Assembly (NCBI RefSeq): GCF_000007985.2
Contig: NC_002939.5
Span: 1,290,001-1,322,000, forward strand
Length of the DNA: 32,000 nt
Reading direction: 5' to 3'
Origin: Geobacter sulfurreducens PCA
GTDB lineage: Bacteria; Desulfobacterota; Desulfuromonadia; Geobacterales; Geobacteraceae
In this document: piece after piece, positions 1 to 32,000 of the stretch
Position numbering within the stretch: position 1 is the stretch's first letter
Layout of the letters: every line of letters starts with the position of its first letter
The notes under the pieces: generated by a model
What the model saw: only the letters and a program-made list of their open reading frames with translations
The model's database searches: none
Told to the model about the DNA's origin: nothing
Position numbers and translations under genes: made by a program

Positions 1-206
1 GGGAGCTGATCCGTCTCGGCATGGCCTCGGTGGCCGATATGGCGATTTTCCCGCTTCAGGATGTCATGGGACTTGATGGGTCAAGCCGGATGAATCTCCC
101 CGGAACACCGCGCGGGAACTGGTCGTGGCGTTATAGTGAGGGTATGCTTACTGCTAAGCACGCAAAAAAGCTTCTCGAATTAACCGTGCTTTTTGGGAGA
201 AAATAG
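1..206 (+). CDS. malQ: 4-alpha-glucanotransferase (amylomaltase, GH77), C-terminal fragment; 5' end outside window
   Basis: Frame is open from the window edge to TAG at 204-206. The tail ...FPLQDVMGLDGSSRMNLPGTPRGNWSWRY... matches the conserved C-terminal block of MalQ enzymes. Confidence 0.85.
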   Translation, partial: ELIRLGMASVADMAIFPLQDVMGLDGSSRMNLPGTPRGNWSWRYSEGMLTAKHAKKLLELTVLFGRK

Positions 207-240
207 CCAAGCAAATATATTGGTAGGCAGGGTTCTTTTG

Positions 241-270
241 TTGACATGTATGGTATAGTATATGTATTAT
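241..270 (+). promoter_or_regulatory. candidate sigma70 promoter for metY
   Basis: TTGACA at 241-246, an 18-nt spacer, then TATTAT at 265-270, in an AT-rich island about 65 nt upstream of the metY ATG. Motif match only. Confidence 0.4.
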
Positions 271-306
271 GTGATGACGGGTAACTGTACTTTTGTTGTA
301 GGGTAG

Positions 307-1620
<1,314 letters not shown>

Positions 1621-1704
1621 GCCCACGTGCGCAACTTCGCCCCGGGACTGCCTTCGGGCCGCCCCTGGGGTGCCGCCGGCTTTTCCCCCTGTGGACGGGG
1701 CTCC

Positions 1705-2289
1705 GTGAACATCCTTGCCCACTTGGCATTCTCCGGGGACGATCCGGAGATCATGGCCGGCAACCTTATGGGTGATTTCGTCAAGGGGCCCCTGGCGGGC
1801 CGCTATCCTCCACGGCTCACGCTGGGGCTGGAGCTCCACCGGGCCATCGACTCCTTTGCCAACGGGCATGAGTCATTTACCCGGAGCAAGCGGCGACTTG
1901 CTCCATCCTTCGGTCATTACCGGGGGGTGCTGGTGGATGTCTATTACGACCATTTTCTCGCTTCGGAATGGGAACGCTACCGCGCCGAGCCGCTCCAATC
2001 CTTCATCACGCGTGCCCGTGCAATTGCCATTGGGTTTGCTTCCCTCATGCCCGAGCGACTGGTTCAGCTGCTTCCCCCCATGTTCGATGAATGGCTTCCC
2101 TCTTACGCCGAATCTGCCGGGATCGGTCGGGTGCTTCGCCGGATGTCGGCGCGTGTCGGCCGGCCGAATCCCCTTGCCTTGGGCGAAGGGGAGCTGCTTC
2201 GATGCTACCGGGAGCTCAGGGGGGATTTTCTGCAGTTCCACCCGGCCCTTACCACATTTGTGGTCGACTTTATCGCCCGTCGCGAGTGA
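1705..2289 (+). CDS. acpH: acyl carrier protein phosphodiesterase
   Basis: A GTG at 1705 gives V/M-NILAHLAFSG..., matching the MNFLAHL N-terminus and ~193 aa length of AcpH. The track start at 1627 adds a Gly/Pro-rich extension with no homolog support. The exact start is uncertain. Confidence 0.85.
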   Translation: MNILAHLAFSGDDPEIMAGNLMGDFVKGPLAGRYPPRLTLGLELHRAIDSFANGHESFTRSKRRLAPSFGHYRGVLVDVYYDHFLASEWERYRAEPLQSFITRARAIAIGFASLMPERLVQLLPPMFDEWLPSYAESAGIGRVLRRMSARVGRPNPLALGEGELLRCYRELRGDFLQFHPALTTFVVDFIARRE

Positions 2290-2503
2290 CTCTTGCCCCA
2301 TTGTTCCCTGTCGGTGAAGGGACTATACTATTATTATATTCACCTGATTGTTCTGCACATCGTGTCGGGATCTGTTGCAGACGGGGTTGGGTTTGACCGA
2401 TAAGCGCCGGGCGAAGGCGAAATGCGACGCGGGAACGATTTAGGCAGGGAGGCATTCCCGCGAGGGGGAGCGGAAGTGATGGCCGAGGGGAGGCGGTGGA
2501 CCC

Positions 2504-2596
2504 GTGAAATGGCTCCTTTTCCTCTACCTAGCAGGAGTTGACTTGGCGGTATTCTCGACGATGTATCTCATCTACCGTAACTCACGGCGCAAATAA
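2504..2596 (+). CDS. candidate 30-aa single-pass membrane peptide (unannotated small ORF)
   Basis: GTG at 2504 to TAA at 2594-2596 encodes (M)KWLLFLYLAGVDLAVFSTMYLIYRNSRRK: one hydrophobic helix with a basic C-terminal tail. GGGGAGG lies about 10 nt upstream, and the hairpin terminator at 2632-2668 follows. It is too short for statistics, and GC3 is only about 63% by hand count. Confidence 0.3.
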   Translation: MKWLLFLYLAGVDLAVFSTMYLIYRNSRRK

Positions 2597-2631
2597 GAAG
2601 GGCCGGCCGAGTTCCGGGAGTCGCGAAACCA

Positions 2632-2668
2632 AAGGGGACATTCGCTCATCGAGCGCATGTCCCCTTTG
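2632..2668. terminator. hairpin between convergent transcription units (likely bidirectional terminator)
   Basis: Perfect 11-bp inverted repeat AAAGGGGACAT (2632-2642) / ATGTCCCCTTT (2658-2668). It has an A-run on the left and TTTG on the right, 32 nt beyond the stop of the minus-strand gene ending at 2700. Confidence 0.6.
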
Positions 2669-2699
2669 TGTGCGGGGTGCGTGATGCATGCAGTATGCA

Positions 2700-3188
2700 T
2701 CAACGCTTATAGCCGATAGCCCTCAGGAAGTCCCTGCGGTGCTGCCGGTCGTCGTCCGTTTCCACTCCCTTGGGTGGATGTCCGTCGATGACCCCCAGCA
2801 CTCCCCACCCCTGGGAGGTGGACGCCACGATGACCTGGAGGGGGTTGGCGGTAGCACAGAAGATCCGGCAGACTTCGGGGCAGTTCTTGATCTGGTTCAG
2901 GATGTTGATCGGGTAGGCCTCCTTCAGCAGGACGCAAAAGACATGGCCGGCTCCAATGGCCTGCAGGTTTCTGACGCAGACCCGGATCAACTCTTCGTCG
3001 TTCCCCTCGGTGCGGATCAGGCACGGCCCCGAGGCCTCGGTGAAGGCGATGCCGAACCGGGCTTGGGGAACGGTGGTGGCAACGACTTCGTACAGATCCT
3101 CGGCTGTCTTGATGAAGTGGGTCTGCCCCAGGATAACGTTGCAGTCTTGGGGAATATCGACTTTGATGGTGTGTATTTCCAGGTTCAT
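2700..3188 (-). CDS. adenosine-specific kinase family protein (PF04008-like)
   Basis: ATG at 3188 with SD GGGAGG 5-6 nt upstream gives a 162 aa protein, MNLEIHTIKVDIPQDCNVILGQTHFIKTAEDLYE...IFCATANPLQVIV. I recognise this as the small adenosine-kinase-like family. The 38 extra N-terminal residues in the track look spurious. Confidence 0.85.
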   Translation of the reverse strand: MNLEIHTIKVDIPQDCNVILGQTHFIKTAEDLYEVVATTVPQARFGIAFTEASGPCLIRTEGNDEELIRVCVRNLQAIGAGHVFCVLLKEAYPINILNQIKNCPEVCRIFCATANPLQVIVASTSQGWGVLGVIDGHPPKGVETDDDRQHRRDFLRAIGYKR

Positions 3189-3234
3189 GATGGCCTCCCG
3201 GTATCGCGAGTTGCTGGGGGTACGATTAGTAACA

Positions 3235-3262
3235 ACTATAAAAAAGCCTGCGATGATGTCAA
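3235..3262 (-). promoter_or_regulatory. candidate sigma70 promoter for the 2700-3188 gene
   Basis: On the minus strand: TTGACA (3262-3257), a 16-nt spacer, then TATAGT (3240-3235), about 45 nt upstream of the ATG. Confidence 0.45.
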
Positions 3263-3290
3263 TGCATCCACCGGAACGTTCACGGGAAGT

Positions 3291-3335
3291 CACCACACAC
3301 AAAAGCCCGGCTCACAGGCCGGGCTTCCTTTTTTG
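3291..3335. terminator. strong GC hairpin with U-tracts on both strands (bidirectional intrinsic terminator)
   Basis: 9-bp stem AAGCCCGGC (3303-3311) / GCCGGGCTT (3318-3326) with a 6-nt loop. The plus strand continues CCTTTTTTG; the minus strand continues TTTTGTGTGTGG. Confidence 0.6.
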
Positions 3336-3357
3336 TCCGGTGCCGCATCAGGGCACT

Positions 3358-3528
3358 TTATCCCAATCCGTCGGTCGTACGTTCACGGGCTGCGCCCACG
3401 TGCTCCTTGCGGGACCACGGGGACGGGCGGACGATCCGGTTCGCCTTTTTCAAGAGGTTGCCACGCTCCTGGCGGATGGCATCGCGACAGCATCTGCAGC
3501 GTCGTCCGTGCGGCACCGAATCTGTCAA
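3358..3528 (-). CDS. candidate small basic protein (53-56 aa), unannotated
   Basis: Minus-strand frame from TTG 3528 (or GTG 3516) to TAA 3360-3358 encodes (M)TDSVPHGRRCRCCRDAIRQERGNLLKKANRIVRPSPWSRKEHVGAARERTTDGLG. By hand count GC3 is about 77% here against about 62% in the competing frames. The 3303-3326 terminator lies about 25 nt downstream. There is no clear SD and I do not recognise the family. Confidence 0.3.
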   Translation of the reverse strand: MTDSVPHGRRCRCCRDAIRQERGNLLKKANRIVRPSPWSRKEHVGAARERTTDGLG

Positions 3529-3776
3529 AGAACATCTTCTTTCATTTCAACAATACACCCATCGACCCGAGCCGTCAAAGACGCTGTGCCCGTGGAGCCT
3601 CGCCCGGCGGCCATTTGCATGCCATGGTGCACTGGCCCTGGATGGGGCTTTGGCAGGCGAACCTTGCGCATCGGGGCGTTTCACGGTACGATTCTGACGT
3701 GCTCGTACCCCTTGGGCGTTGGCCCCGGTACCCGCGCTGCTCCCCTGCTGCTCCCATCCCAGAGTGAGGTCCATGA

Positions 3777-3887
3777 ATGGCAACTGCCGAGCGCCGCTCG
3801 ATACTCTGCCCCAACTGTCGCCGCCTCATCAACCGCGATGAGCCGTCCTGCCCCTACTGCGGCACCTCCCGCCCGGTTCGTGGCTGA
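3777..3887 (+). CDS. zinc-ribbon peptide (36 aa); probably the detached N-terminus of the downstream rhomboid protease
   Basis: ATG 3777 has GAGG 7 nt upstream and encodes MATAERRSILCPNCRRLINRDEPSCPYCGTSRPVRG, stopping at TGA 3885-3887. The CPxC...CPxC pattern is a zinc ribbon. The adjacent frame continues ...GSWLKNNPFTRSAGDADRVITIILAVNVVMYV... into the rhomboid core. Confidence 0.45.
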   Translation: MATAERRSILCPNCRRLINRDEPSCPYCGTSRPVRG

Positions 3888-3961
3888 AAAACAACCCCTT
3901 CACCCGGAGCGCCGGCGATGCGGACAGGGTCATCACCATCATTCTGGCCGTCAATGTCGTC

Positions 3962-4615
3962 ATGTATGTGGCATCGCTGCTGGTCGACAACCGTCCGCCT
4001 GGCCAGGGTGGGCTCTTTTCGGCCCTGTCGCCGGGGCGCAACAGCCTGCTGCTCCTGGGGGCCACCGGCGTGGTCCCCATCGACCGGTTCGGCCGGTTCT
4101 GGACGCTCCTGTCGGCTAACTACCTCCACGGCGGCCTGCTGCACATCTTCTTCAACATGATGGCCCTGCGGCAGATTGCTCCGCTGGTGGCGCGCGAATA
4201 CGGTACCTGGCGAATGTTTTCCATCTATACCCTCGGCGGGGTGGCCGGCTATGTAGTTTCCTATCTGGCCGGCACCGGTTACACCATCGGCGCATCGTGC
4301 GCCATCTGTGCACTGATCGGTTCGCTTCTCTACTACGGCAAGAGCAGGGGGGGGCTCTACGGCCAGGCGGTTTTCAAGGAGGTCTGGGGATGGGTGGTCG
4401 GTCTCTTCCTGTTCGGGCTGATCGTGCCGGGGATCGACAACTGGGGGCACGGGGGGGGGATCCTGGGGGGGATCATCATGGCCTTCATTCTCGGCTATCG
4501 CGAGCGGCGCAGCGACAATCTCTTTCACACCTTCCTGGCAGGTGCCTGCGCCCTGGCCACGGCCGTATCGCTTCTACTCGGTTTTCTGAGCGTCTACTAC
4601 ACCTTCAGAGGGTGA
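3962..4615 (+). CDS. rhomboid family intramembrane serine protease (core as callable from the first ATG)
   Basis: Contains the rhomboid signatures HGGLLHIFFNM, the catalytic GASCAICALIG (GxSxxxxxxxG) and the GHGGG histidine block. The first canonical start at 3962 falls in the middle of predicted TM1, so the gene appears 5'-truncated or frameshifted (see finding). Confidence 0.85.
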   Translation: MYVASLLVDNRPPGQGGLFSALSPGRNSLLLLGATGVVPIDRFGRFWTLLSANYLHGGLLHIFFNMMALRQIAPLVAREYGTWRMFSIYTLGGVAGYVVSYLAGTGYTIGASCAICALIGSLLYYGKSRGGLYGQAVFKEVWGWVVGLFLFGLIVPGIDNWGHGGGILGGIIMAFILGYRERRSDNLFHTFLAGACALATAVSLLLGFLSVYYTFRG

Positions 4616-4629
4616 GACTGATTCCGGAC

Positions 4630-5580
4630 TCAGTGCCACAGGCCGCTCAGGTGGCGACGCGGCACGCGGCTCACTTCCGCGATGTGGGGTGGGGCGCACG
4701 GCCCGCCGTCTTCGGGGCAGACCAGCATGCTCTCGTCCGGGTACATCTCCCGCTCAATATCTTTCAGCCTTTTGATTCGTTCATCGGTTACGGGATGAGT
4801 CCTGAGCAGGGACGGCTCGATTCCCTTCACGCCCGGTAGCCGGCTTTTTTTCAGGACTCTCTGCTGATACTCCTCCAGCTTGGCCAGGGCCGAGGCGAGC
4901 CCCGCCGGGTCACTGGTGAGCTTTGAGCCGGAGAGGTCCGCCTCGAACTCGCGGGTCCGCGAGAGAGAAAGCTGGAGCAGGGCGCTGATGGTGGGGGCAA
5001 AGAGCATGAGCATCAGCGGGATCCACGGCAGAGACCACTCCCCCAGGATCAGCAGGGGAAGGTTGAGGATGATCAGTACCTGTCCCAGTAGCGAGATGAG
5101 GCGGGTCACGCGGGTCACCACGTCGGCGAAGCTCATGACCCAGGTGTCGCTGTTGCCGATGTGACTGACCTCGTGTCCCAGAACGCCGACAAGCTCCCGG
5201 ACGGTCAGAAGCCGCAGCAGGCCGTCGGTTACGGCCACTGAGGCTCCCTTGCCGCTGCCGATTGAGAAGACCAGGGGGGCGGAACTGGGAATATAGTGGA
5301 TGCGGGGGGGCTCCGCCAGGCCGGCGCGGCGGGCAAGCTGGTTAACGATAGCGTGAAGTTGGGGGGCTTCGGCGACGGAGAGGGCCTTTGCCTTGTACAT
5401 CCTGAGGATGAGAGCGGGAAGGACCCTCAGACTCACCACCAGCGGGATGATTCCGACCAGTAGTGCCCATGCCATGCCATAGATGCCGGCAAAGAGCCAG
5501 CCGAGGGTGAGAAGAAGCCCCACCATGCCCGTGACGAGCACCATGGACTGGATGAGGTTGCGCAACCTCTGGGCCAGCAT
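4630..5580 (-). CDS. htpX: M48 family zinc metalloprotease, HtpX-like
   Basis: 316 aa with N-terminal TM helices, an HEVSH (HExxH) motif, a downstream REFEAD glutamate block and THPVTDERI near the C-terminus, as in HtpX. Its start lies 5 nt after the selU stop. Confidence 0.9.
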   Translation of the reverse strand: MLAQRLRNLIQSMVLVTGMVGLLLTLGWLFAGIYGMAWALLVGIIPLVVSLRVLPALILRMYKAKALSVAEAPQLHAIVNQLARRAGLAEPPRIHYIPSSAPLVFSIGSGKGASVAVTDGLLRLLTVRELVGVLGHEVSHIGNSDTWVMSFADVVTRVTRLISLLGQVLIILNLPLLILGEWSLPWIPLMLMLFAPTISALLQLSLSRTREFEADLSGSKLTSDPAGLASALAKLEEYQQRVLKKSRLPGVKGIEPSLLRTHPVTDERIKRLKDIEREMYPDESMLVCPEDGGPCAPPHIAEVSRVPRRHLSGLWH

Positions 5581-5584
5581 GGCT

Positions 5585-6619
5585 CTACACCGCGGCCTGT
5601 CTGCGCGAGGCGAGGAACGTGTTCAGCTCCCGCTCTCCTGAGGAAAAATCCTCCAGGGAAATGACGGCATCCTCCACCCAGTCGCGGGTCTTGTAGTAGA
5701 GCTTGTCATAGTAATGCCGGATCAGGCCCTCCATGAACGGTTCCATTTCCCATCGGTCCAGATGGCCTTTGATCGCTTCGTAGTTGTCGCCGCCGAGTTT
5801 TTTTCTGATCCGCTCCAGGGCGCCGGCCATGCCGTCCCGGTATTCGGGGCGGCCGTACTCTTCCGTGAGGCGGGCCACCCGGGTGGCCACCGACGCCTCG
5901 CACCAAAGCTTCACACTACCCCGCATGACGTCGTAGAGGTTGCCCGGCAGAGTGAGCCTGCCGATGCGCCTGCTTTCTCCCTCCAGCAGGATGGGGCAGC
6001 CGGCAGGCAATCGGCGGAAGGCATCCCAGAGGAGAGTTTCGAACCGCTTCTGGGAGATGTCCTGACGAAGTCCCAGTTCGCCGAAGGCCGATCCCCGGTG
6101 GCGGGCGAGTCCCTCGAGGTCGACCACGGCATGACCGGCCCGTGCCAGCTGCAGGAGGAACGTCGTCTTGCCCACGCCGGTCATGCCATGGAGGACAACC
6201 AGCGGCGCGGGGGGGGTGAAGGGGTCGAATGATGACAGAACCAGGTGGCGGAAGGCCTTGTGGCCTCCCTGGAGCTGGACCGCGTCGAACCCTGCCAGGT
6301 CGAGGATCGACACGACGGTCTTGCTCCTGAGCCCCCCGCGCCAGCAGTAGACGAGAATGGGGCGGCCTGCCGCGGCCCGGGCAATCTCCCCCACCATGGC
6401 AGGAAAGCGGTGAGCGGTCAGGTGCAGCCCCCGGCGGCGCGCCTCCAGGGGGCCGGTCTGCTTGTAGATGGTGCCGATCTCCACCCGTTCCTCGTTGGTG
6501 AGGAGCGGGACATTGATGGCACCGGGGAGGTGATCCTCCTCGTATTCGAGGGGAGTCCGGACATCCACCACCAAGTGGGTGTCGAGCAACGATTCATGGA
6601 ACGGGGTGGTTTTGATCAC
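5585..6619 (-). CDS. selU: tRNA 2-selenouridine(34) synthase
   Basis: Rhodanese domain with CWRGGLRS active-site loop plus P-loop GMTGVGKTT. A GTG at 6619 preceded by AAGGAG (6-nt spacer) gives 345 aa starting VIKTTPF. The track start at 6673 lacks an SD. Confidence 0.9.
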   Translation of the reverse strand: MIKTTPFHESLLDTHLVVDVRTPLEYEEDHLPGAINVPLLTNEERVEIGTIYKQTGPLEARRRGLHLTAHRFPAMVGEIARAAAGRPILVYCWRGGLRSKTVVSILDLAGFDAVQLQGGHKAFRHLVLSSFDPFTPPAPLVVLHGMTGVGKTTFLLQLARAGHAVVDLEGLARHRGSAFGELGLRQDISQKRFETLLWDAFRRLPAGCPILLEGESRRIGRLTLPGNLYDVMRGSVKLWCEASVATRVARLTEEYGRPEYRDGMAGALERIRKKLGGDNYEAIKGHLDRWEMEPFMEGLIRHYYDKLYYKTRDWVEDAVISLEDFSSGERELNTFLASRRQAAV

Positions 6620-6894
6620 ATCATTCTCCTTGCAAACCAGAGCATTATACGGGGGGAGCAGGGCCAAATGCAAGGATGGTGCGCCACCGCGTGCGGGATG
6701 GTCGGAGGTGCAATCGCTCCATTCTGCTTGTGAAAGGGCGCCGCGAGTCGTTCTATCAAGTGGAGCTGATGGTTTGAGCAGGGCAAAATGCTGTTGACAA
6801 ATGGGCGCGGAACGTTAATCATCCCCAGTGATTGCGCGGCAGGAGGCCCGGTTCGCACAGGGAGGCGGCGGCACTGATCCGGGAGGTGTTCAAG

Positions 6895-7269
6895 ATGGAT
6901 AAAAGGCGATTCACACGCGTTCCCTTTGCTATTTCCGCAATGGTCACCCACGGTGAAAGCTCGTTTACCGGCGAAGTGGCCGACCTGAGCCTGAACGGCA
7001 TGTTCGTGAAAACCGGTGGGGAGAAACCGGCCATCGGAGAAGAGGTGGAAGTCGTCATCTCCCTGTCCGAGGGAGAGCCATCCCTGAATGTGGAGCTGGC
7101 CGGCGAGGTGGTGCGCGCTGACGCGAACGGCGTTGCCCTTCGTTTTTCGCGCATCGAGGTCGATTCATTCATTCATCTGCGTAACATCGTGGAGTACAAC
7201 ACGCCAGAACCGACTCGGGTCATGGACGAGTTCGCCGATTACGTGGAAGACCGGATCGGCCGGAAATGA
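6895..7269 (+). CDS. single-domain PilZ protein (c-di-GMP binding motifs intact)
   Basis: ATG 6895 with GGGAGG 8 nt upstream. RRFTR (RxxxR) and DLSLNG (DxSxxG) are present at canonical spacing. 124 aa. Confidence 0.9.
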   Translation: MDKRRFTRVPFAISAMVTHGESSFTGEVADLSLNGMFVKTGGEKPAIGEEVEVVISLSEGEPSLNVELAGEVVRADANGVALRFSRIEVDSFIHLRNIVEYNTPEPTRVMDEFADYVEDRIGRK

Positions 7270-7381
7270 GTATCGTTGCCGCCGGGGCAATCGTTCCTTG
7301 ATTTTACCCACCGGTCATGCTAATAACATGTTGTTTTATTTATAATAAATATGTTTGAATGCCACTAAACAGGGAGGTGCT

Positions 7382-8668
7382 ATGACAGCTCAGTACTCCG
7401 CCGATTTCGAGAAGGCCCTGCAGGTCGGCCGTCCCCCCAACATCCGGGCTCTTTTCCCCAACTCCAAGGCCCTCATCGTGAGCGGCAAGGTTGTGGACCG
7501 GGCCATGCTTGCAAAGGGGAAAGCCATTGCCATGGCCGCCAACGGCCGCAACTACTTCGTCATTCGCGGAGCACTGATGGCCGCCCAGCGGGCCAACTGC
7601 CCGCTCATCATCGAAATCGCCAAGTCGGAGGGGGGGCAGAAGGCCTACTGTGCCGTTAATTACTGGAACATGGCCCGCATCGTCGACGCCCTCTGCAACG
7701 AGCTGGGGATCACTGTGCCGGTGGCTATCCATGCCGACCACTACGGCATCAAGAACGACAAGGATCTGAACGCCGCCAAGGTGGAGATCCCGACCATGTT
7801 CGAGGCGGGGATCACCTCCATCGCCATCGACGCCTCTCACCTGCCAGACGACCAGAACCTGCTGGCCAACCTGGCCATCAATCCGTTCATCCCGTCCTGG
7901 GCCGGCCTTGAGACCGAGGTGGGTGAAATCAAGGGGAACACAGGCCTTTCCACCGTGGATGAGGCGAAATTCCTTATCCAGGGGCTCAATGCCCACGGCA
8001 TCTTCCCCGACTGGATCGCCTTGAACAACGGCACCACCCACGGTCTGGAGGCGTCGGACGCCGGTATCCAGGTCGGGCTCACCGCCGAGATCCATAAGGC
8101 TTTGGAGCCCTACCGGGTCAACGGTGCCCAGCACGGCACCTCGGGCAACAGCTCCGAGCGCCTCCGCGCCATCGCCAATGAAACTGCCACCACCAAGGCC
8201 AACGTGGCCACCGCGCTCCAGATGATCTCCTGGGGGCTTGAGGTGAACGATTACGGCAATGCTCAACTTGATGCCGACGGCAATTTCATCAAGAAGTCCG
8301 ATGCCGGCATGAGCGACGAGCTGTGGGCCGAGATGGTGGCCCATGCCGAAGGCAAAGGTTGGAAGAAGGGGGACTACAAGAACCTGAACCTTCCCTTTGA
8401 GAACAAACTGCTGGCGCAGCCTAGGGAGATCCGCGAGCGGATGGCCAAGGGGGTGGAAGAGTTCGCCTACAAGATGATGACCGAGGTGCTCAATGCCCGG
8501 GACACGGCACCTTACGCCATAGAGGCGATTCTCTCGGCCGGTTCCTACGACGTGGGGGCAAAGGGAAGCCGTATAGATGATCCGGCCCTCTGGACCGAAG
8601 CCCGGATCATCGAGCGGGCGAAATCAATTGTGGGTGACAAGGGCGCTGAAGGAAATTTCGACGATTAG
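7382..8668 (+). CDS. fba: class II fructose-bisphosphate aldolase (long ~430 aa subtype)
   Basis: ATG 7382 with GGGAGG about 4 nt upstream. The blocks VAIHADHYG, IAIDASH and ALNNGTTHG/AQHGTSG are metal/substrate motifs of class II aldolases. A consensus -10 TATAAT lies at 7341-7346. Confidence 0.9.
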   Translation: MTAQYSADFEKALQVGRPPNIRALFPNSKALIVSGKVVDRAMLAKGKAIAMAANGRNYFVIRGALMAAQRANCPLIIEIAKSEGGQKAYCAVNYWNMARIVDALCNELGITVPVAIHADHYGIKNDKDLNAAKVEIPTMFEAGITSIAIDASHLPDDQNLLANLAINPFIPSWAGLETEVGEIKGNTGLSTVDEAKFLIQGLNAHGIFPDWIALNNGTTHGLEASDAGIQVGLTAEIHKALEPYRVNGAQHGTSGNSSERLRAIANETATTKANVATALQMISWGLEVNDYGNAQLDADGNFIKKSDAGMSDELWAEMVAHAEGKGWKKGDYKNLNLPFENKLLAQPREIRERMAKGVEEFAYKMMTEVLNARDTAPYAIEAILSAGSYDVGAKGSRIDDPALWTEARIIERAKSIVGDKGAEGNFDD

Positions 8669-8691
8669 TATCCCGCAGCCAGCGGCGTGAA

Positions 8692-8716
8692 GGGGGGGCA
8701 AAAGCCCCCCCTTTTT
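8692..8716 (+). terminator. rho-independent terminator of fba
   Basis: GGGGGGGC (8692-8699), loop AAAA, GCCCCCCC (8704-8711), followed by TTTTT (8712-8716). Confidence 0.85.
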
Positions 8717-8739
8717 CCGTTGCTGCTCCGGAGCAGACC

Positions 8740-9360
8740 ATGACAAATCTCAGTGTGTTCCTTGTTTCCGTTGTCCTCGTCACCGTTGCGCCGGGGCCCG
8801 ATATCATCCAGGTTCTCACCCGGGGAGTAAGCCAGGGGCGGATGGCCGGCTTGGCTGCCGCGGCCGGTTTCAGCACCGGCTGTATCTTCCACACGACCCT
8901 GGCGGCAGTGGGGGTGTCGGCCCTCATTCGGTCCTCCGACGTGGCATTCACCCTGATCAAGCTTGCCGGGGCCTGTTATCTGGTCTACATCGGCATCGGG
9001 GCGCTGCGGAACCGGGGGGCATCCCTGGTGGGCGAGCCGGCCGGCTTCGACGCCTTGGGGGTCATCTACCGCCAGAGCATCGTGGCAAACATCCTCAATC
9101 CCAAGGTAACCCTCTTTTTTCTCGCGTTCCTGCCCCAGTTCGTGTCCCCCGCGTCGGCCACTCCAGGCTTTCAGCTCATGGGGCTCGGCATCATCTTCAT
9201 GGTCGTCACCATCATCATCTTTGGCTCCGTGGCCCTTTTTGCGGGGCTCATCGGGGACTGGCTCCGACGTCGGCCTGCCGTTGCCGGACGGCTCCAGGCC
9301 CTGGCCGGCGTTACCTTCATCGGCCTCGGCATCCGCGTGGCATTGCCCGATGTCCGCTGA
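8740..9360 (+). CDS. LysE/RhtB family amino-acid exporter
   Basis: 206 aa, about six hydrophobic helices. The N-terminal ...VAPGPDIIQVLTRG... block is typical of the LysE/RhtB family. Confidence 0.9.
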   Translation: MTNLSVFLVSVVLVTVAPGPDIIQVLTRGVSQGRMAGLAAAAGFSTGCIFHTTLAAVGVSALIRSSDVAFTLIKLAGACYLVYIGIGALRNRGASLVGEPAGFDALGVIYRQSIVANILNPKVTLFFLAFLPQFVSPASATPGFQLMGLGIIFMVVTIIIFGSVALFAGLIGDWLRRRPAVAGRLQALAGVTFIGLGIRVALPDVR

Positions 9361-10159
9361 CCCCTTCATCATAACCACCTTGGACGAGGAGGGGCTTGCT
9401 TCCCTCAAAAAGTGGTTCCTCGGCTACTGCCGCTCCTTTTACACCTCACGCGAAGAAGACAACCGAAACATCCGCCTGAAAGAGGAGCACACGGAGCAGG
9501 TCTGCGCCTTCATGGATATCCTGACGCTTGACCTGGGGCTCGATCCGGGTGAACGGCGCCTGGCCGGGGTGGTTGCCCTGCTGCACGATGTGGGGCGGTT
9601 CGAACAGTACCGTTGCTATGGCACCTTCAGGGACAGCGAGTCGGAAAACCATGGGACCCTCGGCGTCCGCGTGCTGACGGGGGAGGGAGTGCTCGACGGC
9701 CTGGCGCCGGAGGAGCGGCGGATGATCCTCGGCGGCGTGGCGCTCCACAACGTGTTCCGGATTCCCGATGCCATTGACGGCCCGGCCCGCCGGCTGCTGC
9801 ACCTGGTGCGCGACGCGGATAAACTGGATATCTGGCGGGTGTTCCTCGAATTCTACGGTCTGCCCCCGGAGGAACAGGCTTCGGCAGTGGGGCTGGGGTT
9901 TCCGGATCTGCCGGTCTGTACCCCCGGGGTGGTGGAAACGGTCATGCGGGGAGAACTGGTCAACCTGGCGACCCTGAAGACCCTGAGCGACTTCAAGCTC
10001 CTTCAACTTTCATGGGTATTCGACCTGAATTTCGCTGTGTCGCGGCGGCTGGTGGTGGAGCGAAACTACGTGGAACAGATGGCGGCGACCCTGCCTCCGG
10101 GAGAGGACGCAGCCCGGGTCGTGGCGTTCGTGCGGGAGTATCTGGCGCGGTCGGGCTAG
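9350..10159 (+). CDS. HD domain phosphohydrolase
   Basis: ATG 9350 (MSADPF...) overlaps the LysE stop by 11 nt. LLHDVGR (HD motif) and a downstream DADKLD block are present. The 43 upstream residues in the track overlap lysE and were discarded. Confidence 0.85.
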   Translation: MSADPFIITTLDEEGLASLKKWFLGYCRSFYTSREEDNRNIRLKEEHTEQVCAFMDILTLDLGLDPGERRLAGVVALLHDVGRFEQYRCYGTFRDSESENHGTLGVRVLTGEGVLDGLAPEERRMILGGVALHNVFRIPDAIDGPARRLLHLVRDADKLDIWRVFLEFYGLPPEEQASAVGLGFPDLPVCTPGVVETVMRGELVNLATLKTLSDFKLLQLSWVFDLNFAVSRRLVVERNYVEQMAATLPPGEDAARVVAFVREYLARSG

Positions 10160-10548
10160 TGTTTAGCCGCCTTCAGCATTCCGGCGATGGCTCCGCTGGC
10201 GAAGGCGATGCACCAGAGGGTGTAGATGGTGAGACTCACCCGGTGAAAGGTGTGGTTGATCCGCTCGGTCTTGCGGGCGAACGCCGCCGCGAGAGCCAGT
10301 AAAAAGTGAAAGGCCATACCCGCAAGGGACAGGATGCCGGTAAGGTTGTGCCATTCGGGGGCCTTGCCGAAGGTCCTGGCGTAGAGGCTCATCTGATGGG
10401 TTCCCAGGTAGTCGAACAGCAGCCCCGCGCCGAAGACCAGCAGATGCTTGGCGTGGAGTCCCTCTTTCCTGCCGCTGAAGACCGCGTAGGTGTAGAAGAC
10501 GAGAGCCAGCACCATGAACGTGATTCCGGCCTTGATCATCGACATCAC
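10156..10548 (-). CDS. small integral membrane protein (four predicted TM helices; HsmA/TIGR03987-like, function unknown)
   Basis: 130 aa hydrophobic ORF. Its ATG overlaps the trmL stop (ATGA at 10545-10548). Its stop shares the palindrome CTAG (10156-10159) with the convergent HD gene. Confidence 0.75.
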   Translation of the reverse strand: MMSMIKAGITFMVLALVFYTYAVFSGRKEGLHAKHLLVFGAGLLFDYLGTHQMSLYARTFGKAPEWHNLTGILSLAGMAFHFLLALAAAFARKTERINHTFHRVSLTIYTLWCIAFASGAIAGMLKAAKH

Positions 10549-11039
10549 TCTCCGTTTTCACCCGCCCGGTCGGCAAGGCGTCCGGTCTGGCGCAGGGCTT
10601 CGTACAGGACGATCCCCGCGGCGGTTGAGAGGTTGAGGCTCCGCACCTTGCCGAAGATCGGTATCCTCACGCAGTGCTCCTCGTTGGCCCGGAGCAGGTC
10701 TTCGGGCAGTCCAACGGTTTCCTTGCCGAAGACGATGAAGTCGCCCTCGCGAAAGCCGGCATCCACGTAACAGCGCGCCGCCTTCTTGCTCGTATAGAAG
10801 AAGCGCGCGTCGGGCCAGGCCTGCCGCAGTTGGTCGAGGCTCTCCCAGTAGCGGATATCCACCTCGCTCCAGTAGTCGAGGCCGGCTCTCTTCAGGTACC
10901 GGTCATCGGTAGAAAAGCCAAGTTTTCCGACCAGGTGGAGTACGGTGCCGGTGGCCCCGCAAAGGCGGGCAATGTTGCCGGTGTTGGGTGGGATTTCCGG
11001 CTCCACGAGCACAATGTGAAAGGGCTGGTGTCCAGTCAT
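10545..11039 (-). CDS. trmL: tRNA (cytidine/uridine(34)-2'-O)-methyltransferase, SpoU/TrmL family
   Basis: ATG 11039 with GGAAGG upstream gives 164 aa. FHIVLVEPEIPPNTGNIARLC and the C-terminal SLNLSTAAGIVLYEA knot motif are TrmL hallmarks. Confidence 0.9.
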   Translation of the reverse strand: MTGHQPFHIVLVEPEIPPNTGNIARLCGATGTVLHLVGKLGFSTDDRYLKRAGLDYWSEVDIRYWESLDQLRQAWPDARFFYTSKKAARCYVDAGFREGDFIVFGKETVGLPEDLLRANEEHCVRIPIFGKVRSLNLSTAAGIVLYEALRQTGRLADRAGENGE

Positions 11040-11096
11040 GGGTCCTTCCCGCGGGAACGCTCCCCCCTCGTATACCGGCAGGAGGGTTCGCCGGTC

Positions 11097-11125
11097 TTGC
11101 AATTTTCAATCGGGGGGTCTATTAT
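11097..11125 (+). promoter_or_regulatory. candidate sigma70 promoter for serA
   Basis: TTGCAA (11097-11102), a 17-nt spacer, then TATTAT (11120-11125), about 90 nt upstream of the serA ATG in the divergent trmL/serA gap. Confidence 0.4.
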
Positions 11126-11214
11126 TAGCGCTTCTCCGCAGCCTCGCAAAGCACTTTCTTGCCATCGGGTTATACCGGCTACTCATTACCATTCCACACC
11201 ACAGGGGATCATCA

Positions 11215-12843
11215 ATGAAAATCATCGTTACTGACGAGGTGGCTCAAGAAGGATTGGCACTTCTTGCCCAGGATCCGCGTGTTGAGCTCGATGTGAAGCT
11301 CGGCCTCAAGAAGGAGGAACTCCTCGCAATAATCGGCGATTACGACGTCATCATCACCCGCAGCGGCACCACCGTGAATCGGGAGCTTCTGGACGCGGGG
11401 AAAAAGCTGAGGCTCGTGGCCCGGGCGGGCGTGGGCATCGACAACGTTGACGTTGACTACGCAAGTTCCCGCGGCGTCATCGTGGTGAACGCTCCTTTCG
11501 GCAATACCAACAGCGCGGCCGAGCATGCCATGGCGCTGCTGCTCTCCTTCTGCCGCAACGTGACCCGCGCCAACGGCAGCCTGAAGAGCGGCGAGTGGAA
11601 GCGGGCTCCGTTCACCGGCTACGAGCTCAAGGGTAAGACGGCCGGCGTCATCGGCCTCGGCAAGGTCGGCGGCCGGGTAGCCACGCGGCTCAAGGCCTTC
11701 GAGTGCGACGTGCTCGCCTGCGATCCCTACATCGCCGTGAAGCGGGCCCATGACCTGGGGGTCAAGCTGGTCTCCCACGACGAGATTTACAAGAACTGCG
11801 ACATCATCACCGTCCACACCCCTCTCACCGACGAGACTCGCAACATGATCGGCGAGCGTGAGCTGGCTATGATGAAGGACGGCGTCATCATCGTGAACGC
11901 CGCCCGGGGCGGCATCATCGAAGAGGCGGCCCTGCTGAAGTATCTGGAGTCGGGCAAGGTGGCCGGAGCCGCTGTGGACGTGTTCAGCGAGGAGCCCCCC
12001 AAGAGCGAGTATCTGAAGAAGCTCATCGGCCACGAGAGGGTCGTGGTGACGCCGCATCTGGGGGCAAATACCTTTGAGGCCCAGGTGAACGTGGCTGTGG
12101 ACGTATCCCGCGAGATTCTCAACTACCTGGACGACCAGCCCCTGGAGAACGCCGTGAACATTCCGCGCTTCGACTTGGCACTCATGGACCAGATGCGGCC
12201 GTTCCTCAACCTCATGAACACCCTGTGCGAATTCGGCATTCAGTTGCTGGACGCCAATATCTCGAAGATCGTCTTCGGCTTCTCGGGCTCCATCGCCCAC
12301 TACGACTGCACCCCGCTTACCGTCTGCGGCCTGGCGTCGATCCTTAACCGGATGGTCGACCAGGACGTGAACATGGTGAACGCTTCTCTCATCGCCGAAG
12401 GGATGGGCATTGTGGTGGAGGAGTCCAAGACGACTCATGCCGACGCCTTCTCCAACCTCATCACGATCGTGGTGGAAGGAGAGGGGGGCAAGCGCCGCAC
12501 CATCTCGGGCACCCTTTTCGAGGGGCTGCCCCGCATCGTACGGCTGCGCGACTACTCCATGGACTTTGCGCCCGAGGAGCACATGCTGCTGCTCCACTAC
12601 GCCGACCGGCCGGGTATGATCGGCAAGATCGGCACAATCATGGGACAACATGAGATCAATATTGCCTCCATGAACCTGGGACGCAGCGAAAAGAAAGGGG
12701 AAGCCATGGTCATCCTTTCCCTTGATTCGGCTGTACCTCCCCAAGTGCTTGAGGAGGTGCGCGCCGCAACCGACGCCACCTTCATCAAGGCCATTCACAT
12801 GCCGGGTGCCCGGTGCAGCCGGAGCTGCGGCTGCACCGCCTGA
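11215..12843 (+). CDS. serA: D-3-phosphoglycerate dehydrogenase (long form with ASB and ACT domains)
   Basis: ATG 11215 gives MKIIVTDEV.... Contains the Rossmann motif GVIGLGKVGGRVA, a catalytic-region motif (VTPHLGAN) and a C-terminal ACT-like segment. 542 aa. The 59-residue track extension was discarded. Confidence 0.95.
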   Translation: MKIIVTDEVAQEGLALLAQDPRVELDVKLGLKKEELLAIIGDYDVIITRSGTTVNRELLDAGKKLRLVARAGVGIDNVDVDYASSRGVIVVNAPFGNTNSAAEHAMALLLSFCRNVTRANGSLKSGEWKRAPFTGYELKGKTAGVIGLGKVGGRVATRLKAFECDVLACDPYIAVKRAHDLGVKLVSHDEIYKNCDIITVHTPLTDETRNMIGERELAMMKDGVIIVNAARGGIIEEAALLKYLESGKVAGAAVDVFSEEPPKSEYLKKLIGHERVVVTPHLGANTFEAQVNVAVDVSREILNYLDDQPLENAVNIPRFDLALMDQMRPFLNLMNTLCEFGIQLLDANISKIVFGFSGSIAHYDCTPLTVCGLASILNRMVDQDVNMVNASLIAEGMGIVVEESKTTHADAFSNLITIVVEGEGGKRRTISGTLFEGLPRIVRLRDYSMDFAPEEHMLLLHYADRPGMIGKIGTIMGQHEINIASMNLGRSEKKGEAMVILSLDSAVPPQVLEEVRAATDATFIKAIHMPGARCSRSCGCTA

Positions 12844-12872
12844 TCCGCGGACATTCCCTTGTTTGATGTGCG

Positions 12873-12906
12873 GGGGCCGGTCTTCCTTTGGGGGGCCGGC
12901 CCCTTT
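12873..12906 (+). terminator. possible serA terminator hairpin
   Basis: GGGGCCGG (12873-12880) pairs with CCGGCCCC (12896-12903), followed by TTTG. The loop is large (15 nt) and the U-tract short, so this is weak. Confidence 0.4.
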
Positions 12907-12923
12907 GCGCAGGAGGCTGACGA

Positions 12924-13487
12924 ATGAAGAACACGCTCTGGCTCGGGGTGACGCTCCTGCTTATGGGGCTCATCCTGGCGCTCTACCTGCTTACCCCCGA
13001 GCGGTCTCCAGGACCGCTGAAATCCTCCGTCCCCCCCGCCGGGGACCGGGTTATCACGGTGAAGGACGGCGACACGGTGGTCATCGCCCCGGCAGGGGGC
13101 GGCAAGCCTTACCCCTGCAGACTCTACGGCATTGATACGCCCGAAACTCCGAAAAAACGGAAACAGGGGCAGCCGTACGGACAGGAAGCGGCCGACGAGC
13201 TGAGCTCTCTCGTGCTCGGCAAGGAGGTGAAGGTTCTCCTGACCGGCGACACGACCTATAATCGCCAGGTGGGGACTATCGAGGTGGATGGGGTGAACGT
13301 GAATCTGGAGATGGTGCGTCGGGGTTATGCCTGGGCCTATGTCCAGTACCTGCGGAGGCCCCACGTGTCCGAGTACCGCGAGGCCGAAGAGGACGCGCGC
13401 CGGCAACGGCTCGGGCTCTGGCAGGATCACAACCCCGTGCCGCCATGGGAGTTTCGCAAGCGACAGAGGCTCCAGAAGCTTGACTAA
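12924..13487 (+). CDS. thermonuclease (staphylococcal nuclease, SNase) family protein with N-terminal membrane anchor or signal
   Basis: N-terminal hydrophobic helix, then VKDGDTV...RLYGIDTPE...YGQEA...NLEMVRRGYAWAY...GLW, the SNase catalytic and structural motifs. SD AGGAGG lies 7 nt upstream. Confidence 0.9.
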   Translation: MKNTLWLGVTLLLMGLILALYLLTPERSPGPLKSSVPPAGDRVITVKDGDTVVIAPAGGGKPYPCRLYGIDTPETPKKRKQGQPYGQEAADELSSLVLGKEVKVLLTGDTTYNRQVGTIEVDGVNVNLEMVRRGYAWAYVQYLRRPHVSEYREAEEDARRQRLGLWQDHNPVPPWEFRKRQRLQKLD

Positions 13488-13576
13488 TCACTCCCTTTCG
13501 ACTACTTTCTCTTGGTGCGGCTGTACCGGCCCCAACTTGCCGAAACAGCCGAAACTTTTTCGCAACGGAGACAACG

Positions 13577-14785
13577 ATGATCGACAACGAAAACAACGTA
13601 AACGAGCCGGCCGAGGAGGAGAGCTTCGCCGAGCTCTTCGAAAAGAGCAATCGCAGGACCGAGCGGCTGCGGCCAGGCTCAAAGGTGGACGCACGGGTGC
13701 TCAAGATCGGCGCCGAGTGGGTCTTCCTCGATATCGGCAGCAAGGGTGAAGGGGTCATGGAGCGCAAGGAGCTCCTGGACAAGGACGGCAATCTGACGGT
13801 CGCCGAAGGGGACACCATCCCGGTCTGGTTCGTGAAGGTTGAGCGGAACGAGATGCGCTTCACCACCAAGGTCGGCACGGGGCAGGCGGGCCTGTCCGCC
13901 CTGGAGGACGCCTATCGTGCCGGCATCCCCGTGGAGGGGAACGTCGAGAAGGAGATCAAGGGGGGCTTCGAGATCAAGGTCGGCGGTACCGTCCGCGCTT
14001 TCTGCCCCTATTCGCAGATTTCGCTCCGCCGGGCGGCCAATCCGGCCGAATTCGTGGGACGCCAGCTCCTGTTCAAGGTGGTGGAATTCGCCGAGCGCGG
14101 ACGCAACATCGTCCTTTCCCACCGCGCGATCCTTGAGGAGGAAGAGCGGCAGAAGCGCGAGGCGTTGAAGGATACTCTCAAGGAGGGCACGACCCTAACC
14201 GGCACCGTGACCCGTCTCATGCCTTTCGGCGCGTTCGTCGACATCGGCGGTGTTGAGGGGCTCATTCCCATTTCCGAGGCCGGTTGGAGCCGGGTGAAGG
14301 AGATCGGCGACGTCCTGTCCGTGGGTGAGCAGGTGACCGCCCTGGTGAAGCGGATCGACTGGGAGAACAACAAGATATCTCTCAGCCTCCGCGATGTTCA
14401 GGCCGACCCCTGGGAGGGGATTGCCGAGCGCTTCCCGGAAGGGTCCTACCACACGGGAACCGTGGCGCGGCTCGCTCCGTTCGGCGCTTTTGTAACTCTT
14501 GCCCCGGGCATCGACGGACTCATCCACATCTCCAAGCTCGGTGCCGGCAAGCGGATAGCCCATCCCCGGGAGGTGCTCAAGGAGGGTGACGCCGTTGAGG
14601 TAACGGTCGAGGGTGTAGACCGCGAGAGCCGCCGTCTTTCCCTTGCGCTGGCCGCCACCAAGCGAGCGGCAGAGGAAGAGGAGCGGAGCATTGCCGAATT
14701 CCGCGGTAAGGGCGCGGCGCAGACCAAGGATTCCATGGGAACGTTCGGCGACATTCTCAAGGCCCAGCTCGACGACAAGAAGTAG
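13577..14785 (+). CDS. S1 RNA-binding domain protein (four S1 repeats; RpsA-related)
   Basis: 402 aa with repeated S1-fold blocks (G..V.G.V......GAFV....G.EGLI/HIS...). GGAG lies 6 nt upstream of the ATG. Confidence 0.9.
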   Translation: MIDNENNVNEPAEEESFAELFEKSNRRTERLRPGSKVDARVLKIGAEWVFLDIGSKGEGVMERKELLDKDGNLTVAEGDTIPVWFVKVERNEMRFTTKVGTGQAGLSALEDAYRAGIPVEGNVEKEIKGGFEIKVGGTVRAFCPYSQISLRRAANPAEFVGRQLLFKVVEFAERGRNIVLSHRAILEEEERQKREALKDTLKEGTTLTGTVTRLMPFGAFVDIGGVEGLIPISEAGWSRVKEIGDVLSVGEQVTALVKRIDWENNKISLSLRDVQADPWEGIAERFPEGSYHTGTVARLAPFGAFVTLAPGIDGLIHISKLGAGKRIAHPREVLKEGDAVEVTVEGVDRESRRLSLALAATKRAAEEEERSIAEFRGKGAAQTKDSMGTFGDILKAQLDDKK

Positions 14786-14790
14786 GTCGG

Positions 14791-15276
14791 ATGGCAGGTC
14801 ATTCCAACTACATCACTCCCGAGGGGGCGAAAAAACTCCGGACCGAGCTGACCTGGCTCTGGAAGGAGGAGCGCCCCCGGGTCACCCAAGGTGTTGCCGA
14901 TGCGGCCGCCGAGGGTGATCGATCTGAAAACGCCGAGTACATTTACGGTAAGAAGCGGCTGCGGGAGATCGACCGCCGCATCCGCTTCCTTACTCAGCGG
15001 CTCGATGCCCTCACGGTTGTTGACGCTCCGCCCCCTGCTACCGACAAGGTTTTTTTCGGTGCCTGGGTGCGGCTCGAAAACGAGGAGGGCGACGAGGTCG
15101 TCTACCGGGTTGTCGGCCCGGACGAGACCGATGCCGCCAAAGGGCACATCAGTCTCGACTCCCCCATGGGCAAGTCACTGCTCGGTCGCCGAGAGGGAGA
15201 CGAGGTTCACGTCCGCCGTCCGGCTGGCGAAGCGGTCTTCACCGTACTCGAAGTCGGCTACCAGCCGCTGGATTAA
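14791..15276 (+). CDS. greB: transcription elongation (cleavage) factor GreB
   Basis: 161 aa: NYITPEGAKKLRTEL..., acidic-tip region GDRSENAEY and the C-terminal globular domain SPMGKSLLGRREGDEV. Starts 5 nt after the S1 gene stop. Confidence 0.9.
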   Translation: MAGHSNYITPEGAKKLRTELTWLWKEERPRVTQGVADAAAEGDRSENAEYIYGKKRLREIDRRIRFLTQRLDALTVVDAPPPATDKVFFGAWVRLENEEGDEVVYRVVGPDETDAAKGHISLDSPMGKSLLGRREGDEVHVRRPAGEAVFTVLEVGYQPLD

Positions 15277-15292
15277 CAGGTTTTTCCCCGTC

Positions 15293-15346
15293 AGACGCAG
15301 GGATGAAGGGCCCGGCTAACCCCGGCTTCACCTCATTCCTGCGTCT
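15293..15346. repeat. long imperfect-free inverted repeat (14-bp stem) in the greB-downstream gap
   Basis: AGACGCAGGGATGA (15293-15306) pairs with TCATTCCTGCGTCT (15333-15346): 13 Watson-Crick pairs plus one G-T. The 26-nt loop contains a CCGG...CCGG mini-palindrome. No U-tract follows. Confidence 0.5.
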
Positions 15347-15380
15347 TCGTCGTCAGCTTGAATCTCCCGGAGGGCTCCCC

Positions 15381-16454
15381 ATGTACGTCGTCATCCTCGC
15401 CGGCGGCTCCGGCACCCGTTTCTGGCCCCTGTCGCGCAAGGCCCACCCCAAACAGCTCATGTCGGTCTTTGGCGGGAAGTCCATGCTGCAACGGACCGTG
15501 GAGCGGGTAATCCCCCTCAATCCCAAGCGTATCCTGGTGGTCACCAACCATCTGCAGGCGGACGAAACCCGGCGCCAGCTGGAGTACCTGAGAGGAATAC
15601 GCATCGATGTGATCGAGGAGCCCATGGGGCGCAATACGGCGCCGGCCATTTCTCTGGCCGCCACCCTCATCGCCCGCCACGATCCGGAAGCGGTCATGGC
15701 GGTGCTGCCGGCCGACCACTACATTGCCGACGAGGATGCCTTCTGTGCCGCTCTCCAGCGGGGGCGCGAGCCGGCCATGAACGGCTGGCTGGTCACCTTC
15801 GGCATCCTTCCGGACCGGCCCGAAACCGGCTACGGCTATATCGAGGCCGACCGGCACCTGCGGGGAGACGGTCCATACCCGGTCAAACGTTTCGTGGAAA
15901 AACCCGATGCGGCCACTGCGGCCCAGTACCTGGCCGCCGGCGGGTTCTACTGGAACAGCGGCATGTTCATGTGGCGCGCCGACGTGATCCTCGACCGGAT
16001 CGCCAACCACATGCCCGATCTGGCCCGCGCCTTTGCCGGCATTGCCTTCGATGCCGACATCTGGGAACCGGCCGACCTCGCTCCCCAGATTGAGGCCGTC
16101 TACGCCATGGTTTCCGGCCAGTCCATCGACTACGGCGTCATGGAGAAGGCTGACAACGTGCTGGTGCTACCCGCCTCCTTCGGCTGGAGCGATGTGGGCA
16201 GCTGGAGCGCGCTGCCCGGCTTGATTGCCCCCGACGGCGACGGTACCGTCCGCCTCGCCGGCGAGACCGTCATCAGTGTTGACTCGGCTGGCTGTGTGGT
16301 GCGCGGTGAAAAACTCGTGGCACTGGTGGGCGTCAGAGACCTGGTTGTCGTCGACACCCCCGATGCCCTGATGGTCTGCGCCAGGGATGGGGCCCAGGAT
16401 GTCAGGAAGATAGTGGAAGAACTGGAGCGTCGCGGGCTGAAGCAGTATCTCTGA
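15381..16454 (+). CDS. mannose-1-phosphate guanylyltransferase (nucleotidyltransferase domain only, no PMI/cupin domain)
   Basis: ATG 15381 with GGAGGG 6 nt upstream gives MYVVILAGGSGTRFWPLSR..., the sugar-nucleotidyltransferase G-loop, plus YWNSGMF. 357 aa. Confidence 0.9.
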   Translation: MYVVILAGGSGTRFWPLSRKAHPKQLMSVFGGKSMLQRTVERVIPLNPKRILVVTNHLQADETRRQLEYLRGIRIDVIEEPMGRNTAPAISLAATLIARHDPEAVMAVLPADHYIADEDAFCAALQRGREPAMNGWLVTFGILPDRPETGYGYIEADRHLRGDGPYPVKRFVEKPDAATAAQYLAAGGFYWNSGMFMWRADVILDRIANHMPDLARAFAGIAFDADIWEPADLAPQIEAVYAMVSGQSIDYGVMEKADNVLVLPASFGWSDVGSWSALPGLIAPDGDGTVRLAGETVISVDSAGCVVRGEKLVALVGVRDLVVVDTPDALMVCARDGAQDVRKIVEELERRGLKQYL

Positions 16455-16514
16455 TTGTGACGGGCCCGTGGCCAGTCGTGATATCGCACCTTCCACGCGG
16501 GGATTTCGTTGCCA

Positions 16515-17975
16515 ATGACCCCATTCGAATATCTACTTTTAGGTGTTTCCCTTCTGTTGCTGGTGAGCATCCTCGCCAGCAAGGTATCGAGCCGCCTGGG
16601 AGTTCCGGCACTTCTTCTCTTCCTCCTGGTGGGGATGCTGGCCGGTTCCGACGGACCGGGCGGCTTTCAGTTCGACAATCCGGTCCTCGTCCAGTCACTT
16701 GGCATTGTTGCTCTGGCCTATATCCTTTTTGCCGGAGGACTCGACACCAACTGGCGATCAGTCCGGCCGGTGCTGGGCCGGGCATTGATCCTCTCTACCC
16801 TGGGAGTGTTCGTTACGGCATTGCTGGTCGGCTGGTTTGTTCATGCGGTCCTTGACTTTTCGTTGCTCGAGGGGCTGCTGGTGGGGGCCATTGTCTCCTC
16901 CACCGATGCTGCTGCTGTGTTTTCGGTGCTCCGTTCTCGCAACGTGAGTCTCAGCGGTGAGCTGAAACCGCTTCTCGAACTGGAGTCGGGCAGCAACGAT
17001 CCCATGGCGGTCTTCCTGACCGTTGCCATTATTTCCCTGCTTGTGGATCCCGGAGCCAAGCTCTACCATCTCCCCCTGCTGGTCCTGTGGCAAATGGTGG
17101 TCGGCGGGGCTGCGGGTTATCTCCTGGGCAAGGGGGGAGTTCTTCTGATCAACCGGCTTCGCCTGGAGTACGAAGGTCTCTACTCGGTGCTCACCCTGAC
17201 CCTGGTGCTTCTGATTTACAGCGGCACCGTCCTGCTGAAAGGAAACGGCTTTCTTGCGGTCTACGCTGCGGGGCTGGTCATGGGGAACAGCTCCTTTGTG
17301 CAGAAAAAGAGCTTGGTCCGGTTCCACGACGGTCTTGCCTGGCTGATGCAGATTACCATGTTTCTGATTCTCGGCCTGCAGGTTTTTCCCTCTCATCTCG
17401 TTCCTGTGACACTCGTGGGGCTGTGTACGGCTGCGTTTCTCATGCTGGTGGCCCGGCCCGTCAGCGTTTTTGCGACGCTTCTCTTTACCCCCATGACCGT
17501 TCGGGAAAAGACGATGATCTCGTGGGTCGGCTTGCGCGGAGCGGTCCCGATCGTGCTTGCCACTTTTCCGCTGATGGCCGGTGTTGGCAAGGCGGAGATG
17601 ATCTTCAACGTTGTCTTTTTTATTGTCTGTTCCTCGGCGCTTCTCCAGGGGTCCACGATCCCCCTGGCCGCCCGCTGGCTTGGCCTGGATGCACCAATGC
17701 TCGCCAAACGCCGGCGTCCTTTCGAGTTCGAGGCGTCCGACGAGGGTAAAGGAGAGTTGGTCGAAATTGAGATTTCGCCCGTTTCGTTAGCCGTGAATCG
17801 CCAGATCGTCGATCTCCACCTCCCGGCGGGATCGCTTATCGTCCTGATCCAGAGACGAGGGGAGTTCGTTGTCCCCGGTGGCGGAACACTCATTGAGGCG
17901 GGGGACACGGTGCACCTCCTGGCCGACCGCGAGCGTATCGACGAGATACGAGCCATGTTCGAGACGCCGTCGTGA
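16515..17975 (+). CDS. nhaP2: K+/H+ antiporter, CPA1 family NhaP2/CvrA type with C-terminal TrkA-C (RCK_C) domain
   Basis: Closely follows the CvrA/NhaP2 pattern: [22 protein letters not shown]..., [16 protein letters not shown] and [15 protein letters not shown]. The C-terminal ...[28 protein letters not shown] is RCK_C. The start may be ATG 16515 or TTG 16509. Confidence 0.9.
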
Positions 17976-18149
17976 CCCCCGGTCGAGGCGCTTGATTCGT
18001 TGCCATTCCGCGATTCGTTGAGAGCGAAAGAAACCGAAACGGCGCCCTGACCGCCGGGCTCCATCATCCAGACGGCCTAGCTTCCTGTGCAAAATGGCAC
18101 GCTTCAATGTTCAACAGAGGCTTTTGTGGAATTTCAGATACTGCGTGAC

Positions 18150-20180
18150 ATGGAAATACTTTTCGGGCTGGCGGTCTTTACGGTGGTGCTCCTGCGCCGG
18201 CTCATGTTCCCCTCGATTATCGGTTTTCTCGCCACCGGCATCCTGGCCGGCCCCTCTGCTCTGGGGCTCATCAAGAATACCCACCAGGTGGAGCAGATGG
18301 CCGAAATCGGGGTGGTGCTCCTGCTTTTTACCATCGGCATCGAATTCTCGCTCAAGGAGCTGATGCGGATCAAGCACCTCGTCTTCTGGGGCGGGGGGAT
18401 GCAGGTAGGGGTAACCATCGCCATCGTGGCGGCCTTGGCGTTCGCCTTCGGCATACCGCCCTCCCAGGCCACCTTCTTCGGCTTCCTGGTGGCCCTCTCC
18501 AGTACCGCCATCCTCATGAAGCTGCTCATGGACAAGGGGGAGATGGACGCCCCCCACGGTAAGGTGGCGCTCGGCATCCTGATTTTTCAGGACCTCTGCG
18601 TGGTCCCCCTCATGCTCTTCACCCCGTTTCTTGCCGGGGCGGGCAACGGTTGGACGGGGATACTCCTGGTATCTCTCAAGGCGGTGGCCGTGGTAGTGGT
18701 GGCCCATTTCGGCTCCCGGTTCCTGGTCCCCTGGATTTTCGAACAGGTAGTCAAGAGCCGCAGCCGCGAACTCTTTATCCTCACCATTATCTTTATCGGC
18801 TTCGGTACGGCCTGGCTCACGGCCCAGGTAGGACTGTCGCTGGCCCTGGGGGCATTCATCGCCGGCCTAGCCATCTCCGAATCGGAGTACAGTCACCAGG
18901 CCCTGGGTGATATCATCCCGTTCCGCGATGCCTTCATGAGCCTGTTCTTCATCTCCGTGGGCATGCTGCTCGATCTGTCCGTCCTGGTTCGGCAGCCGGT
19001 CCTGGTGGCCTCCCTCGTTCTGACTATCCTGGTGGTGAAGTTTCTGGTCACGGGCGGAGCGGCCATGGCCCTCGGCATCCCGGCCCGGGTCGGCATCGTC
19101 ACCGCGCTGGCCCTGGCCCAGATCGGCGAATTCTCCTTCATTCTTTCCCAGACCGGCATGCAGTACGGTCTCCTCTCCAAGGATATGTACCAGGTATTTC
19201 TGGCTGCATCGGTAGCCACCATGGCTCTCACTCCGCTTTGCCTCAAGGTGGGTGCGCCGGTGGCGAGTTATCTGGTGGGGGTTTTGCCGACACCCTTGAC
19301 CCGGGGCCGGGGCGTGCTTCGGGGGAAAGAGAAGAAGCTTTCCCTGACGGATCATGTAATCGTGGTCGGCTACGGCGTCAACGGCAGGAATCTTTCCCGG
19401 GTGCTGAAGGTCCAGAAAATCCCCCATGTGGTGATCGAAACCAATCCCTTCACGGTCTCCACGGAGAAGAGCAAGGGAACCCGCATCATGTTCGGCGACG
19501 CCACCCGGCCCGAGGTTCTCACCCACTCAGCCGTGGAGCGCGCGCGCAGCATCGTCATCGCCATTTCCGATGCGGCCGCCAGCCGCCGGGTCGTGGCCCT
19601 GGCGCGGCAGATGAGCCCCACCATCCACATCATCGTCCGGACCCGCTACATTGCCGAGATGGAGCCCCTGTACAAGCTGGGCGCCAACGAGGTTGTGCCT
19701 GAGGAGTTCGAGACGTCCATCGAGATATTCTCCCGGGTTCTGCGCAACTTCCTCATCCCCCAGGACCAGATCGATCAGTGCGTGGGAGAAATTCGGCGGG
19801 GTTCCTACGACATGTTCCGCACCATGAGTCGCCGTCACAGCCACGCCGTAGGGATCGCCGGGTACCTATCCGGCGCGGAGATCGCTACCTTCCGCGTGAA
19901 GAAGGGAGCCCCCATCGAGGGTGAAAGCCTGCGGCAAGGGACCCTGCGAACCAGGTCGGGCGCCACGCTCCTGGTGATCAAGCGGGGGGACGAGGTGACG
20001 CCCAATCCCGACCCGGTCTGGGTCCTGCAGGAGGGGGACATCGTATTGCTGCTTGGCACGCCGGAGCAACTCGCCGCAGCCTCGCGGCTTTTCGAGGCAC
20101 CGGCGGTGGAGGGCGGGCCCGTTGCGCCGCCCCCGGCGGATAGCAGCCGACACGACACCAGCAACAGGAGAGACCAGTGA
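18150..20180 (+). CDS. monovalent cation:proton antiporter-2 (CPA2, Kef-type) with TrkA-N and TrkA-C domains
   Basis: The membrane domain starts MEILFGLAVFTVVLLRRLMFPSIIGFLATGILAGP.... It contains a Rossmann motif VIVVGYGVNGRNL (TrkA-N) and a C-terminal RCK_C (LLVIKRGDEVTPNPDPVWVLQEGDIVLLLG). The start is ambiguous between ATG 18150 and GTG 18087, and neither has a good SD. Confidence 0.85.
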   Translation: MEILFGLAVFTVVLLRRLMFPSIIGFLATGILAGPSALGLIKNTHQVEQMAEIGVVLLLFTIGIEFSLKELMRIKHLVFWGGGMQVGVTIAIVAALAFAFGIPPSQATFFGFLVALSSTAILMKLLMDKGEMDAPHGKVALGILIFQDLCVVPLMLFTPFLAGAGNGWTGILLVSLKAVAVVVVAHFGSRFLVPWIFEQVVKSRSRELFILTIIFIGFGTAWLTAQVGLSLALGAFIAGLAISESEYSHQALGDIIPFRDAFMSLFFISVGMLLDLSVLVRQPVLVASLVLTILVVKFLVTGGAAMALGIPARVGIVTALALAQIGEFSFILSQTGMQYGLLSKDMYQVFLAASVATMALTPLCLKVGAPVASYLVGVLPTPLTRGRGVLRGKEKKLSLTDHVIVVGYGVNGRNLSRVLKVQKIPHVVIETNPFTVSTEKSKGTRIMFGDATRPEVLTHSAVERARSIVIAISDAAASRRVVALARQMSPTIHIIVRTRYIAEMEPLYKLGANEVVPEEFETSIEIFSRVLRNFLIPQDQIDQCVGEIRRGSYDMFRTMSRRHSHAVGIAGYLSGAEIATFRVKKGAPIEGESLRQGTLRTRSGATLLVIKRGDEVTPNPDPVWVLQEGDIVLLLGTPEQLAAASRLFEAPAVEGGPVAPPPADSSRHDTSNRRDQ

Positions 20181-20650
20181 AAAAAGTACTCGTGACCTAT
20201 TACTCGCGTAGCGGCAATACCGAAAAAATGGCCCGTATGATCGCCGACAGCCTCGTGACCAGAGATCTGGCCGTTGAGTTGATAAAGGTCGAGGAGGTCG
20301 ATATCGACACGCTTCCCTCCTATGACGGCTTCATCGTCGGCTCTCCCAACTACTTCGGCACCATGGCCTGGCCAGTGAAAAAGTTCATCGACGAGAGCGT
20401 CAAGTACTTCAGGAAGCTCGACGGCAGGGCCGCTGCCGCGTTCACTTCGGAAGGGATGATTGGCGGCGGGGGCGACACGGTGGTCCTTGATATCCTCAAG
20501 GCATTCCTGATTCACGGCTGTATCGTCCAGGGGCTCACCTCGGCCGGGCATTACGGCCCCGTGGCCGTGGGGGCCCCCGACGAACGGATCGCCAATGAGG
20601 TGAACGTTCTCGCAACAACCTTCGCCGAGCTGGTGAACCGCGTCCGATGA
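20177..20650 (+). CDS. flavodoxin-like fold protein (flavodoxin/WrbA-type)
   Basis: GTG 20177 overlaps the antiporter stop (GTGA), with GGAGAG 4-5 nt upstream. MKKVLVTYYSRSGNTEKMA is the FMN phosphate-binding loop. 157 aa. Confidence 0.85.
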   Translation: MKKVLVTYYSRSGNTEKMARMIADSLVTRDLAVELIKVEEVDIDTLPSYDGFIVGSPNYFGTMAWPVKKFIDESVKYFRKLDGRAAAAFTSEGMIGGGGDTVVLDILKAFLIHGCIVQGLTSAGHYGPVAVGAPDERIANEVNVLATTFAELVNRVR

Positions 20651-21243
20651 GCAACGGAACTGCACAGGGGGGCGAGACGGTCCCGGAGACCGCCCGTCAC
20701 TGCCGTGAGCTCGTCGACCGCTGGCTTGCCGACGGAAGCTTCGACCGGCGCCTCCCGGAGGTCGCGCGGCTGCGGGGCGTACCCCAGCCCGAGGTCTATC
20801 ACGCCGAGGGCGACGCTTTCGTCCATACGATGCTTGCTCTGTCGGCCGTAGACGGCGGGGCTGATTCGCGGGTCTTCTGGGGGGTGCTCCTGCACGATAT
20901 CGGCAAGGCGGAGACCACCGAGTTCATCAGCGGACGCTGGCGCGCCTGGGGTCATGCCGAGCGCGGCGCAGCCATGGTGCCGGCAGTCATGGAGCGGTTG
21001 GGACTCCCGGAACTGGCCGCGGACGTGGTCTGGCTGGTCAGGCACCATACCTTCCATTTCTCCTGGAACCTGACGCCGGACGTGCGACTCACCCGTAACC
21101 AGCGCCGTTTCCTGGAGCATCCTCTGTTGCCGTTGTTGCTGGAGGTCTGCCGCGCCGACGCGGACGGCTCCCATGGGGGTAGCGACAAGGGCGATAAGAT
21201 CGAGCAGATAGCGGATCTGCTCAACGACGAAAGGAGAGCATGA
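20647..21243 (+). CDS. HD domain phosphohydrolase (resembles the HD domain of CCA-adding enzymes)
   Basis: Its ATG overlaps the previous stop (ATGA). GVPQPEVYHAEGDAFVHTMLAL, then LLHDIGK and VRHHTFH. 198 aa. Confidence 0.85.
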   Translation: MSNGTAQGGETVPETARHCRELVDRWLADGSFDRRLPEVARLRGVPQPEVYHAEGDAFVHTMLALSAVDGGADSRVFWGVLLHDIGKAETTEFISGRWRAWGHAERGAAMVPAVMERLGLPELAADVVWLVRHHTFHFSWNLTPDVRLTRNQRRFLEHPLLPLLLEVCRADADGSHGGSDKGDKIEQIADLLNDERRA

Positions 21244-21244
21244 C

Positions 21245-21532
21245 ATGACGATCACTGATGCGGCAAAAGCGGTTCTCGCGCCGATTGTGGGGGAGCACCC
21301 CGGAAAGATTCTGCGTGTTGTCTTTGAGGGGTTTGGTTGAGGCGGTCCCCGCTTGGGACTGGTTCTGGATGAACCGGCTGATAACGACGCGCGGATGGTT
21401 CTGAATGGCATCGAGGTGGCGGTGACCAGCAATTTCCGCTCCCTCCTGGACGACCAGATACTTGACTACATTACCAATGAGCAGGGAGAGGGACTCGTTT
21501 TCAGACGGGAATCGGGCGATGTCTGCTGCTGA
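21245..21532 (+). CDS. IscA/HesB-family selenoprotein (TGA at 21338-21340 read as selenocysteine)
   Basis: The ATG at 21245 lies 1 nt after the HD gene stop. Translation with TGA=U is MTITDAAKAVLAPIVGEHPGKILRVVFEGFGUGGPRLGLVLDEPADNDARMVLNGIEVAVTSNFRSLLDDQILDYITNEQGEGLVFRRESGDVCC (95 aa). It is collinear with IscA/HesB over its whole length, with U at the position of the first cluster-ligand Cys (IscA ..TSGCSG..). Hairpins follow the TGA, and selU is in the same window. Confidence 0.8.
21343..21377 (+). promoter_or_regulatory. candidate bacterial SECIS element(s)
   Basis: There are two hairpins directly 3' of the UGA. The first is CGGUCCC-CGCUU-GGGACUG (21343-21361). The second is CUGGUUC-UGGAU-GAACCGG (21359-21377), whose G-containing apical loop sits about 26-30 nt after the UGA, the usual bSECIS spacing. 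They share 3 nt (21359-21361). Folded by eye only. Confidence 0.5.
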
Positions 21533-21547
21533 GGGTGGAACCGGATC

Positions 21548-22192
21548 ATGATTACTGCGCTGGACGTCTTCGGGACGTTCGTTTTCGCCCTGTCAGGGGC
21601 ATTCAGGGCGATCAAATACGAGTTGGACCTTCTTGGAGTTCTTGTGCTGGCGGTTGCCACCGGGGTGGGGGGCGGCATGATCCGCGATCTGCTCCTGGGG
21701 ACCACGCCGCCCATGGTCTTTCGCAATGAATCCTATCTGGCCATCTGCGTGGCCGGCGGGCTTCTGGTCTTCCTGGCCGCTGGTCGGCTTGCCCCGATCT
21801 GGGACTGGGTCATGGTGGCCGATGCCGTTGGCCTGGGCGTCTTTGCCGCCATCGGTGCCCAGAAGGGGGCCGCGGGTGGGCTCGGTGGCTTCGGCATCGT
21901 CATGATGGCGGCCATGACCGCCACCGGCGGCGGCGTGGTGCGGGACATCCTGGTGATGGAGATTCCCGCCGTGCTCCGCACCGACTTCTATGCCAGCGCC
22001 GCCATCCTCGGTGGCGCATGCTTCGTGGCGGCCCGGGCCGCCGGCGCGCCAGAGCAGGTCCAGCTCTTCACCTGTCTGGCGGTCACCCTGGTTCTGCGTC
22101 TGCTCGCCATGCGCTTCGGTCTTTCCCTCCCGCGGATAAAGGGGCTCGCCCCTGCGCCGGGGGACGGCGGCACAGGGGACGGCAAAGAGTAA
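21548..22192 (+). CDS. trimeric intracellular cation channel (TRIC)/UPF0126 family membrane protein
   Basis: 214 aa with two internal repeats, each carrying the glycine-rich kink motif (GVGGGMIRD and TGGGVVRD). Confidence 0.9.
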   Translation: MITALDVFGTFVFALSGAFRAIKYELDLLGVLVLAVATGVGGGMIRDLLLGTTPPMVFRNESYLAICVAGGLLVFLAAGRLAPIWDWVMVADAVGLGVFAAIGAQKGAAGGLGGFGIVMMAAMTATGGGVVRDILVMEIPAVLRTDFYASAAILGGACFVAARAAGAPEQVQLFTCLAVTLVLRLLAMRFGLSLPRIKGLAPAPGDGGTGDGKE

Positions 22193-22195
22193 AAC

Positions 22196-22209
22196 GGGGC
22201 ATCCGCCCC
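22196..22209 (-). terminator. short GC hairpin downstream of the DUF4197 gene
   Basis: GGGGC-ATCC-GCCCC. On the minus strand it is followed by GTTTTA. The stem is only 5 bp, so this is weak. Confidence 0.3.
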
Positions 22210-22211
22210 CC

Positions 22212-22943
22212 CTACTTGGAGCCGAACACGGTCTTCAGCAGTTCCGTGGTGCGGGCCGCGGGGTTGGTCCGGATTTTTTTCTCCTCTTGGCCCAGCATGG
22301 TGAAGAGGCCGTCGAGGGCCTTGTCGGTCACATAGGTGTCCAGGTCAAGGGATGTCCCGCCCGCCAGGGCCGCCAGGGGAAGGGCCTCGTACTTGCCGAT
22401 CATCTCCTGGTACGCCCGGGTGGTTCCCACCTCGGACATGCTCTTGGCTATGACCGGCTTGAACTCTTCGAACAGCTTGGAACGGGTCTTCCCTTCCAGG
22501 AACGTGGTGGCTGCCCGGTCTCCGCCGTTGAGGATCTTCTTGGCATCGTCAAAGGTCATCTGCCGAACCGCATCGCCGAAGAGCCCTGCGGCCTTTGGCG
22601 CTGCCTTCTCGGCCGCCCGGTTCATGCTCAGGACGAATTCGTCCACCTGCTTGCGGTACCCGAGGGTGCCGAGGACGTCGGCTGCCGTGCGGATCTTTTC
22701 CGGCAGGAGGATCTTGACCAACTGGTTGCCGAAATAGCCGTCGGGCTTTGCCACGGCGTTCACTGCCCGTTCCGTGCCCGTGGCCAGTGCCTCCTTCAGG
22801 CCCTTGACCACCGTGGCGTCGTCGAGGGCTGAACCCTGCAGCAGCGGCGCGGCCCGTTGCGTCAGTTCATCGAGAAAACCGGCCCGGCATTCGCCGGCGG
22901 TCACGAGCGTTGCCAGGCAGGCGAACAGCAGCAGACGTTTCAT
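22212..22943 (-). CDS. DUF4197 domain protein (secreted/periplasmic, function unknown)
   Basis: 243 aa with signal peptide MKRLLLFACLATLVTAGECRA and SD AAGGAGG 5 nt upstream. The VKGLKEAL...GYFGN..VKILLP... pattern is one I recognise as DUF4197. Confidence 0.85.
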   Translation of the reverse strand: MKRLLLFACLATLVTAGECRAGFLDELTQRAAPLLQGSALDDATVVKGLKEALATGTERAVNAVAKPDGYFGNQLVKILLPEKIRTAADVLGTLGYRKQVDEFVLSMNRAAEKAAPKAAGLFGDAVRQMTFDDAKKILNGGDRAATTFLEGKTRSKLFEEFKPVIAKSMSEVGTTRAYQEMIGKYEALPLAALAGGTSLDLDTYVTDKALDGLFTMLGQEEKKIRTNPAARTTELLKTVFGSK

Positions 22944-23062
22944 GGGTGCCTCCTTTTCCGTTCCGAGTGTGCCTCCCCATCCACGTGAAGTATGATTGGT
23001 TTTGCCGATTATGCAAGACGGGGCGCACCCTCCGTCCCACTTCCCTTCAGCGAGGTAGAGCT

Positions 23063-23974
23063 ATGGCTTCTCTCACCCTTCGACACTTGGCAGGCAATAC
23101 CTGGCTCATCCCCGCACCGGCCGCCATCGGCGTGTATGTGCGCAACGGACGGGCCGTGCTCATCGACAGCGGCAATGACGAGGAGGCGGGACGTCAGATC
23201 CTGAAGCTCCTGAACGGCCAGGGGTGGACCCTTGACCTCATCGTCAACACCCACTCCAATGCCGACCATATCGGCGGCAATGCCTTTCTCCAGAAAAAGA
23301 CCGGCTGCCGCGTCGCCGCCACGGTCCCGGAGGCGGCCTTCATCGCCAACCCCATCCTCGAGCCGTCTTTTCTTTACGGCGGCTATCCCGTGAAGGCGCT
23401 ACGCAACAAGTTCCTCATGGCCAAGCCGTCCACGGTCACCGACATCATCGAGGCCATCGGCCCTATCCTTGACACGGGGCTGGAGGCGGTCCCGCTGGCC
23501 GGCCACTTTTTCGGCATGATCGGCATCCGTACCCCGGACGGCGTCCTCTTCGCCGCCGACAGCCTGTTTCCGGAGACAATCCTCGCCAAGTATCCCATAT
23601 TCTACCTCTACGACATCCGGGAGCACCTTGCGTCGCTCCAGCGGCTCCGGGAACTGGAGGCTGCCATCTACGTTCCGAGCCACGGCGCGCCGTCCCCGGA
23701 GATTCTCCCGCTGATAGAAGCCAACGAGCAGCGCGTGCGACAGACCGTTTCCTTTGTGGAGTCCTGCTGCACGGATGCGCCGGCCTCCTTCGAAACCGTG
23801 CTGGAACGCGTCTGCGGGGAGTATGGCATCGTTCTCGACCCGAACCAGTACGTGCTCGTGGGAAACACCATCCGCTCCATCCTCGCCTTCCTGTCCGAAG
23901 AGGGGCGGCTCGCCATGATCTTCGACGGGGGCAGGCTGCTCTGGGGTACCGCCGCCGATCAACGGGAGGCGTGA
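23063..23974 (+). CDS. MBL-fold metallo-hydrolase
   Basis: ATG 23063 with GAGGT 6 nt upstream. Carries an HxxxDH variant motif, NTHSNADHIGGN, and later conserved His/Asp positions. 303 aa. The track N-terminal extension overlaps the divergent gene and was discarded. Confidence 0.85.
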   Translation: MASLTLRHLAGNTWLIPAPAAIGVYVRNGRAVLIDSGNDEEAGRQILKLLNGQGWTLDLIVNTHSNADHIGGNAFLQKKTGCRVAATVPEAAFIANPILEPSFLYGGYPVKALRNKFLMAKPSTVTDIIEAIGPILDTGLEAVPLAGHFFGMIGIRTPDGVLFAADSLFPETILAKYPIFYLYDIREHLASLQRLRELEAAIYVPSHGAPSPEILPLIEANEQRVRQTVSFVESCCTDAPASFETVLERVCGEYGIVLDPNQYVLVGNTIRSILAFLSEEGRLAMIFDGGRLLWGTAADQREA

Positions 23975-23975
23975 G

Positions 23976-24311
23976 ATGGGGCAGTCATTCCGGCCCCGCA
24001 GACCCGGCAAGCCCCCCGTGCGCAGCGATGCCGAGCTCGATGAAATGGTGCGGCGCATGCGCGCGGAACAGTCCGGCCCCGGCAGCTACCGGGAGCAGTC
24101 GCTGAAGATCCACGGCTGGATCTGCGCAAAGTGCGGCCGGGAGTTTGAGCTCAACAACCTGCACTTGCTCACGGTGCACCACCGGGACGGCAACCACCAC
24201 AACAATCCCCCCGATGGCAGCAACTGGGAGAACCTCTGCGTCTGGTGCCACGACGACGAGCACAGCCGCGGCGTACTGGGGGACTACCTGGACGACCGCA
24301 GCAAAAAGTGA
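23976..24311 (+). CDS. yajD: HNH endonuclease family protein YajD
   Basis: GGGAGG lies 6 nt upstream, and the start is 1 nt after the MBL stop. YREQSLKIHGWICAKCGREF...LTVHHRDGNHHNNPPDGSNWENLCVWCHDDEHS parallels E. coli YajD almost block for block. Confidence 0.85.
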   Translation: MGQSFRPRRPGKPPVRSDAELDEMVRRMRAEQSGPGSYREQSLKIHGWICAKCGREFELNNLHLLTVHHRDGNHHNNPPDGSNWENLCVWCHDDEHSRGVLGDYLDDRSKK

Positions 24312-24338
24312 GCGGGCGACTGCCACGTCAGGAAGTAA

Positions 24339-24364
24339 AAAGGCCCTGGTTTCCCGGGGCCTTT
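24339..24364. terminator. hairpin between convergent yajD and DUF2950 genes
   Basis: AAAGGCCCTGG (24339-24349), loop TTTC, CCGGGGCCTTT (24354-24364): 11 bp including one G-T. An A-run precedes it and TTT is part of the right arm. Confidence 0.6.
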
Positions 24365-24404
24365 ACTGTTCGAAGGGGTAAAAGGGTAAGAATCGTCGAG
24401 GCGG

Positions 24405-25382
24405 CTATTTTCGCGCAGGCGTCTGCTCGGTCTTGACCGGCTTCCAGGTGGGATCGGGATCGAACAGCTCCATAGACTCGGCCCTGCGCCGCGTGTCCTT
24501 GCCGAGATTCTTTTCGTACACCTTGCCCGCCTGATTCACGATAAAGGTCATCACCCCCGAGTTGCCGTATTCGGCGGGATAGGCAACCAGAGCAAAACCA
24601 AGAAGCATCTTGTCCTTGATCACGTAGTGGTACGCGCCACCGACGGCATGCTTTCCCTGGCCCTTGAGTATCTTGAAGTAGTAGCCGTGGAAGGGGGAGA
24701 GGTTACGCTCCGGCGCATACCCTTCCTTTGCCGCCTGGGCCACCAATGGGCCGAGGGGGCTCTGCAACTCACCCTCCTTCGCTTCCCAGTAGAGACCGTC
24801 ACGGTTTCCTTCCGTGCTGAAAAGCCGCTGGGCGAACTCGACCTTGCCTCCGCCGCGGCAATCCTTGCTCGCATACTCCAGTTGGGCATCCACGTACGCG
24901 TCGAGCACATCGATGACGTGCAACTCGTTCCGGCCGATCCTCCGTTTCAGAATTTCGCTCTTTCCTTTCCTCACGTCGAAGATCCAGCGGGAGCCTTTCT
25001 TGACAATGGGAATTGGCATGGTCCACTGATCGGGGCCAACGTGCACGACGGCCGTGGTTGCCGATTTCCGCTCAAGCCGATTCGCCTGTTCAAACGAATT
25101 GAGGAAACGTTCCCGATCCGTCTTGTCCGCCACCTCGTCGCCCGAAGAGACCAACTCCTTACTGCCGGGGCCCAGGATCTGCAGCAACTCCTTCTCGTCA
25201 TGCGCTGTTACGGCAGCAACAAGGGCCTTGACCGCCTCGTCGGGGGAGGCAAAGGTTTTTTGCCGAACGGTTGCAGCCGTCGAGGGTGAGGCTATCAGCG
25301 ACAGGAACATGGCAACGGCTGCGATAACGGCCGCCAGGGCCAGCCGGCCGCGTGCGCCTTGGTGGTATGCGAACTGTTTCAT
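24405..25382 (-). CDS. DUF2950 domain protein (secreted, function unknown)
   Basis: 325 aa with an N-terminal signal/anchor (ALAAVIAAVAMFLSLIASPSTAA) and SD GAGGAG upstream. The blocks FASPDEAVKALVAA, WTMPIPIVK, DGLYW and GYYFKIL are characteristic of DUF2950 as I recall it. Confidence 0.85.
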   Translation of the reverse strand: MKQFAYHQGARGRLALAAVIAAVAMFLSLIASPSTAATVRQKTFASPDEAVKALVAAVTAHDEKELLQILGPGSKELVSSGDEVADKTDRERFLNSFEQANRLERKSATTAVVHVGPDQWTMPIPIVKKGSRWIFDVRKGKSEILKRRIGRNELHVIDVLDAYVDAQLEYASKDCRGGGKVEFAQRLFSTEGNRDGLYWEAKEGELQSPLGPLVAQAAKEGYAPERNLSPFHGYYFKILKGQGKHAVGGAYHYVIKDKMLLGFALVAYPAEYGNSGVMTFIVNQAGKVYEKNLGKDTRRRAESMELFDPDPTWKPVKTEQTPARK

Positions 25383-25445
25383 GTGTCTTCTCCTCTGCGC
25401 CCAGTGGTGCTCTCGGGGGAACGAAACGCCCGGCAGTGGCTGGCG

Positions 25446-26762
25446 CTACCTGAATTCCTTCTTGCCCCCACCGCGGCCACCGCCACCACCGCCTCCCGGC
25501 ATTCTCATTTCGCCGCCCCCTCTGCCGCCGCCGGATGGTGCCCGCTGGCCGCTCCAGCCCCCTCTGCCGCCCCCCTGGGGCGCCGGTGTGACGCTCCGGA
25601 TGCTGGACTCGCCGCGTTTGATGGCCCGGCGCTCAAACGATCCTTCGCCCACGCCCTGGAAGGGGGTATCGCGTCTTGCCGGTTTCTGCACCTGCTCGCG
25701 CTGGGGTGGTTGCGCCTGTGGCGCGACCGTGCTGTCCCGCCGCGGGACCTGGCCGGGGCCCTTCCCCGTCTGCGGCGCGCCCGGCACGTCACGTCGCTCA
25801 CGAGCCGGCTGCTGCTGCCTGCTCTCCGGCCTGCCCGGGAATTTGCCGGGGTAGCCGCGCGTTTCCGGCCTGACCGGTGCCATCCGGGGCGGCCGCTTGC
25901 CGTAGAAATCACTCGTTTTCCTGTCCCGATAGGCCACGCCCCGCCGGTGAACGGGGTTGTGCTGCCAGACGTGGCTGCCCACATCCCGTCGATAGTAGTG
26001 CTGATGAAACCTTCTCGTCTTGCCGATGTTCACATAGACGCGGTGAACGGGCCAGTCGAACCAGGCCCAGGCAAAGAGGTCGAAACCAATAAAAACCCGC
26101 GGACCGAAACCGATATAGCCGCCCGTGATGGCGAATCCCGGCGGATAGTACCAGTAGTAGGGCGGGTAGGCGGGATACCACCAGGGGCCGTACACGTACA
26201 ACGGATTGTAGACCGGCACATAGACGACGGTCGGGTCGGCCGGTTCGATCCGGATGATTTCCTTCTCGTGGATGACCTTCTGCTCGGCGGTTGTTTTGAG
26301 ATTTCCCTGTTCGTCAGCCTTTCGCCTCAGTTCCTGAATGGTGGCCGTAACATCGTCCTCCTGACTCAGGAAGGCATCGCCCAGCTTCCTCGTCTGGTCG
26401 AGCTTCTCGCTCATGGCGAAAAGGATATCCGGGAAATGGCAGAGCGACTTGACGCTGGGGTCCCAAGACTTTTCCTGGAGGGCTTTATCCAACTCTTCAC
26501 CCTTAAGGCCCATGTTTTGCCGCCGCCATCGCTCCGCATCCACCACTTCAAGCGGATAGGTGGAAGCCATCAGGATCTGGGCCGTCAATGAGTCGGGGTA
26601 GAGGGCAATCGGCGCAAGCATCTGGGTCAATTCCTCTTTGCTGAATGTAGTTGCCTGCTCGGGTGCGCTCTCTTCGTCCTGCGCAAGCAGGCCGGCCGGT
26701 ATCATGAGCATGACGATGATGATGCAGGCCAACCGCAGCGCTCTCGTGATTATCGATTTCAT
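25446..26762 (-). CDS. DUF3300 domain protein with long Pro/Arg/Gly-rich C-terminal tail (secreted, function unknown)
   Basis: ATG 26762 with GAGGAG 5 nt upstream gives a signal peptide MKSIITRALRLACIIIVMLMIPAGLLA, followed by LAPIALYPDSLTAQILMASTYPLEVV (DUF3300 core). The last ~190 aa are low complexity and end ...GGGRGGGEMRMPGGGGGGGRGGGKKEFR. Confidence 0.85.
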   Translation of the reverse strand: MKSIITRALRLACIIIVMLMIPAGLLAQDEESAPEQATTFSKEELTQMLAPIALYPDSLTAQILMASTYPLEVVDAERWRRQNMGLKGEELDKALQEKSWDPSVKSLCHFPDILFAMSEKLDQTRKLGDAFLSQEDDVTATIQELRRKADEQGNLKTTAEQKVIHEKEIIRIEPADPTVVYVPVYNPLYVYGPWWYPAYPPYYWYYPPGFAITGGYIGFGPRVFIGFDLFAWAWFDWPVHRVYVNIGKTRRFHQHYYRRDVGSHVWQHNPVHRRGVAYRDRKTSDFYGKRPPRMAPVRPETRGYPGKFPGRPESRQQQPARERRDVPGAPQTGKGPGQVPRRDSTVAPQAQPPQREQVQKPARRDTPFQGVGEGSFERRAIKRGESSIRSVTPAPQGGGRGGWSGQRAPSGGGRGGGEMRMPGGGGGGGRGGGKKEFR

Positions 26763-27069
26763 ACGATCTCCTCTGATACCTTCCGGTTCGTCACGACCCG
26801 GTCGGAAGGCTGCCAAGCTTCGATTGAATCTCCTAAAGTATAACGGCAATTTCTTACTGCGCATCCCTTGCCCGGCCATTTGGACAGCCGCGTGCGCACG
26901 GGCCTCCAGCGGCGGCATGGGGTGCGGTCCGGCAGCTTATCCGCCGCACGCACGCCGAAATCGGAATAAAGGATCTTGCATATTTCAGTGACGCGGGTAT
27001 GTTCATTGTCATTATCCCGTGGTTGAGCCATTCTCGGCCGCGGGAGACAGCTGTCGACCGGAGGCACGC

Positions 27070-28071
27070 ATGGAACCGAAAAACTGGACACCGGCAGAAC
27101 TCTTGCAACTTTCGAGTGGCTACTGGAACATCGGCGCGCTCCACGCCGCAGTGAGTCTCGATGTCTTTACTCCTCTTGCCGGTGGTGATCTCTCTGCCGA
27201 GGAACTTGCGGAACGGTTGGGCGCCGACGGCCGGGCTCTCGCCATGCTCCTTGATGCCCTGACCGCCATGGAGCTTGTGCACAAGCGGGCAGACCGCTAC
27301 GGGGCAGCGCCCGCCGCCTGTCGCTTTCTCTCGCAGGATTCGCCCGATTACCTGGGCCATATCATCAGGCATCACCATCACCTGGTGGCCGGGTGGGCGC
27401 GTCTGGACGATGCGGTGCGCAGCGGCGGGCCGGTTCGGCAAAGCTCGTCCCACGGCAGCGACGAATCAGCGCGGGAGAGCTTCCTGATGGGCATGTTCAA
27501 CCTGGCCATGCTGTCGGCTCCGCGGGTGGTGCCCCGGATCGATCTTTCAGGACGGCAACGGCTCCTGGACCTGGGGGGCGGCCCCGGCACCTGGGCCATC
27601 CAGTTCTGTCTCCACAACCCCGGGCTTCGGGCCGTGGTCTACGACCTTCCCACCACCCGCCCCTTTGCCGAGCGGACCATAGCCCGCTTCGGTCTGGCAG
27701 ATCGGGTTTCCTTCGAGGAGGGGAATTTTCTCTCCGGGGAAATCCCGGGGAGGTACGATGTGGCCTGGCTCTCCCAGATTCTTCATTCCGAGGGGCCCGA
27801 AGGGTGCGCCGTCGTTATTGAAAAGGCGGTGACAGCCCTCGAACCGGGAGGCATCATCATGGTGCAGGAGTTTATCCTGAACGATGCCAAGGACGGTCCG
27901 CTCTTTCCGGCCCTCTTTTCACTGAACATGCTGGTGGGGACAGCGCGGGGGCAGGCCTATACCGAAGGTGAGCTGAAGGCCATGATGGCGGCAGCCGGCG
28001 TGCGCGACCTGCGACGCATTCCCCTGGATATCCCCAACGGCGCTGGCGTCATTGCCGGGACCGTTGCCTGA
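27070..28071 (+). CDS. class I SAM-dependent O-methyltransferase (family 2 architecture: N-terminal winged-helix/dimerisation domain plus MTase)
   Basis: ATG 27070 with GGAGG 5 nt upstream. SAM motif I is LLDLGGGPGTWA, followed by an acidic VYDLP loop. 333 aa. Confidence 0.85.
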   Translation: MEPKNWTPAELLQLSSGYWNIGALHAAVSLDVFTPLAGGDLSAEELAERLGADGRALAMLLDALTAMELVHKRADRYGAAPAACRFLSQDSPDYLGHIIRHHHHLVAGWARLDDAVRSGGPVRQSSSHGSDESARESFLMGMFNLAMLSAPRVVPRIDLSGRQRLLDLGGGPGTWAIQFCLHNPGLRAVVYDLPTTRPFAERTIARFGLADRVSFEEGNFLSGEIPGRYDVAWLSQILHSEGPEGCAVVIEKAVTALEPGGIIMVQEFILNDAKDGPLFPALFSLNMLVGTARGQAYTEGELKAMMAAAGVRDLRRIPLDIPNGAGVIAGTVA

Positions 28072-28085
28072 GGTGTCATCCCTTC

Positions 28086-29807
28086 ATGAACAACGGCACG
28101 CCTGAGCATACCGGGCAACGGCCCGAGCAGTGGCTCATGGGCGAGGCCCGGCAGGTGCGGGGACCTCTCCTGGTTGCGATAGGTTGTGCCTTTGCGGCCG
28201 GGCTGCTGGTCATCCTCCAGGCCCGGCTCCTGGCGTCGGCCTGCCATCGGGTGGTTATCGGTGGAGCCGGAGGAGAGTCGGTGCTCCCTCTCGCGACTGC
28301 CGTTGCCGCCGTGGCCCTCGGACGGGGCGTGCTGGCCCTTGTGTCCGAACGGCGCTCCGCCGCGGCTGCGGCGCGCCTCAAGGAACGGGTGCGCAGCGCT
28401 CTCTACCGGCGGCTCCTGGCCCTGGGACCGGCCGGCAGGGCAGGGGAGGAGACCGGCCCTCTGGTGGAAGCGGTGACGGCGGGCGTGGAAGGGCTCGAAC
28501 CCTACGTGGCCCGCTTTCTGCCCCATCTGGCCCTGGCGGCGCTCCTGCCGGCGGCGGTCCTGTTCGTCGTGGTCCCGGCCGAGTGGCGCGCCGGCCTCGT
28601 CCTTCTTTTTTCCGCCCCGTTCATTCCCCTGTTCATGGTCCTCATCGGCCGGGGATCCGAAAGCCTCAACCGGCGCCAGTGGGGCCGGCTTTCCCGGCTG
28701 GCGGGACACCTCCTCGACCTGGTGCAGGGTCTGCCGGACCTGAAGCTGTTCGGAGCGGTCAAGCGCGAGGCCGAGGCCGTGGCGCGGGTTTCTGAGGAGT
28801 ATCGCCAGGCGACCATGGCGGTGCTCCGGATTGCCTTCCTTTCGGCCTTTACCCTGGAGTTTTTCGCCACCGTCGGCACAGCGGTGGTGGCCGTAGTGGT
28901 GGGCTTTCGGCTTCTGTCCGGGAGCCTGGGGCTCGTCGATGGCCTCTTCGTGCTGCTCCTGGCGCCGGAATTCTACCTGCCGCTCCGGACGCTGGGGCTC
29001 TCCTACCATGCCCGGATGCAGGGGGTGGCCGCCGCCGAGCGGCTCACCCCCCTCATGTCCCTTCCCTTGCCCCATGGCGGGATGGACGGGCTGCCCATCC
29101 CGCCGGGAGCGCCGGCCATCCGGTTCGAAGGGGTCAGCTTCCGCTATGGCGGCGAACGGGGCGGGGTCGAGGGGATCGACCTGGAACTGCCGGCCGGCAG
29201 CATCACGGCGCTTGCGGGAAGGAGCGGCGCAGGCAAGACGACGCTGGTTCGGCTTCTGGTGGGGTTGGCCCGGCCGGTGCAGGGGAGGATTACGGTCAAC
29301 GGGATCGACCTGGGCCTCGTACAGCCGGACGCCTGGCGGTCGACCATTGCCTGGGTGCCCCAACGTCCCTTTTTCTTCAGGGCGACCATTCGGGAGAACC
29401 TTCTGCTCGGCCGGCCGGATGCCTCCGATGACGATATCCGTGCCGCCCTTGATGCGGCGACGGCAACGCCTTTCATCCAACGGCTGCCCCAAGGGCTTGA
29501 AACCTTGCTGGGCGATCGAGGAGCGGGGCTGTCCGGGGGCGAGCTGCGGCGGCTGGCCCTGGCGCGGGCGTTTGTGCGCCGGGCGACACTCGTGGTCCTG
29601 GATGAGCCGACCGCCGGTCTCGACCCCGAAAACGAACGCCTGGTGGGCGATGCCCTGGACCGGATCGCCGCGGGAAGGACGGTACTGGTGATTTCCCACC
29701 GCGAGGAGACCATCCGCCGGGCCGGGCGGGTGGCAGTGCTCGCGGGAGGCACCATCGAAGGAATCATGGGGGCCGAAGCGTTCCTGGCACAGGAGGGCCC
29801 GGCATGA
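28086..29807 (+). CDS. cydD: thiol reductant ABC exporter subunit CydD (fused TMD-NBD)
   Basis: 573 aa with six TM helices, then Walker A GRSGAGKTT, signature LSGGELRR and Walker B LVVLDEPT. Paired with cydC by an ATGA overlap. Confidence 0.9.
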   Translation: MNNGTPEHTGQRPEQWLMGEARQVRGPLLVAIGCAFAAGLLVILQARLLASACHRVVIGGAGGESVLPLATAVAAVALGRGVLALVSERRSAAAAARLKERVRSALYRRLLALGPAGRAGEETGPLVEAVTAGVEGLEPYVARFLPHLALAALLPAAVLFVVVPAEWRAGLVLLFSAPFIPLFMVLIGRGSESLNRRQWGRLSRLAGHLLDLVQGLPDLKLFGAVKREAEAVARVSEEYRQATMAVLRIAFLSAFTLEFFATVGTAVVAVVVGFRLLSGSLGLVDGLFVLLLAPEFYLPLRTLGLSYHARMQGVAAAERLTPLMSLPLPHGGMDGLPIPPGAPAIRFEGVSFRYGGERGGVEGIDLELPAGSITALAGRSGAGKTTLVRLLVGLARPVQGRITVNGIDLGLVQPDAWRSTIAWVPQRPFFFRATIRENLLLGRPDASDDDIRAALDAATATPFIQRLPQGLETLLGDRGAGLSGGELRRLALARAFVRRATLVVLDEPTAGLDPENERLVGDALDRIAAGRTVLVISHREETIRRAGRVAVLAGGTIEGIMGAEAFLAQEGPA

Positions 29808-31450
29808 GAGAGCTCTTCCGTATCCTCGCCGTGGCCCGCGGACAGTGGTCATGGATGGCGGCCGGCATGCTCCTCGCCGTGGCCGTTATCGCTGCCAACG
29901 CCCTTCTCATGGCAGTTTCCGGCTGGTTCATCGCCTCCATGGCCGTTGCCGGCACCACGGGCGCCGCCTTCAACTACTTTTTCCCCTCGGCCGCCATCCG
30001 CGGGCTCGCCATCCTGCGGACCGTGGGGCGCTACCTGGAGCGCCTGGTGACCCACGAGGCCGGCTTCCGGGTCCTTGCCCTCCTGCGCGTCTGGCTCTTC
30101 CGGCGGCTTGAGCCCCTGGCGCCGGCAACGCTGGAGCGGTTGGGCGGGGGAGACGTGGCCGGGAGGCTCCGGTCGGACGTGGATGCCCTGGAAAGTCTCT
30201 ATCTGCGGATCATGCTCCCTCTCGCCGCCGGTGGGGGGGCTATCCTGGCTGCAACGGCTTTTGTTGCCCTCTGGAGCACCTCTGCCGCCGGAGTTCTTTT
30301 TCTCGCACTGCTGGCCGCCGGGGTGGGCCTGCCCCTGGTGGCGCGCCGATTGGCGGAGCAGCCCGGCCGCCGTTCCGCCGAACTGGCCGGCAGCCTGCGG
30401 GAAGCCGTGACCGAAGGGCTTCAGGGCGGCGAGGAGCTGATCCTGCTGGGGGCGGTCGAGCGTCAGGCGTCGCTGGTTGATGATCTTTCGCGACGGCTGG
30501 TGGCGGAGCAGGAGCGTCTGGCGGCAGGAGGAGGCGTCACCCTGGCGGGTGGGATTGTCTGCGGCGGGGTCGGGGTGGCCGCAGTCCTTGCGATTGCATC
30601 CTTTCAGGTTGCCGCCGGGGAACTCGGCGGACCGCTGCTGGTGATGCTGCTACTCTTTGCCGCGGCTGCCTTCGAGGCTGCCGGCGGAATGCCCGCTGCG
30701 CTCCAGCACCTGCCAGCCGCCCGGGAGTCGGCGCGAAGAATTCTCGAACTGGCCGATTCACCGCCGCCGGTGCCGGAACCCGCTACGCCGGTGCCTCTCC
30801 CGGCCACCACGGAGATCGTCTTCCGCAACGTCTCGTTCTCCCATGACCCCTCTCTGCCGGTACTCCGGGACGTTAACCTGACCGTGCCCGCCGGGGGACG
30901 GGTAGCGCTCATGGGCCCCAGCGGCTCGGGCAAGAGTACCGTGGCCGACATCCTCCTTCGCTTCCGCGATTACGGGGGAAGCGTCACCCTGGGGGGCATC
31001 GAACTCCGTGACCTGGGAGGGGAGGCTATTCGCGGGCTGATCGCTGTGGTTCCCCAACAGCCCCACCTCTTCAACGGCACCATCAGAGAGAATATCCTTC
31101 TGGGCAACCCGGCGGCCGAAGAGGAGCAGGTGCGTCGGGCTGTCCGGGATGCTGCCCTTGCCGAGTGGGTCGACGGATTGCCCCTGGGTCTGGATACCCC
31201 GGTGGGTGAGGGGGGGAGTGCCGTGTCGGGAGGAGAGGCCCGCCGGATCGCCCTGGCCCGGGCCCTGTTGAAGGATGCACCGGTTTTTCTGCTGGACGAG
31301 CCCACCGAGGGGCTCGACTTCGCCACCGAACAACGGGTGATTGCAGCGCTGGCGAATCGGACCGAGGGGAAGACCGTGCTGATCATTTCCCACCGTCCAG
31401 CTTGTGGTGACATGGCTGAACAGGTGCACTATTTTGTTAAAGTTCCCTGA
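29804..31450 (+). CDS. cydC: thiol reductant ABC exporter subunit CydC (fused TMD-NBD)
   Basis: 548 aa with Walker A GPSGSGKST, signature VSGGEARR and Walker B VFLLDEPT. The start overlaps the cydD stop. Confidence 0.9.
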   Translation: MRELFRILAVARGQWSWMAAGMLLAVAVIAANALLMAVSGWFIASMAVAGTTGAAFNYFFPSAAIRGLAILRTVGRYLERLVTHEAGFRVLALLRVWLFRRLEPLAPATLERLGGGDVAGRLRSDVDALESLYLRIMLPLAAGGGAILAATAFVALWSTSAAGVLFLALLAAGVGLPLVARRLAEQPGRRSAELAGSLREAVTEGLQGGEELILLGAVERQASLVDDLSRRLVAEQERLAAGGGVTLAGGIVCGGVGVAAVLAIASFQVAAGELGGPLLVMLLLFAAAAFEAAGGMPAALQHLPAARESARRILELADSPPPVPEPATPVPLPATTEIVFRNVSFSHDPSLPVLRDVNLTVPAGGRVALMGPSGSGKSTVADILLRFRDYGGSVTLGGIELRDLGGEAIRGLIAVVPQQPHLFNGTIRENILLGNPAAEEEQVRRAVRDAALAEWVDGLPLGLDTPVGEGGSAVSGGEARRIALARALLKDAPVFLLDEPTEGLDFATEQRVIAALANRTEGKTVLIISHRPACGDMAEQVHYFVKVP

Positions 31451-31509
31451 GGTTATGCCGATGAATCAGATAAAGTACTGATGCATGATCGTCCAGGGAG
31501 CCAATCTAC

Positions 31510-31677
31510 GTGGAAGAGCCAGTCTACCGTTTCTCCTTTCTTTCAGTGGCCCAGGTCCATTCGTTTGCCATGGATCAGCCGGTCTCCATCGTTCTGGGCC
31601 CCGACAACATGTACTGGGTCGTTCCCGACGCCATGGTGGGCGAACTCCACCGGCGGGGCTTTCAGTTCTTTCGTTGA
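31510..31677 (+). CDS. candidate 55-aa ORF between cydC and yacG (very tentative)
   Basis: GTG 31510 has AGGGAG 9 nt upstream and encodes (M)EEPVYRFSFLSVAQVHSFAMDQPVSIVLGPDNMYWVVPDAMVGELHRRGFQFFR. By hand count GC3 is about 73%, against about 65% for the overlapping minus-strand frame. I do not recognise the family. Confidence 0.2.
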   Translation: MEEPVYRFSFLSVAQVHSFAMDQPVSIVLGPDNMYWVVPDAMVGELHRRGFQFFR

Positions 31678-31800
31678 TCCCACTTTGACATTGACTGGAA
31701 ACGCGAGATGGCGGTAGTATTCCGTGCTTGGGATCTGACCGACCGATACCGCACGTCCCCGGGATGCGCCTGCTCCTGGGGGTTTTTGTTTCACCGCGAG

Positions 31801-31986
31801 ATGCCGATGATTACCACGCTGACATGCCCCCGCTGTCGAGCCGAAACCGTCTGGGAGGGGAATCCCCACCGGCCGTTCTGCTCGGCACGCTGCAAGACCG
31901 TTGATCTGGCCGCCTGGGCCGACGAGGAGTATCGCATCGCCGGTCCCGAAGCCCCTTCCGACAACGACGAAAACGACCGAGAGTAA
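31801..31986 (+). CDS. yacG: DNA gyrase inhibitor YacG (zinc finger)
   Basis: MPMITTLTCPRCRAETVWEGNPHRPFCSARCKTVDLAAWADEEYRI plus an acidic tail, i.e. the CxxC...FCSxRC...DLxxW pattern of YacG. The start is ATG 31801 or 31807. Confidence 0.8.
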   Translation: MPMITTLTCPRCRAETVWEGNPHRPFCSARCKTVDLAAWADEEYRIAGPEAPSDNDENDRE

Positions 31987-31996
31987 GGAGCACTTC

Positions 31997-32000
31997 ATGT
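31997..32000 (+). CDS. start of an unidentified downstream gene (only 4 nt in window)
   Basis: AAGGAG (31985-31990), a 6-nt spacer, then ATG at 31997. The product cannot be determined. Confidence 0.3.

What the first reader, a model, noticed from the sequence alone, without database searches (positions are those of the whole stretch)
21245..21532. Hidden IscA/HesB-family selenoprotein gene: in-frame UGA plus SECIS-like hairpins
The 288-nt stretch between the HD gene and the TRIC gene has no ORF of 60 aa or more. Reading TGA 21338-21340 as Sec gives a 95-aa protein collinear with IscA/HesB A-type Fe-S carriers. The U in FEGFG-U-GGPRLGL aligns with the first conserved ligand Cys (E. coli IscA TSG-C-SG). 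The region after the TGA (VLDEP....NGI.V.V......L....LDY) continues the family alignment, which a true stop would not explain. Two hairpins follow the UGA; the second has its apical UGGAU loop about 26-30 nt downstream. The window also encodes SelU, so the organism uses selenium. HesB-like selenoproteins have been reported in bacterial selenoproteome surveys, so the family is not new. Standard ORF callers would nonetheless miss or split this locus. The C-terminus ends in DVCC rather than the usual CGCG, leaving a Sec plus vicinal-Cys ligand set that has not been characterised.
Basis: partly seen in the sequence, partly recalled or inferred. Interest (0 to 1): 0.7.

Follow-up and report, generated by a model that had tools for sequence, protein, structure and literature searches.

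The report
Known Geobacter HesB-like selenoprotein gene
The gap between two genes holds a real 95-codon gene whose internal UGA is read as selenocysteine, but this exact Geobacter sulfurreducens protein was published in selenoprotein surveys about twenty years ago, so it is correct but not new.

Summary
Window 21245-21532 (+) is one reading frame of 95 codons with a single in-frame TGA at 21338-21340.

- Both halves of the frame evolve as coding sequence. The internal TGA is invariant in every relative fetched: the window's own species, a sister Geobacter haplotype group and seven divergent metagenome homologues. The terminal stop, in contrast, switches between TGA and TAA.
- The TGA column is Cys in E. 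coli IscA and in a Cys-form homologue.
- A 7-bp hairpin with a UGGAU loop (21359-21377) starts 25 nt after the UGA. It meets the published bacterial SECIS constraints and shows three compensatory base-pair changes. Its synonymous sites are frozen.
- SelU is in the window at 5588-6673 (-).

The gene is not hidden in the literature. The read-through translation is identical over all 95 residues to the "Geobacter_sulfurreducens" HesB-like selenoprotein in the supplement of Zhang et al. 2006 (PMC1794560). Chaudhuri & Yeates 2005 recovered it independently. The CC terminus is shared with other family members.

What remains true is an annotation problem. Gene callers split this subfamily into a 31-aa and a 59-aa piece almost everywhere. 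The biochemical role as an Fe-S carrier is inferred, not shown.

Verdict: already known, low interest.

The parts
21232..21236 (+). Shine-Dalgarno-like AGGAG, 8 nt upstream of the ATG. It lies inside the 3' end of the HD gene, whose stop codon is at 21241-21243.
   Evidence: Read directly from the sequence. No terminator-like site lies between the neighbouring genes.
21245..21532 (+). HesB-like (IscA/HesB superfamily) selenoprotein gene: 95 codons plus a TGA stop at 21530-21532.
   Evidence: Translation. Identical to the published G. sulfurreducens HesB-like selenoprotein. Pfam and NCBIfam hits span the UGA. Purifying selection acts on both sides of the UGA.
21338..21340 (+). Sec codon UGA (residue U32, motif GFG-U-GGP).
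   Evidence: Invariant TGA in all 8 other distinct sequences compared, while the terminal stop varies between TGA and TAA. It aligns with the first ligand Cys of IscA and with Cys in P0016.
21359..21377 (+). Bacterial SECIS hairpin: 7-bp stem CUGGUUC/GAACCGG and a 5-nt loop UGGAU (21366-21370). It begins 25 nt after the UGA and has -8.7 kcal/mol.
   Evidence: Fold. Meets the four published bSECIS constraints. 92% of cells are paired and 3 of 7 pairs carry compensatory changes. Synonymous sites are frozen.
21340..21354 (+). First, UGA-proximal hairpin (AGGCGG-UCC-CCGCUU). Its relevance is doubtful.
   Evidence: Predicted in the 43-nt fold. No compensatory change, and three of its six pairs are broken in 2-3 of 9 sequences each.
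21524..21529 (+). C-terminal vicinal Cys94-Cys95 codons (TGC TGC). They are the presumed partner ligands of Sec32.
   Evidence: Sequence. A C-terminal Cys column is invariant in the family alignment.
18087..21243 (+). Three upstream genes, each overlapping the next by 4 nt: a CPA2 antiporter with TrkA domains (18087-20180), a flavodoxin (20177-20650) and an HD-domain protein (20647-21243).
   Evidence: ORF coordinates. Pfam calls on the syntenic loci. HDIG hit.
21548..22192 (+). Downstream gene of the TRIC/UPF0126 type (Pfam Gly_transporter), 15 nt after the selenoprotein's stop codon.
5588..6673 (-). tRNA 2-selenouridine synthase SelU/MnmH. It is a second selenium-utilisation trait, is not part of the locus and is not needed for Sec decoding.
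   Evidence: NF008750, 405 bits against a cutoff of 241.

Best explanation
Window 21245-21532 is the HesB-like selenoprotein gene of Geobacter sulfurreducens.

Proposed mechanism: the mRNA is translated from the ATG at 21245. At UGA 21338-21340, SelB carrying Sec-tRNA(Sec) is recruited by the hairpin 21359-21377, which lies in the coding sequence 25 nt downstream with a G-containing UGGAU loop. Selenocysteine is inserted instead of termination, giving a 95-residue protein.

The protein has the A-type (IscA/SufA/ErpA) Fe-S carrier fold. Sec32 takes the place of the first cluster-ligand Cys, and Cys94-Cys95 sit at the C-terminus. It most likely binds and hands on iron or an Fe-S cluster, probably as a dimer.

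Shown here: the gene, its frame, the conserved UGA, the Sec/Cys column, the SECIS hairpin with covariation, and identity to the published sequence. Inferred: actual Sec insertion in this organism, SelB binding, and the Fe-S carrier function.
For: 1. The read-through translation is identical to the 'Geobacter_sulfurreducens' HesB-like entry in supplementary file 4 of PMC1794560. That paper lists HesB-like among the 8 selenoproteins of G. sulfurreducens. Chaudhuri & Yeates 2005 recovered a HesB-homologous UGA read-through in AE017180 by a method that does not use SECIS.

2. Public contigs carrying the 59-aa fragment named 'Geobacter sulfurreducens' are identical in DNA to the window over the gene.

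3. Against a sister haplotype group, there are 7 synonymous and 1 non-synonymous variable codons upstream of the TGA, and 14 synonymous and 3 non-synonymous downstream. The TGA is invariant, and the terminal stop is TGA in one group and TAA in the other.

4. An exhaustive HMMER search with only the 63 residues after the UGA found 19 clusters. Eight contigs were then fetched: seven by looking up six of the post-UGA fragment clusters, and L017 by looking up the full-length cluster P0011 (110 aa, W printed at the Sec position). The six fragment haplotypes analysed (L009, L011, L013-L016) all carry the conserved N-terminal part (M.ITD.AK...NPGK.LRVVFEGFG), the TGA and GGPRLGLALDEP in one frame. 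L017 shows the same architecture with a more divergent N-terminus (...LRIAIEAG).

5. The Sec position aligns with Cys35 of E. coli IscA and the Cys of HI1723, and with Cys in P0016.

6. The hairpin meets the published bSECIS constraints of loop 3-9 nt, stem 4-16 bp, G in the first two loop positions, spacing 16-37 nt and MFE of -7.5 kcal/mol or lower.

7. Three of 7 stem pairs carry compensatory changes, 92% of cells are paired, and slid controls give 29-50% for the two tested helices together against 88.9% in register. Synonymous sites in the hairpin are frozen (Ala GCT 7/7, Leu CTG 9/9, Asp GAT 8/9, Glu GAG 8/9), whereas four-fold sites upstream vary freely.

8. The best NCBIfam models are NF038090 IscA_HesB_Se and, third, TIGR01911 HesB_rel_seleno. 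The UxGP motif given for the family is present.

9. The literature supplement holds SelA, SelB and Sec-containing SelD sequences for G. sulfurreducens.

10. One relative (L009) lies immediately upstream of NifU_N and Nitro_FeMo-Co genes.
Against: - No direct evidence of Sec insertion (75Se labelling or mass spectrometry) for this protein was found in the papers searched.
- selA, selB, selC and selD are not in the window. Their presence rests on the literature.
- Scores against the two selenoprotein-specific NCBIfam models are well below their curated cutoffs (36.5 against 85, and 30.1 against 66.35). Pfam PF01521 is met only exactly at threshold (26.3).
- The C-terminal motif is CC, not the CxC of canonical A-type carriers.
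- The function of the family is called unclear even where Sec insertion was shown by 75Se labelling, in M. maripaludis, and a mutant there was not impaired in nitrogen fixation.
- Rfam has no matching family, so the SECIS call rests on my own implementation of the published constraints.
Confidence: 0.92

Rival explanations
1. The locus is a decaying pseudogene of a Cys-type HesB gene, in which TGC or TGT mutated to TGA. Translation stops after 31 residues.
For: Gene callers end the ORF at the TGA and call separate 31-aa and 59-aa products.
Against: - The TGA is invariant in all 9 distinct sequences compared, including relatives only 34-47% identical in protein.
- Purifying selection continues downstream of it: 14 synonymous and 3 non-synonymous variable codons.
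- There are no frameshifts or further stops.
- The terminal stop, not the internal one, varies.
- An RNA hairpin with compensatory changes follows the TGA.
Confidence: 0.02
2. There are two independent small genes: a 31-aa peptide ending at the TGA, and a 59-aa protein that starts at TTG 21353.
For: This is how public gene calls describe it. The 59-aa product has NCBI entries as a 'hypothetical protein'.
Against: - The two pieces together, and only together, match one domain (PF01521 residues 1-86). The halves alone are not significant.
- The 12-nt 'spacer' GGC GGT CCC CGC encodes the conserved GGPR of the UxGP motif and is conserved in frame in all relatives.
- No Shine-Dalgarno sequence precedes the TTG.
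- Full-length database entries read the TGA as W (P0011, P0019) or have Cys there (P0016).
Confidence: 0.02
3. It is a selenoprotein, but not an Fe-S cluster carrier. Sec32 with Cys94/95 would form a selenenylsulfide redox centre, or a site for handling a metal, selenium or sulfur, for example persulfide or selenide relay or metal sensing. This role would be linked to the neighbouring flavodoxin and HD genes.
For: - Reviews state that most uncharacterised prokaryotic selenoproteins probably have redox functions and that the function of HesB-like proteins is unclear.
- The best solved-structure match is DsrR, an IscA-fold protein; where the window protein has Sec32, DsrR does not show the gCsG Cys motif that IscA and HI1723 show at that position.
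- The C-terminus is CC rather than CxC.
- The gene sits in an apparent operon with a flavodoxin, an HD protein and two membrane transporters, not with isc, suf or nif genes.
- A M. maripaludis hesB-like mutant showed no nitrogen-fixation defect.
Against: - The Sec position is exactly the first cluster-ligand Cys of IscA, and a C-terminal Cys column is invariant. That is the ligand pattern of A-type carriers.
- One relative is adjacent to NifU_N and Nitro_FeMo-Co genes.
- No experiment distinguishes the two readings.
Confidence: 0.25

Closest known systems
HesB-like selenoprotein of Geobacter sulfurreducens (Zhang, Romero, Salinas & Gladyshev 2006, Genome Biol 7:R94, supplementary file 4; the family is said to stem from Kryukov & Gladyshev 2004, EMBO Rep 5:538, which I could not open)
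   Same: Identical over all 95 residues, with U at position 32. Same organism according to database names and identical DNA in public contigs.
   Different: Nothing. This is the same gene.
HesB-like selenoproteins of other anaerobes (Desulfuromonas acetoxidans, Desulfitobacterium hafniense, Alkaliphilus, Clostridium perfringens, Desulfovibrio vulgaris and others; NCBIfam TIGR01911 and NF038090)
   Same: G-U-[GS]-G-P motif, LDEP block, one or more C-terminal Cys, length of about 92-107 aa, and 23-39% identity. TIGR01911 is the model cited for the family.
   Different: The Geobacter protein scores lowest against both models and falls below both cutoffs. However, four of the seven published members tested also fall below both. 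It ends in a bare CC, whereas some members have Gly/Cys/Ser-rich tails.
HesB-like selenoprotein of Methanococcus maripaludis (MMJJ_08070)
   Same: Same named family. It is the one member for which the papers I read report Sec incorporation, by 75Se labelling and mutagenesis.
   Different: It is archaeal, so its SECIS lies in the untranslated region and works by a different mechanism. Its function is also unknown. I did not compare the sequences.
A-type Fe-S carriers IscA, SufA and ErpA (Pfam PF01521; PDB 1s98, 1r94, 2apn, 1x0g)
   Same: Collinear over residues 2-88. Sec32 aligns with the first ligand Cys (sgCsG), and the D/E-rich block and the LDY/LDF motif align as well.
   Different: It has Sec instead of Cys, a CC terminus instead of CxC, and is about 12 residues shorter. 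Similarity is weak (E 0.003-0.01 for single sequences), and equivalog scores are far below their cutoffs.
E. coli fdhF/fdnG-type bacterial SECIS and the bSECISearch consensus model (Zhang & Gladyshev 2005, as summarised in PMC13188914)
   Same: A coding-region hairpin right after the UGA, with a small apical loop carrying G at position 2 followed by G. Spacing is 25 nt, within the 16-37 nt range, and energy is below -7.5 kcal/mol.
   Different: The primary sequence is unrelated to fdhF. No bulged U is evident. SelB binding is untested.

Membership tests
Bacterial selenoprotein gene (UGA recoded to Sec) | An in-frame UGA with protein-coding conservation on both sides. | tested here: met
   Variable codons are 7 synonymous / 1 non-synonymous upstream and 14 / 3 downstream, and 22 of 26 variable sites fall at codon position 3. 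Eight metagenome contigs fetched by look-up of seven representative clusters (seven distinct sequences) keep the same frame across the TGA.
Bacterial selenoprotein gene (UGA recoded to Sec) | The UGA column is occupied by Cys in homologues (Sec/Cys pair). | tested here: met
   It aligns with Cys35 of E. coli IscA and with the Cys of HI1723. P0016 has Cys at this position, GCCSP.
Bacterial selenoprotein gene (UGA recoded to Sec) | A bSECIS hairpin: loop of 3-9 nt, stem of 4-16 bp, G in the first two loop positions, 16-37 nt after the UGA, and MFE of -7.5 kcal/mol or lower. | tested here: met
   Loop UGGAU of 5 nt, stem of 7 bp, G at loop position 2, spacing of 25 nt, and -8.7 kcal/mol (-11.1 in the sister Geobacter). 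The criteria are quoted from PMC13188914. Of the TGA triplets in the window, 7.7% pass by chance.
Bacterial selenoprotein gene (UGA recoded to Sec) | The hairpin is conserved as a structure (covariation). | tested here: met
   Three of 7 pairs carry changes on both sides, and 92% of cells are paired. For the two helices together, slid controls give 29-50% against 88.9% in register. Synonymous sites are frozen. The sample is small, at 9 sequences.
Bacterial selenoprotein gene (UGA recoded to Sec) | The genome encodes SelA, SelB, SelD and tRNA-Sec. | not testable with these tools
   None of them lies in the 32-kb window. The supplement of PMC1794560 prints SelA, SelB and Sec-containing SelD for G. 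sulfurreducens.
Bacterial selenoprotein gene (UGA recoded to Sec) | Selenium is demonstrably incorporated into the protein. | not testable with these tools
   This needs 75Se labelling or mass spectrometry. In the papers read it is reported only for the M. maripaludis family member.
HesB-like selenoprotein family (TIGR01911 / NF038090) | The UxGP motif at the Sec site. | tested here: met
   U32-G33-G34-P35. The motif is as listed in Table 1 of PMC13188914.
HesB-like selenoprotein family (TIGR01911 / NF038090) | A score at or above the model's curated cutoff. | tested here: not met
   NF038090 gives 36.5 bits against a cutoff of 85, and TIGR01911 gives 30.1 against 66.35 (with U written as C). 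Four of the seven published members tested also fail both cutoffs, so the models are narrower than the published family.
HesB-like selenoprotein family (TIGR01911 / NF038090) | Inclusion in the published family set. | tested here: met
   The identical sequence is listed under '#HesB-like' in supplementary file 4 of PMC1794560.
A-type Fe-S carrier superfamily (Pfam PF01521 Fe-S_biosyn) | The Pfam gathering threshold is reached. | tested here: met
   26.3 bits against a cutoff of 26.3, covering residues 1-86 and model positions 3-97 of 110. This is exactly at threshold and uses U written as C.
A-type Fe-S carrier superfamily (Pfam PF01521 Fe-S_biosyn) | Three ligand cysteines, C...CxC. | tested here: inconclusive
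   The first ligand is Sec32. The C-terminus has an adjacent CC (94-95) rather than CxC. The HMM alignments end before the terminus.
A-type Fe-S carrier superfamily (Pfam PF01521 Fe-S_biosyn) | Binds and transfers iron or Fe-S clusters. | not testable with these tools
   This is a biochemical property. The only contextual hint is the NifU_N and Nitro_FeMo-Co genes next to one relative.

The most novel reading that the evidence does not exclude
The Geobacter-type proteins may form a distinct, widespread subgroup of HesB-like selenoproteins.

- They are about 95 aa long, with ...LRVVFEGFG-U-GGPRLGLALDEP... and a bare C or CC terminus.
- The Geobacter member scores below both curated selenoprotein HMM cutoffs; its metagenome relatives were not scored against those models.
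- They are systematically split by gene callers. Of 19 representative clusters at 50% identity, 16 (56-77 aa) begin at or just after the UGA and so are post-UGA fragments; 15 of them are 56-60 aa. Two more clusters carry W at the Sec position.
- Their chemistry, a Sec plus vicinal-Cys site, may differ from that of classical A-type Fe-S carriers.

This would be a refinement in annotation and subfamily definition, with an open biochemical question. It would not be a new kind of system.
Probability: 0.3. Interest if true: 0.3.

Novelty: already known. Interest (0 to 1): 0.12.

Why it matters
For discovery it matters little. The gene, its Sec codon and its family have been in the literature since the mid-2000s.

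It has some practical value as a clean, well-controlled example of how selenoprotein genes are lost in automated annotation. In the public protein collections searched, this gene and nearly all of its close relatives appear only as a 31-aa stub plus a 56-60-aa 'hypothetical protein'. In two clusters Trp is printed at the Sec position.

The biochemical question remains open: what does a selenocysteine do at the first ligand position of an A-type Fe-S carrier? No member of the family has a known function.

Tried and rejected
- **Rfam.** At gathering thresholds over the whole window, and at E up to 10 over 21200-21600, there were no hits. No Rfam family matched this region, so this is uninformative rather than negative.
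- **The search for related loci on genome contigs** with the U-to-C protein. 600 pattern matches were found, but none was confirmed by tblastn. The source genome may be masked there, or the in-frame stop may break the confirmation. I did not use the second scan.
- **Megablast against plasmids.** No match. The region is chromosomal.
I used the exact 63 residues after the UGA instead, which made the recovery of the upstream half in the hits an independent test.
I therefore could not check whether RefSeq now holds a correctly annotated full-length entry.
- **Kryukov & Gladyshev 2004** (PMC1299047) is not held in the library. Credit for the first description rests on citations in later papers and on my own recollection.
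- **Hairpin 1** (21340-21354) was considered as part of the SECIS and set aside. It shows no compensatory changes and has several broken pairs.
- **Pseudogene and two-small-ORF readings** were considered and rejected (see the rival explanations).

Full report
**Observation.** Window 21245-21532 (+) is a single reading frame: MTITDAAKAVLAPIVGEHPGKILRVVFEGFG*GGPRLGLVLDEPADNDARMVLNGIEVAVTSNFRSLLDDQILDYITNEQGEGLVFRRESGDVCC*. It has one internal TGA at 21338-21340 and a terminal TGA at 21530-21532. An AGGAG lies 8 nt before the ATG, and the ATG follows the stop codon of the HD gene by one base. On the + strand, conventional ORFs here are only 31, 48 and 59 aa. The statement 'no ORF of 60 aa or more' holds for that strand only. 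A 293-aa ORF (20551-21432) runs antisense to the HD gene and to the start of this gene, which I take for a chance ORF of G+C-rich DNA; it was not itself tested.

**Family.** With U written as C, the 95-aa product matches Pfam PF01521 (Fe-S_biosyn) over residues 1-86, across the TGA, at 26.3 bits, which is exactly the gathering score. Neither half is significant alone. In NCBIfam the best model is NF038090 IscA_HesB_Se (36.5 bits). TIGR01911 HesB_rel_seleno is third (30.1 bits). Both scores are below the curated cutoffs of 85 and 66.35. Against solved structures, the Sec position aligns with the first ligand Cys of E. coli IscA (sgCsG) and of H. influenzae HI1723. The best hit is the IscA-fold protein DsrR.

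**It is already published.**
- A protein search returned only the 59-aa post-UGA fragment. It is named as a hypothetical protein of Geobacter sulfurreducens and of Geobacter sp. 60473.
- Zhang et al. 2006 (PMC1794560) list 'HesB-like' among the eight selenoproteins of G. sulfurreducens.
- Their supplementary file 4 prints the sequence under '#HesB-like / >Geobacter_sulfurreducens'. It is identical to the window's read-through over all 95 residues, with U at position 32.
- The same supplement holds SelA, SelB and a Sec-containing SelD for this organism.
- Chaudhuri & Yeates 2005 (PMC1242214) recovered a HesB-homologous UGA read-through in the G. sulfurreducens genome by read-through similarity alone.
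- A 2026 review lists the HesB-like family with model TIGR01911 and motif UxGP. The window protein has U-G-G-P.
- Contigs that carry the G. sulfurreducens fragment are identical in DNA to the window across the gene.

**Independent tests of the coding frame.**
- Six syntenic contigs of the sister haplotype group (93% identical fragment) align without gaps.
- Variable codons are 7 synonymous and 1 non-synonymous upstream of the TGA, and 14 and 3 downstream. Of 26 variable sites, 22 are at codon position 3.
- The internal TGA never varies, whereas the terminal stop is TGA in the window and TAA in the relatives.
- I then searched 1.84 billion representative proteins with only the 63 residues after the UGA. 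Of 19 hits, 16 (56-77 aa) begin at or just after the L/M of 'GLALDEP', so they are post-UGA fragments, and 15 of these are 56-60 aa. Two full-length entries print W at the Sec position. One (P0016) has Cys there.
- Contigs for seven of these clusters were fetched: six fragment clusters and the full-length P0011 (L017). All show the same architecture of conserved N-terminal part, TGA and GGPRLGLALDEP in one frame. The six fragment haplotypes read M.ITD.AK...NPGK.LRVVFEGFG before the TGA, and L017 has a more divergent version.
- The 'W' of P0011 is a TGA in the DNA.
- The upstream half was not part of the query, so finding it conserved in frame is independent evidence that the UGA is read through.

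**SECIS.**
- Two hairpins follow the UGA.
- The second is at 21359-21377: stem CUGGUUC/GAACCGG, loop UGGAU. It satisfies all four constraints of the published bacterial SECIS model: a 5-nt loop, a 7-bp stem, G at loop position 2 followed by G, 25 nt after the UGA, and -8.7 kcal/mol.
- On its own this is modest evidence, because 7.7% of the 883 TGA triplets in the window pass the same test.
- The comparative evidence is stronger. Across nine distinct sequences 92% of cells pair, and three of the seven pairs carry changes on both sides: C-G/U-A, G-C/A-U, and C-G/U-A with a U-G intermediate. For the two tested helices together, sliding the partner by one to three columns drops pairing from 88.9% to 29-50%.
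- Within Geobacter the change is U21363-A21373 to C-G. It couples a non-synonymous change (V40A) to a synonymous one.
- Synonymous sites in the hairpin are frozen (Ala GCT 7/7, Leu CTG 9/9, Asp GAT 8/9, Glu GAG 8/9). Four-fold sites in the equally conserved upstream peptide use three or four codons.
- The first hairpin (21340-21354) shows no compensatory change and has broken pairs, so I do not count it as part of the element.
- Rfam gave no hit.

- SelU/MnmH is present at 5588-6673 (-), with 405 bits against a cutoff of 241.
- The DVCC ending is not special. A C-terminal Cys column is invariant in the family. Bacillus sp. (GNCC), Alkaliphilus (GGGCCS) and several metagenome relatives also end in CC.
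- The remark that ORF callers miss or split the locus is fully borne out.

**Context.**
- The gene is fourth in a tightly packed same-strand cluster: a CPA2 antiporter with TrkA domains, a flavodoxin, an HD protein, the HesB-like selenoprotein and a TRIC/UPF0126 membrane protein.
- The first three genes overlap by 4 nt, and no terminator-like site lies between the genes.
- The arrangement is conserved in the sister Geobacter but not in the metagenome relatives. One of those sits immediately upstream of Nitro_FeMo-Co and NifU_N genes.

**Mechanism and its status.** The following are shown:
- the gene and its frame;
- the conserved UGA and the Sec/Cys column;
- a covarying SECIS-type hairpin;
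- identity with the published selenoprotein.

The following are inferred from established knowledge of bacterial Sec decoding and of A-type carriers:
- SelB with Sec-tRNA(Sec) binds the hairpin and inserts Sec32;
- Sec32 together with Cys94/95 ligates iron or an Fe-S cluster that is passed to client proteins.

The main live rival concerns function only: a selenenylsulfide redox site or a metal/selenium-handling site instead of cluster carriage. The papers read call the family's function unclear, even for the M. maripaludis member whose Sec content was shown by 75Se labelling.

**Membership.**
- The criteria for a bacterial selenoprotein gene that could be tested are met.
- The protein is in the published HesB-like selenoprotein set. 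It fails the curated cutoffs of both NCBIfam models, as do four of the seven published members I tested. Those models are therefore narrower than the published family.
- Membership of the PF01521 superfamily is met exactly at threshold.

**Verdict.** Interest is low. The only residue of novelty is the annotation gap and the uncharacterised chemistry of the family.

Noticed in passing
P0003-P0020; loci L009, L011, L013-L017: In the 50%-identity representative library, 16 of the 19 clusters related to the post-UGA part (56-77 aa) begin at or just after the UGA, and 15 of them are 56-60 aa. Two full-length entries (P0011, P0019) print Trp at the Sec codon. In P0011 the true TGA stop was also read as Trp, which adds 10 spurious residues. 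This subgroup is thus mis-annotated systematically.
   Followed up: partly
L009 1393-2778: A metagenome relative of the selenoprotein (47% identical to the window's post-UGA part) lies directly upstream of a Nitro_FeMo-Co domain gene and a NifU_N (IscU-like scaffold) gene. This is the only Fe-S-related gene context seen for this subgroup.
   Followed up: no
window 18087-22192 (+): A five-gene same-strand cluster: a CPA2 antiporter with TrkA_N/C domains, a flavodoxin, an HD protein, the HesB-like selenoprotein and a TRIC/UPF0126 protein. The first three genes overlap by 4 nt. The cluster is conserved in the sister Geobacter haplotypes but not in more distant relatives. Why a selenoprotein of the Fe-S carrier fold sits between ion-transport genes is unexplained.
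   Followed up: partly
window 20551-21432 (-): A 293-aa ORF runs antisense to the HD gene and to the first 62 codons of the selenoprotein gene. I take it for a chance antisense ORF of G+C-rich DNA; it was not searched against any family library. It means the stretch is not free of ORFs on both strands.
   Followed up: partly
(PDB 2k4z): The best solved-structure match of the read-through protein is DsrR (E 4e-4), ahead of IscA itself. DsrR is an IscA-fold protein; its aligned stretch does not show the gCsG Cys motif at the Sec position. The match covers residues 15-82, including LLD..LDY.
   Followed up: no
window 7355-8665 (+): A 437-aa ORF has only weak similarity to class II fructose/tagatose-bisphosphate aldolases: 72 bits against cutoffs of 215-343. 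It overlaps an antisense 334-aa ORF. It may be a divergent aldolase-family protein.
   Followed up: no
window 24408-26918 (-): An adjacent pair of genes of unknown function, DUF2950 (410 bits) and DUF3300 (314 bits). It lies near a metallo-beta-lactamase-fold gene (23060-23971) and cydDC (28086-31447).
   Followed up: no
The search for related loci on genome contigs confirmed no relative, not even from Geobacter, although 600 pattern matches were found. Either the source genome is masked in that collection or the in-frame stop defeats the tblastn confirmation. This limitation is worth knowing for selenoprotein queries.
   Followed up: no
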